Below are positions 1-64,000 of a stretch of DNA of 64,000 nt, piece by piece (the first letter of the stretch is position 1; every line of letters starts with the position of its first letter). The position numbers were made by a program, and so were the translations under genes. The DNA is from Christensenellales bacterium (lineage in GTDB: Bacteria; Bacillota; Clostridia; Christensenellales; DTU072). The stretch lies in NCBI GenBank assembly GCA_050309775.1, contig JBNRMV010000012.1:16168-80167 (forward strand). The letters are read 5' to 3'. The notes beneath the pieces are model-generated. The model searched no databases. It had not been told where the DNA came from and saw only the letters and a list, made by a program, of their open reading frames with translations.

Positions 1-152
1 GATGCAGCTATTGCTACAATAATTAAGCTAATTAAGAATACTTTTTTTATTCTTCTGAATATTCCTTGTTTGTTTTTCTTAGTCATTTGTAATAGTATAT
101 TTTCTTTGCGCTCAACTATACCGCAACAAGCTATGCCGAAAACTAAAATCGC

Positions 153-181
153 TTGATATATCAGTTAATTTTTTATATAAT
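153..181 (+). promoter_or_regulatory. sigma-A-type promoter of miaB operon (probably leaderless transcript)
   Basis: TTGATA(153-158)-17 bp-TATAAT(176-181); ATG at 189 lies 7 nt downstream with no SD. Confidence 0.65.
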
Positions 182-188
182 ATAAATC

Positions 189-1508
189 ATGAACAAAAGG
201 TATTTTATATTAACATACGGTTGCCAAATGAATGTTCACGAGTCCGAAAAACTTGCCGGCATTCTAAAAAATAAAGGATATTTGCCGTCAGATTGTCAAA
301 ATGACGCCGATATTCTCATTTTTAACACTTGCTGCATACGAGACACCGCAGAAAAGAAGATTTTAGGCAACATCGGCGCAGTAAAGAAGCAAAAAAAAGA
401 CAACCCGAATATGATTGTCGCTGTCGTCGGCTGTATGAGCCAACAAAAGGGCATAAAAGAGTTGCTAAAAGAAAAATATTCCTATGTCGACATAGTGCTT
501 GGCTCATCAAACCTTAACGAGTTGTCCAACGCTATCGATAAGGTATTACTGAAAAGACAGTTTTTTGCTCAAATCGATGATTCAGAAAAGCCCGAAATAG
601 TCGAAGAAATGCCCGTTTACCGCACAAGCGGCACTAATGCTTGGGTAAATATCATGTACGGGTGCAACAATTATTGCACATATTGCATTGTACCTTATGT
701 AAGAGGCAGGGAGCGCAGCCGACAGCCGGAAGCCGTGCTCAACGAAATAAAGTCCCTGCTTGACGAGGGCTACAAAGAAATAACGCTTTTGGGACAAAAT
801 GTAGATTCATATTGTAATGACGCTGACAACGGTTGGAGTTTTGCCAGATTACTTGAAAGTATAGCAAAGATTGAGGGCAAATTCCGTTTGCGTTTTATGT
901 CCTCTCACCCAAAAGATTTTCACAAAGAAATAGTCGACATAATAAGAGACGCGCCGAATATTTGCAACAACATTCATTTGCCTGTGCAGTCGGGAAGCAA
1001 CAACATTTTGAAACTAATGAACCGCAAATATACTAGGGAACATTATTTGGAACTTGTTGATTATATAAAAACCTTGCCGAATGTGGGCATCACAACAGAC
1101 ATAATGGTTGGTTTTCCCGGAGAGACCGAGCAAGATTTTGAGGATTCCATGTCACTTCTGCGCCAAGTGCGGTTTTCAAATGCTTTTACATTTGTATTTT
1201 CACCGCGCAAGGGCACCGCAGCCGCCGACATGCCGCAAATTGCTGCGGAAATAAAGAAAGAGCGCATAACAAAATTGGTTGCGTTGCAGAACAGCATTTC
1301 TATGGAAATCAGCAAAGAATATCTCAACAAAACCTTTGAAGTGCTGGTCGAGGACAAAAACGACAAATACGAAAATATGCTTTGTGGCAGAACGGAGTCG
1401 GGCAGACTTGTCAACTTCCAAGGCAGCGCCGACCAAATCGGACAATTTGTTAATGTAGAAATAAATAAAACGAAAGCGGCTTCTTTATGGGGGAAAATAA
1501 ATGGCTGA
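189..1508 (+). CDS. miaB: tRNA-2-methylthio-N6-dimethylallyladenosine synthase
   Basis: UPF0004 N-terminus (TYGCQMN, NTCCIR), radical SAM CxxxCxxC (CNNYCTYC), C-terminal TRAM; in cluster with miaA. Confidence 0.95.
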   Translation: MNKRYFILTYGCQMNVHESEKLAGILKNKGYLPSDCQNDADILIFNTCCIRDTAEKKILGNIGAVKKQKKDNPNMIVAVVGCMSQQKGIKELLKEKYSYVDIVLGSSNLNELSNAIDKVLLKRQFFAQIDDSEKPEIVEEMPVYRTSGTNAWVNIMYGCNNYCTYCIVPYVRGRERSRQPEAVLNEIKSLLDEGYKEITLLGQNVDSYCNDADNGWSFARLLESIAKIEGKFRLRFMSSHPKDFHKEIVDIIRDAPNICNNIHLPVQSGSNNILKLMNRKYTREHYLELVDYIKTLPNVGITTDIMVGFPGETEQDFEDSMSLLRQVRFSNAFTFVFSPRKGTAAADMPQIAAEIKKERITKLVALQNSISMEISKEYLNKTFEVLVEDKNDKYENMLCGRTESGRLVNFQGSADQIGQFVNVEINKTKAASLWGKING

Positions 1509-4146
1509 GAACAAACTTTCGCCAATGATGGCGCATTACAGAGAACTGAAAGAAAAATATCCCGATGTCATAATGCTGTATAGGCTGGGCGATTTTTACG
1601 AGATGTTTTTTGAAGATGCCATAAAAGCGTCAAAAATTCTTGATTTGACGCTTACGGGCAGGGATTGCGGACTTCAGGAGCGTGCTCCTATGTGCGGAGT
1701 GCCTTATCATGCCGTAGACAATTATATAGCGCGCTTGATAGCTTCAGGCAACAAAGTTGCCATTTGCGAACAGCTTTCGGCGCCCGGCGACCAAAAAGGC
1801 ATGGTGAAAAGAGATGTCATTCGAGTAATTACTCCGGGTACGGTCATTGAAGAAGAGATGCTGGACAACAAAAGCAACAATTATTTAGCGGCGGCATTTG
1901 CGTCAAAGAATTCCTTTGCCGTAGCTTGGCTGGACATTTCTACCGGCGCATTCTTTGTAAAGGACTTTGAGGACGGAAAAGATGCGCTGGATGTTGAAGA
2001 TTTTTTATTAACGCTTACCCCGAAAGAAATTATCGGCAATTCCGATATGGCAGACTTTGGCGCAGACTTTGCTTCGGTCAAGACAGCAAAATTAGTAAAA
2101 GTATCGCCTTATTATGACTATGCCTTTGATTTTGACAACGCTAAACTGACTGTACTCAAACAAATGCAGGCCTATGACCTTTATGCGTTGGGTTTAGAAA
2201 ACAAAAAGACCGCAGTATCGGCAGCAGGCGGTCTGCTTGATTACATAACCAACACCCAAAAACGCAGTCTATCGCACATAAATTCTATAAAATACATAAA
2301 AAGCAGCGACGCAATGTATATTGACTTCAATACAAAGCGCAATTTGGAGCTATTTGAAACACTTGCCGAAAAGAAAAGATTTGGCAGTTTAATTTGGGTA
2401 ATTGATAAGACAAAAACTAGTATGGGCGCTCGTCAGCTGAAGTCTTGGCTGTCGGCTCCGTTGCAAAACATAGAGGAAATAACCGGAAGACAAGAGGCTG
2501 TACAAGAGCTGGTAAAGAACACATCTTTTCGGGAACTTGTCGGCAATGCGCTTTCAAATGTACGGGATATTGAGCGTCTTGTATCAAAAATCTCATACTT
2601 CAGCATCTTGCCCAGAGATTGCATAGCTTTGAAAGAGTCCATTAAACAGCTGCCGACCATAAAAAAATTATTAGAAAAATCAAAAGCGGCGTTACACCGT
2701 TCGATATATGAAAAAATTGAATTATTGGAAGACCTTGCCTCTACCATCGAAAAGGCAATAAACGACGACCCACCCATAACGCTGAAAGACGGTGGCGTCA
2801 TAAAAAGAGGGTACAGCATTGAATTGGATACATTGCGCTCCTTACAGCATTCCTCAAAACGATTGCTTGCGGAGTTTGAACTTAAGCAACGCGAAATCAC
2901 CGGGATTTCAACGCTGAAAGTTGGCTACAACAGAGTGTTTGGATATTATATTGAAATACCGAAATCCAAAACAAACGGCACGATACCATTTGAATATCGG
3001 CGCAAACAAACGGTTATGTCCGGCGAAAGATATACTTGCGAGGAACTGGACAAACTACAAGAGGATATCCTTGGGGCATCTGACAAGGCGCTGAAACTTG
3101 AATCTGACCTTTTTGCTGAGTTGCGCGACTATATGTCGTCTTATATCTTAAAACTTCAGAAAAACGCTTATTTATTGTCATATCTGGATTGCCTTTATTC
3201 GCTGGCAGAGTGCGCGGTTGAATACAATTATGTATGTCCTCAAATGTCCGAAAGCGGCGCCACAAAAATCGTTGACGGCAGACATCCCGTTGTCGAAAGA
3301 CTGCTGGGGGCAAATGAATTTGTTCCCAACGACACGCTTCTTGACCAAAAGGACAACACCATGATGGTCATTACCGGTCCTAACATGGCAGGAAAAAGCA
3401 CATATATTCGACAAGTTGCGTTGATAGTCCTACTTGCTCATATCGGGAGTTTTGTGCCTGCAAAATCAGCGCGTATAAGCATAACCGACAGAATATTTAC
3501 CCGAGTAGGCGCCAGCGACAATCTTGTGCAAGGGCAAAGTACTTTTATGGTCGAGATGCTTGAAGTTGCCAACATCATAAACAATGCCACAAGCAAAAGT
3601 TTGTTGATACTTGACGAAATTGGCAGGGGAACTTCTACGCTTGACGGACTTAGTATTGCATGGGCGATTGTCGAACATATTGCGTTGAAAATTAAGGCAA
3701 AAACACTGTTTGCAACACATTATCACGAATTAAGCGAAATAGAGAGTCTGTTGGAAGGCATAAGAAATTATCGTATTCTTGTTCACGAAAGCCAAAATTC
3801 TATATCTTTTATTTATAAGATATCCCGAGGCAGCGCCAACAAAAGCTATGGCATTGAAGTAGCTGCGCTTGCAGGCATAAAACAAGACATTACCAGAAGG
3901 GCAAGAGATATTATGAATGTACTTGCCGAAACTCACCAGTTAAGCGGCAATCTGCAAGAAAAAATCTCAAGCAATCCCACCCAAACATCAGTTGCCGGCG
4001 GACAAATGGGATTTTTTGAAGAAGACCCCTCATTTGTCGAGATACGCAACATTCTTTCGGATTTGGATGTAAACCGCACAAGCCCCATTGAGGCGCTGAC
4101 TATACTCAATGATTTGAAGAAAATAATCTCAAAGAGGCACAAATGA
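1501..4146 (+). CDS. mutS: DNA mismatch repair protein MutS
   Basis: GDFYEMFFEDA mismatch motif, Walker A GPNMAGKST, STFMVEM, DEIGRGTST, FATHYHEL. Confidence 0.98.
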   Translation: MAENKLSPMMAHYRELKEKYPDVIMLYRLGDFYEMFFEDAIKASKILDLTLTGRDCGLQERAPMCGVPYHAVDNYIARLIASGNKVAICEQLSAPGDQKGMVKRDVIRVITPGTVIEEEMLDNKSNNYLAAAFASKNSFAVAWLDISTGAFFVKDFEDGKDALDVEDFLLTLTPKEIIGNSDMADFGADFASVKTAKLVKVSPYYDYAFDFDNAKLTVLKQMQAYDLYALGLENKKTAVSAAGGLLDYITNTQKRSLSHINSIKYIKSSDAMYIDFNTKRNLELFETLAEKKRFGSLIWVIDKTKTSMGARQLKSWLSAPLQNIEEITGRQEAVQELVKNTSFRELVGNALSNVRDIERLVSKISYFSILPRDCIALKESIKQLPTIKKLLEKSKAALHRSIYEKIELLEDLASTIEKAINDDPPITLKDGGVIKRGYSIELDTLRSLQHSSKRLLAEFELKQREITGISTLKVGYNRVFGYYIEIPKSKTNGTIPFEYRRKQTVMSGERYTCEELDKLQEDILGASDKALKLESDLFAELRDYMSSYILKLQKNAYLLSYLDCLYSLAECAVEYNYVCPQMSESGATKIVDGRHPVVERLLGANEFVPNDTLLDQKDNTMMVITGPNMAGKSTYIRQVALIVLLAHIGSFVPAKSARISITDRIFTRVGASDNLVQGQSTFMVEMLEVANIINNATSKSLLILDEIGRGTSTLDGLSIAWAIVEHIALKIKAKTLFATHYHELSEIESLLEGIRNYRILVHESQNSISFIYKISRGSANKSYGIEVAALAGIKQDITRRARDIMNVLAETHQLSGNLQEKISSNPTQTSVAGGQMGFFEEDPSFVEIRNILSDLDVNRTSPIEALTILNDLKKIISKRHK

Positions 4147-6008
4147 CAAAAATAAACATACTTGACAGTTCCGTATATAACCGTATTTCGGCAGGCGAAG
4201 TTGTCGAAAATCCGGCATCCATTATAAAGGAGCTTGTCGAGAACAGCATAGACGCCGGAGCGCAAAATATTTCCGTATATATTGAGGATGGCGGTATAAA
4301 GTCCATTCAGGTCATTGATGACGGAGAAGGCATGACAAAGGACGACCTATTACGCTCAATACAACCGCACGCAACCAGCAAGATAAAAACTGCCGAAGAC
4401 TTGGAGTTGATTTCTACGCTAGGTTTCAGGGGAGAGGCGCTGGCAAGTATTGCGGCAGTAAGCGCTTTGGATATTAAATCAAAGTATATTGAGTCAGACT
4501 TGGCGCACGGCATCGAGATAAAAGGCGGCGACCTGATAAAACAAGGCGTTGTTGCTTTGAATAAAGGCACAAGTATTACGGTATCTAGCCTATTTTATAA
4601 TACTCCTGCCCGTTATAAGTTTCTTAAAAGCAAGCGCAGTGAAGAAAATTTTGTATCGCAACTCATGTCTGAGATAATATTGTCAAATCCGGACATAGCT
4701 ATTCGATATTATATTGATAAAAGACTGGTATTCAGTTCTTCAGGCATAGGGCTTTATGATGCCATAAAAAGCGTATATTCCGAAGAAATCGTACAAAATA
4801 TTGTCGAAGTAGAGTATAACGAGCCACCATATTCGGTACGAGGATTTATTGCAAAACCATCTTCACCGGCAATAAAACACAATCGCAGTTTTCAAACCAT
4901 GATAATAAACGGCAGAATAATAAAAGACTTCACGCTGTCATCAATTGTACAGAACGCATATAGCGAAAGCCTTATGCGCAAAACCTTTCCGCTATTTGTA
5001 TTGGATGTAGTATTGCCGTTCGATAAAGTAGATGTAAATGTACACCCGAACAAAAAAGAAGTGCGTTTTTCTACAGATTGCAAAATTAATTCAGTGGTTT
5101 ATAAAGCGGTTAAGGAGGCATTGCTTGAACAAATTACAAAACAAAGCAATGAATTTGATTTTTTAAGCAAGCCGCCACAACAACCTACGCCGATTATTCA
5201 TATTGAAGAAAAAGAGGCAAGCAATACTTCAGATTATCCGACTTCAACAAACCAAAGCAAATTAAGCAAGTCGGTCAATTTGCATAAAAAAGTTCCAAAA
5301 TACTCTCCCGTTGAATTTGAAAATTTATTTGACTCCATTATTGTTGAGCGCAAAAGTGATTTTGACTTGTCGGCAACTCCGATAAAACCTGTTAAAGCAG
5401 AGGGATTTCGCGACAATAAAGTGCCTTTTACCCTTAAACACAGCACCAATTATAAAATAATCGGACAAATTTTTGACACATATATTCTCATCGAATACAA
5501 TGATGCCGTCTACATAATTGACCAACACGCAGCGCATGAGCGTAAATTATATGACGCTTATATAAAAAACATAGGTTTACAAACAGATTCACAACAGTTG
5601 CTTGTGCCGTTTGTTTTTGAGGGTGACAGCGAGAGCTTGTTGAAAAATTCGGCTTTATTTGAAGAAATGGGCTTTGAAATTGAAGATTTTGGCGGCAACA
5701 TGATAAGAATATTGTCTGTTCCGTTGGCCTTTTCGGATATCGACATTGACGGCTTTTTTACTGCTGCGTCAGAAATGCTGTCCATGGCTACTGAACTTGA
5801 AAATATGGAAATAATAAAAGATAAACTGGCAAAAACCGCATGCAAAAGCGCCATAAAAGGCGGTGTTTCTCTGTCAAATGAGGATATTCGGCACATTCTT
5901 GATATGTTTTTTGAAAGCGGAATACCAATGCAATGTCCGCATGGCAGGCCTACAATAATAAAAATGACAAGACAAGAAATAGAAAAAATGTTCAGGAGAA
6001 TAGTATAA
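4143..6008 (+). CDS. mutL: DNA mismatch repair endonuclease MutL
   Basis: GEVVENPASIIKELVENSIDAG, GFRGEAL, DQHAAHER and CPHGRP endonuclease motifs. Confidence 0.98.
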   Translation: MTKINILDSSVYNRISAGEVVENPASIIKELVENSIDAGAQNISVYIEDGGIKSIQVIDDGEGMTKDDLLRSIQPHATSKIKTAEDLELISTLGFRGEALASIAAVSALDIKSKYIESDLAHGIEIKGGDLIKQGVVALNKGTSITVSSLFYNTPARYKFLKSKRSEENFVSQLMSEIILSNPDIAIRYYIDKRLVFSSSGIGLYDAIKSVYSEEIVQNIVEVEYNEPPYSVRGFIAKPSSPAIKHNRSFQTMIINGRIIKDFTLSSIVQNAYSESLMRKTFPLFVLDVVLPFDKVDVNVHPNKKEVRFSTDCKINSVVYKAVKEALLEQITKQSNEFDFLSKPPQQPTPIIHIEEKEASNTSDYPTSTNQSKLSKSVNLHKKVPKYSPVEFENLFDSIIVERKSDFDLSATPIKPVKAEGFRDNKVPFTLKHSTNYKIIGQIFDTYILIEYNDAVYIIDQHAAHERKLYDAYIKNIGLQTDSQQLLVPFVFEGDSESLLKNSALFEEMGFEIEDFGGNMIRILSVPLAFSDIDIDGFFTAASEMLSMATELENMEIIKDKLAKTACKSAIKGGVSLSNEDIRHILDMFFESGIPMQCPHGRPTIIKMTRQEIEKMFRRIV

Positions 6009-6009
6009 A

Positions 6010-6957
6010 ATGCTGATTATTGGCGGCGCAACTGCTACCGGAAAATCCCATGCAGCAATAATGCTTGCAAAACTTAGCGGCGGAGAAATAGTTTCTGCGG
6101 ACTCAATGCAGATATATAAGCATATGAACATAGGTACGGCAAAGATTACTGTCGCCGAAACGCAAGGCGTACCGCATCATATGATTGATATTGTAGAACC
6201 TACCCAGGAGTACAGCGTCGCAGAGTACCAAAAAGCGGCGCTTGAAATCATAAAAGACATTGAAAGCAGAGGCAAAATACCAATAGTAGTCGGAGGAACG
6301 GGGCTTTATATAAATGCCTTGATATATCCGCTGCGATTTGGTGGAGTAAAGAAGGATGAAGGCTTGCGGAATGAATTAAAAGAGCAGGGCGAACGGTTTG
6401 GATACGATTTTTTGTATGACAAATTATGCTCAATTGATGCAGAAAGCGCAAAGAAAATTCACAAAAACAATGTAAAGCGTGTTATTCGCGCATTGGAAAT
6501 TAAATTACAAAGTGGTGAGTCGCTTGCCGAGAATGCCGACAAGGATAAAAAGAGTTATTATAAAATGTACGCTTTTGACTTTGGCAGAGCTGATTTGTAT
6601 GAAAAAATCAATAAAAGGGTCGACATAATGATGAAGCAAGGACTTGTTGAGGAAGTACAAAACCTAATCCTTGATTATGGTCTGACTTTTGAGCATCAAA
6701 GTATGCAGGCAATAGGCTACAAGGAGTTCAAAGATTATTTTGACGGTAATATCACTCACGCCGTGCTGGAAGAAATAATAAAGCGCAACACAAGGAAATA
6801 TGCCAAAAGGCAGTTTACTTGGTTCAGGGCATATTCTGATTGCGTTTGGATGAAAGAGCCGTTAAATGAACAAACTGCCCGCCAAATATTAGATGATTAT
6901 TACAAATATAAGCCTAAATTGGAACAATTGGAGCAACAAATAAATGCACAACATTGA
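6010..6957 (+). CDS. miaA: tRNA dimethylallyltransferase
   Basis: GATATGKS P-loop, SADSMQIY, VGGTGLY, YAKRQFTW. Confidence 0.96.
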   Translation: MLIIGGATATGKSHAAIMLAKLSGGEIVSADSMQIYKHMNIGTAKITVAETQGVPHHMIDIVEPTQEYSVAEYQKAALEIIKDIESRGKIPIVVGGTGLYINALIYPLRFGGVKKDEGLRNELKEQGERFGYDFLYDKLCSIDAESAKKIHKNNVKRVIRALEIKLQSGESLAENADKDKKSYYKMYAFDFGRADLYEKINKRVDIMMKQGLVEEVQNLILDYGLTFEHQSMQAIGYKEFKDYFDGNITHAVLEEIIKRNTRKYAKRQFTWFRAYSDCVWMKEPLNEQTARQILDDYYKYKPKLEQLEQQINAQH

Positions 6958-8161
6958 GATAATAAAACAATCTGAGGCTGCATGCGCAAGCATCTTCCAA
7001 CAGATTGAAGAAACTGCGCTATACAATCAGCAGAAAGTACTGCAGGCATTTTCAAAAAATCGTATTTCGGCAAGTCACTTTATGCCTTCAACAGGATATG
7101 GCTATGACGACAGAGCCAGAGATACCTTAAACACACTTTTTGCCGATATTTTTGGCGCTGAAGATGCCATAGTATCACCGCTTATTGCCAATGGAACTCA
7201 CGCAATTAGCCTTACTTTATTTGGCATTCTTCGCCCTGACGATACTATGCTTTCAGTCAGCGGTAAGCTTTATGACACGCTTGATGAGGTAATAAACGGC
7301 AAAAGCATTGGCTCTTTGCGAGATTTTGGCATAAATTTTGATAAAATTGATTATAAATTCGGAGATTACGACGAGTCGGCAATTGAGAATTATTTACAAC
7401 ATAATCAGCCCAAAGTGGTATTCATGCAGCGTTCCAAAGGATATGAATGGCAAAATTCCATTACTCTGACCAAAATGCAGCGCATATTATCCATTATAAA
7501 ATCCTTATCGCCGAATTCTATTGTCATAGTTGACAACTGTTATGGAGAATTTTGCGAAAAAATAGAGCCTACACAAATCGGTGCTGATATTGCAGTCGGT
7601 TCTTTGATAAAGAATCCGGGCGGCGGAATAGCCCCAACCGGCGGATATATCGTCGGAAAGTCGCAATACATTGACTTGGTGGCGCGCAGGCTTACGGCTC
7701 CGTCACTCGGAAAAGAGGTAGGTTCATATAACACAAGCTATCAACCTTTTTACCAAGGACTTTTTCTTGCGCCATCAACGGTAAAAAACGCTTTGAAAGG
7801 TTGTGCATTGGCATCTCATGTGTTTAGAAAGCTTAATTTCGAAACACTGCCGGCAACAAATGAAGTGCCGCAGGACATTATTTGCGCAATAAAATTCAAT
7901 AACAAAGAGCAATTGATAAAGTTTTGTCAAGCGGTGCAGCGCATTGCGCCAATTGACAGCTTTGCAACGCCTGAGCCATGGGCTATGCCGGGATATACGC
8001 ATGATGTAATCATGTCTGCAGGTACATTTGTTCAAGGCGGCTCATTGGAGCTTACCGCAGACGCGCCAATAAAAGAGCCTTATATTGGATATTTACAAGG
8101 CGGCTTGACCTATGAGCACATAGTACTGGCTATTTCTGAAATTATTTCGGTACTAGTATAA
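6944..8161 (+). CDS. methionine gamma-lyase family PLP protein (YnbB / aluminium-resistance family)
   Basis: GYGYDD, VDNCYGEF, GSLIKNPGGG PLP-lysine motif, YLQGGLT; usual position after miaA. Confidence 0.88.
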   Translation: MHNIEIIKQSEAACASIFQQIEETALYNQQKVLQAFSKNRISASHFMPSTGYGYDDRARDTLNTLFADIFGAEDAIVSPLIANGTHAISLTLFGILRPDDTMLSVSGKLYDTLDEVINGKSIGSLRDFGINFDKIDYKFGDYDESAIENYLQHNQPKVVFMQRSKGYEWQNSITLTKMQRILSIIKSLSPNSIVIVDNCYGEFCEKIEPTQIGADIAVGSLIKNPGGGIAPTGGYIVGKSQYIDLVARRLTAPSLGKEVGSYNTSYQPFYQGLFLAPSTVKNALKGCALASHVFRKLNFETLPATNEVPQDIICAIKFNNKEQLIKFCQAVQRIAPIDSFATPEPWAMPGYTHDVIMSAGTFVQGGSLELTADAPIKEPYIGYLQGGLTYEHIVLAISEIISVLV

Positions 8162-8229
8162 TTTTCGATTATGCGTTATAATGTAATTAAGCTAGATTGC
8201 TTGAAATACAATATCAAGATGAGGATGCA

Positions 8230-8697
8230 ATGAAGAAATTTTTAGACAATCAGCAACTCGCCGAAAAAATAGCAGAAACCGCCAAGAATGCCTCAAAAAA
8301 GACATTAGTTTTATGGGCAACGGACTGCGCAGAGCGTGTTTTGCCCAATTTTGAAAGATTCTATGGCAGCAACAATCCCAAAATGGCTATATTGGCAGGC
8401 AGAAAATGGCTTAGCCGCGAAATTCCGGAAGCAGAGGCGCGCAAAGCTGCATTTGCCGCATATTGCACTGTAAAAATATCAAAACACCCCGAAGCATGCA
8501 ATGCGGCTCGTTCAGCATCGCAAGCGGCATCCAGCGCCCACTCTTCTTCACATGCGCTGCAAGCCGCCACTTATGCAACAAAATCGGTGTTTTACGCATC
8601 TACTGATGAAGAAGATGCAGCAGAAAATGTCAAAGCAGAACGCCTTTGGCAATATGAATTGCTTACCGAACTTATAAAACGTCAAGAAAACAAATAA
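8230..8697 (+). CDS. Imm5-like putative immunity protein
   Basis: LWATDCAERVLP, AARSASQAASSAH, AERLWQ resemble the Imm5-like family; SD GAGG at 8221 favours ATG 8230 over TTG 8197. Confidence 0.65.
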   Translation: MKKFLDNQQLAEKIAETAKNASKKTLVLWATDCAERVLPNFERFYGSNNPKMAILAGRKWLSREIPEAEARKAAFAAYCTVKISKHPEACNAARSASQAASSAHSSSHALQAATYATKSVFYASTDEEDAAENVKAERLWQYELLTELIKRQENK

Positions 8698-8766
8698 ATA
8701 CAAAGGTTATTGCTAGAAGTTGATAGGGTTATTTATCTAAGATTGCAGTAAGTAGCAGATATACAT

Positions 8767-8838
8767 TGCGATAATAATGGAACAAATATGTTTTATTTAT
8801 CGCATTTAACTTTAATGCGATATCGGTGGAACAAATAT
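8767..8838. repeat. 49-bp-period direct repeat TGCGATA-N4-TGGAACAAATAT (2 copies)
   Basis: copies start at 8767 and 8816; the first lies in a TGCGATAA...TTATCGCA inverted repeat (8767-8804). Confidence 0.6.
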
Positions 8839-9062
8839 TATTGTTCTATATATATGGATATCTAAATTACTCGCTCAATTAGAGCATATGAAGCACTTCA
8901 TAACCTCGACAACGCATGCCTATTGTTGCATTATCTTATTCAAACTAAGATATTACAGCGAAGTATAATAAAAGAATCCTTTATGTGAAATAGTTGTTTG
9001 CTTGCCATAAATATCAGCAATACTAAAAAGTATGCGTTTGCGGATATACTGCGCTAGGCGTA

Positions 9063-9410
9063 AAAATATGTTGTTAGAGGGGGTTGTAAGTTCAGCATTT
9101 CAACAAAATCGATAGTATTATCATTTGACTAGAGAATCGACATCGAAACCTATATAGTATATAATAAAAAGCTTGCATTTTGGATGGATAGCTATGTTTA
9201 GTGCTAAAACAAACATGTTGTTTTAGTGGGATTGTAAGCGGAGCAGATAAAAAAAACTCAATCATAGTTCGATAGCGCATCATTTGACTAGTGAATGCGA
9301 TATAGGAATCTAGCCAGAGGGAATAAGCCAACTAAACATGAGATTTTAATCATTATTTCAACTAAAGTTCGATAGCAGCATCATTAGACAATATTTAGAC
9401 CTAACCAGAG
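9063..9410. repeat. degenerate direct repeats (~150-160 bp period plus a partial third copy)
   Basis: ATGTTGTT..AG.GGG.TTGTAAG near 9068 and 9215; TCGATAG..ATCATTTGACTAG.GAAT at 9109 and 9269; AGTTCGATAGC..CATCATT again at 9366. Confidence 0.6.
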
Positions 9411-9635
9411 ATTAAACTAGAGAAGTGAGATATTAAAAACCAGATGGGAACAAGCAAAATAATTGTTGAAAAAATATAAGCTTTCGCTGCGCTAAGAAAA
9501 TACAGTAAAGGACTAGAACACATTACTTGATTCTAAGATTGTTAGTAACCATTGACAAATGCGGAAATCTTGATACAAACTATGCATCAATTCAATGTAT
9601 TACAGTTTTCCCACTAAATTATAATAATAATGCAC

Positions 9636-9671
9636 TATCTTTTCGCAAAAGCTGTGTTTTGCGAAAAGATA
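9636..9671. other. putative chromosome dimer resolution (dif-like) site
   Basis: perfect inverted repeat TATCTTTTCGCAAAA-GCTGTG-TTTTGCGAAAAGATA with a 6-bp asymmetric spacer, ~550 bp upstream of a Xer recombinase, at the apparent skew flip. Confidence 0.65.
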
Positions 9672-9791
9672 TATATCTGTCAAACTGTCTGATTTTTTTG
9701 AAATGACACACTCTCCTACTGATTTTTTGATACTTCCCTGCGCAATAAGCTCAATATATAGCTGCATTTTTATGCTCTCCTTGTACCTATA

Positions 9792-10102
9792 TATTGACAA
9801 CAACTTTTACCATTTGCGAAATATACAATATATATATATACATATTTATAGCCTCTTGATGGCCAACAGTTTAGTTATATCATATAATAAATAATCTTAC
9901 TCCGCACTCTCCGCTATTGTTTTAGCCAGAATTAAATTGATTATTACTAATATTGACAACAACTTTTACCATTTGCAAAATATACAATATATGTAAAAAC
10001 ATACTTATATCCTCTTGATGGCCACCAGTTTATTTATAATAAATTATCTTACTCCTCACTCTCCGCTATTGCTTTAGCCAGAATTGAATGGATTATTACT
10101 AA
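9792..10102. repeat. tandem duplication, units of 159 and 152 bp
   Basis: both units begin TATTGACAACAACTTTTACCATTTGC (9792, 9951), share CCTCTTGATGGCCA and CACTCTCCGCTATTG.TTTAGCCAGAATT, and end GATTATTACTAA. Confidence 0.92.
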
Positions 10103-10182
10103 TTTTGTTAGCTGTTTTCGACAATATCCGTCAATATGTGCCAAATTGTCCTATTGACTTTTGGCTTGAGTTGTTTAACCTA

Positions 10183-10211
10183 TGGACATAACATATATTT
10201 TTTGTTATCAT
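10183..10211 (+). promoter_or_regulatory. promoter of xer gene (extended -10, probably leaderless)
   Basis: TGGACA-17 bp-TATCAT with TG extension; ATG at 10218 with no SD. Confidence 0.5.
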
Positions 10212-10217
10212 AATTAT

Positions 10218-11258
10218 ATGAAAAACGCAAATTATTTTGAAGAAAGAGCCATACGCAACACAAAAAAAATTCGAGAGAAACTTGCTATATTGCCTTACTT
10301 TTGCAGAGAGTTTTTTGTGGGCATTGAGATGGTGACTTCACCTCTTACCCGTCTTGGTTACGCAAATGATTTGAAAATATTTTTTGATTTTTTAATTTAT
10401 AATGTGCCGGCATTCCGCAACAAAGAAATGGAAGAAATCGAGCTGGCCGACCTTGAAAAAGTCACGGTTACCGATCTTGAGATGTACATGAGCTATTTGA
10501 CGCATTATGAACTTGACGGCGTCACCTACACCAATAAAGAGTCAGGCAAAGCACGCAAAATAAGCGCTGTTCGCACTATGTTTAATTTTTTCTACCGAAA
10601 AGACAAACTTTCCGAGAATGTAGCCTCAAAAGTATCAATGCCAAAAAAGCATGAAAAGGAAATCATACGCTTAACTGGCGAAGAAGTGACAAAACTCATT
10701 GAAATGCTTGAAGAAAAGCCAACAATGAACTCTTCTCATCAATCAAATTACATAAATAACAATACAAAACAGCGTGACCTTGCCATAATTGCCTTGCTGC
10801 TTGGCACAGGAATTCGCGTCAGCGAATGCGTTGGTCTAAATATAAACGATATTGATTTTGAAACAAATGCGTTTGTCGTTACGCGCAAAGGTGGCAGCCG
10901 TTCTACGCTTTATTTTTCCGACGAAATAAAGCAAGTGCTTAAAAATTATGCCGAATACCGCAAGACCCTTGATAAAAATAACCCTGCTTTGTTCTTGTCG
11001 CTGCAAAATAATAGAATGAGCGTGCGCGCTGTCGAATATATGATAAAAAAATATGCAAAAATAATCAGTCCGCTGAAGAAGATATCCCCTCATAAGCTGC
11101 GTAGCACTTACGGTACAAATCTTTATAGAGCCACCAAAGATATATATGTTGTAGCAGAAGTCCTAGGACATAAAGATATAAACACCACAAAAAAGCATTA
11201 TGCGGCAATCAGCGAGGACATAAAGAAAGAAGCCTCAACAAAAGTAAAGTTGAAATAA
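10218..11258 (+). CDS. Xer-family tyrosine recombinase (XerS/XerC-like)
   Basis: catalytic R (GIRVSE), K (TRKGG), HxLR (HKLRST), H (VLGH), Y (KHY); SAM-like N-terminal domain; ORF track start 10182, ATG 10218 preferred. Confidence 0.9.
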   Translation: MKNANYFEERAIRNTKKIREKLAILPYFCREFFVGIEMVTSPLTRLGYANDLKIFFDFLIYNVPAFRNKEMEEIELADLEKVTVTDLEMYMSYLTHYELDGVTYTNKESGKARKISAVRTMFNFFYRKDKLSENVASKVSMPKKHEKEIIRLTGEEVTKLIEMLEEKPTMNSSHQSNYINNNTKQRDLAIIALLLGTGIRVSECVGLNINDIDFETNAFVVTRKGGSRSTLYFSDEIKQVLKNYAEYRKTLDKNNPALFLSLQNNRMSVRAVEYMIKKYAKIISPLKKISPHKLRSTYGTNLYRATKDIYVVAEVLGHKDINTTKKHYAAISEDIKKEASTKVKLK

Positions 11259-11275
11259 TTCATTTTGGAGTAAGC

Positions 11276-11908
11276 ATGAAATTGGCAATGGAGCGCAATC
11301 TGCTCAAGGTGTATGATTTTATCATAAACTTTCGCGCAAATGTCGGTTATCCCCCCTCAATAAGAGAAATAATGGCAGCGCTTAGCATAAAATCAACTTC
11401 TACCGTACACTCATACTTAAAAAAACTTGACCAAAAAGGATACATTCGCATATCAACAAAAAACAAAAGCCGCGCAATAGAATTGCCTGCAACCGTGCCT
11501 GACGGAGCATCATTGGCGTTGCCGCCGATATGCAATACGCCTGACTACACTCAAAACAAAGCCCTGAATGAGTATAAAACCCTGAATTCCTATCTGCTTA
11601 ATCAAACAAAAGACCTGATTGTCGTAAGAATGCCGGACAATGCGTTCATTGAATTGCTTATAAAAAAGAATGACTACCTAATTGTCAAAAAAACTCGAGA
11701 AACCCAAAAGAATGATTTGCAATTATTAAAAGACAGTAAGGGCTATTTATTAAAGAGAACAACAAAAAACCAGCATTATTCGACATATATTGAACCGATT
11801 GATAATATCAATGAGCCGCAATCCGGCATAATCGGTACTGTGGTATGTTTGGTGAGAGATGAATGTATAAATCCTGATTGCTCCAAAATGCTACATAATT
11901 TGGAATAA
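11276..11908 (+). CDS. LexA-like repressor with degenerate S24 peptidase domain
   Basis: LexA wHTH (GYPPSIREI...STSTVHSYLKKLDQKGYI...SRAIEL); C-terminal fold pattern retained but no AG site or GDSM serine; SD GGAG. Confidence 0.75.
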   Translation: MKLAMERNLLKVYDFIINFRANVGYPPSIREIMAALSIKSTSTVHSYLKKLDQKGYIRISTKNKSRAIELPATVPDGASLALPPICNTPDYTQNKALNEYKTLNSYLLNQTKDLIVVRMPDNAFIELLIKKNDYLIVKKTRETQKNDLQLLKDSKGYLLKRTTKNQHYSTYIEPIDNINEPQSGIIGTVVCLVRDECINPDCSKMLHNLE

Positions 11909-11944
11909 TAATTCATATATTGACATAATTTGCAATAATCTTTA

Positions 11945-11973
11945 TTGACTTTTCTATTTTATATCCTTATAAT
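11945..11973 (+). promoter_or_regulatory. sigma-A promoter
   Basis: TTGACT-17 bp-TATAAT upstream of the PadR-fusion gene. Confidence 0.7.
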
Positions 11974-12004
11974 TTAAGTATATAGATTTTTGGGAGATTT
12001 TTAT

Positions 12005-13372
12005 ATGGAACCTTCTGTAAACACAGAACTGCTACGAAGCCGTGTAGATACTTTTATTTTGAATTCCTTGAGCGAAAAGGACGGCTATGGCTATGACATT
12101 TTGAATTATATCTATACCCAAACTCAAGGTCATTACGAAATGAAACAGTCTTCAATTTATAGCGTACTAAAAAGACTGGAAAAACAAGGTTACATAAAAT
12201 CGTATTTGGGTGAAGAATCAAAAGGCGGTCAGCGCAGGTATTATTCGCTAACCGATGCCGGCAGAGAGTTTCTTGACGCAGAACAAAAACAATGGGCATA
12301 CACCCGTACTTTGCTTGATAATCTTGTTACGCAAAAAGACTTCGATTTGGAAAAAGACACTCCCCCATTCAAGGCATCAGATTTGCGCCCACTCACAAGA
12401 CGCAATCGCAATGAGGACGAGGAAACTAAGGATAAGGAAGAAAAATCCGAACAGAGCAAAGAAAAAGATACTCAGACGGCATTAGACGAGAAAACAGAAC
12501 AGAGCAAAGAGCGCCAGACTCAAACGGTATTGGCAGCAACAGTTCTGTCAAACGCTCAATCAGAGCCGCGCGTTTCACAAGCGCAAACAAGCCCACAAAC
12601 AGAGCAATCCGCATCTTCGGCGCAATATACCGACCTACAGAAACAAGCAAGGCAGTGGTTGTTTTCACCAACGGCATTGCCGAACATGAATGAGAATGAG
12701 CGCGCGGAAAAAACCATACCTTCTTTCGCGGATGAGAATTCCGAAAAGGACGACAGAGCGGCATACCGTACACTCTTTAACGAGCTATATGATAAAAAAG
12801 TCGACGAAACAAAACCTGCTCCGGAGACGCCTATTGATGACGAGCTAAATTGCCGTCATATAAATGACCTTAAGAATGTACTAAAAAACGAAGGTTATAC
12901 GCTAAAAAATTATAAGAAGGACGAAATGCTTTGCGATTATACCCGCAACAGACTGTATTATTCAAACAGATTGTTCCGTGATTGCGCACTTTTGACCTTT
13001 CTTTTTTATGCTTTGGCAGTGCTTATTGTTTACCGTTTCCGTGTGGAATTTGGCTATTCCCCTCTTTCTCTGCTTATAGTCGGGCTTTGCGGACTGGTTA
13101 TTCCGTTTAGCGGACTGCTAAAGTACTTTATTGAGCCCAAAAGGCGTATTAAAGCGGTATTTAATTTCCGCATAATCTTTGCATATAGCATTATGGCGTA
13201 TCTGCTGATTTTTGTACTCAATTTAATTATCAGCCTTGTAACGCCCTCGATTTCCCTTACTTTGCGTGATGCAAAGCTGTATCCGCCGGCAATAATAGCG
13301 CTGACCGTGCCTATTTCCGTGGTATTTTATCAGATATTGTTTAAGTCGGGGTTTTATAGTATAAAAGTGTAG
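12005..13372 (+). CDS. PadR-family wHTH protein with charged linker and C-terminal transmembrane domain
   Basis: DGYGYDI...SIYSVLKRLEKQGYI...RRYYSLTDAG PadR motif; ~4 hydrophobic helices at C-terminus; SD GGGAG before ATG 12005. Confidence 0.8.
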   Translation: MEPSVNTELLRSRVDTFILNSLSEKDGYGYDILNYIYTQTQGHYEMKQSSIYSVLKRLEKQGYIKSYLGEESKGGQRRYYSLTDAGREFLDAEQKQWAYTRTLLDNLVTQKDFDLEKDTPPFKASDLRPLTRRNRNEDEETKDKEEKSEQSKEKDTQTALDEKTEQSKERQTQTVLAATVLSNAQSEPRVSQAQTSPQTEQSASSAQYTDLQKQARQWLFSPTALPNMNENERAEKTIPSFADENSEKDDRAAYRTLFNELYDKKVDETKPAPETPIDDELNCRHINDLKNVLKNEGYTLKNYKKDEMLCDYTRNRLYYSNRLFRDCALLTFLFYALAVLIVYRFRVEFGYSPLSLLIVGLCGLVIPFSGLLKYFIEPKRRIKAVFNFRIIFAYSIMAYLLIFVLNLIISLVTPSISLTLRDAKLYPPAIIALTVPISVVFYQILFKSGFYSIKV

Positions 13373-13436
13373 AAAAAGTAAGATGTCATATTTCTGACAT
13401 TCCGTGCTGTTTAATATTTAATCCAATATCAAAAAA

Positions 13437-14579
13437 CTAAAACCGTATTGGTCTGATTTTCTTTTTCATCAGCGTTGAAATATCCTTGTCTAAAGCTCGG
13501 GTATCTATGGCAAGCTCCGTAACCTCGGGAGGAATGTCAGATGCCGCCAGCACCTCTTGCTCTATGACTTCGGGCAAAATTTCTTCAATGATTTCCGCAA
13601 GTGGTTCCGTCTCTTGTTCTTCTGGCGGCTGTTCGACAACTCTTTTTTTACGCTTGCTAAGGAATTCTTCGGCAACGATTAGGTCAATATCTTTTATAAG
13701 CGGTCTGCCGAGCAGTTTTCCTATGCCTTTCAGCATATAAAATTCCAGTTTTGCCGCATACTTCCACATAACAACCATAGAGCCGATAAACACTATTGCT
13801 ATGCCTGCCCAAATCAGCAAGCCGACTCCGGAAAATGGAACTTTTGCTATATTATCGACAAAAAATACCGTTATTGCAACATTCAATGGACGAGATATAA
13901 GTTGAACAATGATAAATGACACATAGCCCATTGTAGTAAGTCCGGCAAATAGGCACAACACATCATCGGGAAAGGCCGGAAAAATAAACATATATATAAG
14001 CATTGCCTTGTCTTTGCCCTTAATGAATTTGTAGTATTTGTTGAGCGCTTCCTCACCGACAATCCACTTGACAAGTCTGACGCCAAATGTCTTGCCCAAG
14101 AAAAACGCAAATAATGAGCCGATAATCAGCCCGATTGTGCTTAAAAACAATGCCTCAAACGGTGAATATATGGCTGCGCCTGCCGCCGTGACAATGGTCG
14201 AGGGAATGGGAATAAAGGTTACTTGCAAAAACTGAATGAGTATGAACACAAGTTTGCCCAACGCGCCAAAATCATTTATTATATTGACAATATCCTCTGC
14301 CGAACTAACTTCGTTCATAATGCCGGATTTAACTATAAGAGTAACAACCGTGAGTATCAGCAGGCTGAAATATACAAGTATGATAGAAATCTTGTATAAC
14401 ATTTCTTTGGAATAAATGACGCTGATAAAAAACAAAAGTCCTACAATCGGCACCAATGCCGCCAACCCCATTCTAACGGCAAAACCAAAAGTATTGAACG
14501 AAAAACCGACAACAATAGCCAGCATTATTGCGCCTATTGCTCCCAGTAGTATTCTTTTGTTTCTTTTTGTCATTTTCAT
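13437..14579 (-). CDS. TVP38/TMEM64 (VTT/DedA-like) membrane protein
   Basis: FLQVTFIPIP and FPAFPDDVLCLFAG motifs; start overlaps rnhA stop (ATGA). Confidence 0.8.
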   Translation of the reverse strand: MKMTKRNKRILLGAIGAIMLAIVVGFSFNTFGFAVRMGLAALVPIVGLLFFISVIYSKEMLYKISIILVYFSLLILTVVTLIVKSGIMNEVSSAEDIVNIINDFGALGKLVFILIQFLQVTFIPIPSTIVTAAGAAIYSPFEALFLSTIGLIIGSLFAFFLGKTFGVRLVKWIVGEEALNKYYKFIKGKDKAMLIYMFIFPAFPDDVLCLFAGLTTMGYVSFIIVQLISRPLNVAITVFFVDNIAKVPFSGVGLLIWAGIAIVFIGSMVVMWKYAAKLEFYMLKGIGKLLGRPLIKDIDLIVAEEFLSKRKKRVVEQPPEEQETEPLAEIIEEILPEVIEQEVLAASDIPPEVTELAIDTRALDKDISTLMKKKIRPIRF

Positions 14580-15013
14580 TGTTGCTTTTTTATTTCTTCT
14601 TTTGCCAAGACATCGCAACGATTGTTGTATTCGTCATCGCTATGCCCTTTTACTTTGACAAAACTTACTTTATGCTTGTCAACTTCCATTAAAAGCGCTT
14701 TCCATAAGTCAATATTCTTGACTTGGCCACCGCCTTTTGTGCGCCAGTTTTTTGCCTGCCAGTTGTTTATCCAACCCTTAAGAAAGGGGTCAAGCGAATA
14801 TGCGCTGTCGCTGTATACTGTGACATCACACCTTTCTTTGAGTTGTTTTAGTCCGTTTATTATAGCAAACAACTCCATGCGGTTGTTTGTCGTTTCGGGG
14901 AAGCCCCCTGATATTACTTTTTCTACGCCTTTGTATATTAAAATTGCCGCCCAGCCGCCCTTGCCCGGATTGCCGCTGCAAGCGCCGTCAGTATAAAGGT
15001 CAACATGCTTCAT
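14576..15013 (-). CDS. rnhA: ribonuclease HI
   Basis: YTDGACSGNPG, TTNNRMEL, SDSAY, VKGHS..N..CD. Confidence 0.96.
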   Translation of the reverse strand: MKHVDLYTDGACSGNPGKGGWAAILIYKGVEKVISGGFPETTNNRMELFAIINGLKQLKERCDVTVYSDSAYSLDPFLKGWINNWQAKNWRTKGGGQVKNIDLWKALLMEVDKHKVSFVKVKGHSDDEYNNRCDVLAKEEIKKQQ

Positions 15014-15810
15014 AATTTCTCGCTAAGCTCCTTTGAGCGCAGTCTGCATGCTTTTATTCCCTCTGCAATAATGTCTTCAAGTCCTTTTTGCCTGAATATC
15101 GTCACAGCCTCTATAGTTGTGCCGCCCTTGCTGCAAACCTTGTCCACAAGCTTGTCCATGCTCTCATCTGAAACCTTTGCAAGTTCGGCAGCGCCTACCA
15201 TAGTGGATACAGCCATAGTCTTTGCTTCGTCATAGCTTAAACCGCCCTCAACTCCGCCCTTTATCATGCCGTTCAAAAACATATAGACATAAGCAGGACC
15301 GCTGCCGCTGACGCTGGTGACCGCATCGAACATTTCTTCTTCAATCTCCAGAGTGTCGCCGCAAGACGAAAATATGTCGTGTATAAATTGCTTATCTGCA
15401 TGCAAAACATTTTGGAAGCGCATGGCGCAAAAACCTTTGCCTACCAAACAAGGAGTGTTGGGCATAACCCGTACAAGTCCGCATGCTGAATTTATTTTTT
15501 TATGTATGGTGTCCAGTTTTACGCCTGCCATTATGGAAATAACTGTCGAAACTTTTGAAAAATCGCTTTGTTCAAGTATAGGAGCATAATGTTGCGGCTT
15601 TACCGCCAGTAAAACAATTGCGCAGCTATCCAAAAGATTCTGCACATCCGTTGCAGTAGCCATGCCCTTACTTCTCATCGACGAAAGACGAGCGCTGTCT
15701 ATGTCAAAAGCCATAACTTCTGAAGGGCGCAACACGCCATCGGATATGGCTCTGTCTATGATAGCGTTGCCCATGACGCCAACGCCTATAATACCTAGTC
15801 TGTATTTCAT
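15010..15810 (-). CDS. proC: pyrroline-5-carboxylate reductase
   Basis: GVGVMG, LAVKPQ, RVMPNTP, SGSGPAY, VCSKGGTT. Confidence 0.95.
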   Translation of the reverse strand: MKYRLGIIGVGVMGNAIIDRAISDGVLRPSEVMAFDIDSARLSSMRSKGMATATDVQNLLDSCAIVLLAVKPQHYAPILEQSDFSKVSTVISIMAGVKLDTIHKKINSACGLVRVMPNTPCLVGKGFCAMRFQNVLHADKQFIHDIFSSCGDTLEIEEEMFDAVTSVSGSGPAYVYMFLNGMIKGGVEGGLSYDEAKTMAVSTMVGAAELAKVSDESMDKLVDKVCSKGGTTIEAVTIFRQKGLEDIIAEGIKACRLRSKELSEKL

Positions 15811-15827
15811 TTATTCTCCTTTTTTAA

Positions 15828-15856
15828 TTGACTAAAAGCCTATGATGCTATATAAT
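15828..15856 (+). promoter_or_regulatory. sigma-A promoter of tRNA-Trp
   Basis: TTGACT-17 bp-TATAAT ending 10 nt before the tRNA. Confidence 0.75.
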
Positions 15857-15866
15857 ACTTATGCTT

Positions 15867-15941
15867 AGGAGAGTGGCTCAACGGTAGAGCAGCGGTCTCC
15901 AAAACCGCCGGTTGCGTGTTCGAATCGCGTCTCTCCTGCCA
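15867..15941 (+). tRNA. tRNA-Trp(CCA)
   Basis: acceptor AGGAGAG/CTCTCCT, anticodon arm GCGGT-CTCCAAA-ACCGC, TTCGAAT T-loop, encoded CCA end. Confidence 0.97.
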
Positions 15942-15976
15942 AAAACCTTTTGCCCGCAAAGCAGAAGGTTTTTTTT
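15942..15976. terminator. intrinsic terminator between convergent tRNA-Trp and purB
   Basis: AAAACCTTTTGC...GCAGAAGGTTTT hairpin with T/A tracts. Confidence 0.8.
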
Positions 15977-16028
15977 GTTGTCCGAAAGTGTTTTCAGGAC
16001 ACGCTCCGCACTGTATGAGCAAAGTATA

Positions 16029-17459
16029 TTATACAGTAATATCGCCTTTTAAGTCAATATACTTAGCAAAGCGTTTAAGTATCGGAGCAATCTCTTTAAT
16101 TAACTCATCGACTTGTTCAGGCGCCCTGCCGATAAAGTTTTTCGGGCTTAATATGCTGTCAATCTTGCTATGAATGGCGGCAAATCTGTCATCATTTTTT
16201 ATGCGGGATATAAGGTCGTTGCGCTTGCCTTCCAGTTTGACTTTCTTTGCGGCTTCCATAGAATGTTCTCTTATTGCTTCGTGCAACTGTTGTCTGTCAC
16301 CGCCAGACTTTACGCATTGCATAAGAATGACTTCCGTTGACATAAACGGCAATTCTTCGGCAATGTGTTTTTCAATAACCTTTTTGTATACCACAATGCC
16401 GTCAATTACGTTCAATAGCAATTCCAAAACGGCATCTGTTGCCAAAAATGCTTCGCCCATAACTATTCGTCTGTTCGCCGAGTCGTCAAGCGTCCTTTCC
16501 AACCATTGCGTTGAGGCAGTCATTGCGGCATTCGTGGGCAATGAGATAATATATCTTGACAGCGCCGATATTCTTTCGCTGCGCATGGGGTTGCGTTTAT
16601 AAGCCATTGCTGACGAGCCGATTTGACTTTTTTCAAAAGGCTCCTCTAACTCTTTCATATTCTGTAAGATACGCATGTCGTTGCTGAACTTGTAAGCGCT
16701 TTGCGCAAGCTGGCTCAGCGTGGATACTATACAGTAATCCAGCTTTCTGGTATAGGTCTGTCCCGATACGGTAAAAGCCGATTTGAAGCCCATTTTTTCC
16801 ACAACGCGCCTTTCCAGTTCCTTAACTTTCTTGCTGTCGCCTTCAAACAGCTCCAGAAAACTTGCTTGAGTGCCGGTTGTTCCTTTTGTTCCACGCAGTT
16901 TCAAGTCTTTTATAAGCCCGTCCACAGTTTGAAAATCCATATAAAAATCCTGCAACCAAAGCGCCGCTCTTTTGCCGACGGTAACAAGCTGCGCCGGCTG
17001 AAGGTGTGTAAATCCAAGCGTCGGCAGCCTTTTATATTTTTTTGCAAAGTCAGCAAGTCTGCTCATTACTGCGGCAAGTTTTATGCGAATGAGTTCCAAC
17101 GCTCTTTTATAAATTATGATATCGGCATTGTCCGTTACATAGCAACTTGTTGCGCCAAGGTGAATAATCGGCGCCGCCGTCGGGCATTGCAACCCGTATG
17201 CATATACATGCGCCATAACATCGTGTCTTACTTCTCTTTCTCGTTTGTCGGCGGCATCAAAATTTATCGGTGATATATTTGCTTTGAGTTCGTCTACTTG
17301 CTGTTTTGTTATGCCAAGCCCCATTTCCATTTGGCTTTCGGCAAGTGCAGTCCATAGCTCTCTGAAAAGTATTATGCGGTTTTCTTCTGAAAATATCGTC
17401 TGCATCTGTTTTGAGGCATAGCGGGTTGTTAAAGGGTTGACATAAGTCGTTCTGTTCAT
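16029..17459 (-). CDS. purB: adenylosuccinate lyase
   Basis: RHDVMAH, HLGATS, GSSAMAYKRNP; SD GGAGG before ATG 17459. Confidence 0.95.
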   Translation of the reverse strand: MNRTTYVNPLTTRYASKQMQTIFSEENRIILFRELWTALAESQMEMGLGITKQQVDELKANISPINFDAADKREREVRHDVMAHVYAYGLQCPTAAPIIHLGATSCYVTDNADIIIYKRALELIRIKLAAVMSRLADFAKKYKRLPTLGFTHLQPAQLVTVGKRAALWLQDFYMDFQTVDGLIKDLKLRGTKGTTGTQASFLELFEGDSKKVKELERRVVEKMGFKSAFTVSGQTYTRKLDYCIVSTLSQLAQSAYKFSNDMRILQNMKELEEPFEKSQIGSSAMAYKRNPMRSERISALSRYIISLPTNAAMTASTQWLERTLDDSANRRIVMGEAFLATDAVLELLLNVIDGIVVYKKVIEKHIAEELPFMSTEVILMQCVKSGGDRQQLHEAIREHSMEAAKKVKLEGKRNDLISRIKNDDRFAAIHSKIDSILSPKNFIGRAPEQVDELIKEIAPILKRFAKYIDLKGDITV

Positions 17460-17480
17460 AATTCCTCCGATATAAAGCCT

Positions 17481-17504
17481 GAAAGCCACCTTGCGGTGGC
17501 TTTC
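17481..17504 (-). terminator. stable hairpin / partial terminator after ispH-rpsA
   Basis: GAAAGCCACC-GCAA-GGTGGCTTTC, 10-bp stem with GNRA loop; weak U-tract. Confidence 0.6.
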
Positions 17505-17521
17505 GTTTGATTGGGTATTGA

Positions 17522-19801
17522 TTATTCGTCGTTCTTCTTGAATAAGTCCGCCAGCGTAACCACACTTGAAGATGAGATATATTCTCTGGGCTCGTCCGCG
17601 TCCTCTGTCCGTCTTCTTCTTTCCCTTTTTTCGGGTCTTTCCTGCCCTTCCATTCTCTTGTTGAATTGCGCAATTCTGGAGGGTCTGTCTTCGTCGGAAC
17701 CGCCCTCAACTTCGGTATCTGTGATGGGCGCTTCTTCCTCGGGCAGCAACTCTTTTATGCTGAGTGTTATTCTGTCGTTATCGATAGCCATTACCTTGAC
17801 TTCAACTTCGTCGCCTTCTTTCAGCGCCTCGTCGGCATTCTTTATCCAGCCATGATTTATTTGGCTGATATGCACAAGACCGTCTATGCCGGGTTCAAGT
17901 TCTACGAAAGCGCCAAACTTCACAAGGCGTACCACCTTTCCTTTTGTTACGGTGCCGACCGGGTACTTTGTCATGGCTATTTCTTCAGGTTTTGGTTGCA
18001 ACTGCTTGTAGCCAAGTGAAATCTTGCCGTTTTCACGGTCTACGCTCAATACTTGGAAATCATATACGGTGTTGAGATTCAGGACTTCGTCGGGTGAATT
18101 TATTTTCTTTCTGCTCCAGCTGAGTTCGGAATTGTGTACCAATGCGTCCATATACTTCAAGCTGACAAAAGCTCCGAACGATGCAAATCTCTTTACTTTG
18201 CCGGAAACAACGCTTCCTTCGGGAATGCTGTTCCAAAATTCTTCTTCTCTCTGCGCTCTTTCTTCCTCAAGAACTATACGCTGTGAAGCAACGATTCTCT
18301 TGGGGTTGCGCGGACGCTTTGTTTCGTCGTCGCTTGTCTCGGGCTCATCTTTGGGGGGCAATGCTTTCAAGCGCAAAGGCTTGTTGAGATATTCTGAAAG
18401 ATTTTGGACAAAGCCGATGCGTATCTGTGAAGCCGGAACAAACACGGTGTATGTGCCTATTTTGCCCAACAGTCCGCCTTTTACTTCCTGCGTGCATGCA
18501 AGTGTGAACTCGTCGCCTGCAAGAATGCCTTTTACTTTTTCGTCATCTATTTTCAAAGCGTCATAAGCCTTCTTGGAAAGATTTATGGATTTATTGCTTT
18601 TGTCGCTGCCTTTGGGGATTATTACAACTTCGACTTCCATGCCCGGCTTGTAATTTTCGGGGGAATAGCTGCCGTCAATCTCCGCCTCATCCTTGTCTAT
18701 GAAACCGGTATCATTCTTGCCGGCGTTGTCAAGAGCTACCAAAATACCTGTGCTGTCGGCTGACACAACGCTTCCTTTCAAACGCATGCCCTCTCTGTAC
18801 TGGCGAGGAGCATATTTTTTCATGGCGTCGTCCATAGTCAGCTTTTTTTCTTCTTTCTTAGGGGTCTTCTTTGGTGCTTCAACCGGCTTTTCTGCAGCGG
18901 TTTCTGTTTGTTGTTCAGCCGCGGTATCTTGGCTTAGTTTGACATCTTCGATGATGACGGTGTCATTGTTTGTTTCGATCATTGTTCTTATAACCTCCGT
19001 AATCAACTCCGTCGGAGTTGACGCGCCGGACATCAGTCCCAGCTTTGAAATATTTTTTATCTGCGCCGATTTTGCGTCGGATACATTTGAAATTAGATAA
19101 ACAAAAGGGCAACGCTGTTTAGCAATCTGTACAAGTCTGTTTGTGTTAGAGCTGGATTTGTCACCCACAACAACCAAAGCATCTGACATGGTAGATAATA
19201 AAATTGCTTCTTTTTGTCTTTCTAAAGTAGTATAGCAAATACTATCATAGAAAACAACTATTTTAGCTAATTTTGTTGCAAGTATTTGTATATTTTTCTT
19301 TATTTCTTTATATTTATTGATATCAAAGGTCGTTTGGCAAACAATAGAAAACTTGTCCGCAAGGGAAAAATCCATATCTTTTTCGGCGGAAATAATCTGC
19401 GCATTGTCGCACCAACCGGCAATGCCTTTTACTTCGGTATGCTCTGCGTCGCCAATAATGACGATGCCGTATCCCTGTGCGCAATGCCGCTCCACCCTCT
19501 CATGAATTTTTTTAACAAAAGGACAAGTGGCGTCAACGATTTTTACGCCATTTTGTTGCAATTTTTCTATTGTTTTTTTTGGCGCGCCGTGAGATGAAAT
19601 AATCAGCGTATCTTTTTCGTCCAGAGCCGATATGTCATAAATGGCAAAAACGCCTGCCGCCTCCAGCGTTTTAATTACGGTCTCATTATGAATGAGTTTT
19701 CCCAAAGTATAAATGATTTTGTCTTTTCGTTCGCCAAGCGCAATGTCAATGGCATTCTGTACGCCGCCACAAAAACCCGTGGTGCCGCGATAAATCAGCA
19801 T
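17522..19801 (-). CDS. ispH: bifunctional IspH (HMBPP reductase) / 30S ribosomal protein S1
   Basis: IspH Fe-S cysteines (GFCGGV, DATCPFV, SICYTT) fused to S1 repeats (FGAFV...DGLVHISQI). Confidence 0.92.
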   Translation of the reverse strand: MLIYRGTTGFCGGVQNAIDIALGERKDKIIYTLGKLIHNETVIKTLEAAGVFAIYDISALDEKDTLIISSHGAPKKTIEKLQQNGVKIVDATCPFVKKIHERVERHCAQGYGIVIIGDAEHTEVKGIAGWCDNAQIISAEKDMDFSLADKFSIVCQTTFDINKYKEIKKNIQILATKLAKIVVFYDSICYTTLERQKEAILLSTMSDALVVVGDKSSSNTNRLVQIAKQRCPFVYLISNVSDAKSAQIKNISKLGLMSGASTPTELITEVIRTMIETNNDTVIIEDVKLSQDTAAEQQTETAAEKPVEAPKKTPKKEEKKLTMDDAMKKYAPRQYREGMRLKGSVVSADSTGILVALDNAGKNDTGFIDKDEAEIDGSYSPENYKPGMEVEVVIIPKGSDKSNKSINLSKKAYDALKIDDEKVKGILAGDEFTLACTQEVKGGLLGKIGTYTVFVPASQIRIGFVQNLSEYLNKPLRLKALPPKDEPETSDDETKRPRNPKRIVASQRIVLEEERAQREEEFWNSIPEGSVVSGKVKRFASFGAFVSLKYMDALVHNSELSWSRKKINSPDEVLNLNTVYDFQVLSVDRENGKISLGYKQLQPKPEEIAMTKYPVGTVTKGKVVRLVKFGAFVELEPGIDGLVHISQINHGWIKNADEALKEGDEVEVKVMAIDNDRITLSIKELLPEEEAPITDTEVEGGSDEDRPSRIAQFNKRMEGQERPEKRERRRRTEDADEPREYISSSSVVTLADLFKKNDE

Positions 19802-20451
19802 ATATACTCCTTGATTTTTGATTTTACTTCAGGAATTGACATAAATGAAGTGTCAATGACCACAGCGCCGTCGGGTATGACAAGCGGAGCAAATGCCCTT
19901 GTAGTGTCCTGCAAGTCTCTCTTTTTTATGTCTTCAAGCACGCCCTCAAGTGTGACATCTGCGCCTTTTTCTATCAATTCCAGATACCGCCTTTTTGCCC
20001 TAATGTCGGCGGCTGCCGTCATATAGAACTTGTATTTGGCTTCAGGAAGTACATAAGAACCGATATCCCTGCCGTCTATTACGCAATCGGTCTTTGCGGC
20101 AATTATGCGCTGCAATTCAACCATTTTCAGCCGAACTTCGGGAATTTTTGAAATAGTAGAAGCCGCCATAGATATATTATGCTCTCTTATGAAAGGCGTA
20201 ACATCCTCGCCGCAGATATATATTTTTTGTTCGCCGCTGATATATTTAATATCCATGCGGATACCGCAAAGTATGTCAAGAACAGCAGGCGCATCTGCCG
20301 GGTCTACGCCCTTTTGTAATGCATAATACGCCGTAGCGCGGTACATTGCGCCTGTGTCAAGATAGGTCATGCCTAAATCTTTTGAAAGTTCCTTTGCTAT
20401 GGTGCTTTTGCCGCTGCCGCTAGGTCCGTCAATTGTTATGTTCTTTGCCAT
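19795..20451 (-). CDS. cmk: cytidylate kinase
   Basis: IDGPSGSGKST, DTGAMYRA, DGRDIG; SD GGAG before ATG 20451. Confidence 0.95.
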   Translation of the reverse strand: MAKNITIDGPSGSGKSTIAKELSKDLGMTYLDTGAMYRATAYYALQKGVDPADAPAVLDILCGIRMDIKYISGEQKIYICGEDVTPFIREHNISMAASTISKIPEVRLKMVELQRIIAAKTDCVIDGRDIGSYVLPEAKYKFYMTAAADIRAKRRYLELIEKGADVTLEGVLEDIKKRDLQDTTRAFAPLVIPDGAVVIDTSFMSIPEVKSKIKEYIC

Positions 20452-20461
20452 TTGTTTCTCC

Positions 20462-21718
20462 TTATCGTATACTTTGGTTTCCCGCAGCGCAGCCCGTAGA
20501 AAAAGCCAACTGAAGATTGTATCCGCCCGTAAGCGCGTCAATATCGATTATTTCGCCGGCAAAATACAGGTTGTCAACAAGCTTGCTTTGCATGGTTTTT
20601 GGATTTATTTCCTTAACACAAACACCGCCGGCGGTGACTATGCCTTGATTTATGTCCGCAAGCGCCGCAATGTCAAACTTCAGTGTTTTTAAGAGCGCCG
20701 CCAGACCGTGCCGTTGTTCGCGCGTTATGTTGTTGACAAAAGCCTCGCCGTTTATTCCTGACAAAGCTATTATAAACGCTATAAGCTTTGATGGCAATAA
20801 ATCATTCAACGAATTTTTATAAAATTTGTTTTTATTGTTGTCAAAATCCCGCAAAAGGCGTTTATCCAGCATTTGAAAGTCAAGCGCCGGCTTCAAATCC
20901 AGCGTCAGACTTATGTCTTTCAGGTTGATTCTGTTTATTTTGCTTGAAAGCGAAAGAATAATCGGACCAGACACTCCGTTGTGCGTAAAAAGCATTTCGC
21001 CGAACTCTTTGTGCAAAACTTTTCCTTCAAATGAACGAATAGATGCCTCAACATTTTTTAATGACAGCCCCTGTAGCGACGGTAATTTTTCAAAAGCTAT
21101 CCTTTGACCGCTTGCAGAATAACAGCTTTCAAGAATAAGCGGCGCCAATGCCGGGCGCAACGGAACTATGGTATGTCCGCAGCTTTGCGCAAGAGCATAA
21201 CCGCTGCCGTCAGAGCCGGTTGCGCTATAACTTTTTCCGCCCGTTGCAAGAATAACCTTGTCGGGAAAAAACTCATCGTTTTCGGTAAGAATTTTAATTA
21301 TTTTATTATCTTTAAGTACAAAATCAACAACTTTTTGATTATACAAAACAGTAACGCCTGCGCTGTCAAGCATCTTTTTGAAGGTCTTAATGACATCGTT
21401 TGACTTGTCGGAAATGGGAAAAACTCTGTTGCCTCGCTCAGTTTTTGTCGGCAGGCCGTTGCTCTCCATCATCTTTATGACTGCCTCAGGCGGCAGCATG
21501 CGCAAGGCGCCGCTGGCAAATCTCGGATTTGAAACGGTATTTTCAATATAGTCGTTGAAACCTGAAAGGTTTGTAATATTGCATCGCCCCTTTCCCGTAA
21601 TATAAAGTTTTTTTCCAAGTTTTTCGTTGCGTTCAAGGATAGTAACTTCGCCGTTTTGGGCGGCAAAGATTGCAGACATCATGCCTGCGGCTCCGCCGCC
21701 TATCACAAAAATTTTCAT
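20462..21718 (-). CDS. HI0933/BaiN-family NAD(P)/FAD-dependent oxidoreductase
   Basis: GGGAAGM, GKKLYITGKGRCNITN, GEMLFTH.GVSGP, TGGYNLQ. Confidence 0.92.
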   Translation of the reverse strand: MKIFVIGGGAAGMMSAIFAAQNGEVTILERNEKLGKKLYITGKGRCNITNLSGFNDYIENTVSNPRFASGALRMLPPEAVIKMMESNGLPTKTERGNRVFPISDKSNDVIKTFKKMLDSAGVTVLYNQKVVDFVLKDNKIIKILTENDEFFPDKVILATGGKSYSATGSDGSGYALAQSCGHTIVPLRPALAPLILESCYSASGQRIAFEKLPSLQGLSLKNVEASIRSFEGKVLHKEFGEMLFTHNGVSGPIILSLSSKINRINLKDISLTLDLKPALDFQMLDKRLLRDFDNNKNKFYKNSLNDLLPSKLIAFIIALSGINGEAFVNNITREQRHGLAALLKTLKFDIAALADINQGIVTAGGVCVKEINPKTMQSKLVDNLYFAGEIIDIDALTGGYNLQLAFSTGCAAGNQSIR

Positions 21719-21720
21719 GT

Positions 21721-23121
21721 CTATACCGGATGTATTCTGTTTTCTCCGTCCATCATATTGCCGTCAATGCCCAGCTGTTTTGCTTGGCGCCATTTGAAAA
21801 AGTTCTTTGACACCTGCGGGAACATGCAATAAGACAACACATCCTCCTCTTTTGTGTAGTATTCCTTCATCTCTTCTTTATATAATTCATATTCGGGCTT
21901 CAGCAGGTCTGCCGGGCGCACTGTTATGCGCTTCTCGTCGCCTATGCACTTCTTTACCACTTCAGCATCTGGCTCGGCAGGAAGTTGTCCGTATTCGCCG
22001 CGCAGCAAGCCTTTTGTTTCTTTGGTGACTATTTTGTACCTTTCGCCGGAGATGACATTAAACACTGATTGTGTGCCGACTATTTGGCTGGTGGGAGTGA
22101 CAAGCGGCGGATAGCCCAGTTCTTTTCTGACTTTTGGTATCTCGTCAAGCACTTGTTGATATTTGTCAGAGGCGCCCTGCTCTTTCAGCTGATTTACTAG
22201 GTTAGACAGCATGCCGCCCGGCACTTGATATATCAAGGCGTTGACATCGACTCTAAGTATTTTTGAATTGATAAATCCGTCTTTGGTCAATCTGTCAGCT
22301 ACGGTTTTGAAGTGTTCGGCAATGTCGGTAAGCAGAGTCAAATCAATACCTGTATCATATGGCGTGCCTTGCAGCGCCGCCACAAGCGGCTCGGTAGCAG
22401 GTTGAGAAGTGCCGTTTCCAAAGGGTGACAGCGCAGTATCTACGATATCAACGCCGGCTTCGCAAGCCTTGAGATATGTCATATCTCCCGTTCCTGTGGT
22501 GTTGTGCGTGTGCAAATGAATGGGGATATCAACTTCTGACTTAATTGCTTTAATCAAATCATAAGCGGCATAAGGCAAAAGCAGGTTGGCCATATCTTTT
22601 ATGCAAAGAATATCGGCGCCCATGTCTTTGAGTTTTTTTGCCAGTTTGACAAAATAGTCCTGATTGTGTACGGGACTGGTGGTATAGCTTAGCGCCGCCT
22701 CACATATACCGCCGTATTTTTTTGTGGCATTGATTGAGGTTTCGAGATTGCGGATATCATTCAGCGCGTCAAATATTCTCATGACCTCTATGCCGTTCTC
22801 AATAGCTTTTTTTACAAACAATTCCACGACATCGTCAGCATAGTGTTTGTAGCCCAAGAGGTTTTGCCCTCTCAAAAGCATTTGAAGTTTTGTTTTCGGC
22901 ATAGCCTCTTTTATAGCTTTCAGTCTGTACCATGGGTCTTCGTTCAAAAAACGCAGACAGCTGTCAAAAGTAGCGCCGCCCCAACATTCAACTGAAAAAT
23001 ATCCGACCTTGTCCAACCTTTCAAGCGCAGGCAACATATCCTTCAAAGTCATTCTTGTAGCCGCCTGTGACTGGTGACCGTCTCTCAAAATAGTTTCTGT
23101 TATCAATAGTTTTTTTGCCAT
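21721..23121 (-). CDS. oadA: oxaloacetate decarboxylase alpha (carboxyltransferase, no biotin domain)
   Basis: LRDGHQS, WGGATFD, IKDMA, HLHTH, PGGMLSN, PPLVTPTSQIVG. Confidence 0.88.
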   Translation of the reverse strand: MAKKLLITETILRDGHQSQAATRMTLKDMLPALERLDKVGYFSVECWGGATFDSCLRFLNEDPWYRLKAIKEAMPKTKLQMLLRGQNLLGYKHYADDVVELFVKKAIENGIEVMRIFDALNDIRNLETSINATKKYGGICEAALSYTTSPVHNQDYFVKLAKKLKDMGADILCIKDMANLLLPYAAYDLIKAIKSEVDIPIHLHTHNTTGTGDMTYLKACEAGVDIVDTALSPFGNGTSQPATEPLVAALQGTPYDTGIDLTLLTDIAEHFKTVADRLTKDGFINSKILRVDVNALIYQVPGGMLSNLVNQLKEQGASDKYQQVLDEIPKVRKELGYPPLVTPTSQIVGTQSVFNVISGERYKIVTKETKGLLRGEYGQLPAEPDAEVVKKCIGDEKRITVRPADLLKPEYELYKEEMKEYYTKEEDVLSYCMFPQVSKNFFKWRQAKQLGIDGNMMDGENRIHPV

Positions 23122-23133
23122 TTTGCCTCCTTA

Positions 23134-24369
23134 TTATCCGAACATGGCTATCAATACGCCGGCTGCGACAGCAGAGCCGATAACACCGGCTACATTTGGT
23201 CCCATCGCATGCATCAGCAAATAATTGTCTGGGTCTTCTTTTCGTCCTACATCTTGCGCTACCCTAGCCGCCATTGGAACTGCCGAAACGCCGGCTGCGC
23301 CGATAAGCGGATTGATTTTTCCGCCGGACAGTTTGCTCATAAGTTTTCCGAGTAACACTCCGCTGGCAGTGCCGAAAGAAAAAGCCAGCACTCCCAACAC
23401 AACGATAAGCAGTGTTTGCAATTGCAGGAAAGTCGGAGCATATGCCTTTGCGCCAACAACAATTCCCAAAAATATCGTAACAATGTTTATGAGTTCATTT
23501 TTTGCCGTATTTGTCAAGCGCGGCACAACCCCAGATTCCTTGAAAAGGTTGCCTAGCATCAACATTCCGATAAGCGGCAATGCCGAGGGTAAAATAATTC
23601 CGACAAGCGCCGATACCACAAGCGGAAATATGATTTTTTCTTTCTTAGATACCGGGCGCAGCTGTTCCATTCTGATAAGCCGCTCTTTCTTTGTGGTCAG
23701 CAATTTCATAATGGGCGGCTGAATGACAGGCACAAGCGCCATATAAGAATATGCGGCAATGGCTATCGCCGGCAGCAAATCAGCCGTCCCCGGAGCTCCG
23801 TTGCCAAAAGATGCAAGATGCGCCATTTTTTGCGTAAGATAAATTGCCGTCGGGCCGTCAGCTCCGCCGATTATTGCAATCGATGACGCTCCTGCCTCAT
23901 TAAATCCAAGAAGAAGCGCACCAAAAAAGGTAATGAATATTCCGAACTGAGCCGCAGCGCCCAGAAGTAAACTTCTTGGGTTAGCTATCAAAGGTCCAAA
24001 GTCCGTCATTGCGCCAATGCCTAAGAAAATAAGCGGCGGAAATATTACCCAATCCACACCTTTGTAAAGATATGTGAAAAGTCCTCCGCCTCCTCCGCCT
24101 TCGGCTATCGGCGCAAAAAGTATGTTGTATGCGCCGGGAATGTTTATGATAAACATACCAAAGGCTATGGACAACAGCAAATTGGGCTCAAACTTCTTTA
24201 CTATTGCAAGGTAGACCAAAAGACAGGCTATGCCCATCATGATGAATAGTCCCCAAATACCGAAATAATACCCCTCGGGATAAGTGTTTGTCATGAATCC
24301 TGTGCTTTCCCAAAGAGCTTTCATCGATTCAGCAAAGCCTTTCGCCGAGATAAAAATGTTTGTAGTCAT
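23134..24369 (-). CDS. oadB: Na+-translocating decarboxylase beta subunit
   Basis: [42 protein letters not shown]. Confidence 0.93.
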
Positions 24370-24378
24370 AACAACCGC

Positions 24379-24747
24379 CTATGAAATTGTTGCCAACAGT
24401 TCGTCCGTACTTACGGTGGCGCCTTCGGCTACTGCAAATGTCACTGTTCCGTCGGCAGGAGATACTATGTCATTCTCCATTTTCATAGCTTCCAGCACAA
24501 GCAGTACATCTCCTTTCTTGACGGCAGAGCCGCTCTTAACCTTAAATTTTAAGATAGTTCCGGGCATCGGCGCATTCAGCTTTGTCCCGCCAACCGCAAC
24601 AACCGGCGCTACGGGCGCCGCAGGCGCAGCACTCATCGGCTTGACCGTCGGCGCAACCGCCGGAGCAGCTGTTTGTCCGCCGGCAAAGTTTTCTTCTACT
24701 TCTACCTGATAAGATATTCCGTTTACTTTTATGTTAAATTTGCGCAT
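24379..24747 (-). CDS. biotin carboxyl carrier subunit
   Basis: EAMKM biotinylation motif after Ala/Pro-rich linker. Confidence 0.92.
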
Positions 24748-24761
24748 GTTTCCTCCAAATA

Positions 24762-25070
24762 TTATATCCTTTTGATTGATTTTACTATAAAGTTGGCTCT
24801 CGCCTTGTTTGTTACACCTGCATTTTCTTCCTCAAGTATTATGGTTATTGCAGCTGTGATTGCCGCAACTACGGCGTCATCGTGCCGAACTTCTGCAACT
24901 TGGGGTTGTGGCGGCTCTTGCTTTTCTACACTGCTTTTTTTGTTAAGTTTTTTCATAAAATTCAAAATGCAAACCAACAAAATAAGCGTAATGAAAGTAA
25001 TGGACATGCCAATCAAGGTAGTCAAAGAGCCGATAGAAAGTATTTCACCGATTTTTAGCGCCAGCACCAT
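24762..25070 (-). CDS. OadG-family (gamma/delta) membrane subunit
   Basis: single N-terminal TM helix, VVAAITAAI motif, operon position. Confidence 0.82.
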
Positions 25071-25077
25071 GTCAACC

Positions 25078-26463
25078 TCACTGTATCAGCATAGAAAGCG
25101 CGCTGGCAACATAAGGACGCAGCAATGCCGGTTCGATTATGTTGTCAATATAGCCTTCTTTTGCCGAAACAAAAGCGTTCATTTCTTCCGTTCTGTATTT
25201 TTCGGCAAGTTGTTTGCGCAGTTCGATAGGCTCGCCCTTTCCTTTGAGTTCCTTGCTATAAATAACGCTTGCGGCGGCATCTGAAGATATCGGCGCAATT
25301 CTTGCATTGGCAAACGCCAAAGAATAGTCAAAACCGATTGATTTTGATACCAGCGATACATAGCTGAGCCCTATTGCGCTGCCTGTTACAACGGCAATTT
25401 TTGGCACTGTTGACAAAGCTATTCTGCGCATCAGTTTTGCGCCGCAAAGCACCAAACCTTTTTGTTCGCTCTCCAGGTCGGCAGATATGCCCTCGCTGTC
25501 CACAAGCGTTACAAGAGGCATGTCATATCTTTCAAGCATTTTTATAAAGGCGCTTGCTTTTTCCAGCGCAGCCGTACTAAACTTTTGGTTATTTGTTATG
25601 ACAAGCCCTGCGGCAATTGAATTTATGGTGACAAAATAAGTCTTTATGTCCTTTGTGTAATCTGCAAAAAGTTCGATTGCGCTGCTTGCGTCGGCAAGCG
25701 CCGCAAGCAAGTTCTGCTCGTTTGGCTGAACATTGAGAATGTCGCTTGTTCTGTTGGGGTCGTCGCCGCTGTTCAGAATGCTTTGGTTCATATAACCAAG
25801 GATTCTTTCTATCTTTTCCGGAATTTCGGCGGCAGCTTTGAAATATATTGTCGAAATAAGACTGTTCTGCGCATATGTTTGTTGTCCGACAAACTTTTGC
25901 GGAGTATCGCTGACATTTTCTGAAAGAGTCAGCGGCGGCGCTGCTGAAAGCACAGAGCTGTCAGACATAAAAACAAAGTCCGCAAGCGCAGCATACATGC
26001 CCATAAGCCCAACGGCATTGCCTTTCAATATGGCAATGTGCGGCGCATAGTCTTTTTGTTCAGCGGCGGCGGCAATAATTTCGGCATAACCCTCAAGCAC
26101 AGTTACTCCCTCGCCCAATCTGGCGCCGGAACTGTCAATTATGGAAATTAGCGGCATTTCCGCATTCATACTCTTTTTTATGCACTTCAGGATTTTGTTT
26201 GCATGCGCTTTGTTGACGCTGCCGCCCAGCACTTCGGCATTTTGCGCAACTACGCATACCGGAATGTCCCTAAGTGTGGCATAACCTGTTATGACGCCCT
26301 CGCCCAAGGCATCGCTGCCGTCAAGATAACTTTTTCCACTCATAAAAACATCAGTCTCAACAAAAGAATCCTTGTCAAGAATGTCGGATAAAAAATCTCT
26401 TATTTTTTGGGAGTGGGAAAGAACCTTTGAGGTATTGTCATTTAACAGTCCAATGTAATCCAT
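25078..26463 (-). CDS. divergent acyl-CoA carboxyltransferase (MmdA/PccB-like)
   Basis: GEGVITGY, IDSSGARLGEG, GYIDNIIEP; catalytic Gly-Gly motifs altered; SD GGAGG before ATG 26463. Confidence 0.78.
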   Translation of the reverse strand: MDYIGLLNDNTSKVLSHSQKIRDFLSDILDKDSFVETDVFMSGKSYLDGSDALGEGVITGYATLRDIPVCVVAQNAEVLGGSVNKAHANKILKCIKKSMNAEMPLISIIDSSGARLGEGVTVLEGYAEIIAAAAEQKDYAPHIAILKGNAVGLMGMYAALADFVFMSDSSVLSAAPPLTLSENVSDTPQKFVGQQTYAQNSLISTIYFKAAAEIPEKIERILGYMNQSILNSGDDPNRTSDILNVQPNEQNLLAALADASSAIELFADYTKDIKTYFVTINSIAAGLVITNNQKFSTAALEKASAFIKMLERYDMPLVTLVDSEGISADLESEQKGLVLCGAKLMRRIALSTVPKIAVVTGSAIGLSYVSLVSKSIGFDYSLAFANARIAPISSDAAASVIYSKELKGKGEPIELRKQLAEKYRTEEMNAFVSAKEGYIDNIIEPALLRPYVASALSMLIQ

Positions 26464-26538
26464 ATATAAAACCTCCGTTCTTAAATAAAAAAATATGCGG
26501 TTATATTTTGCGCAAGGCACAAATTTACCACATATAGC

Positions 26539-26567
26539 ATTATAAACCAAATTACGGCTTTAATCAA
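26539..26567 (-). promoter_or_regulatory. sigma-A promoter of decarboxylase operon
   Basis: TTGATT-17 bp-TATAAT on minus strand. Confidence 0.65.
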
Positions 26568-26596
26568 CACCTTTTCTTAAAATATAGTAATTTTTT

Positions 26597-27307
26597 TTAG
26601 TACCTCTTCAAATAATCTATTTCTCTGTCCGTGAGGTATCTATATGTGCCTCTTGTCAGACCTCCCAAGCGTAGGTCTCCCACCGCCACTCTTTTCAGGA
26701 AAACAACAGTTTTGCCCACCGATTCAAACATTCTATGCACCTGTCTGTTTTTGCCTTCAAATATTGTCACCTCATAGCGATAGATGTTGCCGGTGTTTTC
26801 AAGCAGTTTAATTTTACTGCGTGAAAGTTTTTTGCCGTCAAGCACTATGCCGTTTCGCAGCGCCGCAAGGTCGCTCTGCGATACTTCGCCCTCTACCTTT
26901 GCAACATAAGTCTTTGGGATTTCGTTCGAGGGGTGCGTCAGCTTGTGGCTCAAGTCGCCGTCGTTTGTTATGAGCAACAGCCCTTCTGTATCATAGTCCA
27001 GTCTGCCTATAGGGAAAAGTCTTTTGTCTTTCAAATCGCCAAGATAATCCATAACAGTCTTTCTGTCCTTGTCGTCCTTTACTGTACAAACGCAACCCTT
27101 CGGCTTGTTTAGCATGATATAGACCTGTTTGGCAATAGGTTGAATTTTCTTCCCTTCAATTGTCACTGTGTCGTTTCTTTCGTCTATGTCTGTGGCAAGG
27201 TCTGTGACTGTTTTATTATTTACCTTGACTTTGCCGTCTAAAATCAGTTGCTCAGAGGCTCTCCTTGAGGCTATTCCGCTTGAGGCAATATATTTGTTAA
27301 TGCGCAT
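26597..27307 (-). CDS. rluB: RsuA/RluB-family pseudouridine synthase
   Basis: S4 domain, GRLDYDTEGLLLITNDG, EGKNRQV; near scpAB. Confidence 0.85.
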   Translation of the reverse strand: MRINKYIASSGIASRRASEQLILDGKVKVNNKTVTDLATDIDERNDTVTIEGKKIQPIAKQVYIMLNKPKGCVCTVKDDKDRKTVMDYLGDLKDKRLFPIGRLDYDTEGLLLITNDGDLSHKLTHPSNEIPKTYVAKVEGEVSQSDLAALRNGIVLDGKKLSRSKIKLLENTGNIYRYEVTIFEGKNRQVHRMFESVGKTVVFLKRVAVGDLRLGGLTRGTYRYLTDREIDYLKRY

Positions 27308-27323
27308 ATGAACATTTTTCGGG

Positions 27324-28418
27324 CTATCCGAAAATCTTTTTCCAAAAGCCCGCTCCTTTTTTATCTATCACCCCTATACTATATATATTTTTGGTAAAAA
27401 GCAAGCAATCATTTACAAATATTTCAACTTCACCGGTTTTAACGCCTCTATCAATCGGCGCATTAAGACGCTTTTGGGCGTTAATTTTTATATTACAGCG
27501 TTCGCTGCCATTCTTTTTCAACGGAATATATATATCTTGATTTGCTCCGCATACAGCGGCGGGCACCGCCCCAAAACTAACGGGGATTTCCGCAAGGATA
27601 TCTCGCGAATCAATAACCTTTACCATTTCAAATTCATTGTACGCTTGGTTCATAAGCCTCATACACTCCTCAAACATAGGGCCGCAATTCAGTACGACGC
27701 ACACAACTTCCATATTATTGCGTTTGCTACTGCCGACAAAACACCTGCCGGCTTTCTTTGTAAAGCCTGTCTTTATCCCTGTTGCGCCGTCATAGCCGCT
27801 CAAAAGTTTGTTTTTGTTGTGAAAAAATCTTACGCTCTCACCCTTTCCTGCCGTTATATTTTTTGTGCCGACAATTTCCGCAAAAGTCTTGTTGCGCATA
27901 GCTGCGGCGCTTATAAAAGCAAGGTCATAAGCGCTGGTAAAGTGATTGTCATTATGCAAACCGTGCGGATTGCAAAAATGAGTATTTTTCAAACCCAAAT
28001 CTTGTGCTTTCCGGTTCATCATATTAACAAAGCCCTCAACGCTTTTTCCCGCATGAACTGCAAGCGCGGTGGCGGCATCGTTGCCGCTGCGCAGCATCAG
28101 CCCATAAAGAAGCTCCTTTACCGTCAGTTTTTCCCCAACTTTTAGATATATTGAGCTGCCTTCCACGCCTACTGCTTTTTGTGGTATCGTCACCACTTCG
28201 TCAAGTTTGCAGTTTTCCACAACAATAAGCGCCGTCATTACTTTTGTTGTGCTTGCCATAGGCAATCTTGTATGGATATTTTCTCCGCTAAGCACTCTGT
28301 TTGAGGATATCTCCATTACAATTGCCGATGAGCCGCCGGCATATGCGGCGCTCTCCGTATGGAAGCCAAGCGGCAATAATAAGCAACAAATTACCGCAAA
28401 TATTGCGGCTATTCTCAT
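27324..28418 (-). CDS. dacB: D-alanyl-D-alanine carboxypeptidase (DacB-like)
   Basis: ASTTK, SGND, KTG motifs; signal peptide; follows ytfJ. Confidence 0.8.
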   Translation of the reverse strand: MRIAAIFAVICCLLLPLGFHTESAAYAGGSSAIVMEISSNRVLSGENIHTRLPMASTTKVMTALIVVENCKLDEVVTIPQKAVGVEGSSIYLKVGEKLTVKELLYGLMLRSGNDAATALAVHAGKSVEGFVNMMNRKAQDLGLKNTHFCNPHGLHNDNHFTSAYDLAFISAAAMRNKTFAEIVGTKNITAGKGESVRFFHNKNKLLSGYDGATGIKTGFTKKAGRCFVGSSKRNNMEVVCVVLNCGPMFEECMRLMNQAYNEFEMVKVIDSRDILAEIPVSFGAVPAAVCGANQDIYIPLKKNGSERCNIKINAQKRLNAPIDRGVKTGEVEIFVNDCLLFTKNIYSIGVIDKKGAGFWKKIFG

Positions 28419-28420
28419 TG

Positions 28421-28780
28421 TTATTCTTTTGATATGGTCTTTATTGTAGACTGTAATAATTCCATCCATCTGTCTGAGCCGTCTCCCTGTACCTTTATTA
28501 AACTTGAATCTCCGCCGTTTACTACCAAGAACGCCAGCGGCGTTATGGTCAGCCCTCCGCCGATACCCCCTACGGGCAGTTCCGAAGTACGAACCTTGTT
28601 TGTTCTGCCGTCGAACTCTCCGCCTGCGGTAAAAAACCCCACGCTTATTTTGCTAATGGGAATAATCAATGAATCATCCTGCGAATAAACAGGCTTGCCT
28701 ACTACGGCATCTATATCCAGCATGCTTTTTATGCTTTCCATTGCGCTTGACATCATAGCGCTGATTTCAATACTGCTCAT
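28421..28780 (-). CDS. GerW/YtfJ-family sporulation protein
   Basis: VVGKP, IIPISKISVGF..GG, GGG..ITPLAFLVV. Confidence 0.85.
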   Translation of the reverse strand: MSSIEISAMMSSAMESIKSMLDIDAVVGKPVYSQDDSLIIPISKISVGFFTAGGEFDGRTNKVRTSELPVGGIGGGLTITPLAFLVVNGGDSSLIKVQGDGSDRWMELLQSTIKTISKE

Positions 28781-28786
28781 ATCCTT

Positions 28787-29326
28787 TTATATCCTCCCGA
28801 ATTTTTTTCGAACCTTATTTATTATTATTTTTAATATAGTTGAAAATATTATCAACATGTTTATTTTGAAGTCCAACCGTACCTGCAAAAACAAGCAATC
28901 CTGATTAAACGACGGCAATATAACATTGCGATAACTGGCGATTTTGTGCGAAAAAGCGCAAAACAAAAGAGCAAAAAAATTATTTACCGTATTACATACC
29001 ATGCATGTCTGAAAAGCGTCATCGGCTTTGCCGTACATAAATGAAACTGTTGCTCGTTGAACATTTATTTTTGAAAACACTCTTTTATCCAGCACTAAAC
29101 CGGCTTTTTTGTCATGTTGTGCAACCGTGTCACCTTTGCCTTTTATGCCAGCAATTTCCCAACCCTCAAGCCCTGATTCAATGCTTAAGCGTATGGAAAA
29201 AAAGCCCATAGAAAAAGTTCCGCCTGCTCGTTTTGAATTCAGCGACATAAAACTGTTTATTCCCATATTAAAAGGAGTGACAAAGACAAAAATAAGCGAC
29301 AAATAGACTATAAACAGACCACCCAT
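28787..29326 (-). CDS. YtfI/DUF2953-like hypothetical protein
   Basis: position between scpB and ytfJ; N-terminal hydrophobic stretch; weak sequence support. Confidence 0.5.
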   Translation of the reverse strand: MGGLFIVYLSLIFVFVTPFNMGINSFMSLNSKRAGGTFSMGFFSIRLSIESGLEGWEIAGIKGKGDTVAQHDKKAGLVLDKRVFSKINVQRATVSFMYGKADDAFQTCMVCNTVNNFFALLFCAFSHKIASYRNVILPSFNQDCLFLQVRLDFKINMLIIFSTILKIIINKVRKKFGRI

Positions 29327-29370
29327 GCTTATAGTTTGAGGTAGTTTGGAAAAAGATATTAGAATTTAAT

Positions 29371-30060
29371 TTATTCTATGACTACTATGTCCTCATCTTG
29401 TAAAAAGTCGGGGATTTCTTCCTCATCAAGTTCAAAATCGTCATCCTGTTCGGTTGCCGCGGCGGCTTCAGCTTGCTGTTCTTCTTCCGAAGTGGCTCCA
29501 CGATACAAGCTGTCAGTTGATTTGTAGTACTTGTCAAAGTTGTTGCGAATCATTTCAAGCAGTTCGTCATAATCGGGCAAATCATTCAAATTTTTAAGCT
29601 CAAAACGGCGCAAAAACTCGTCAGTTGTGCCATAAAGCAAGGGCTTGCCCAAAGTATCCCTTCTGCCGACTATTGTGATAAGGTTGTATTTCATCAGCAT
29701 TGATACGGCGTATTCAGAGCTTATGCCTCTGATTTCTTCAATTTCAAGCCGGGTTATCGGCTGTTTGTAGGCTACTATGGCAAGACTCTCCAACAAAGTT
29801 TTGGACAATTCCTTTTCTTTTATCGGTGTCAGCACATCGGCTATGGTTTCGCCGTATTTTGGGTTGGACTGAAATTCAAATTTATTGTTGTATTGAATGA
29901 GAATTATACCCTTATTGCCGCTATATTCGTTCAGCAGTTCTTCCATTGCTTGCCGCACATCGGCGTCAGCGTACGATTCTTGAAAGACCGACATAATCTC
30001 TTCAAATGTCAAGCCCTTCCCTGCGGAAAACAGCAGCGCTTCAATTATATTCTTCAGCAT
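29371..30060 (-). CDS. scpB: SMC-Scp complex subunit ScpB
   Basis: IEALLF, LESLAIVAYKQPITR.EIEEIRG, LYGTTDEFL. Confidence 0.95.
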   Translation of the reverse strand: MLKNIIEALLFSAGKGLTFEEIMSVFQESYADADVRQAMEELLNEYSGNKGIILIQYNNKFEFQSNPKYGETIADVLTPIKEKELSKTLLESLAIVAYKQPITRLEIEEIRGISSEYAVSMLMKYNLITIVGRRDTLGKPLLYGTTDEFLRRFELKNLNDLPDYDELLEMIRNNFDKYYKSTDSLYRGATSEEEQQAEAAAATEQDDDFELDEEEIPDFLQDEDIVVIE

Positions 30061-30844
30061 CTTTGGTCAACTCCTCTTCTTCAATAACCGTATCTTCTTC
30101 TTTGTTGTGAATGATAATAATGTCAGAAAAGCCCTCGCCTTGCTCGGCAAAAGCAATTTGTTTCTTTAGTATTTCAAGCAGCGCAAGGAAAGTATTTATC
30201 ATTTCCAGTTTGGTAAAATCCTTTTCAAATAAACTAAAAAAGCTCAACTTTCCCTTCTCTCGGATTGTATTTGTTATTTCCAAAATCTTGTCGGAGATTG
30301 TAAAGCGTTCTTTAATGATAGTCTTTTCTTCTTCGGGTTTGTCCAGATGCTCTATCCTTTCCAAAAGCATTTTGAAACACTCTATCAGCCTGTCAAGACG
30401 AAACTCTTTTACTACTGCCCGATAATCCTTTTCTGTGAACTTGGGAGAGCGGTAAAACCTGTTCAATACTTCCATGTCGTGAAGTTTTTCGGCGGCTTCC
30501 TTGAATTTTTTGTACGCTTCAATACGCAAATAGAGGTTTTCTTCCTCGTTTATCATGTCTTCGTTGTCGTCTTCTATTTCGGTTTTGGGCAAGAATTTTG
30601 CAGATTTTATGGCAAGCAGCGTCGCCGCAAGGGTAATGTACTCAGCAATATATTCATAGTTCATTTCTTGCAAGTTTTGGACATATGCGACAAATTGGTT
30701 TGTTATATCGGTGATAAAAATATCCCGTATGTCTATTTTTGCCTCACGAACCATTGTTAAAAGCAAGTCCAACGGTCCATCAAACTCATGTTCTTCAAGG
30801 TGATATGTAACTTCGTTTATTGGTGAATAAATGATGCCGTCCAT
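30041..30844 (-). CDS. scpA: segregation and condensation protein A
   Basis: FDGPLDLLL, FLALLEI; ATG 30844 follows the upstream gene's stop. Confidence 0.93.
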   Translation of the reverse strand: MDGIIYSPINEVTYHLEEHEFDGPLDLLLTMVREAKIDIRDIFITDITNQFVAYVQNLQEMNYEYIAEYITLAATLLAIKSAKFLPKTEIEDDNEDMINEEENLYLRIEAYKKFKEAAEKLHDMEVLNRFYRSPKFTEKDYRAVVKEFRLDRLIECFKMLLERIEHLDKPEEEKTIIKERFTISDKILEITNTIREKGKLSFFSLFEKDFTKLEMINTFLALLEILKKQIAFAEQGEGFSDIIIIHNKEEDTVIEEEELTKDAEEYN

Positions 30845-30852
30845 ACGCCCTC

Positions 30853-31554
30853 TTATGCCACAAGCATAATTAGTTTTGCTATAAGCGAAGAAACCATGCC
30901 GAAAATGTCGAAATACCACAGTCCCAACCGCCTGAATATGCTGCCGAACAACACAAGCGCCAATATGCAATAAAAGCCGTAACGGTACATAAACTGTACA
31001 TATTTATTGTCGCTTTTTGTGAACAATGTCAAAAACTTAAACCCGTCAAGCGGATGAATGGGAAGCATGTTGAAGAAAGCCAACATAAAATTTATGCCGA
31101 CAAGATAAACCAGATAATAATACGCCAGCATTTTCAAAATAATGACTATTGCCGGTGAATTTACATTATAAGAGCTGATATATGGCGACACAAAATACAA
31201 TATCAACAAGCCCAGTCCGCCCAAAATAATGTTTGTCACGACGCCGGATAAGGACACAAGCAACATGCCTTTGCGGAAGTTCTTGAAGTTTCGCGGGTCT
31301 ACGGGAACGGGTTTTGCCCAACCAAAGCCTATAAAAAGCAGCATGAGCAAACCTATCAAATCAAAATGCACAACGGGGTTCAAGGTCAATCTGCCTCTGG
31401 ATTTTGCGGTATAGTCGCCGCACTTCATGGCGACATACCCGTGCGAAACCTCATGGAAGACTATGGCGGTGACGGCGGCAAGTAACATTGCGAGGATAAA
31501 AATCAATATCTCGGAGATATTTGCGCCGCCATCAAAAAACCTTGTAAAAATCAT
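30853..31554 (-). CDS. site-2 protease (M50) family
   Basis: HEVSH, GRLTLNP, GWAKPVPV, FNMLPIHPLDG. Confidence 0.9.
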   Translation of the reverse strand: MIFTRFFDGGANISEILIFILAMLLAAVTAIVFHEVSHGYVAMKCGDYTAKSRGRLTLNPVVHFDLIGLLMLLFIGFGWAKPVPVDPRNFKNFRKGMLLVSLSGVVTNIILGGLGLLILYFVSPYISSYNVNSPAIVIILKMLAYYYLVYLVGINFMLAFFNMLPIHPLDGFKFLTLFTKSDNKYVQFMYRYGFYCILALVLFGSIFRRLGLWYFDIFGMVSSLIAKLIMLVA

Positions 31555-31639
31555 TGTTACCTCTTTTATTCAATCCGATTTATAATAACAAGAAAACGCA
31601 TATTAGTCAAGCAAGGCATTGCAATCCGGTCAAATAAAA

Positions 31640-32908
31640 TCATTTAGAAGTATGTTTCTTTTTTTTCTTTTTTTTCACAAGGATTATTACGCTAAGGATT
31701 ATAATCAAAAGCAAAATGATAACAAACGGCCATAGATACATCAAAAAGTATACGGCGTTTTGCATGAATATAGAGAATTTTGGTTTTGATACCGTAACCG
31801 CAAGCTCCTCATTTGGCAATTTGTCGGAAATGTATTGATAATTGAGTTTATCAATTTTTTTGAACTGCAATGAAGAACGCTCCAGTCTGGGATAATCTTC
31901 ATTCAAGCGCAGATTTATTTCTATTTTGCCGAAATCCTGCCAATATTTTGCAGGAGTCAGGTAATATTTGAAATGTCTGATATATCCCGCCGAATTTGTG
32001 CCCAACCCTTGATTGTACTCAACTGTCAACTCAAGTTGCTCATTTGGCGAAAACTCTACATCATACAGCAAAGCGCCGACTAAGTAAGAATTATAATGTT
32101 CAAATGTGTCATCTGACAATACGTTCCCGAATAATGATTGATGCCATGGCACTTCGTCGGGATTTTTTTCTACTCCATATAGTATTGATTTATATGCGGT
32201 CTGCGCCATCAGTCTGTCTTCATATTTATTGTCATAATAATCTTGAAGATACTCATAAATATCGTCAATTTCAGAAACGCTGTACTCAAATCCGCCGAAT
32301 GCTATCTCCTGTCTGAATATTAGTCTTGCTTCGCTTGTATATTTTGATAAACTCAATGTGTCAACGCCGTTGCCTCTTTGACATCTGAAGTAATCTGTAA
32401 AGTAATAATCCTCTGGAATAAATTCAATGGTTATATCGTTATTATTATTTTTTACGGTATATTCGACAAAGCCGCTGCCATCTCCCAGCGGTGTGTTGTT
32501 ATATGCATTTTTGCTGAGTATTTTCTCCCAATCGTCATTGAAGTCTATGTCATTCATATTGTTTCCAAAGTATTCGACATCATAAGCAAGTTCGGTGTCG
32601 TTTCGTGATATCTTGACTTCTTTTGATACCATACCGCCTATGGGATAAAGGAACATATTTTTGACTGAAATGCTCTCATCTGTTATATTCTTCATTTGAT
32701 ATTTTGCCGTAACTTTGGCATACCGTAAATCGCTGAAATCGACATCAAGCGTTTCACTAAGTATTTTTACCTTGTCGTGCTTTTCAAAAATAATGCCTCT
32801 GCCATCTTCGGCGCGAATGGGAGCGGCGGAATTGGCATATGCCGTGGCGCCGCTTGAAATGCTGATTATGCACACAAAAATAAATACTATCAAAAAATAC
32901 TTTTTCAT
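31640..32908 (-). CDS. hypothetical secreted, C-terminally membrane-anchored protein
   Basis: signal peptide (AYA-NSA), YYLTPAKYWQDFG motif, C-terminal TM plus poly-Lys; own TTGACT-17-TATACT promoter. Confidence 0.7.
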   Translation of the reverse strand: MKKYFLIVFIFVCIISISSGATAYANSAAPIRAEDGRGIIFEKHDKVKILSETLDVDFSDLRYAKVTAKYQMKNITDESISVKNMFLYPIGGMVSKEVKISRNDTELAYDVEYFGNNMNDIDFNDDWEKILSKNAYNNTPLGDGSGFVEYTVKNNNNDITIEFIPEDYYFTDYFRCQRGNGVDTLSLSKYTSEARLIFRQEIAFGGFEYSVSEIDDIYEYLQDYYDNKYEDRLMAQTAYKSILYGVEKNPDEVPWHQSLFGNVLSDDTFEHYNSYLVGALLYDVEFSPNEQLELTVEYNQGLGTNSAGYIRHFKYYLTPAKYWQDFGKIEINLRLNEDYPRLERSSLQFKKIDKLNYQYISDKLPNEELAVTVSKPKFSIFMQNAVYFLMYLWPFVIILLLIIILSVIILVKKKKKKKHTSK

Positions 32909-32982
32909 TGCAGATTCCCAAAATCATAATATATTTATATGACAAGTATAATATCTTCCTTTACTGCAGTCAAGAAGAACAA

Positions 32983-33041
32983 TGCGGGCAAGACTTTTGA
33001 CATAGCTATCTAAAAGAATAGTTTGCCAAATCTCACCCGCA
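32983..33041 (-). terminator. long imperfect hairpin downstream of dacF
   Basis: TGCGGG..AGA.TTT...CTAT / ATAG...AAATCT..CCCGCA imperfect inverted repeat. Confidence 0.45.
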
Positions 33042-33055
33042 CAGTTATATTTTGC

Positions 33056-34219
33056 CTACTTTTTGAAACTCCAATTCTTCAACACTAGGCGCATTGCGTC
33101 AAAGATATTTTGTTTGTTGACATCATGGCGCAAACACAAGTCAGCGCAACTGCGGAGATTGCCTTCGGCGTCATATACTTCCGCTCTGCCGATGACGGTA
33201 TCCGCCTTTAACGGCGCTTTTAGCCCGTCATTTATCATAATCTTTATATTCGGAGTGACTTTTGAGCCCTTTTGAGAAAAAATCTTAAGGTCGTCCTTGC
33301 TGTAAACATCAATTTCCTGTTCCTTGCTTTTTGAAATTTTCAGATTATTTATTATGCTTTCTCCGGCTTTGAATACAACCTTTTGCTCATAGTTGGCAAA
33401 GGCATAATTAAACAGTTCGGAAACCTTTTTGAATCTTGTCTTGCTATCGGCTCCGCCAAGGACTGTGGCAATTACTCTCATATCCTTTCGCGCCGCAGAG
33501 GCCGACAGACAAAACATAGCATCATTCGTAAAGCCTGTTTTGCCGGCGTCACAACCCTGATAAAAGCGTACCAGCTTGTTGGTGTTGACCATTTCCGTCT
33601 TTCTACCATCGGGGTGAACATAATTTTCTATCCAAATCTTTGAATAATCATAATATTCTTTATATCCTAGCAGCTTTCTTGTCATAATTGTTACATCTCT
33701 TGCCGTAGAATACTGCTCTCCGCCGGGAAGTCCTGTTGTATTGCAAAAAAGCGTATTATTCATGCCAAGTTCCTTGGCATAACTGTTCATTTCCGCCACA
33801 AATGCCTCTATGCTGCCGCTTATTGCCTCGCCAAGCGCCACAGCCGCATCATTAGCGCTGCAAACAACCACACCTTTTATAAGGTCTTTTACCGGATATT
33901 CCTTGTTTGCGTCAAGGAACATTTGCGACCCGCCCATGCCCGAAGCAGTCTGACTGATAACCAATTTTTGATTTATGTCAAGTCTGCCCTCCTCGATAGC
34001 CTTGAATGTCAGGCAAAGGGTCATAATCTTTACCATGCTGGCTATGGGGCGCTTTTCGTCCTCATTGTATTTTGCAAGCACTGTTCCCGTGTCATCATCT
34101 ATCAAATAATAGCTTTTCACACCATCATTTTGGTTTGCTGCCAGCGCTGCGCCGCCAATCGGCACAAAAACCGCAGTCAAAACACATAGAATTATGGTAA
34201 TTATCAAAAGTTTTTTCAT
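33056..34219 (-). CDS. dacF: D-alanyl-D-alanine carboxypeptidase (DacF-like)
   Basis: ASMVK, GGSQMFL, SAND, NTNKLV, KTG; SD GAGGTGG. Confidence 0.82.
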   Translation of the reverse strand: MKKLLIITIILCVLTAVFVPIGGAALAANQNDGVKSYYLIDDDTGTVLAKYNEDEKRPIASMVKIMTLCLTFKAIEEGRLDINQKLVISQTASGMGGSQMFLDANKEYPVKDLIKGVVVCSANDAAVALGEAISGSIEAFVAEMNSYAKELGMNNTLFCNTTGLPGGEQYSTARDVTIMTRKLLGYKEYYDYSKIWIENYVHPDGRKTEMVNTNKLVRFYQGCDAGKTGFTNDAMFCLSASAARKDMRVIATVLGGADSKTRFKKVSELFNYAFANYEQKVVFKAGESIINNLKISKSKEQEIDVYSKDDLKIFSQKGSKVTPNIKIMINDGLKAPLKADTVIGRAEVYDAEGNLRSCADLCLRHDVNKQNIFDAMRLVLKNWSFKK

Positions 34220-34265
34220 TGTTCCACCTCTTATTTTTATTTTCTGCAACAAAGGTGGGAATATA

Positions 34266-34871
34266 CTAAAAAATCAGGTTAAACACTATGACAAACAATA
34301 TGTTATAGATTAAAAACGGCACAATATTTATGGCAAAATATCTCAAAATCAAATTAAAATACACCTTTCCTGGCGGACAACAAAGCGGCCTGCGCTTGCA
34401 GCGTGAATAACCCAGCGTAAAATACACCTTACAGCACAAATAAAAATAACAAAGCAGCGAAAAAATCAGAAGCGGCAGCCAATAGAACAAAAAATATATT
34501 GCGGCATATGCTCCGTCGAACATCAATGAAAGTATCATTGCTTTGAATACAATGCGAAAAAATATCAATAATACGACAAAATTGCCGATAAAAGCCAAAA
34601 AGTGCAGTCTTGCAAGCACAACAAAGGCATAAACAGCAGCAAAATATATCGCGCATTTCAGCAGGTACCAAAACACATTGAAGCTTGTTGTCTTTATCAG
34701 AATGATTATATTACCTTGAAATTCAACCTCTTTGTTACCGATATTTATCGACAAAAGCAAACCCAAAAAAAGACTTGAGCAAAGCGCTATCAGTACCAAC
34801 TTGTTTTCAGCGCAAATACGCTTAAAGTCAAGAAACAGATTGGAAAAATACCTTTTTATATTCAGTAACAT
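34266..34871 (-). CDS. SpoIIM-like polytopic membrane protein
   Basis: ~200 aa with about 5 hydrophobic helices, upstream of dacF, sigE-like -10 CATATATT; sequence divergent. Confidence 0.5.
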   Translation of the reverse strand: MLLNIKRYFSNLFLDFKRICAENKLVLIALCSSLFLGLLLSINIGNKEVEFQGNIIILIKTTSFNVFWYLLKCAIYFAAVYAFVVLARLHFLAFIGNFVVLLIFFRIVFKAMILSLMFDGAYAAIYFLFYWLPLLIFSLLCYFYLCCKVYFTLGYSRCKRRPLCCPPGKVYFNLILRYFAINIVPFLIYNILFVIVFNLIF

Positions 34872-34953
34872 ACTAAAATATATGTCGAAAATTAGGAAAT
34901 ATTATAACATATCATTCACATCATTTGGCACTAGTCAAGCAAACGGTCGGTAT

Positions 34954-35147
34954 AAGAAATGGTGCTGCATTTTTTGTCTGAAGTTATGAGAACTCAGGAA
35001 GTTTTATTACATATCAAGCAATATCTATTTGCATGGGCAAGCAAAGGGCAATTACAAGAAATGATGTTGCATTCTTTGTCTGAAGTTATGAGAACTCAGG
35101 AAGTTTTATTACATATCAAGTAATATCTGTTTGCATGGGCAAGCAAA
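34954..35147. repeat. 102-bp tandem duplication
   Basis: AAGAAATG.TG.TGCATT.TTTGTCTGAAGTTATGAGAACTCAGGAAGTTTTATTACATATCAAG...TTGCATGGGCAAGCAAA at 34954 and 35056. Confidence 0.95.
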
Positions 35148-35224
35148 AGCGTTATTGTAATGAAACAGTTGCTATTTTTATCCCAAAGCCCATGATAAAG
35201 ACATACTATATATATTTTTTTATG

Positions 35225-36277
35225 TTAGTTGCCTATCATCCAATCAATATAAACCCCATAACCCTTTGTTGAATCATTCAAAAACACATGAGTAACAGCT
35301 CCGACAAGTTTATCGTTTTGAATAATCGGAGAACCGCTCATACCCTGGACAATGCCGCCGGTTTTTTCCAACAATCTTTCGTCAGTGATTCTTATTACCA
35401 TACCTTTTTGTTCCGGAATGTCCTGCTTGGCATTTTTAATGATTTCTATTTCATATTTGTCGGGATTACAACCGTTTATAGTAGTGTAAATATGTGCTTT
35501 TCCCATTTTTACCTGACTTTTTGAGCCTATTGAAATCGGCTGCAACTCCTTAAAAACTTCTTTGTCGGCATATCCGAATATACCATAATTGTTGTTTTTA
35601 TCAATGTTGCCTTTAGGCTTGCCGCCTTTTTCAAAAACTCCGCGCAACTCACCTGCCTTGCCGCTGCTGCCCTTTATTGCTCCGACAATGGTACAGCCGA
35701 AAATTTTGCCTGATTTATATAAATCTATATCCGGGTTTGTGGTGTCATAAATGCGATGTCCCAGTCCGCCGAACCGTCCGTCCGATGCTCTTACATATGT
35801 CAATGTGCCTACGCCGACAATGTCATTTCTTGCAATGATACCCAGTTTATATTCATTTAATGCCTCATCAAAAGCTGGCAGTACTTTTGTTAATTCTTTG
35901 ACATTATTGCGTGTAAATTCTAATTTCAAAGGCTTTTTTCCCTTGCTAATATCTATAATTTTCTTTATGTCCGGAACTTTTGAAACGGTAATACCGTCAA
36001 TTTTTGTTATCAAATCTCCGACAGCCAGTCCGCTTTCTTTAGCCGGGCATCGCTTGCCGTCCTTGCCTATGACATCGACAAAATTCGTTATTACTACACC
36101 GCCGGAATCGGCAATTACACCAATGGGTATACCCCCTAAATAAACCTTTTCTTCAGCAACCGCCGATGTGCTTTCTTCAATATATAATCCCGACGCGTTT
36201 GCGCTGATATTAACTATCGGAATGAAAATAAATGTAAAACAAATCAAAAATAATACTATGTGAGCTATCTTCTTCAT
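35225..36277 (-). CDS. spoIVB: SpoIVB peptidase S55
   Basis: PDZ domain, GVGTLT, GLGH, GIVQGMSGSPIIQ, GAVTHVF. Confidence 0.94.
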   Translation of the reverse strand: MKKIAHIVLFLICFTFIFIPIVNISANASGLYIEESTSAVAEEKVYLGGIPIGVIADSGGVVITNFVDVIGKDGKRCPAKESGLAVGDLITKIDGITVSKVPDIKKIIDISKGKKPLKLEFTRNNVKELTKVLPAFDEALNEYKLGIIARNDIVGVGTLTYVRASDGRFGGLGHRIYDTTNPDIDLYKSGKIFGCTIVGAIKGSSGKAGELRGVFEKGGKPKGNIDKNNNYGIFGYADKEVFKELQPISIGSKSQVKMGKAHIYTTINGCNPDKYEIEIIKNAKQDIPEQKGMVIRITDERLLEKTGGIVQGMSGSPIIQNDKLVGAVTHVFLNDSTKGYGVYIDWMIGN

Positions 36278-36411
36278 TGGTAAATCTCCCTTCGAATTTT
36301 AGTTTGGGTAGGGAGTTTTTTTATATTATGGTAGCTTATCTTTGGAACATTTTGTATTATTTATGAAAATATAGTTCTAAATTAGCAACGAAATTGTAAT
36401 ACTATTCTAAA

Positions 36412-38118
36412 TTAGCGTTGTTTTTGGAGTAGTTTGTATTCATCTGCCCATGATTTGAGTTCTTTTGCATGGCTCAACCCTATTTGGCTGTTTTCTGCGC
36501 TGCCGGCTAAGCGCATGAGTTCGGCAAGCGTCTGGGCTTCGTCAAGCCTTGTTAGGTCGGTTATGGTCTTTCCTTCTTTGGTAGATTTTGAAATCAAATG
36601 GTGACAGTCGGACATTGACGCAAGTTGCGGCAAGTGCGTAACGGCAATGACTTGGCGAGATATAGCAATGTTATACAATTTCTTTGCCACCTCTTTGGCA
36701 ATTTTTCCTGAGATGCCCGTGTCAATTTCGTCAAACACAAGAGTGTCAATATCGTCAATATCTGCGATAACATTTTTAAGCGCAAGCATAAATCTGGACA
36801 TTTCGCCGCCGCTGGCAATTTTGGACAAGGGTTTGACCGGCTCTCCGAGATTTGGAGAAATCATAAATTCAATTTTGTCAGCGCCGTTCGGCGTCAGATT
36901 TTGCAAAATGTCCTCTTCGGTGTCGGGAAGTTCAATTTTTATTTCGAACACGGTATTTTTCATGCCGAGGTCATTCAGGTGACTTACAATGGCTTTTGAG
37001 AATGTTTGTGCGCTGTCTTTTCGGATTGCGCTCAATGTTTTGGCGCTTGCCACAAGCTCTTTTGTTACCTTAGATAAAGCATTGTTTAGTTTTGAGATAG
37101 TCAATTCTGCATTTTGCAGCAATTCCAGTCTGGTTTCGGCTTTTGACAAAAAGTTTTCGATATCTTCAATGGTCTTTCCGTACTTTTTCTTTAATAGTCG
37201 GATTTCTTCCAGTCTTTTTTCAATGTAATCAATATTTAGCGCATCCAAACCCTCTCCGCTGAGATTGTCGGATATTTCTTGACATATGTCGTCTATTTCG
37301 ATGCGCGCGCCCTCAAGTCGGTCAATAATTTCGGACAGGCTATCGTCATATCTCAATATATAGTTCAGTTCTGACAACGCTCTTGATATTTTCGCCGATG
37401 CACACTCCGCCATATCTCCGCCCAGGTTTTCATAAGCGGCAGACAACGCATTTGATATTTTCTGGAAGTTATAATACTTGTTTCTGTCGGCAAAAAGTTT
37501 TTCTTCCTCGCCCTCCGACGGCTTTGCGTTTATGATTTCGTCAATTTGGTATGTCAGCAACCCTATTTCACGAATGCGCTCTTCCTCATCGCCGAATTGG
37601 CTAAGTTCTTGAGTTATTTGACGATACTTTTGCAAATGCTCTTGATATATCTGTTTAGCCTGAGCGGTTTTTGCCGAATAATTGTCAAGAATTTTTAGTT
37701 GCGTCGGCAATTTCAATAGCGATTGATGCTCGTTTTGGGAATGAATATCGACAAGTTGCCCCACAACCGCGCGCAGCGTTGCAAGTGTTACGATACGCCC
37801 ATTTATGCGGCATTCGCTTCTGTCCTCTGTCATCATGCGGTTTATGACGGTATAATCGTCCTTTTCTATGCCGTATTCGTCCAAAATGCTGTCTAATTGG
37901 GCATTGTTATTGTCAAAGACGACCTCAACACGAGCCGTACTTTCTCCAAATCGTATCAACGAGCGGTCGGCTCTGTCGCCCAATACAAAATGCAGGGAAT
38001 CGATAATAATCGACTTGCCGGCGCCTGTTTCGCCGCTAAGGATATTCAGACCGCTGCCAAGTTCTATAGTAAGCTCTTGTATAAGAGCAATATTTTTTAT
38101 GCTGAGTGAAACAATCAT
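36412..38118 (-). CDS. recN: DNA repair protein RecN
   Basis: SGETGAGKS, ASGGEMSRFML, FDEIDTGISG, VTHLPQ. Confidence 0.96.
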   Translation of the reverse strand: MIVSLSIKNIALIQELTIELGSGLNILSGETGAGKSIIIDSLHFVLGDRADRSLIRFGESTARVEVVFDNNNAQLDSILDEYGIEKDDYTVINRMMTEDRSECRINGRIVTLATLRAVVGQLVDIHSQNEHQSLLKLPTQLKILDNYSAKTAQAKQIYQEHLQKYRQITQELSQFGDEEERIREIGLLTYQIDEIINAKPSEGEEEKLFADRNKYYNFQKISNALSAAYENLGGDMAECASAKISRALSELNYILRYDDSLSEIIDRLEGARIEIDDICQEISDNLSGEGLDALNIDYIEKRLEEIRLLKKKYGKTIEDIENFLSKAETRLELLQNAELTISKLNNALSKVTKELVASAKTLSAIRKDSAQTFSKAIVSHLNDLGMKNTVFEIKIELPDTEEDILQNLTPNGADKIEFMISPNLGEPVKPLSKIASGGEMSRFMLALKNVIADIDDIDTLVFDEIDTGISGKIAKEVAKKLYNIAISRQVIAVTHLPQLASMSDCHHLISKSTKEGKTITDLTRLDEAQTLAELMRLAGSAENSQIGLSHAKELKSWADEYKLLQKQR

Positions 38119-38564
38119 TTTTTGTGCATCAAAGTTTTTAGATATGTCATAACGCTTTCTACAAGGTCAAGGTTTTTTACTATTACCACCAAGGTGTCGT
38201 CACCGGCAAGTGTGCCAACAACACCTTCTATGTTGAGTTTGTCGATAATAACGCAGGCAGAATTTGCGCTGCCGCTCATTGTTTTGAGTACAATAAGGTT
38301 CATTGCCGTTTGGATGCTGACAACAGATTCTTTGAATATATTCAGCAATCGGGTGTTTTGGTCGTTTCCGGGGTTATAAAGATATTTATATCCTTTTGCC
38401 GAGGCGGCCTTGACAAGTCCAAGGTCTTTTATGTCCCGAGAAACCGTGGCTTGTGTAACACGAAAACCCGCCGCTATCAGTTCTTGCGTCAGTTCTGACT
38501 GTGTTTCAATATCCTTTTGGGCTATTAGTTCAAGTATTTTGTTGCGTCTGTCACTCCTTGTCAT
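38115..38564 (-). CDS. argR: arginine repressor
   Basis: TQATVSRDIKDL, GTLAGDDT; SD GGAGG before ATG 38564. Confidence 0.95.
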   Translation of the reverse strand: MTRSDRRNKILELIAQKDIETQSELTQELIAAGFRVTQATVSRDIKDLGLVKAASAKGYKYLYNPGNDQNTRLLNIFKESVVSIQTAMNLIVLKTMSGSANSACVIIDKLNIEGVVGTLAGDDTLVVIVKNLDLVESVMTYLKTLMHKK

Positions 38565-38565
38565 A

Positions 38566-39411
38566 TCAATCCTCCGAAAAGCTGCAATTGTTGAGTTTTT
38601 GTGAGATATTGTCAAAATAATTGTACCCTTCAAGCCTGACAAACTTTGCCGTAAGATTTGAACGGGCTATTGCCACGCTTTCGCCGACTTGCATTTCTGC
38701 GACATCTTCACCGTCAAGGTTCAAAAATGCCGATGGGTCTGCGCGCAGCAGATAAATTTTTACTTCCCTCTCATTGCTGATGACAAAGGGTCTGGATTTG
38801 AAAGAATGCGGACAAATCGGCGTCAGCACAAAGGCGCTGACATCGGGAGTTACTATGGGTCCGCCTGCCGAAAGAGAATATGCCGTCGACCCCGTCGGAG
38901 TGCTGACAATTAGCCCGTCCGAGCGTGTTCTGTTCATCAGTTGATTGTCGACCATTATGTCAAGATAGACCATTTTTGCACGGCTTCCTCTGGCTATAAC
39001 CAGCTCATTAAGCGCAAGGTACTTCTTGTTGCGGAATGTTACTTCCAGCATTTCTCTTTTTTCGGTCTTTGTCTTGTTTTTGCATATCAAGGCAATGGAT
39101 TTTTCGAGATTTGAGCGCTCAATTTCTGTCAAAAAGCCCAAGTTGCCGAGGTTTATGGCAAAAATAGCGCAATCGTGTTTTGCGCATTCCTGAACAATGC
39201 GCAGGATAGTTCCGTCTCCGCCGAATACAAAAATAATGTCTGAAAATGCCGCCAAATCTTCGTTCGGCAGATACTGACAATCAAAATTCAAGCAAGAAAG
39301 GTCAGAGCTTAATGCAAAAGGCAGCCCCTTTTTCTTCAAAACAGCGGCAAGCTGCAGCGTAGCCTTGCCATTGTCATCTCTTGTTAAATTAGAATAGATT
39401 CCGAAACGCAT
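38566..39411 (-). CDS. nadK: NAD kinase
   Basis: GGDGT, LNE, DGLIVSTPTGSTAYSLSAGG. Confidence 0.95.
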   Translation of the reverse strand: MRFGIYSNLTRDDNGKATLQLAAVLKKKGLPFALSSDLSCLNFDCQYLPNEDLAAFSDIIFVFGGDGTILRIVQECAKHDCAIFAINLGNLGFLTEIERSNLEKSIALICKNKTKTEKREMLEVTFRNKKYLALNELVIARGSRAKMVYLDIMVDNQLMNRTRSDGLIVSTPTGSTAYSLSAGGPIVTPDVSAFVLTPICPHSFKSRPFVISNEREVKIYLLRADPSAFLNLDGEDVAEMQVGESVAIARSNLTAKFVRLEGYNYFDNISQKLNNCSFSED

Positions 39412-39472
39412 TTTTTGTACCTTTTGCCTTTTTCATTATTATACATTATTATGTATAAAAAGTACAATATTT

Positions 39473-40189
39473 TTATTTACATCGCAAATATAACAAGTAT
39501 TCTTTATTTTTATCAGCAAAATATTCAGGCGCATTTATTGTGCCGACCACCTCAAACCCGTTATTGGCGCAAAATTCCTTAATGTCCGCTATTATTGTCT
39601 CAACAGTTTTTTGACTCTTAATTAAGCCCTTTTTGCTTAATTGGCTTTTTGTTGCTTCAAATTGCGGTTTAATCAGCGCAACAACCCTGCCGTTCAATTT
39701 CAAAATATTCCTGACACTAGGTAAGATCATTTTTAATGAAATAAAAGAAACATCTATGGTGACGAAATCAACTAATTCTCCGATATCATTGACTGACAGA
39801 TACCTTGCATTCAAGTGAGGCAAAAAAACTATTTTGTCCGACATAAGATATTGCGGAAAATCAATGTCACCGACATCCACGGCATAGACTTTTTTTGCGT
39901 TGTTTGAGAGCAACACCTCGCTGAACCCTCCGTGCGCCGCCCCTATATCCGCGCATACAAGGTCTTTTACTTTTATGGAAAATTCATCAAACGCCTTTTG
40001 CAGCTTAAAGCTGCCAAGCGATGCAAAGTCAGGTTGCGTGATTTTTATATTGTCATTTTCGGATACATAAACAGATGTTTTAGTAGCCTGTTCGCCGTTC
40101 AACAACACAAACCCCATTTTTATCAGGTTTGCCGCGCGGCTCCTGGAACGCGCAAATCCTTTTTCAAAAAGATAACTGTCCAGCCTCAT
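39473..40189 (-). CDS. tlyA: TlyA-family rRNA methyltransferase
   Basis: S4 domain, DIGAAHGGF, DVSFISL, LIKPQFE. Confidence 0.9.
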   Translation of the reverse strand: MRLDSYLFEKGFARSRSRAANLIKMGFVLLNGEQATKTSVYVSENDNIKITQPDFASLGSFKLQKAFDEFSIKVKDLVCADIGAAHGGFSEVLLSNNAKKVYAVDVGDIDFPQYLMSDKIVFLPHLNARYLSVNDIGELVDFVTIDVSFISLKMILPSVRNILKLNGRVVALIKPQFEATKSQLSKKGLIKSQKTVETIIADIKEFCANNGFEVVGTINAPEYFADKNKEYLLYLRCK

Positions 40190-40785
40190 TTTTGCGCCTT
40201 AGGTTTATATACCAGACCAATAGCGCGGCTGGCAAACATAATGAGTTCCTTTGAATTCTTTATGGCTACTTTTTTGATAAACGCCTTGCCGCCGACAGTA
40301 ACAGCGGCTACAAGACTTGATAAAATAATATTAAATATCCAAGCCTGAGGGTTGTCAAAGGCTATTTTTGCTATTATGGTGATTGAACATGCTCCGCTGA
40401 CTATGCCGCAAATATCACCAATGACATCTGCGCAGATATTTGACACCTTTTCGGCATTCTTGACCAAAATTACGGCTATTTTTGCGCCGGGTACTTTGCG
40501 CGCCGCCATAGACAATAATGGCGACAGTTCGCAAGAAGCGGCAGCTATACCGATACCGTCAAATACTATATTGATAATAACAAGCAACAGCAACAATGAC
40601 ATTGCTATGATTATGTTGGCTTTTGATGCGGTTATTTCGGTGATAAAACTAAAAACAAGCGAAAGTATAAGGGTAACAAAGGTTATTTTAATTGCCCAGA
40701 GATTTCGCTTTTTTTGTTTTGATTTCTTGTTGTTGTCTTTTTTTTCAGGCGTTTCTGCCTCTTGTTTTATGTCGGTCTTCATCAT
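40186..40785 (-). CDS. oapA: OLE-associated membrane protein OapA
   Basis: ~200-aa 4-TM protein directly downstream of OLE RNA; IVFDGIGIAA and CADVIGDICGIVSG (DxxxD) motifs; alternative ATG at 40812. Confidence 0.85.
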   Translation of the reverse strand: MMKTDIKQEAETPEKKDNNKKSKQKKRNLWAIKITFVTLILSLVFSFITEITASKANIIIAMSLLLLLVIINIVFDGIGIAAASCELSPLLSMAARKVPGAKIAVILVKNAEKVSNICADVIGDICGIVSGACSITIIAKIAFDNPQAWIFNIILSSLVAAVTVGGKAFIKKVAIKNSKELIMFASRAIGLVYKPKAQK

Positions 40786-40803
40786 TTCAGATAAAAATAA
40801 TTT

Positions 40804-41367
40804 CGGTGGCATAAACTAAGTAAACCTTGCGTCTTTGGTTCGGTAGGATTTCCCTACCGGGAACCTGTCGTCGCCGTACAGGCAGTTTCCTTTTAATCCC
40901 GATAGAATCGGATTGCTCCAGATTCAACCGAATCGCCACTTAGAACACACTATAATCCTTAGCTTATACAGTCTAGAAGATTTCCTTAACAGACTTGATG
41001 TGGGTTATCCTCTTTTGCAGTATCAGTTTCATTCCGCAATCACATACTACTGTTGGCCAACAGGAACATGCTTAAAATCAGAAATCCACAGCCACCACTC
41101 AAGGCAAGCTACACTGCACACAGACATTGATTACCGCGATGCAGGTTTAATCCCTGGCAGTAGACTTGCATCCACCAAACAGGGTCTCCACGATAGTTGG
41201 GTCGGCTCCCGTATGCCATTACGGGACGCCCAATTATCTTAACTCCCAGCACCAGCCCTGATTTGGGCAACCAAGGCCAGCACAAGGAACTTCATCGATT
41301 TGCTCTTTAACGGTATTTTAACCCCGTCTTCGCGCACATCGCACCTGACTAGAATACTGTGCCACCG
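40804..41367 (-). ncRNA. ole: OLE (ornate, large, extremophilic) RNA
   Basis: terminal stem CGGTGGCA/TGCCACCG; blocks recognised as OLE-like: TTCTAGTCAG, ATCGATGAAGTTCC.TGTGCTGG, GTGCAGTGTAGC.TGCCTTGAGTGG, TAAGCTAAGGATTATAGTGTG, GGAAACTGCC, GCAAGGTTT; canonical ispA-ole-oapA-tlyA-nadK-argR-recN synteny. Confidence 0.92.
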
Positions 41368-41374
41368 TGCATAC

Positions 41375-41403
41375 ATATTAGCACACTTTTATAGTTTATG
41401 CAA
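41375..41403 (-). promoter_or_regulatory. promoter of ole
   Basis: TTGCAT-17 bp-TAATAT with TG extension, 7 nt upstream of the 5' terminal stem. Confidence 0.65.
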
Positions 41404-41432
41404 ATAATTTATGAAAAATGCCGGCAAACAAC

Positions 41433-42251
41433 TTATTTCTGACGAAAAACAACGCTTTTCGTCAGTTCAATCAAATTTTTTGCCTCATTGCCATACTTTG
41501 AAAATATCTCCTCTATCTCCTTGTACAGCGAATTTACTGTTTTTTCCGCTTGATTTTTGCCAAAATATGAGGAATATGATTTTTTGTCGGCATCAAGCAT
41601 GTCATCGGTCAACTGAAAAATTATACCCAATTTTTCGCCAAACACCGCCATATCGTTGTATACCGCCTCATTTTTATGCAAATAGCAAGGAATAAGCGCT
41701 GCGGCTTTTATCAATGCGGCAGTCTTTTTTGCGTACATTGAAAGCATTTGTTCGGGTGAAGCGTCGCGCTGCAATGTAAGGTCTTCAACTTGCCCGCCTA
41801 CCATGCCCTTTGCCCCTGCGCATTCAGCTAAAAGAATAGCCGAACTGAATAGTTTGTTGTCAAAACTAACTGCTTTGAGTGCAACTTCATAAGCTAAGTT
41901 CAGCAAAGCGTCACCAGCAAGTATGGCAATGGCTTCGCCATATACCTTATGCGTTGATGGTCTGCCTCTGCGGAAATCGTCATTGTCCATAGACGGCAAA
42001 TCGTCATGTATCAATGAATATGTGTGTATGAGTTCAATGGCGATAGCAAAATCCGCAACTTTTGTCCAACTAATTCCAAGGAACTCCGCAGATAAGCGCA
42101 TTATCAGCGGTCGGATTCTTTTGCCGCCGCCAAATACAGAATATTCCATAGCGGAGTATAGTTTTTCGGGGTAAAGCCCTTTTTTCTCCTCAAAAAAACG
42201 CCGCAAACCCGTTTCAAACTCATCTATCATTTGCAAATTTTCTTTATTCAT
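41433..42251 (-). CDS. ispA: farnesyl diphosphate synthase
   Basis: GGKRIRP, SLIHDDLPSMDNDDFRRG, FQLTDDMLD. Confidence 0.92.
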   Translation of the reverse strand: MNKENLQMIDEFETGLRRFFEEKKGLYPEKLYSAMEYSVFGGGKRIRPLIMRLSAEFLGISWTKVADFAIAIELIHTYSLIHDDLPSMDNDDFRRGRPSTHKVYGEAIAILAGDALLNLAYEVALKAVSFDNKLFSSAILLAECAGAKGMVGGQVEDLTLQRDASPEQMLSMYAKKTAALIKAAALIPCYLHKNEAVYNDMAVFGEKLGIIFQLTDDMLDADKKSYSSYFGKNQAEKTVNSLYKEIEEIFSKYGNEAKNLIELTKSVVFRQK

Positions 42252-42447
42252 CGTCAACCTCAATTTTTTGCATATCAGCGTTCAGCAGTTCAAACTGACC
42301 TTTGAGTTCGTTCAACTCTTTCAGACAGTCTTTTGCCGTCTTTATGCCGTCTGCGTACAGTTTCAGGCTCTCCTCAAGCGTAATTTTTTCGCTATCAAGT
42401 TTCTTGACTATTTGTTCAAGTTTTTGGGCGTTTTTTTCATAACTCAT
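42244..42447 (-). CDS. xseB: exodeoxyribonuclease VII small subunit
   Basis: LEQIVKKL...LEESLKLY..G; follows xseA. Confidence 0.9.
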   Translation of the reverse strand: MSYEKNAQKLEQIVKKLDSEKITLEESLKLYADGIKTAKDCLKELNELKGQFELLNADMQKIEVDDE

Positions 42448-43637
42448 TTTGTTTGCTCCGTTGTTTGGGTAATTATTGCCTGCGCGCTGCCGTCATACGC
42501 ATATATATTTATTATATCATCCTTTTGCAATTCCGCAATGCCCGAAACTGCCGTTTGGTCTTTTGTCACACGAAAATAGCCCTTTTGCAGTAATTTTGAC
42601 GGGTTCATACTGTCAAGCGATTGCAAAAAGCGTTGCAAATCGGTCTCTCGTCTGTTTATATTCCTTTCAACGGCTCTGCGCATTGTTTCTTTGTGCGCTT
42701 TAATGCGGTACTTTTGTTGTGACAACAGTTGTCCCCAGCGATAGCCTATTTCGGATATATTAAAGATGACACGCGCACGCGCGTTTTCAAGCAGCCTTGC
42801 CTGTGTACGGTATAGCTGATGCTGCATATCGGCAATATAGTCTTTTTGCGATTGAATGTCGTATCCCACTCTCTCCGCCGCTGCCGTCGGCGTGATGGCT
42901 CTTTCGTCAGCCACAAAGTCGCAAAGCGTATAATCTGTTTCGTGTCCGACAGCCGATATTATCGGAGTGTTGGCGTCAAAAATTGTACGGGCAAGCGTTT
43001 CGTCATTGAATGGCAACAAGTCTTCAAATGAGCCGCCGCCTCTGCCTATGACAATGACATCAAACCCCCTATTGTCGGCATTCTGTAAGGCTTTTGTTAT
43101 TTCCTTTGCCGCAAATTCACCTTGCACTCTGACATCTATAAGAGTTAGTTTTTGTTGGGTGTTATATTTATAAATCGTCGTCATTATGTCCTGAATAGCC
43201 GCGCCCTTTGCGCTGGTTATTATGGCAATATTGTTGGGGAATTGCGGAACTTTCTTCTTGTATTGAGCGTCAAACAGCCCTTCCTGCTTAAGTTTTTGTT
43301 TAAGTTCCTCAAGTTTTTGATAGAGAGCGCCTGCTCCGAACAGTTCTATTTTGTATGCCGTAAGCGACAATCGACCTGTCTTGACATAATAGTCTGGTCT
43401 GCCCGTGACAAGCACTTCCTCGCCGTTTTTTGGGATATATGTGCGTTTGCAATCAAAACACAGTATGGAAAGCTGGGCATTTTTGTCCTTAAGCGTAAAA
43501 TAGCAGTGTCCGCCTACGACGCTGACACCGCTTGCTTCGCCGACAACCGGCACATTGTAAAGTGTTGTTTCTTCTTGAAAAATATTCCTTACATAGGTAT
43601 TAAATTGTTCGACTGTAAGATATCTTTTATTTGCCAT
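42444..43637 (-). CDS. xseA: exodeoxyribonuclease VII large subunit
   Basis: GHCYFTLKD, GRGGGSFEDL, SAVGHETD, TPTAAA. Confidence 0.95.
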   Translation of the reverse strand: MANKRYLTVEQFNTYVRNIFQEETTLYNVPVVGEASGVSVVGGHCYFTLKDKNAQLSILCFDCKRTYIPKNGEEVLVTGRPDYYVKTGRLSLTAYKIELFGAGALYQKLEELKQKLKQEGLFDAQYKKKVPQFPNNIAIITSAKGAAIQDIMTTIYKYNTQQKLTLIDVRVQGEFAAKEITKALQNADNRGFDVIVIGRGGGSFEDLLPFNDETLARTIFDANTPIISAVGHETDYTLCDFVADERAITPTAAAERVGYDIQSQKDYIADMQHQLYRTQARLLENARARVIFNISEIGYRWGQLLSQQKYRIKAHKETMRRAVERNINRRETDLQRFLQSLDSMNPSKLLQKGYFRVTKDQTAVSGIAELQKDDIINIYAYDGSAQAIITQTTEQTK

Positions 43638-44469
43638 AAAGCTCGTATGCCTTGATTGTGTTGGCAAGTAACATAGTTCTGGTCAAAAGCCCCACTCCGC
43701 CGGGTACGGGGGTTATGAATGAACATTTGTCCTTGACTGCCTCAAAGTCCACATCGCCGCACAAATAGCCGTCGGCTCTGTTCATGCCCACATCGATGAC
43801 AACCGCGCCGTCTTTCACCATGTCGGCGGTGACAAACTTTGCTCTGCCAATAGCAACAACAAGAATGTCCGCAGCGGCGGCAATCTTGGTCAGGTCCTTT
43901 GTTTTTGAGTGACAGACCGTCACCGTTGCGTTTTCACGAAGAAGCATAAGCGCCATGGGCTTTCCGACTATGTTTGAACGCCCGATTACGACGGCGTTCT
44001 TGCCGGCAACTGAAATGTTGTAGGCTTTCAGAAGCTCCATTACGCCGCTGGGTGTGCAGGGCTGAAGTTCGGGAATGCCAAGCGCAAGTCTGCCCATTTG
44101 CCAGGCGCTGAGACCGTCAACATCTTTTTTGGGGTCAATATATGAAAGTATTTCGTTTTCGTTGAGATGCTTCGGAAGCGGCAGTTGTACTATCATGCCG
44201 TCTATGGTTTCGTCAGCGTTCAATTCATTTATTGCGGCGACAAGCTCTTCTTTGGTTGTGTCCACAGCAAGGCGAAGATGTATCGACTTCATGCCGATTT
44301 CTTCGCAGTCCTTTATCTTGTTGGCAACATACACCTTTGAGGCGGCATCGTCGCCAACTATGATGACCGCAAGCCCTGGTTCTCTGCCGGTTTTTTTGAG
44401 GTCTTGAATTTTTTGTTTGAATTGGGATTTAAGCTGTGCCGAAACGGCTCTTCCGTCAATTATTTGCAT
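43627..44469 (-). CDS. folD: methylenetetrahydrofolate dehydrogenase/cyclohydrolase
   Basis: VQLPLP, KDVDG, PCTP, GRSNIVGKP, TPVPGGVG. Confidence 0.96.
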   Translation of the reverse strand: MQIIDGRAVSAQLKSQFKQKIQDLKKTGREPGLAVIIVGDDAASKVYVANKIKDCEEIGMKSIHLRLAVDTTKEELVAAINELNADETIDGMIVQLPLPKHLNENEILSYIDPKKDVDGLSAWQMGRLALGIPELQPCTPSGVMELLKAYNISVAGKNAVVIGRSNIVGKPMALMLLRENATVTVCHSKTKDLTKIAAAADILVVAIGRAKFVTADMVKDGAVVIDVGMNRADGYLCGDVDFEAVKDKCSFITPVPGGVGLLTRTMLLANTIKAYELYGK

Positions 44470-44884
44470 CTTCGTCTATATCCTTTTTGTTTAGTTTTTT
44501 GTAAACGCTCGACAGTACGCCGTTGACATACTGATTGCTCTTGTCGGTGGAATAACGCTTCACAAGTTCGACTGCTTCAGCTATTGAAACAGAGTGCGGA
44601 ATGTCGGGCATGAAGTGCATTTCGTAAAGTGCAAGTAGCAATGCCGCAAGGTCAGGCATAAATATGCGGTCCAAAGAAAAGCCTTCAGAAAGCTGTTCAA
44701 TCTCCGATATCAGCCAATCATATTTTTCTATTATGCCTGAATAAGCTTCCGACATATATTTTTTGTCGACATCGGCAAGTTCTATGCTGGACAAAATGTC
44801 AAAGGTCCTTTGATTGGGTTTTTTTGAAAAGAGATATTCAAAAATTAATTTATATACTGATTCTCTGGCTATTTTTCGGCTCAT
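44456..44884 (-). CDS. nusB: transcription antitermination factor NusB
   Basis: RKIARE, EAVELVKRY, YVNGVL; synteny with asp23 and folD. Confidence 0.9.
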   Translation of the reverse strand: MSRKIARESVYKLIFEYLFSKKPNQRTFDILSSIELADVDKKYMSEAYSGIIEKYDWLISEIEQLSEGFSLDRIFMPDLAALLLALYEMHFMPDIPHSVSIAEAVELVKRYSTDKSNQYVNGVLSSVYKKLNKKDIDEDANN

Positions 44885-44911
44885 AAAGAACTTTCCTCTT
44901 GATAGTATGGC

Positions 44912-45259
44912 TTATTTGAAAATTATGTTGCTGACATTGACATTTATGGATTGTACTTTGTAGCGTGTCGCCGCTTCAACCGCCTTCTTTATTTTTTCTT
45001 GGAGATTGCAGACAACATCCGGCACGCTGTAGCCGTAAATGATATTTGTGTACAGGTCAATGATGACTCTGTTCTCGTCTATATATACATGTATGTTCCT
45101 ATGTTTGAGGGCGCTTAAACCAAATTTGTTCTTGACTAAACCAACCTCTTTTACCACGCCTTCAGTCTGCGAAAGAGCTGACCCGGCAATGGATGCAATG
45201 AGATTGGCGTATCTGTCGTTTACCTCATGACTAATTGAGTCTTTCACATTCCACCTCAT
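44912..45259 (-). CDS. Asp23/Gls24 family protein
   Basis: YGYSVPDV...LQEKIK..VE..T...V..INVNV; start set at ATG 45259, 5 nt after the -10 box. Confidence 0.85.
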   Translation of the reverse strand: MRWNVKDSISHEVNDRYANLIASIAGSALSQTEGVVKEVGLVKNKFGLSALKHRNIHVYIDENRVIIDLYTNIIYGYSVPDVVCNLQEKIKKAVEAATRYKVQSINVNVSNIIFK

Positions 45260-45264
45260 AGAGG

Positions 45265-45293
45265 AGTATAACATAAAAGACTCAATTGTGCAA
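45265..45293 (-). promoter_or_regulatory. sigma-A promoter of asp23-nusB operon (leaderless)
   Basis: TTGCAC-17 bp-TATACT with TG extension; ATG 5 nt downstream. Confidence 0.65.
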
Positions 45294-45309
45294 GGAATTC
45301 ATTCTCAAA

Positions 45310-45780
45310 TCAGGCGTAAGGCGTGATTACTACATCAAGCGGCGTGGCGTCTGTTTCAGTAAGTACTACATTAAGTATTTGCGCCGACTGTTCTTTTGTA
45401 ATCTCAGCAGCCTTGACAACAATATGGATGTTCTCAGTGCTGATTGTAACGATACAATCTTCAAAACCCTTTGACTTAATCAAGCCTTCAAGCACAAGCT
45501 CGGTTTCCATTATATCGCAGATGCCCAGCTTCTTTTCCTGAGCGCTGGCAATGGCCGCTTCGTCGGAGTCCTCTGCGCCGATAATGCTGTCAAGATAAAG
45601 TATCTCCTCGGCTCTGATGGCTTCCCTGTCTTGGCGGTATGATGTGAAGAATGTCACCGCTGTCAACTCTTCTTCTTCGGGATTGAGTTTTGCATTCAGG
45701 AAATAATTCAGTACGCCAGTTGCGACAAGCAATAACACAAGCGATACCAGAACTATTATCTTCTTTTTGTTTGTTTTCAT
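45310..45780 (-). CDS. spoIIIAH: stage III sporulation protein AH
   Basis: N-terminal TM, FF...R..RE, EGLIKSKGFEDC; last gene of operon. Confidence 0.88.
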   Translation of the reverse strand: MKTNKKKIIVLVSLVLLLVATGVLNYFLNAKLNPEEEELTAVTFFTSYRQDREAIRAEEILYLDSIIGAEDSDEAAIASAQEKKLGICDIMETELVLEGLIKSKGFEDCIVTISTENIHIVVKAAEITKEQSAQILNVVLTETDATPLDVVITPYA

Positions 45781-45807
45781 AAAATGCCTCCATATATGAT
45801 AATTTTT

Positions 45808-46371
45808 TTATTTCATTGCAAATATCTCTATGTTATTTGCGCTGACATTCAATACTGTTTGCACCGCCCGCATAAGTTCCAACCGTACTTTTGCGCTGCC
45901 TGCGCCTTGCGCTACTACTATGACGCCCTTGACTTCGGGCATTATTTCTTTTGTGACATAAAGTTTTGATGAGCCGTTTGAGTTTATTATTATCGGAGTT
46001 TCTGTTACCGTACTTGTAGAGGTATTTACGGCTCCGCTTCCGGACGATGTGTTGGTGTGCGTGCTTTTTGTGTTGGCTATGACCTTTTCCGTTGAGCCGC
46101 TGTATGTTATCATAACCTCTACGCTGCCGGCTCCGTTTATTTGAGAAAGCACCTGCGCCAGACGCATTTCAAGCTGTTTTGTCATCTCAAGGCTTTCTTG
46201 CGCTGCAGTCGGGTAGCTGTCTTTATCTTTGGTTTTCTTTTCCGAAGTTATCAAGGAATACCCGAGAATAAGCAGCGCAATGGCTATTATCGCAACAATG
46301 ATTTCAATGTTTTTTATGCCTTTCAGACGGACATATATTTCTTTGAATTTTTCTTTATATGTCTTTGCCAT
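45808..46371 (-). CDS. spoIIIAG: stage III sporulation protein AG
   Basis: LSQINGAGSVEVMIT, PEVKGVIVVAQGA. Confidence 0.92.
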   Translation of the reverse strand: MAKTYKEKFKEIYVRLKGIKNIEIIVAIIAIALLILGYSLITSEKKTKDKDSYPTAAQESLEMTKQLEMRLAQVLSQINGAGSVEVMITYSGSTEKVIANTKSTHTNTSSGSGAVNTSTSTVTETPIIINSNGSSKLYVTKEIMPEVKGVIVVAQGAGSAKVRLELMRAVQTVLNVSANNIEIFAMK

Positions 46372-46849
46372 AAATCATTATGCGTTCCTTATTCACGCTG
46401 ACCGCCTTTTGCACTGCCTCAATAATAACTTCACTAATATTTATATTCTTACCTTTTTCTGATATGACAGCGTTTTCTACCGACACCAACACGCTTATTA
46501 TCTCTAGCGCTGACATGTCATATGAAAAATTTATGCTTACCTGACAGCCGCTTATGCCTTTTTCTTCAATATATTCTTCAATTTGTCTTTCCTTTTGTGA
46601 ATACTGCGCGGTATACAGCCTAAAAAGCAAATCTCCGTCTTTTGAAAGCTCCTGATTTTGCTGAAAAGCGTCGGTAAATTCTATTTCTTTTTTTAGCAAA
46701 CCCGGCAAAGGCGCAATTATTACGGCTATGACAATTACCGACATTATGCCTTTTATGTACTTCTTTGTTTCGCCCTCTGCAAGCAACAAATCAAAAATTA
46801 CCGTCAATACAACCACGCATACTATTGAGATTATCCAGCTTTTCATCAT
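46355..46849 (-). CDS. spoIIIAF: stage III sporulation protein AF
   Basis: two N-terminal TMs with KKYIK; operon order. Confidence 0.85.
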   Translation of the reverse strand: MMKSWIISIVCVVVLTVIFDLLLAEGETKKYIKGIMSVIVIAVIIAPLPGLLKKEIEFTDAFQQNQELSKDGDLLFRLYTAQYSQKERQIEEYIEEKGISGCQVSINFSYDMSALEIISVLVSVENAVISEKGKNINISEVIIEAVQKAVSVNKERIMIYGKDI

Positions 46850-48036
46850 ATCACCCCAAAATTGCAGGTTATAATTATCAACATAACCATAATAAAGAAT
46901 AAAAAGGCAAACCCTGCGACAATGGCAACAAGCGTGACAAGGTTTTTTGAAGTTGTGTAAAGCATGTTTGAAATTCTTGCATCGGAAATCGGCTCAACAA
47001 TAGCCGACGCCAACCGCAAAGCAAAAATCAGCGCAATTATTTTTACCAACGGTGCAAGCACAATAAAAAATAATAATATAATGCTGCACAGCCCAAGCGC
47101 ATTTTTTATAACCACACAACTTGCCAACACAAGGTCAAAGCCCTCCGACAAATATCCGCCTAATATCGGCACATAGCTTGACAATGCAAATTTTGCAGAC
47201 TTAATGGTCACCGTGTCAAAAGCCGTACCTGTTATTCCCTGCGCCGTAATAAAAGTCACAAAAAGACTGAACATAATTCCCAGCGTCCATTCTGACAGAG
47301 ATTTTGTCGTCTTGTGCAGTTTTTCAAGTTTGATATTGTCGCTCAGATTGCCGACAATGCCAAAGACCACCGAGGCAATAAAGAGCGGCAGTATAAAAAC
47401 ATTTATCAGTTTTATCATTACCGTTGTCATTACCGTCATAAGCGGCTGATATACGGCGGCGCTGCCCACTCCGCCAAGCGCCGAAGTCAGCGTCAGCAAC
47501 AGCGGAAAGCAAAAACTCATAAGTTTGTCCATGGCGTCAATAGTTTTTTTAACGGAAATAATTATATCTGCTATGGCATAGCCAAGAATGGTGATTATTG
47601 CGCCATAACACACAATATAAATAATCTGGTTGGTTGACGCCTTTGAAAAGCCCGAAATTAAGCCCGAAAACATACCGAAAAGAATGGCGATAATTATTAT
47701 GATAATCATCATCGGCACGATTTTCAGAATACTGTTAAAGAACATTTTTACTATGCTGTTGAAAACTATGTTTATATCCAGTTTTGTTTTGCCGTCTATT
47801 ATTCCCCTGATAATCTCTTTCAGGCTTGAGCCCATACTTTTGAGATAATCCTCCTCGAGCTGCTGAAAAAATATTTCAAATTCATTTAGGTTTAATTCAT
47901 TTATGCGGTTTTCTATCTCATTATTGATTTTTTTTGAGACCTCTTGCTCTTTATTGGTTTCGGCATAAGCGGTTTCTTCGGCAATCGGACAAAAAACAAG
48001 CAGCGCTACAAATATAATAAAAATTAGTTTTTTCAT
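46846..48036 (-). CDS. spoIIIAE: stage III sporulation protein AE
   Basis: polytopic, KFALSSYVPILGG, VIKNALG, SAIVEPI. Confidence 0.92.
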   Translation of the reverse strand: MKKLIFIIFVALLVFCPIAEETAYAETNKEQEVSKKINNEIENRINELNLNEFEIFFQQLEEDYLKSMGSSLKEIIRGIIDGKTKLDINIVFNSIVKMFFNSILKIVPMMIIIIIIAILFGMFSGLISGFSKASTNQIIYIVCYGAIITILGYAIADIIISVKKTIDAMDKLMSFCFPLLLTLTSALGGVGSAAVYQPLMTVMTTVMIKLINVFILPLFIASVVFGIVGNLSDNIKLEKLHKTTKSLSEWTLGIMFSLFVTFITAQGITGTAFDTVTIKSAKFALSSYVPILGGYLSEGFDLVLASCVVIKNALGLCSIILLFFIVLAPLVKIIALIFALRLASAIVEPISDARISNMLYTTSKNLVTLVAIVAGFAFLFFIMVMLIIITCNFGVI

Positions 48037-48416
48037 AATAAACCGCCGATAATGTCAATGATGCCCGTAAGCACCGGTAGTGCCATTATGAATATGGTTA
48101 CCTTGCCGGCAAGCTGAATTTTATTGGCTATGCTTGCACAATCGTTGTCCTCGCATACGCTTGACGCATATTCGGTTATGTATCCTATACCGATAATGCG
48201 GAGTATTGCGTTAAAAATATCCCGAGGCAGACCGGACTTGTCCGCTATGCCGGAAAAGGTATTGACAACATCAAGTATTTTTTCAGAAATACCAATAAGG
48301 ATGATAACGCCGGTTGCCAGCGCAATAAAAATAGAATATTCAGGCTTTATATGCTTGACCGTAACGACCATAATCGTACCTATAAAGCCTATTGCTATGT
48401 ACTTAAATATGTCCAT
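48033..48416 (-). CDS. spoIIIAD: stage III sporulation protein AD
   Basis: IIGIGYITEY...CED...SIANKIQLAGK. Confidence 0.93.
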   Translation of the reverse strand: MDIFKYIAIGFIGTIMVVTVKHIKPEYSIFIALATGVIILIGISEKILDVVNTFSGIADKSGLPRDIFNAILRIIGIGYITEYASSVCEDNDCASIANKIQLAGKVTIFIMALPVLTGIIDIIGGLL

Positions 48417-48420
48417 ACCG

Positions 48421-48624
48421 TCAATAAAGTCTGAAAATTGCTCTTAAAGTATCAAACAAGCCCCCAATCATTTCAATGACCATCATAAGAACTATAACCA
48501 GTCCGGCAAGCGTTACAAGAGTGGCGATTTCTTTCTTTTCGCTTTTTTCCAGAATGTTATTTATTACTGCGGTAATAATGCCCACTCCGGCTATTTTGAA
48601 AATGATATCAATGCTCATGCCCAC
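48421..48624 (-). CDS. spoIIIAC: stage III sporulation protein AC
   Basis: IFKIAGVGI...LVTLAGLVIVL. Confidence 0.93.
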   Translation of the reverse strand: MGMSIDIIFKIAGVGIITAVINNILEKSEKKEIATLVTLAGLVIVLMMVIEMIGGLFDTLRAIFRLY

Positions 48625-48626
48625 CC

Positions 48627-49100
48627 CTAAAGAATTATTATCATTATGCCCAGTCCGACAAGCGGAGCCAACTTTTTAGCCAGCATTCCCTTTGCGCCGC
48701 GCTGCTTTTCCAAATTTCCTAAATATTCCGTAAGTCTGACTTTGCACTGCTCGGCAAAAGCCTTTTGGCTGCTGTTGTCCAGAGTCGCTATACCCTTTAT
48801 AAAGTCGGTAATTAACTGCTTTTCGCTTGCCGTCAGACATACCAAAGTCTGCATGCCGAACTGCAATTCATTGGGATTTTTTATTCCGGCAAGAGCCTCC
48901 GACAATTTTGTTCCCTTGCTTGCGTATTTAGCAAGCAAATCGGCTATGCCGGTTTTCATAAAACTAATTTCTGCGCATGCAAAACCAATGAAGTCAATAA
49001 ATTCATTGAGAACTGCAATTTTTGCTTTATAATAACCGTCTATGCCTATTCCGATATAGGTACAAGCTATGACAATGAGTATTCCTGCGACAAAATTCAT
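48627..49100 (-). CDS. spoIIIAB: stage III sporulation protein AB
   Basis: N- and C-terminal TMs, operon order. Confidence 0.82.
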   Translation of the reverse strand: MNFVAGILIVIACTYIGIGIDGYYKAKIAVLNEFIDFIGFACAEISFMKTGIADLLAKYASKGTKLSEALAGIKNPNELQFGMQTLVCLTASEKQLITDFIKGIATLDNSSQKAFAEQCKVRLTEYLGNLEKQRGAKGMLAKKLAPLVGLGIMIIIL

Positions 49101-49921
49101 TGTTTCCTCATAATTGATTTTATGCTTCCTACGCGTGGTTTAGACGATAACGCAATGAAATTGTCAAAGTGCGGCACCAATTCGCAATAATTCTTTTTCA
49201 CGCTGTCGATGCCGTCGGCATGAATGGCGGCAAGTATTTTTACCCCTGCCGCGGCAATTTTTTTTACGGCAATGATATCCTCATTTCCGAATATCTCGTC
49301 ACAAACGATGATTTCAGGCGAAAGAGAGCGAATACCGCCCTCATAACAAAGACTTTTGGGTACGCCTTGAATGATATCAATCATATTTTTTGGGGGGATT
49401 CTTGCTGCGCTGCCATAAAACTCATACCTTTCGTCAAGCACCAACACATCATAACGGCTGCTCAACACCCTTGCAATATCCCGAATTAAAGTTGTCTTAC
49501 CGCAGCCGGGCGGCGATATAACAAGCGTGTTCTGAAAATTTTCAAATACCCATTTTACAGCATCGCTGCAACCGTAGATATCATGGGGGAACCGTATACA
49601 AAGCGAAATAATTTCCCTATATGCAGACATAGTATTTTCTTTTTGGATTGCCTGTCCGCCTATGCCTATTCTTATGCCGTCTTTGTAATAAATAAAACCT
49701 CTGCGGAATTCTTCTTCATAAGCATATGCAGAATAGCCCGTTGCGCGCGCAATTATTCCGTCAATCAGCGCCTTGTTGGCGGTTATGCCGATATCAATCT
49801 TTGTTGTATTGTTTTTTGCAATGATAGGCTGCCCTCTGCGAATACGCAATTCGGTAAGCCTTTCAAAAGACACTGCGCTTTGCACAATGTCATATATTTC
49901 TTTGCCCAAAAGGTCTTGCAT
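49097..49921 (-). CDS. spoIIIAA: stage III sporulation protein AA (ATPase)
   Basis: ELRIR, ISPPGCGKTTLIRD, LDERYE, RSLSP. Confidence 0.9.
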   Translation of the reverse strand: MQDLLGKEIYDIVQSAVSFERLTELRIRRGQPIIAKNNTTKIDIGITANKALIDGIIARATGYSAYAYEEEFRRGFIYYKDGIRIGIGGQAIQKENTMSAYREIISLCIRFPHDIYGCSDAVKWVFENFQNTLVISPPGCGKTTLIRDIARVLSSRYDVLVLDERYEFYGSAARIPPKNMIDIIQGVPKSLCYEGGIRSLSPEIIVCDEIFGNEDIIAVKKIAAAGVKILAAIHADGIDSVKKNYCELVPHFDNFIALSSKPRVGSIKSIMRKQ

Positions 49922-49968
49922 ACTTTACTATACTTTAGCCGCAATGACGGTTATGACAAAATGTGTAC

Positions 49969-49997
49969 AAAAAAAAAGACTGTCTCAGACAGTCTTT
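49969..49997 (-). terminator. intrinsic terminator of efp
   Basis: AAAGACTGTC-TGA-GACAGTCTTT followed by a T tract on minus strand. Confidence 0.85.
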
Positions 49998-50024
49998 GAT
50001 TTTTTGTTTGTATTCCTTATGTGA

Positions 50025-50588
50025 TTATACCCTTGACATATATGTTCCCGTGCGTGTATCAACTCTTATGGTGTCGCCCTCGTTGACAAAAAGCGGAACT
50101 TGAATCTTATAGCCTGTTTCAAGGGTGGCGGACTTGGAACCGGGTTGCGCAGTTGCGCCGGGAATGCCGGGGTCAGCCTTGGCTACTAACAGTTCGACAA
50201 AGTTTTGCGGTTCAACAGAGAATGCAGAGCCGTTGTAAAAAGCTATGTCGCAAACCATGTTTTCTTTTATGAATTGCAACGCATCGGCTACCAATTCCTT
50301 GCTTAGGGGTACCGTTTCGTAGGTTTCCATGTCCATGAAGTAATACAGGTCGCCGTCATTGTAGCTGTACTCCATCTTCTTTCTTTCGATATGCGCCGTC
50401 TCAAACTTCTCACTGGGGTTGAAAGTTCTTTCGATGACGCTGCCCGTCATAACATTTCTTATTTTTGTTCTAACAAAAGCCGCTCCCTTGCCCGGTTTGA
50501 CATGTTGAAAATCAACAATAACCTGTACTGAATTGTCCATAACAAAGGTAATGCCCTTTCTGAAATCTCCTGCCTGTATAAAACCCAT
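50025..50588 (-). CDS. efp: elongation factor P
   Basis: [17 protein letters not shown]...VPLFV..GD.IRVDTR. Confidence 0.97.
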
Positions 50589-50613
50589 CTGGTCCTCCGA
50601 TAAATATAAAATA

Positions 50614-51648
50614 CTACAATATTATCATTGCTTTTTGGCTTTTTGTCAAGTTTTCTATACTACTTTTCTTAAAAAACACTATATCCTCAATCCGAACGCC
50701 GAATTGATGCGGTATATAAAGCCCCGGCTCAATGCTGACAACCATGTTTTCTTGCAAAAATTCTTCCGAACGGGGCGACAGCGACGGTATTTCATGTACA
50801 TCAGTACCCAACCCATGCCCCAACGAATGCAAAAAGTATTTGTCCAATCCACGGGCAACAAAACAATCGTTTGCAAGCGCATAAGCCGCTTTGCAGCTAA
50901 TTCCCGTATAAAGGTTGTCAAGCGCCGCTTGCTGCGCTTCCAGTACTGCGTTATAAATTTCTTTTTGTTGCGCCGTCGGCATGCCAAAAAATATAGTTCT
51001 GGTCATATCGGCGCACCAGCCTTTGTATCGCGCGCCAAAATCAAGTTTTATTACGCTGCCATTTTCCAACCGTTTGTCGCCGACAAGCGCATGCGGACGC
51101 GCGCTGTTCTTTCCGAATGCCACTATACTCTTGAACGCTATGCCGTCGGCTCCGTTTTCTAATAAGGTGTTTTCAAGCGCCATACAAAGTTGCCGCTCCG
51201 TCATGCATTCTTTTATTTTGGGCAGAATGTCGGAAAAGGTCTTATCTGTTATTTCTTGGGCTTTTTTTATCAGTGCAATCTGCTCGGGAGTTTTTATTGC
51301 CCTCATTTTTTGTATATCGTCGGAGATATCTATAAATTCCGCAGCTATTCTTCCTGTAATCAGTCGGTAAAAGTTCATAGGAAGGTCATTTTCTATGCCT
51401 ATGGTCTTTGCAGAATTGTCAGTAATAATTTTTTGAATGGTGTCCGCCATATTACGGCGGATATCGACAATTTCAAAACCCTGCAAAAGCTCCGCCGCTT
51501 CTTCGGTATATCTTGCGTCGGTTAAATAATATTTCTTGTCAGGGAAAATAAGTATAGCCGCATCAGCGTTGTCATAGCCTGAAAAATGAAAGAGATTTGA
51601 GTGCGTCCTTATAAGCAGACATTGACATTTTTTCAGTAATTCAATCAT
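50614..51648 (-). CDS. Xaa-Pro aminopeptidase (M24)
   Basis: LTDARY, DFGA...DMTRT, HSLGHG, HE, SIEPG, GVRIED; upstream of efp. Confidence 0.92.
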
Positions 51649-51654
51649 ACTGTG

Positions 51655-51683
51655 ATTATAAGTCAAAACTTCCCGTGAGTCAA
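51655..51683 (-). promoter_or_regulatory. sigma-A promoter (leaderless) of the Xaa-Pro peptidase gene
   Basis: TTGACT-17 bp-TATAAT-6 nt-ATG, no SD. Confidence 0.75.
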
Positions 51684-52043
51684 TTACTTCTTAGTTTTAG
51701 ACTTTGCAAATACCGCCACTACAAAGCCGACAAAAATTGCTCCGGCAACTCCTGCCGCCGCCGTCATCAGTCCGCCGGTAAAGGCGCCTATCAGACCTTG
51801 GTTTTGCACTCCCTCCATGGCTCCTTTGGCTAAATTTGCGCCGAATCCTACTATCGGAATGGTTATTCCTGCCTTGGCAAATTCTTTTATCGGCTTAAAA
51901 ATATTCAGCGCCTGAAGTACGACTCCCAACAAAAGGAATACAACCAGAATTCTTGCCGAAGTAATCTTTGTAAGGTTTATCAGCACTTGTCCTATCAGGC
52001 ATACAACTCCGCCTATAAGAAATACCCAAACATAGTCTAACAT
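51684..52043 (-). CDS. spoVAE: stage V sporulation protein AE
   Basis: FLIGGVVCLIGQ, AGITIPIVGFG. Confidence 0.9.
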   Translation of the reverse strand: MLDYVWVFLIGGVVCLIGQVLINLTKITSARILVVFLLLGVVLQALNIFKPIKEFAKAGITIPIVGFGANLAKGAMEGVQNQGLIGAFTGGLMTAAAGVAGAIFVGFVVAVFAKSKTKK

Positions 52044-52046
52044 AAT

Positions 52047-53045
52047 TCAAGCCCTCTCAATACAAATGGCATGCGCTATGCTGGGAATTGTTTCGCGTTG
52101 CAACGATGCGGTCTTTGACATCAAAGCTCCTGTCGGCATAAGCAGCAATCTTTTTATCTTGTTTTCCAGCATATTTTGATAAATATACGAATTGAACACG
52201 ATATTTGAGCATGCCGTTCCGCTGCCGCCCTGTCCGACATCTTGCCCCTCTCTGTTAAAAATCAACTCGCCGCAGTCCTCATGCTGTTCCTCAATATCTA
52301 TGCCGTCTTCTTTAAGCAGTTTTCGGAACAGCCTGCCGCCGGCGTCGCCCAAGTCGCCCGTGGCTATCATATCATAATATGACGGCTGGCGATTTGTATC
52401 GCGAAAATGCCTTTTCAAAGTATCCACAGCCGCCGGCAGCATAGCCGCTCCCATATCATTGGCATCGTTGACCCCAAAATCAACAACCTTGCCCAGCGTT
52501 GCGCAGGTTATCTTTACTTTATGCTTGTCGAACTTTTCCAACATTGTGCAGCCTGCGCCCGTCACCGTCCATTGCGAAAGCGGAGTGCGTTGCGAACCTA
52601 ATTCCAACGGAAAGCGGTATTGCCTTTCGGCTGTGGAAAAATGGCTGGAGGTCGAACAGATTACTCTGTGCATAAGACCGCCGCTTATCATAGACGACCC
52701 GACTATCAACGCTTCGGCAAAGCTGGCGCATGCGTTATAAAGCCCGATAAAGGGAATGCTGAACTCTCTAAGCGCATAGCTTGACACTATCATTTCATCA
52801 AGCAAATCGCCTGCAAAAACGCAGTCTATATCCCCTGATGTCAGACCGCTCTTATTGATTATGTTGCGTATCGCTGCGACATGAATTTTTGTTTCGGCTT
52901 TTTCAAAACTCTTTTGTCCAAGCAAGTCGTCTTTAAGCGTATGATGAAAATATTTGCCTAATGGACCTTCCGCCTCTTTTGGTCCGGCTATTGTAGTAGT
53001 TTCGACTATGCCTACGCCGTTAAAATAAATTGTATGGTTTCTCAT
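52047..53045 (-). CDS. spoVAD: stage V sporulation protein AD
   Basis: GPKEAEGPL, AGDL, SSHFSTAERQYRFP, MGAAM, TGDLG. Confidence 0.94.
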   Translation of the reverse strand: MRNHTIYFNGVGIVETTTIAGPKEAEGPLGKYFHHTLKDDLLGQKSFEKAETKIHVAAIRNIINKSGLTSGDIDCVFAGDLLDEMIVSSYALREFSIPFIGLYNACASFAEALIVGSSMISGGLMHRVICSTSSHFSTAERQYRFPLELGSQRTPLSQWTVTGAGCTMLEKFDKHKVKITCATLGKVVDFGVNDANDMGAAMLPAAVDTLKRHFRDTNRQPSYYDMIATGDLGDAGGRLFRKLLKEDGIDIEEQHEDCGELIFNREGQDVGQGGSGTACSNIVFNSYIYQNMLENKIKRLLLMPTGALMSKTASLQRETIPSIAHAICIERA

Positions 53046-53488
53046 CAAACGCTCCCAATAATGAAATAAATCAGCCCTACAACAATTGAGGCGACAACTC
53101 CAAAAACTATTACCGGGCCGGCAATTGTGAACATATTGGCACAAAGCCCGAATACATAGCCCTCTCTTTTGAATTCAATTGCCGGCGCAACAATGGAATT
53201 TGCAAACCCCGTTATCGGCACAATAGAACCGGCGCCGCCAAATTTTCCTATATTGTCATAAATGCCAAACCCCGTCAAAATGCCAGTTAAGGTAATGATT
53301 ATCAGAACAGTAAACTGTTGATTAACCTGTTCATCTAAAGCAGGAAACCCCAGTTTAAGCAAATCGCTTATTCCTTGCCCGATACAGCAAATTATACCGC
53401 CGGTTATGAACGCTCTTATCATGGTTTTCAGATGCCGCGAGCGTGGCATCGATTGTTTAACAACTTTCAGGTACTCTTTGTTTTTCAT
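53045..53488 (-). CDS. spoVAC: stage V sporulation protein AC
   Basis: GGIICCIGQ, GAGSIVPITGFANS, MFTIAGPVIVFG. Confidence 0.94.
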   Translation of the reverse strand: MKNKEYLKVVKQSMPRSRHLKTMIRAFITGGIICCIGQGISDLLKLGFPALDEQVNQQFTVLIIITLTGILTGFGIYDNIGKFGGAGSIVPITGFANSIVAPAIEFKREGYVFGLCANMFTIAGPVIVFGVVASIVVGLIYFIIGSV

Positions 53489-53635
53489 CGTTCCTCAAGT
53501 CCTCATATTTTTTTGTCGGGAAGCAAATCTCTTCCCTTTCTACAAATTCTTTACGCATATTTCCCTTATATAAAAAAATACCCTATACCTATTTTTGGCA
53601 TAGAGCGGTTTATTATACTTGTTTGATGTAGCTAT

Positions 53636-54904
53636 TTAATCATCTTTTTGGTTGTCGTCAGCGCGCGTTTTTCCAAACGCTATAAAATCATCTTCAATTT
53701 CTCTTGCGTCACAACTGAACACAGGGTTTATGGTTATTCCTCTTTTCAGCACATCAAAGCCGTATTTTTGCCGCAAAGTGTCTATACTGCTTTCAAGTTT
53801 GCTATTTTTTTGAATTTCATCGTCAAACAGCGTTTGCGGCAGGTCCTCGGCGCTTTTCAGACCGCCCACAGCCACCGTAATTGTGCGCAACGGCAAGTTT
53901 TCGGAAAAATCATAATTGCTTTTCAACAGTTTTATGGCAAGCGTTGCTATGTCATATGCGCTGTCCGTCAGAAAATCAAACTTTGCCTGACGGCAAAAAG
54001 AGTACAAAGCCTTGTCGCGCAAGTCCAAAGACACTCCCGACGCCACCAGTCCCAAAGCACGCAAGCGGAAAGCAATGACTTCGCTGAGCGCAAAAATTAC
54101 ACTTGACGCCTCTTTCAGATTGGTGACATCTTCTTCCGTAGTAGTGCCGTTGCCTACGCTTTCGGGAATATGCACATAAGTATAAGGTTTTACGGCATCG
54201 GTGTCTTGCCCGTTTGCGTAAGTGTGCAGTTTTTCCCCTACCTTGCCGAAAAGGCGTATAAGTTCCGTTTTGTTGTACTGCGCCAAATCGCCAATGGTAA
54301 AAACCCCAAGTTTGTTGAGCTTTTCTTCCGTATGCCTGCCGACAAAGAGCATATCCGACACTCTCAATCGCCAAACCTTGTCTTTGTAGTTTTCTTTGGA
54401 TATGACGGTTATGGCATCGGGCTTTTTCATGTCGCTGCCAAGTTTTGCAAAAATCTTATTAAAAGATACCCCTATGGACACAGTCAGGCCTGTTTCTTGC
54501 CGAATGACATCTTTTATCTTCTCGGCGGTCTGCTCGCCGCTGCCCCAAAGTTTTTCACAGCCTGTCAGGTCAAGCCAACACTCGTCAAGACCAAAACTCT
54601 CGACATCGGGAGTAAACCTTGTAAAAATATCGTGTACTTTTTTTGAATATTCGGAATACTTTTTGAAATCCGGAGGCACAAGAACGAGTCCGGGGATTTT
54701 TCTCTTTGCCGACCAGATAGTTTCGCCTGTCTTTATGCCGGCTTTTTTGGCTTGTTCAGTTTTTGCCAGCACTATTCCATGCCTTTTTTCGACATCACCG
54801 CACACTATGACGGGTTTGCCTTTCAGTTCGGGATTTTGCAGTACGGCAACAGAGGCATAAAAACTGTTGATATCGACATGCAGAATGGTCCGCTCATCAG
54901 TCAT
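53636..54904 (-). CDS. dinB: DNA polymerase IV (Y-family)
   Basis: ILHVDINSFYASV, GLDECWLD, SIGVSFNK..AKL.SD.KKP. Confidence 0.92.
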   Translation of the reverse strand: MTDERTILHVDINSFYASVAVLQNPELKGKPVIVCGDVEKRHGIVLAKTEQAKKAGIKTGETIWSAKRKIPGLVLVPPDFKKYSEYSKKVHDIFTRFTPDVESFGLDECWLDLTGCEKLWGSGEQTAEKIKDVIRQETGLTVSIGVSFNKIFAKLGSDMKKPDAITVISKENYKDKVWRLRVSDMLFVGRHTEEKLNKLGVFTIGDLAQYNKTELIRLFGKVGEKLHTYANGQDTDAVKPYTYVHIPESVGNGTTTEEDVTNLKEASSVIFALSEVIAFRLRALGLVASGVSLDLRDKALYSFCRQAKFDFLTDSAYDIATLAIKLLKSNYDFSENLPLRTITVAVGGLKSAEDLPQTLFDDEIQKNSKLESSIDTLRQKYGFDVLKRGITINPVFSCDAREIEDDFIAFGKTRADDNQKDD

Positions 54905-55466
54905 AAAGGCTCTTGTATAGCTCCTCTACTCTGTTATATAGTTCGTTTTCGTCGCCGTTGTTTTCAATAATGTCAGTGGCATACTGCATTCTTATTTTGT
55001 CGGTAACTTGACTTGACATAATCTTTTTTGCGTATTCCTCGCTTATGGCATCCCTCATCAGAATTCTTTTGATACGCAGTTCGTTGCTGGCTTTGACCAA
55101 CCATATTTTGTCAAACATATCCTGCATTTTTGATTCTACAAGCAAAGGTACTTCGACAAAGATTGCGCCGCTCATATTCTTTATGCGCTTCTTTGTTTCC
55201 TCTATAATGATTGGGTGCGCCAAATCATTAAGTTTTTTCATGGCGTTTGCGTCATAAAAGACCCGTTTGCCCAGTTCTATTCTATCAATAACGCCGTCTT
55301 TGACTACGCCTTTGAAGAGTTTGTCTATCTTTTTGATATACTCTTCATTTTTCATAAGCTCGTCATTGATTTCGTCGGCGCTCAAAACATTTGCGTCAAA
55401 AGATTTAATAATTTCCATAACGGCTGATTTGCCGCTTCCCACTCCGCCTGTAATTGCTATTAGCAT
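54897..55466 (-). CDS. coaE: dephospho-CoA kinase
   Basis: ITGGVGSGKS, IDR..LG..VF, EVPLL.E. Confidence 0.93.
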   Translation of the reverse strand: MLIAITGGVGSGKSAVMEIIKSFDANVLSADEINDELMKNEEYIKKIDKLFKGVVKDGVIDRIELGKRVFYDANAMKKLNDLAHPIIIEETKKRIKNMSGAIFVEVPLLVESKMQDMFDKIWLVKASNELRIKRILMRDAISEEYAKKIMSSQVTDKIRMQYATDIIENNGDENELYNRVEELYKSLYD

Positions 55467-55479
55467 ACTTCCTTTCTCC

Positions 55480-58026
55480 TTACTTTGCTTCGTACCAGTT
55501 TTGTCCTATGCCGACATTTGCCAGCATGGGAATTTTCATAGTTACGGCTTCTTCCATACATTTTTTTATTAAAGTTTTTATTGCGTCCACTTCATCATGC
55601 GGACAATCAATAATAAGTTCGTCATGCACTTGCAAAATCATTTTTGCTTTGTAGCCGCCCGATTTCAAAGCCGCATTGACCTTCAGCATAGCAATCTTTA
55701 TTAAATCTGCTGCGCTGCCTTGCAACGGCATATTCATTGCCGCTCTTTTGCCAAAGGCCCTCACAGCATAATTCGGCGACTTCAATTCGGGAAAGTGCCG
55801 AATTCTGCCCATAAATGTCCGCAGATACCCTTGCTTTTCGGCAAGTTCGACATTGTTGTCCATAAACTGTTTTACTGACGGATAAGTCTTAAAGTATTCG
55901 TCAATGTATTTCTTTGCCTTTTGGCGGCTGATGTCAAGATTTTTTGACAAGCCAAAGGAGCTTATGCCGTATATTATGCCAAAATTGACGGCTTTTGAGG
56001 CGCTTCTCATGTCTTCCGTCACATCTTCCAAGGGTACGCCATAAATTCTGGATGCCGTCAGCCTGTGGATATCTCCGGCATGTTTGTAGGCCTCAATAAT
56101 GTTCGGGTCGTCGGAAAAATGAGCCAACAGCCGCAATTCAATTTGTGAATAGTCGGCGGTAACCAATAGGCAACCGGGGCTGGCTATAAACATCTTGCGT
56201 ATTTCCCTGCCCTCTGCTCGCCGTATTGGGATATTTTGAAGATTCGGTTCTGTCGAGGACAGTCTGCCTGTCGTTGTTTGGCATTGTTTGAAAGAAGTAT
56301 GCACTCTGCCGGTGGCGGCATTCATTACGGCGCGCATGCCATCAAGATATGTGCTTTTTAGCTTTGCTATCTGACGGTAGCGCAACAAAGCCTCTGCAAT
56401 GGGGTGATTTATGCTCTCCAAAGTATCTGCGGCAACGGAATAACCGGTTTTGTTCTTTTTTCGGGTCGGCAGTTGCAACTTCTCAAAAAGTATATAGCCC
56501 AACTGTTTGTTTGAATTTATGTTAAAAGTTTCGCCCGCCATTTCGCAAATGGCGTCAATAAGCTGTTTGAGTTCGGCATCGTATTGCTTTGATAATGTTT
56601 CAAGCACCTCTTTATCAATACAAAAACCTGCCTTTTCCATTTCATAAAGACACGCAACAAGCGGCAGTTCTACTTCATAATAAAGTTTATTGAGTTCAAG
56701 TTCGGCTATTTTTTTGTCCAGAGTATCGTTTGCTGACAGCATTGCGGCTGACAAATTGCTTTCTTTCGGGGCGTAAATGTCCACAAGCTCTTTTGCCGTG
56801 TTCAGAGTACGGCTTGAATTTATTAAATAGGCTTTTAATTGAATGTCCTCATATGGCATTTCAAGTTTTAGGGACATTTGTTCCAGCGTATGCATTTCGG
56901 CTTTGGCATCAAAGAATATGTTGGTATACTTTTTGCCGTACAAAGGCGCTATGACATCTGCGGCATCATGGTGCGCAATACCGTCGCCGAACAAACCTGC
57001 ATTTATGGCTATTCGGTATTCCTTGTCCGAGAAAGCAAGCGACAGTTCATCTCCCCAATTTATGACAATACTTTCACCGTCTTCAATTGCGGATATAACT
57101 TTTTTCAGTTGATTCAAATCGGATATGTTGAAGACTTCGGTTTCGTGAACTTCTTGCGCCGTCGTGTCTTGTTCGTCCTTGTATTCAAAACGGGTGGTAA
57201 GCGTGCGGAACTCCAGCTGCTGCATGGCGTCCATGGCTTTTTTGTCAAGGGGATATTCAAAGCGCAAGTCGTCCAGCTCACAACAGTCTATTTCTATATC
57301 AGTTTTTATGGTGGCAAGAGTTTTTGACAAATAAACAATATCTTTTGCGTCAATCAACCTTTGTTGCAGGCTGCCTTTAATTTGTTCTATGTTTGCATAA
57401 ACATTGTCTATGCTGCCGTACTGTTCCAACAGCGATCTGGCCGTCTTGTCGCCTACTCCGGGCGCGCCGGGAATGTTGTCTGACGAATCGCCTGCCAGCC
57501 CTTTCAATTCTATGACTTGCTGCGGAGTCAGCCCCTCTTCCGCCAAAGCCGCCACATCATAGGCTTTTACTTCGGTAACGCCGCGCTTTGTGTGGTATAC
57601 TCTCGTGGTGTCGTCAAGCAGTTGTAGGCAGTCCTTGTCTCCGCTGACAATAATGGTATCCTGTTTGAATTTTTTTGACAAAGTACCAATAATATCGTCG
57701 GCCTCAAAGCCCTCTATACCAAGAATTTTTATGCCCATAGCCGAAAGAACGCCCTTCAGTAGCGGCAATTGCGACGCAAGTTCGTCCGGCATGGGTTTTC
57801 GTTTGGCTTTGTAGCCTTCATATAAATCAAATCGGAAAGTCTTTGCCTTTTCGTCAAAAACAGCGCAAATGTGAGTAGGGTTTTCTTCGGAAATAAGTCT
57901 TTGGAGCATAGACAAATATCCATAAACAGCATTGGTATATTGTCCTGCGCTATTTGTCATCATCGGCAAAGCGTAGAATGCTCTGTTTATGAGACTGTTG
58001 GAGTCTATGAGTATGATTTTTGTCAT
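55480..58026 (-). CDS. polA: DNA polymerase I
   Basis: 5'-3' exonuclease (EADDIIG, GDSSDNIPG), ADYSQIELR, KAVNFGIIYG, QVHDEL. Confidence 0.97.
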   Translation of the reverse strand: MTKIILIDSNSLINRAFYALPMMTNSAGQYTNAVYGYLSMLQRLISEENPTHICAVFDEKAKTFRFDLYEGYKAKRKPMPDELASQLPLLKGVLSAMGIKILGIEGFEADDIIGTLSKKFKQDTIIVSGDKDCLQLLDDTTRVYHTKRGVTEVKAYDVAALAEEGLTPQQVIELKGLAGDSSDNIPGAPGVGDKTARSLLEQYGSIDNVYANIEQIKGSLQQRLIDAKDIVYLSKTLATIKTDIEIDCCELDDLRFEYPLDKKAMDAMQQLEFRTLTTRFEYKDEQDTTAQEVHETEVFNISDLNQLKKVISAIEDGESIVINWGDELSLAFSDKEYRIAINAGLFGDGIAHHDAADVIAPLYGKKYTNIFFDAKAEMHTLEQMSLKLEMPYEDIQLKAYLINSSRTLNTAKELVDIYAPKESNLSAAMLSANDTLDKKIAELELNKLYYEVELPLVACLYEMEKAGFCIDKEVLETLSKQYDAELKQLIDAICEMAGETFNINSNKQLGYILFEKLQLPTRKKNKTGYSVAADTLESINHPIAEALLRYRQIAKLKSTYLDGMRAVMNAATGRVHTSFKQCQTTTGRLSSTEPNLQNIPIRRAEGREIRKMFIASPGCLLVTADYSQIELRLLAHFSDDPNIIEAYKHAGDIHRLTASRIYGVPLEDVTEDMRSASKAVNFGIIYGISSFGLSKNLDISRQKAKKYIDEYFKTYPSVKQFMDNNVELAEKQGYLRTFMGRIRHFPELKSPNYAVRAFGKRAAMNMPLQGSAADLIKIAMLKVNAALKSGGYKAKMILQVHDELIIDCPHDEVDAIKTLIKKCMEEAVTMKIPMLANVGIGQNWYEAK

Positions 58027-58201
58027 TTCTTCCTTTTTTCGGTTTTGTCATAAATCGCCGAATATCTCTATCATAAAGTATATAACCAAAGCAACGTTAA
58101 GTCAAAGATAATCCGCCGAATTTTGATATCTATGGCAATTTTATTTGTAGTTATGTTTTTTATGGTTTATACTATTGCCATATTTGTGAAAGGAGCAAAA
58201 G

Positions 58202-59008
58202 ATGGATTACCCACAAATTATTGACACACACGCGCATATTTATCCAAAGAAGATAGCCGAAAAAGCCATACGCAACATCAGTGATTTTTACTCTGTTCCC
58301 ATGCAGAGCATGAGAGGCACGGCAGAGGATTTGCTTGAAAGCGGCGCAGAAATCGGCACAAAAAAATATGTTGTGCATTCGACCGCCACAACCGTTGAAC
58401 AAGTGGTCAGCATAAACAACTTTATTGCCAACGAAATAAAAAAGCACAATGAATTCATAGGTTTTGCTACGCTTCATCCCGACATGACGGAAGAAGAGGC
58501 ATACAACGAAGTCGAAAGAATAAAAACCCTTGGTCTGAAAGGCATAAAACTGCATGCGGATTTTCAGCGTTTTGATATCGATGAGCCGCGCGCCGAAAAC
58601 TTGTATCGCGCCATAAACGGCACCCTGCCCGTACTATTTCACGCTGGAGATGACCGTTTTGATTATTCCAGTCCCGAAAGACTGGCGCGCGCCGCAAAAA
58701 AGTTCCCCAACATGCTTTGCATAGCCGCTCACTTCGGCGGATATTGCCGTTGGAGCGAAATCGACGCTTATGACGGACTGAATAATATGTATTTTGACAC
58801 CTGCAGCAGCCTGTTCAAGCTGCCCGACCTCATGGCTAAGGATATTATATCTCACCTTGGACATGACAGATTCATGTTCGGCACGGACTTCCCCATGTGG
58901 CGGCACAAAGACGAACTGGAGCGGTTTTTAAGACTTAAATTAAGCGACAAAATAAATGAAGATATCCTATCAAAGAATGCCATTCGCGTTCTAGGAATTA
59001 AATTATAG
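58202..59008 (+). CDS. amidohydrolase_2-family metal-dependent hydrolase
   Basis: DTHAH, KGIKLH, FHAG, AHFGG, FGTDFP; SD AAGGAG. Confidence 0.85.
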   Translation: MDYPQIIDTHAHIYPKKIAEKAIRNISDFYSVPMQSMRGTAEDLLESGAEIGTKKYVVHSTATTVEQVVSINNFIANEIKKHNEFIGFATLHPDMTEEEAYNEVERIKTLGLKGIKLHADFQRFDIDEPRAENLYRAINGTLPVLFHAGDDRFDYSSPERLARAAKKFPNMLCIAAHFGGYCRWSEIDAYDGLNNMYFDTCSSLFKLPDLMAKDIISHLGHDRFMFGTDFPMWRHKDELERFLRLKLSDKINEDILSKNAIRVLGIKL

Positions 59009-59022
59009 GAGCGCAACCTCAA

Positions 59023-59727
59023 TCAAAACTGAATATTGTTCTTTGCTATAGCATGGCGCAGCTTTTGTAGCGCCTTTTTTTCTATCCTAGATATATATGA
59101 GCGTGAAATGCCCAGCTTATCCGCCACATACTGCTGAGTTCTGGGCATACTGTCCTTTAGCCCGAATCTGTATGTAAGGATAGCAAACTCCCTATCGTTC
59201 AAATAATTCCGCATCAAATCGCCCAAACTTTTTTTAAGAATTTCACAGTCAATTTTTTTATATACAGAATCCTCCTCTACATAAAGCAAATCTATGAGCG
59301 ACATTTCGTTACCGTCCTTATCTGTGCCAATATTTTCAAAGATAGATATATCCTTTGAATATTTTTTGTATGAACGCATTGTCATAAGTATTTCATTCTC
59401 AATACATCTGGACGCATATGTAGCAAGCTGAGAGCCTTTATTTTGGTCATAGGAATTTATCGCCTTAATAAGGCCAAGCGTGCCTATGCTTATCAATTCG
59501 TCATTGTCGGGATAATTCATATATTTTTTTGCAATGAAAACAACTAGGCGCAGATTGTGCTTTATAAGAATATTTCTTGCCTCAATGTCGCCTGTTTCTT
59601 TGAATTTTTTTATGTATTCGCTTTCCTTTTCGGAAGAAAGCGGATGCGGAAATGAGTTGTTGCCTTCAATTCTTGAAGATAATAATAATATATTGCTTAA
59701 CAGCGTAAAAAACCCCTCTAATACCAT
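59023..59727 (-). CDS. sigK: pro-sigma-K (uninterrupted)
   Basis: hydrophobic pro-peptide then NNSFPHPLS, HNLRLV, IGTDKDGNEMSLID, ISRSYISRIEK; sigE-like -10 CATATATT upstream. Confidence 0.88.
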   Translation of the reverse strand: MVLEGFFTLLSNILLLSSRIEGNNSFPHPLSSEKESEYIKKFKETGDIEARNILIKHNLRLVVFIAKKYMNYPDNDELISIGTLGLIKAINSYDQNKGSQLATYASRCIENEILMTMRSYKKYSKDISIFENIGTDKDGNEMSLIDLLYVEEDSVYKKIDCEILKKSLGDLMRNYLNDREFAILTYRFGLKDSMPRTQQYVADKLGISRSYISRIEKKALQKLRHAIAKNNIQF

Positions 59728-59782
59728 AACTCTCCCATATAATCCTTACTAATATATGAGAGAGAGGCTTAGAAGTTGTTTA

Positions 59783-60631
59783 TTAAATGTCGAAAAATGT
59801 CAGCGGCTCGGGCAGCAGCACTTCCTTTGCGTTGAGATAATCAAGCAAACCTTGTTTAATGTTAAAAGCAATTTTGTATGCCAATAGTTGTTGTTTCTTT
59901 TTTGAAAAATGGCAATTTATGTCCTGTCTGCCATATTTCGGGTCGCCTACGATAGGCAAGCCGACATGCGCAAGATGCGCCCTGATTTGGTGCGTTTTTC
60001 CTGTGACCAAACCAACTTCCAACAATGTGCAGCAGTCAAGCCGTTTTATCGGCGCAACCGTTGTGATTATTCTTTGGGTTTGGGGTAATGGTTGGTCAAA
60101 GATATGCGTAATAGCGTTTTTGCTGTCCTTCTTATGATATGCCACAAGTTTTTTGGCTTCGGCAAGCTCGCCAAAAACCAAAGCATAATATTTCTTTTGC
60201 ACTTCATTGGCGGCAAACGCCGATATAACAGCTTGTTCTGCGGAATCTGACTTTGCGAATATCATAAGCCCGGCAGTGTTTGTGTCCAATCTGTGACAAA
60301 GACGAAAATTCTCTCCCAAAGCCTGTTTGACCAAACTCTCAAAAGAATGTTCTCCTTGCGACACAATACTCTGTTTTTTATAAAGAATGGCAATGTTTTC
60401 GTCCTCATAGAGTATTTGCGGCTCAAATGTGCGTAATAGTTCTTCATTATAAAAAACCGTTATTTCGTCGCCGCTCTTAACTTGACGGTCATTGTAGACT
60501 TTTTGACCGTTTATTCTTATATCGCCCTTGCGCAGCAGTTTTTGAAAATAAGAAAAGCTGACAAGCGGCAGCTTCTCAGCTATTGTTTTTGAAAGTTTTT
60601 TGTCTGTTCCTATAAATACTGCTTTTTTCAC
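59783..60631 (-). CDS. RluA-family pseudouridine synthase
   Basis: S4 domain, HRLDTNTAGL, TGKTHQIRAH, GDPKYG. Confidence 0.9.
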   Translation of the reverse strand: MKKAVFIGTDKKLSKTIAEKLPLVSFSYFQKLLRKGDIRINGQKVYNDRQVKSGDEITVFYNEELLRTFEPQILYEDENIAILYKKQSIVSQGEHSFESLVKQALGENFRLCHRLDTNTAGLMIFAKSDSAEQAVISAFAANEVQKKYYALVFGELAEAKKLVAYHKKDSKNAITHIFDQPLPQTQRIITTVAPIKRLDCCTLLEVGLVTGKTHQIRAHLAHVGLPIVGDPKYGRQDINCHFSKKKQQLLAYKIAFNIKQGLLDYLNAKEVLLPEPLTFFDI

Positions 60632-61092
60632 GGCTGTTGCTTGCCATGTAATATGGTTTGGATTTCTGTCAGGAAAGTGTTTATGTCCTTGAATTCTCTA
60701 TGGACAGAGGCAAACCTTACATATGCCACATCGTCAAGCTCTTTCAAGCGTTGCATGACCATTTCGCCTATCTTTTTTGAGCTGATTTCCTGCGCAAGCG
60801 AATTGTGGACTTGTTTTTCTATATCGGCAATGAGTTTTTCGATTTCGGCAATTGGTACAGGTCTTTTTTCGCAGGCTTTCATTACGCCGCTTTTTATTTT
60901 TGAGGAATCAAAAATTTGTCTGTTGCCGTTACTTTTTACGACCAGTACAGGTGTAGACTCAATCTTTTCGTAAGTGGTGAACCGCTTGCCGCAATTTATG
61001 CATTCGCGGCGCCGTCTTATGCTCAAACCGTCATCGCTGACTCTTGAATCGATAACTTTGCTGTCCATACAAGCGCATACATTACATTTCAT
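60628..61092 (-). CDS. nrdR: transcriptional repressor NrdR
   Basis: Zn ribbon (C..C, VIDSR, RRRREC..C..RFTTYE), ATP cone, AYVRFASV. Confidence 0.96.
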   Translation of the reverse strand: MKCNVCACMDSKVIDSRVSDDGLSIRRRRECINCGKRFTTYEKIESTPVLVVKSNGNRQIFDSSKIKSGVMKACEKRPVPIAEIEKLIADIEKQVHNSLAQEISSKKIGEMVMQRLKELDDVAYVRFASVHREFKDINTFLTEIQTILHGKQQP

Positions 61093-61157
61093 CTTTAATA
61101 CCTCGTTATCATTATACAGTAAACGCATAAATTTGTAAAACATTTTTCTTTCAACAT

Positions 61158-61188
61158 AAAAAAGCGCCCTAAACATGCTGTTTAGGGC
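61158..61188 (-). terminator. intrinsic terminator after ylmC
   Basis: GCCCTAAACA-GCA-TGTTTAGGGC then TTTTTT on minus strand. Confidence 0.8.
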
Positions 61189-61200
61189 TTACAAACAAAC

Positions 61201-61476
61201 TTAGTGCAAGACCAAAGACCCGTCCGATGCCGCTCCAAGATTTACCAGTATGACATCATCACCGATTTTTGACACACATTTCCATGGTATAAAGATATTT
61301 TCACAGCCGCTGATATTTTTCAACAACCGCCTTTCTCCGGGAACCACAATGCCGACCGCCTGACCGCAGCAGGTGAACGCCATGTCTATGACTCTGCCCA
61401 GCCTTTTTCCGTCAACAATGTTGACAACCTCCCGTTCTCTCAATTCACAAAAAGTAAAATCTATACTGCCGTCCAC
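61201..61476 (-). CDS. YlmC/YmxH PRC-barrel sporulation protein
   Basis: REVVNIVDGKRLG, IPW..V.KIGDDVILV; GTG start with SD GAGGGG. Confidence 0.9.
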   Translation of the reverse strand: MDGSIDFTFCELREREVVNIVDGKRLGRVIDMAFTCCGQAVGIVVPGERRLLKNISGCENIFIPWKCVSKIGDDVILVNLGAASDGSLVLH

Positions 61477-61520
61477 GCTTTCCCCTCATTAGATTTTATT
61501 CAATGAACGGCAGTATATGC

Positions 61521-62288
61521 CTAAAATGCCTTGCGCAAGTGGGCTATGGCGCTCTTTTCCAGTCGGCTGACCTGCGCCTGTGAAATATTCAGCTTTTGCG
61601 ATATCTCCATTTGTGTGTCGCCTCTGAAGTACCGCATCATGAGTATTTGTTTTTCTTTCGGAGGCAATTTCTTAATCTCGTCTTTCAGAGTGAGATTGTC
61701 CAACATACTTTCTTCATCCTTGTCCGAACTGAGTTGGTCAACCACAAGTATAGAGTCCTCGCCGTCGGAATAAACCGACTCATAAATTGACACAGGCTCG
61801 GCAATGGCGTCCAAAGCGCATACGACATCTTTATACGGCACATCGATTTCTTGCGCTATTTCCATCAGCGTTACTTCGCTTGACCGCCCTATTTCCAGCT
61901 TGTCCCGGGCTTGCATGGCACGATATGCCACATCGCGCAGGCTTCTGCCGACTTTGAGCGCCGTACTATCTCTTATAAACCTCCGTATTTCGCCAAGCAC
62001 CATAGGCACGGCATAGGTCGAAAAACGCACATTTAATGTGACATCAAAGTTGTCCAGGGCTTTTATCAACCCAAGCACCCCGACTTGAAAAAGGTCGTCG
62101 GCAATATCCTTGTCAATTCTGAACCGTTGCACCATACTAAGCACAAGGCGCATATTTCCTATCAAAAATTCTTCTCTCAAATGAGTTTCGCCGTTCTTTA
62201 TTCTTTTGATTAGTTCCTCGCTCTGCTTTGCAGTCAGTTTTGGAAGCTGGGAGGTACAAATACCGCTTATTACTACCTTGTTTGACAT
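61521..62288 (-). CDS. sigG: RNA polymerase sporulation sigma factor G
   Basis: KVVISGICTSQLP N-terminus, DDLFQVG, FSTYAVPM, ISQAQVSRLEK; follows sigE. Confidence 0.93.
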   Translation of the reverse strand: MSNKVVISGICTSQLPKLTAKQSEELIKRIKNGETHLREEFLIGNMRLVLSMVQRFRIDKDIADDLFQVGVLGLIKALDNFDVTLNVRFSTYAVPMVLGEIRRFIRDSTALKVGRSLRDVAYRAMQARDKLEIGRSSEVTLMEIAQEIDVPYKDVVCALDAIAEPVSIYESVYSDGEDSILVVDQLSSDKDEESMLDNLTLKDEIKKLPPKEKQILMMRYFRGDTQMEISQKLNISQAQVSRLEKSAIAHLRKAF

Positions 62289-62321
62289 AATTCCTCCTAT
62301 GTAAAACAAACAGGTGTAATA

Positions 62322-62350
62322 AAGTATTTGCCTTTGAATAATTATTATTC
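62322..62350 (-). promoter_or_regulatory. sigF/sigG-type promoter of sigG
   Basis: GAATA-17 bp-AATACTT in the sigE-sigG gap. Confidence 0.45.
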
Positions 62351-62376
62351 AACAAAGAATAATGTATTTTATGTCG

Positions 62377-63108
62377 TCACTCGCATTTTGCAAAATCCTT
62401 TTTAAGTTTTTCCAATATCTTTTTTTCCAATCGGCTTATGTAAGATTGCGATATATTCATCATGTCGGCTATTTCTTTTTGGGTTTTTTCTTCTCTGCCA
62501 TACAGCCCATAGCGCATGCCGACTATAAGTTGGTCACGCTCGTTCAGCTTGTTGTACAGTTCTTTCAATATACCTTTCTCGACATCGCTTTCCATCTCCT
62601 TATATACAGAATCGCATTCCGTGCCCAGAATGTCGCTCAAAAGCAGCTTGTTGCCCTCCCAATCGACATTTAACGGTTCATCAAGGCTGATTTCCCCCCG
62701 TGTGCGCACTACTTTACGCAAAAACATAAGTATCTCATTCTCTATACAGCGTGACGCATATGTGGCAAGTTTAATTTTCTTTTCTGAATTGTATGATTTT
62801 ACGGCTTTTATCAATCCCACCGTACCTACGGAAATAAGCTCCTCGATATCAATACCGGTGTTGTTAAAACGCTTTGCTATGTAAACGACAAGCCGCAGAT
62901 TATGTTCAATCAGCAGATTTTTTGCGGCTTCCTCGCCTTCTATCATTTGCGCTATTGCCACCGCCTCGTCCTCGCTTGACAGCGGTGTGGGCAGCGCCAC
63001 AATATAATTCACTTCGCCCGACGGCGCTTTCTTAAATACGCTTGCCATACGACGCATAAGTTTTTGGAAAAAGGCGAAAATTCTTTTGAAAATTGATTTT
63101 TTTGTCAT
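62377..63108 (-). CDS. sigE: pro-sigma-E
   Basis: [50 protein letters not shown]. Confidence 0.95.
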
Positions 63109-63111
63109 AAT

Positions 63112-63891
63112 TTATTCTCCTGTCATATCTGAATGTAATATTATGTCATAATCCGGGTTTATATCTCGACTTACGCCGGCTTTGGCTTTATATATTTTAT
63201 TCTGTGCCTTGTTGGAATATATCTCAAATTGCAACTCAACGCTTTTGAGCATCTTTATACCGCCGACTGTGCGCACAAGCACTTCTCCGCAATTCGGGTA
63301 TTGCAACCGCTCGCACAAACGCTCGGATATTATGACCATAGGTTGACCGTCCTCCGGACAAAAAAGGTGGTTGCCGCTGTCATAAAGCGCCTGAACGTCT
63401 ATAAACCCGTCACTTGTTTTGACTTTTGCCGCAAAGACGCTTTTTAACATGGCTCGCCTTTTATAAAAATCTTTGATGCAAATCTTAATCAGCGTCAATA
63501 ATATTAACCCTGCGGAAAACACGCAAAACGGAAACAATTGCAGCTTGCCGTTATATTTTGTCAAATCCACCGCAGAGAATGAGGACAGCAAAACCGTTGC
63601 GCCGGCAAGGCAGCAAGATATCATGAGAAAAACCGTCAAGGAAGTTATATATTCCGAAATATTTTTATATTTTTTCATGACAACAAGCATGAGCGGTGAC
63701 AGCAGAACTTTGACAATATAGTTATAATTCCCCAAAAAAGGATATAAAACTGAAAATATAGCGCCGATAAGACCGCCGCAGAACAAACGCAGTATACCGA
63801 CATCTTGTTTTTTTACAAGGAATGTAAGATACAGCAAAAACATATCTACCGCAAGGTTGTCAAGCAGTATGTATTCCACATAAACAGTCAA
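63112..63891 (-). CDS. spoIIGA: sigma-E processing peptidase
   Basis: TM N-terminal domain (VYVEY..LDN..VD), aspartic protease LYDSGN; upstream of sigE; TTG start with SD GGAGGG. Confidence 0.9.
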   Translation of the reverse strand: MTVYVEYILLDNLAVDMFLLYLTFLVKKQDVGILRLFCGGLIGAIFSVLYPFLGNYNYIVKVLLSPLMLVVMKKYKNISEYITSLTVFLMISCCLAGATVLLSSFSAVDLTKYNGKLQLFPFCVFSAGLILLTLIKICIKDFYKRRAMLKSVFAAKVKTSDGFIDVQALYDSGNHLFCPEDGQPMVIISERLCERLQYPNCGEVLVRTVGGIKMLKSVELQFEIYSNKAQNKIYKAKAGVSRDINPDYDIILHSDMTGE

Positions 63892-63934
63892 AGCGCCCTC
63901 CGATAGCTTTTAATATACAACCGAAAGGCGCAAT

Positions 63935-63969
63935 AAAAAAGACAGGTTACTTTTTATCCTGTCTTTTTT
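63935..63969. terminator. intrinsic terminator of the gene upstream of spoIIGA
   Basis: AAAAAAGACAGG...CCTGTCTTTTTT inverted repeat. Confidence 0.75.
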
Positions 63970-64000
63970 TGACGAAATGAAAAATCGGACTACTCGCTGT

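Follow-up and report, generated by a model that had tools for sequence, protein, structure and literature searches.

Bacterial Xer systems with a single recombinase have so far been treated as exceptions, the examples given in PMC9765430 being XerS, XerH of epsilon-proteobacteria and XerL. Archaeal XerA is also covered in a review. XerS and its site, difSL, are known from streptococci and lactococci (Le Bourgeois 2007, PMC1914069; Nolivos 2010, PMC2965235), and in the former study XerS is proposed to have been acquired by Streptococcaceae. According to a review, the arms of difSL are unequal and imperfect, and XerS is described as binding the left half much better. XerH and difH form the system of Helicobacter and Campylobacter (Carnoy and Roten 2009, PMC2731167; see also Bebel 2016, PMC5241119). 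For Legionellales, the XerL report (PMC9765430 / bioRxiv 2021.09.12.459815) describes a single recombinase and dif arms that are long uninterrupted inverted repeats; dif and xerL lie more than 400 kb apart, and XerL is not detectable as an Xer homologue by its sequence. In the literature we found no description of a clostridial single-Xer system, and the supplements of Kono 2011 and Smyshlyaev 2021 may list clostridial predictions.

Here we analysed a stretch of 64,000 nucleotides from a Christensenellales genome (hereafter the window), in which a 36-bp palindrome lies upstream of a gene for a tyrosine recombinase (Table 1). The palindrome is very probably a chromosomal dif site, and the product of the adjacent gene is very probably the one tyrosine recombinase, of Xer type, acting there.

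Table 1. Features of the candidate dif locus, in window coordinates
Feature	Position	Strand	Remarks
Plateau of the cumulative GC-skew maximum, contig C12	9203..9776	.	Apparent replication terminus
Left arm TATCTTTTCGCAAAA	9636..9650	.	Presumed binding site of one recombinase monomer
Central 6 bp GCTGTG, asymmetric	9651..9656	.	Presumed strand-exchange region, sole source of polarity
Right arm TTTTGCGAAAAGATA	9657..9671	.	Exact reverse complement of the left arm
XerS-like tyrosine recombinase, 346 aa	10218..11258	+	Pfam Phage_integrase; NCBIfam XerS as best model
LexA-like repressor gene	11276..11908	+	Pfam LexA_DNA_bind 56 bits; NCBIfam LexA 71.9 against a cut-off of 110.95

Comparison with described systems

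The locus resembles XerS/difSL in having a single recombinase of about 350 aa and a site that is at the terminus and just upstream of the gene. The initial annotation had suggested a likeness of the left arm and spacer to difSL, and this likeness proved real on comparison with retrieved difSL sites (...CATCTTTCCGAAAAACT[A/G]TAATTTTCTTGAAA...). The left arms are alike (CATCTTTCCG-AAAA in difSL, TATCTTTTCGCAAAA in the clostridial site), and a central CTGT is common to both. Unlike the arms of difSL, however, the clostridial arms are equal (15 bp) and often identical, and the distance from A-run to T-run is 6 bp, versus 7 bp between the typed arm motifs in 91 of 108 difSL loci. With XerH/difH the locus shares the single recombinase (about 355 aa in XerH), an inner AAAA-N6-TTTT and the 6-bp centre; difH also lies near the skew peak and often adjoins its gene (PMC2731167). 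The arms differ, reading TTGAAAA in difH and TTCGCAAAA in the clostridial site. Unlike in the XerL system, the clostridial gene adjoins its site and is clearly Xer-like. XerC/XerD with their 28-bp dif, as in E. coli and B. subtilis, have the same presumed job, the same catalytic residues, a 6-bp centre and a position at the terminus, but constitute a two-enzyme system with proteins of about 298 aa, neither of which is present in this genome.

A further parallel is Cre/loxP. The arms of loxP are identical, its asymmetric spacer alone gives direction, and one recombinase, Cre of phage P1, acts on it; the clostridial locus likewise combines identical arms, an asymmetric spacer and one recombinase. 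The arm and spacer lengths of loxP differ from those of the clostridial site. Moreover, Cre/loxP serves phage or plasmid maintenance, is not known to be coupled to FtsK and does not mark a chromosomal terminus, and the fold of Cre matches that of the clostridial protein only distantly (13-15% identity).

The palindrome marks an apparent replication terminus

The initial annotation reported a perfect 15-6-15 palindrome within a 1.5-kb gene-free stretch, and both observations hold: TATCTTTTCGCAAAA-GCTGTG-TTTTGCGAAAAGATA occupies positions 9636-9671 with 100% complementarity between the arms, and no open reading frame of at least 80 aa is found in 8698-10217. Perfection alone is not the argument, because the genome contains eight perfect 15-6-15 palindromes, seven besides the candidate dif, and the notion that a perfect palindrome is special by itself was dropped for this reason. 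Several of the others are terminator-like by eye, with G+C-rich stems and A/T runs on their flanks. Mononucleotide shuffles yielded no perfect palindrome, even at 12-6-12. What sets this palindrome apart is its sequence. In a genome scan with a position-weight matrix built from relatives, the site scores 44.2 bits, versus 6.1 bits for the runner-up, and 14 of the 15 positions of its left arm match the half-site consensus of the family, TATCTATTCGCAAAA. The uniqueness that the initial annotation wanted checked is also borne out, since the 1.98-Mb assembly contains a single exact copy of the 36-mer. Carnoy and Roten (PMC2731167) characterise dif sites as present in a single copy per chromosome, as intergenic, palindromic and lower in G+C than the genome, and as close to the terminus indicated by cumulative GC skew. 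The clostridial site displays all of these properties, with the last judged in a genome of 18 contigs; by direct count its G+C is 12/36 (33%), versus 41-45% for the contigs.

The GC skew was predicted to turn near the palindrome, and it does. On contig C12 the cumulative G-C maximum falls at window position 9511, and values at most 15 counts below it span 9203-9776, placing the site about 125-150 bp from the maximum. The skew is positive over about 25 kb on the left and negative over 80 kb on the right. The flip in gene orientation noted at the outset is equally clear: all eight open reading frames of at least 200 aa up to 13372 are on the + strand, and 36 of 40 from 13437 onwards are on the - strand. 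A search for motifs that could orient FtsK showed polar 7- and 8-mers switching strand at the site, at low resolution only. For strand-polar 7-mers learned from the other contigs, C12 carries 8 on the + and 2 on the - strand left of the site, and 9 and 48, respectively, to its right, which locates the switch only to between about -1 and +10 kb of the site. A second clean skew switch is present on contig C8 at 42,158, and dnaA lies near one end of contig C7; thus, this 18-contig assembly does not give a closed global map of the replichores, and in principle the switch on C12 could mark the boundary of an inversion. Two closed relatives give the same picture. G033 (single contig, 2,422,126 bp) has the site at 25,321, a local skew peak at 25,634 and dnaA at 1,254,057, so that site and dnaA are 50.7% apart. 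In G028 (single contig, 2,560,186 bp) the respective positions are 2,270,625, 2,269,332 and 910,801, and the separation is 53%. The site thus lies 0.3 and 1.3 kb from the local peak. Of the 50 loci flanked by 1 kb or more on each side, 45 have a greater skew to the left of the site than to the right.

A XerS-like recombinase of a separate family

The open frame of the recombinase extends over 10182-11258 (358 aa), with an earlier ATG at 10182; homologues begin at the second ATG, 10218. From this start the protein has 346 aa and the gap to the upstream site is 546 bp, matching the 346-aa enzyme about 550 bp from the palindrome in the initial annotation. Membership among tyrosine recombinases is clear from Pfam Phage_integrase (PF00589; 116.8 bits, gathering score 27.1). 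The catalytic set R-K-H-R-H/W-Y is complete, as claimed earlier, and all 22 orthologues share R200, K224, H292, R295, H318 and Y328 without variation. An AlphaFold model (pLDDT 87.8) has XerA, XerH and XerD as its top PDB matches, with Cre chains also among the fold matches. Against structure chains, the family profile scores XerD at 110 bits and XerA at 94 bits, and XerH only weakly (55 bits).

The proposed assignment as a single Xer stands with one correction: the protein is XerS-like but not a member of the streptococcal XerS family itself. The best NCBIfam model is XerS (NF003462, an equivalog), aligned over its full length (positions 6-356 of 360), and it is the best model for all 22 orthologues. 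Nevertheless, the score of 205 bits is below the curated cut-off of 267, versus 555-562 bits for true XerS proteins adjoining difSL; the best orthologue E-value is 5.3e-62, versus 4e-169 in true XerS, and identity to XerS is 29%. With the XerC and XerD models (TIGR02224, TIGR02225) the protein scores 158 and 147 bits, below the respective cut-offs of 335 and 330. In a phylogeny obtained by quick search under LG+G4, with XerH, XerA and XerL left out, 28 clostridial sequences form one clade (support 99) and 10 XerS sequences another (support 100, branch length 2.24), with the recombinase outside the latter. The two meet only in a wider clade with 99% support, which includes two other clostridial groups in unsettled branching order and stands apart from XerC/D. 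Judged by profiles and phylogeny, the recombinase is closest to XerS but belongs to a separate family.

The genome (96.8% complete) has five Phage_integrase matches, namely, the recombinase, a 461-aa protein and three fragments. From its N-terminal sequence, inspected by eye, we read the 461-aa protein as a putative mobile-element integrase. A canonical XerC/D pair, named in the initial annotation as evidence that would count against a single-Xer system, was not found by profile search, no protein of the genome reaching the XerC or XerD cut-off. None of 41 relatives has a XerC match over the cut-off. However, 5 of 40 relatives possess an extra XerC/D-like gene (226-304 bits); thus, not every member of the order has just one recombinase of this kind. 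The genome also encodes FtsK with a gamma domain (68 bits, 915-aa frame).

Conservation of the site and its linkage to the gene

Orthologues of the recombinase are present in 37 of 41 relatives, as a single-copy gene. An evenly drawn class-level sample of 151 genomes contains 21 with matches at orthologue strength (at least 420 bits) and 16 more with related forms. Record names of the relatives include Christensenella-like MAGs, Lachnospiraceae, Roseburia, Enterocloster and Caldicoprobacterales. The initial annotation asked whether the palindrome is conserved upstream of orthologous xer genes. It is: of 110 gene-centred loci, 71 contain the full site, in every case upstream of the gene and in none downstream, which is the site-just-upstream arrangement of XerS/difSL. 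Over these loci the distance from site to gene ranges from 5 to 2883 bp (median 416) and is at most 150 bp in 25. The fetched flanks of the other 39 loci contain no full site; 13 of these have less than 1 kb of upstream DNA and 16 have at least 2.9 kb. A core-pattern search of five relatives recovered one full-strength site in four, including one 16.9 kb away from the gene (G009) and one on a different contig (G006), and no site in the fifth (G008).

Turned to the G+T-rich strand, the spacers of the family read S-Y-T-G-T-S. A fixed spacer orientation relative to the gene was considered and rejected, spacers in gene direction being G+T-rich in 28 loci, A+C-rich in 31 and even in 12. The interval between site and gene in the window holds two direct repeats of about 159 bp, which were considered as a repeat element and discarded, as genome-wide they are present only there. 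They are not kept in the genus, save for a 34-bp match in L004, and we read them as a local tandem duplication. The LexA-like gene directly downstream of the recombinase is the only LexA-family match of the genome. A lexA-like homologue is found in the fetched flanks of 63 of 110 loci, downstream of the gene in most, though not all, rows inspected, and a padR-like neighbour in 46 of 110. The LexA-like gene is a conserved neighbour and a candidate part of the module.

Arm substitutions are mirrored

The initial annotation expected perfectly symmetric arms to be unusual. This did not hold: 18 of 73 distinct family sites are perfectly symmetric, the others differing at 1-5 positions, and PMC9765430 provides a precedent in XerL of Legionella. 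Substitutions in one arm are mirrored in the other. On average 13.25 of 15 arm positions are symmetric, versus 11.73 when right arms are shuffled among species, and none of 2000 such shuffles reached the observed value, a significance that is overstated because related species are not independent. Half-site positions 3, 6 and 8 co-vary between the arms, and in L003, of the same genus, a T>G change in one arm is accompanied by the matching A>C in the other. At the same time, 9 of 15 half-site positions are conserved at 0.88 or above. The 128 non-complementary arm pairs in the 73 sites are dominated by A-A (45) and C-A (31), with just 15 G-T or T-G pairs, which means that RNA pairing is not the conserved property.

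Alternative explanations and a possible mechanism

It is very improbable that the palindrome is an operator only, at which the recombinase or a dimeric regulator (LexA-like or PadR-like) controls xer-lexA-padR and no recombination occurs. Such a role would suit the 25 loci with the site 5-150 bp from the gene. In addition, L045-L047, L051, L054 and L090 have lone half-sites directly adjoining a TTGACA that lies immediately upstream of the gene, and the window contains a TTGACA with a half-site-like TTTGCGAAAT after it. These short distances and half-sites make autoregulation plausible as a second role. However, the distance from site to gene varies from 5 bp to 16.9 kb, with site and gene on different contigs in one genome, and the site is of the difSL/difH type; an operator would not follow the skew peak and the point opposite dnaA.

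Very improbable, too, is a mobile-element integrase with its attachment site (attB, attP or a hybrid) in place of a housekeeping dif. A site adjoining the gene is the layout of an integration module, and the core site pattern is present in 103 viral-contig stretches, 26 of which also fit the outer arms, outside the search pattern. Nevertheless, a recombinase orthologue adjoins the site in only one of the 103. The gene is single-copy and as widespread as described above, each genome has one site rather than two bounding an element, the terminus position is fixed in the two closed genomes, and the neighbours (lexA-like, padR-like) are cellular. In five viral records of one recurrent group no tyrosine recombinase was found, and each of two viral records estimated to be complete (about 61 kb) carries a large serine recombinase. 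Given this recombinase of their own, dependence on the host Xer is not needed, and integration of phages via the host enzyme (IMEX) may occur but gains no support here. Strong sites are also carried by three short viral contigs; these are tailed-phage fragments in which terminase and portal genes lie downstream of the site. Finally, a nucleic-acid hairpin (terminator, RNA element or cruciform) in an incidental location is extremely improbable: a perfect 15-bp stem with a 6-nt loop would fold, terminator-like palindromes exist among the other seven and arm co-variation would also suit a stem, but no T-run follows the stem, a terminator scan of 8600-10300 found none, an Rfam scan of 8500-10400 gave chance-level matches only (RsaJ 21.7 bits versus a gathering score of 100, Corona_pk3 21.4 versus 35.6), G-T or T-G pairs are few, and the half-site sequence is conserved beyond complementarity.

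As far as computation goes, the terminus position, uniqueness, conservation and lack of XerC/D matches favour the clostridial single-Xer dimer resolution module put forward in the initial annotation. For such a dif site, we infer by analogy that it is bound by the recombinase, where it is cleaved, that it depends on FtsK and that it functions in resolving dimers. As in XerS/difSL and Cre/loxP, one recombinase monomer would bind each identical 15-bp arm. FtsK, translocating toward the terminus, would bring the two sister sites of a chromosome dimer together at the septum. The tetramer would then carry out a two-step strand exchange at the borders of the 6-bp centre, via 3'-phosphotyrosyl intermediates (Y328), and the dimer would be resolved. 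Since the arms are identical, only the asymmetric spacer could set the polarity of the site and the order of strand exchange.

Implications for Xer recombination in Clostridia

A joint reading of these observations, to which we give slightly less than even credence, is that the recombinase represents a large clostridial family of single-recombinase Xer enzymes, undescribed in the literature we searched and serving much of Clostridia. XerS/difSL would then be its fast-evolving offshoot and no isolated invention. The arms would be actively kept symmetric, the spacer alone ordering strand exchange, and tailed phages infecting these hosts, with matching sites close to the phage packaging genes, may exploit the host enzyme. 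A clostridial family would bear on the origin of XerS. A natural dif with symmetric arms and an asymmetric spacer would be a clean substrate for the questions of which strand pair a homotetramer exchanges first and how FtsK activates it, and the 36-bp consensus would mark the terminus and so help to orient fragmented Clostridia genome bins. If the family does the same job as the known single-recombinase systems, a sizeable share of gut Clostridia would resolve chromosome dimers by means of a single enzyme that acts on a near-palindromic site.

Palindromic site and adjoining recombinase

The initial annotation read this region as a single-Xer dimer resolution module with a symmetric difSL-like site at the terminus, and every computational test available supports that reading: terminus position, one site, one enzyme and conservation all agree with the predicted function. 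The perfect 15-6-15 palindrome indeed lies in a gene-free stretch (see table). Its 36-mer has a single exact occurrence in the assembly, and a half-site matrix built from relatives gives it 44.2 bits versus 6.1 for the runner-up position in the genome. Perfect 15-6-15 palindromes are not themselves unique, the genome containing eight in total, and several of the others resemble terminator hairpins by eye; thus, the case is built on sequence, position and conservation and not on perfection. The tandemly duplicated unit between the palindrome and the gene has no further copies in the genome and shows no conservation within the genus.

The reported tyrosine recombinase with all catalytic residues was recovered at nearly the reported distance of ~550 bp. 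Its open frame from 10182 corresponds to 358 aa; since homologues (345-355 aa) align from the second ATG, this codon was taken as the start. The protein matches Pfam Phage_integrase with 116.8 bits, and aligning 22 orthologues showed no variation at the catalytic residues R200, K224, H292, R295, H318 and Y328. Its AlphaFold model (mean pLDDT 87.8) has XerA, XerH and XerD as top solved-structure matches. Because a promoter-like element ends 7 nt before the ATG, upstream of which a Shine-Dalgarno sequence is not visible, the recombinase mRNA may be leaderless. Source annotation of the family proteins is generic ('tyrosine-type recombinase/integrase'); one nearby protein-atlas cluster carries the automatic name 'Tyrosine recombinase XerS', so automated annotation partly catches the likeness.

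Features around the candidate dif site (window coordinates)
Feature	Position	Details
Last gene before gene-free stretch	8197-8697	Pfam Imm5_like, putative immunity protein, 98.7 bits
Gene-free stretch	8698-10217	no ORF of at least 80 aa
Short direct repeats, left of palindrome	9060-9430	spaced 100-288 bp, e.g. ATCATTTGACTAG[A/T]GAAT at 9120 and 9279
Candidate dif palindrome	9636-9671	TATCTTTTCGCAAAA-GCTGTG-TTTTGCGAAAAGATA; 36-mer, arms of 15 nt, 100% complementary
Tandem duplication	9791-10107	~159-bp unit, copies 87-88% identical
TTGACA, first copy	9794-9799
Half-site-like sequence, first copy	9813-9822	TTTGCGAAAT
TTGACA, second copy	9953-9958
Half-site-like sequence, second copy	9972-9981	TTTGCAAAAT
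Stretch with promoter-like element	10183-10220	TGGACA-17-TATCAT with TG extension; element ends at 10211
Tyrosine recombinase gene	10218 (start)	346 aa; 546 bp right of palindrome
LexA-like and PadR-like genes	11276-13372	after the recombinase gene

Position at the apparent replication terminus

The cumulative G-C maximum of contig C12, whose positions 16168-80167 make up the window, falls at window position 9511 (9203-9776 is within 15 counts of it), close to the turning point expected near ~9650, although the replichore map of this assembly (18 contigs, 1.98 Mb, 96.8% complete) is not closed: dnaA lies 3 kb from one end of contig C7 and contig C8 has another clean skew switch, negative-to-positive, at 42,158, implying either rearranged sequence or an origin that is not at dnaA. 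Skew on C12 is positive over ~25 kb leftward and negative over ~80 kb rightward. The described flip in gene orientation is also evident, with 8/8 ORFs of at least 200 aa on the plus strand up to 13372 and 36/40 on the minus strand from 13437. Strand-polar 7-mers derived from the remaining contigs change from 8+/2- left of the site to 9+/48- right of it, a flip with a resolution of only about -1 to +10 kb. Stronger terminus evidence than that of the source assembly comes from two single-contig genomes of the same order. G033 (2,422,126 bp) has the homologous site at position 25,321 and its local skew peak at 25,634, with dnaA at 1,254,057, 50.7% of the circle away; the corresponding positions in G028 (2,560,186 bp) are 2,270,625, 2,269,332 and 910,801, with dnaA 53% away. 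Of the 50 loci offering 1 kb or more of sequence on either side of the site, 45 have higher skew to its left than to its right.

Conservation and recombinase inventory

Of 41 relatives, 37 carry an orthologue of the recombinase (E 7e-61 or better); completeness of the other four genomes is 76%, 76%, 95% and 96%. The matrix identified the full site in 20 of 30 loci fetched with 1.5-kb flanks. For five of the remaining loci the whole genome was searched with the core pattern, which found one strong site each in four (at distances of 2.8, 4.0 and 16.9 kb on the upstream side of the gene and, in one case, on another contig) and none in the fifth. A scan of species-representative genomes revealed at least 590 relatives, the best 80 of which bear titles referring to uncultured Clostridia, Christensenella and Christensenellaceae MAGs, Candidatus Stercoripulliclostridium and Candidatus Caccovivens, as well as Lachnospiraceae, Roseburia, Enterocloster bolteae and Caldicoprobacterales. 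Conservation upstream of orthologous genes was borne out in 71 of 110 gene-centred loci, where the full site is always upstream, at 5-2883 bp (median 416); in 39 it is absent from the fetched flank, which reaches less than 1 kb upstream in 13 of them and 2.9 kb or more in 16. Among 151 genomes drawn evenly from the class, the family (at least 420 bits) is found in 21, related groups (210-271 bits) in 16 and XerC/D-like matches alone (140-185 bits) in 95.

No canonical XerCD pair, which would speak against a single-recombinase system, was detected: no protein of the source genome (96.8% complete) reaches the XerD or XerC cut-off, and none in the 41 relatives searched reaches that of XerC. The five Phage_integrase matches in the genome are the window gene, three fragments and a 461-aa protein, a putative mobile-element integrase as judged by eye from its N-terminal sequence. 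Five of 40 other relatives (G025, G029, G031, G010, G024) possess, in addition to the XerS-like gene, a XerC/D-like one scoring 226-304 bits with the XerC model; 24 kb separate the pair in G029. FtsK with a gamma domain is encoded on contig C13 (68 bits, 915-aa frame).

Relationship to known Xer systems

Of the NCBIfam models, XerS matches the window protein best (205 bits, positions 6-356 of 360, cut-off 267), followed by XerA (174), XerC (158) and XerD (147), and all 22 orthologues behave in the same way. The suggested likeness of the left arm and spacer to difSL was confirmed on real difSL sites, obtained by searching metagenome contigs with two arm motifs printed in a review. The typed motifs are 7 bp apart in 91 of 108 such loci, a gene is ~100 bp downstream where the flank suffices, and for three of these genes the XerS model returns 555-562 bits. 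Arm and spacer of the window site resemble the left arm (CATCTTTCCG-AAAA) and centre (ACTGTAA) of difSL, and one difSL-adjoining XerS is 29% identical to the window protein over 347 residues, N-terminal helix included. AAAA-N6-TTTT is common to the window site and difH as listed by Carnoy and Roten. The family profile scores 110 bits against XerD, 94 against XerA and only 55 against XerH chains.

In a phylogeny of 55 sequences (quick IQ-TREE search, LG+G4), one clade (support 99) unites the 28 clostridial sequences and another (100, long branch of 2.24) the 10 XerS. Both fall, with two further clostridial groups, in a 99% clade of unresolved internal order; seven clostridial XerC/D-like proteins lie outside it, as do XerC and XerD of E. 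coli. The family is placed with XerS and away from XerC/D, but outside the XerS clade proper, and the window protein is assigned to a sister family of XerS. One of the two further clostridial groups, scoring 210-270 bits with the family profile, carries a related palindrome of its own, ACTATTCCTAAAA-N6-TTTT[A/C]GGAATAGT; in loci L333 (6377) and L337 (6870) the ACTATTCCTAAAA-type palindrome is 2-3 kb past the 3' end of the gene. XerS, XerH, XerA and XerL are the single-recombinase systems named in the portions of the literature available to us, which do not mention Clostridia as carriers; the survey of Kono et al. was confined to genomes with XerCD orthologues. A literature search of article full texts returned no description of a clostridial XerS-like system.

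Arm symmetry and spacer

Half-sites of the family follow the consensus TATCTATTCGCAAAA, in which positions 7, 9, 10 and 12-15 are almost invariant. Perfect symmetry, regarded as unusual in the initial annotation, is not exceptional: 18 of 73 distinct family sites have perfectly symmetric arms, the others having 1-5 mismatched positions, and perfect dyad symmetry of a dif is already on record for Legionella. Sites average 13.25 symmetric positions versus 11.73 when right arms are dealt across species, with 0/2000 shuffles equalling the observed value, statistics that overstate independence because the species are related. Changes at the variable positions 3, 6 and 8 are correlated between arms; compared with the window site, that of locus L003, from the same genus, carries T>G in one arm, mirrored by A>C in the opposite arm. 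Among 128 non-complementary arm pairs, A-A (45) and C-A (31) prevail and only 15 are G-T/T-G, which speaks for a protein-bound DNA dyad over an RNA stem. On its G+T-rich strand the asymmetric spacer reads S-Y-T-G-T-S; along the gene it is G+T-rich in 28 cases and A+C-rich in 31, with 12 even, so its orientation varies.

Sites on viral contigs

The family core pattern, which omits the outer arms, occurs in 103 stretches of IMG/VR contigs (L229-L331), 26 of which also match the outer arms; an orthologous recombinase is near the site in only one. In L277, L298 and L322 the site lies upstream of tailed-phage terminase and portal genes; L298 additionally codes for an FtsK/SpoIIIE-family protein. 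Two ~61-kb records of a recurrent group, estimated complete, carry a site with one good and one degenerate arm and encode a large serine recombinase and no tyrosine recombinase. A second palindrome family with other outer arms, AAAGTTCGTAAAA-N6-TTTTACGAAC..., recurs in 35-60-kb viral contigs (e.g. L237, L240, L253, L257, L279), with two copies on one 42-kb contig (L241, L304).

Proposed mechanism and gene context

One recombinase monomer would bind each arm, FtsK moving towards the terminus would gather the two sister sites of a dimer at the septum, and a tetramer would swap strands where the 6-bp centre meets the arms, by way of a Y328 phosphotyrosyl link. With identical arms, the spacer alone can bias which strand pair exchanges first, as it does in Cre/loxP. 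In XerS/difSL, by contrast, unequal arms with unequal affinities are thought to set the order of exchange, whereas arms of the present family are often identical.

The recombinase may also repress its own promoter, since the site is within 150 bp of the gene in 25 of 71 loci and, in six loci (L045, L046, L047, L051, L054, L090), a lone well-conserved half-site (e.g. TTTTGCGAATAGTTT) without a second arm abuts TTGACA ~50-100 bp upstream of the gene. This arrangement suggests that the lone half-site serves as an autoregulatory operator where the full site is farther away.

The LexA-like gene is the sole LexA-family match in the genome (71 bits, under the cut-off). Within fetched flanks, its homologue is present in 63 of 110 loci and that of the PadR-like gene in 46, including loci titled Lachnospiraceae and Enterocloster; among the rows inspected, the LexA-like match is downstream of the recombinase gene in most, not all. 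The LexA-like neighbour ties the presumed dimer-resolution gene to an SOS-type repressor.
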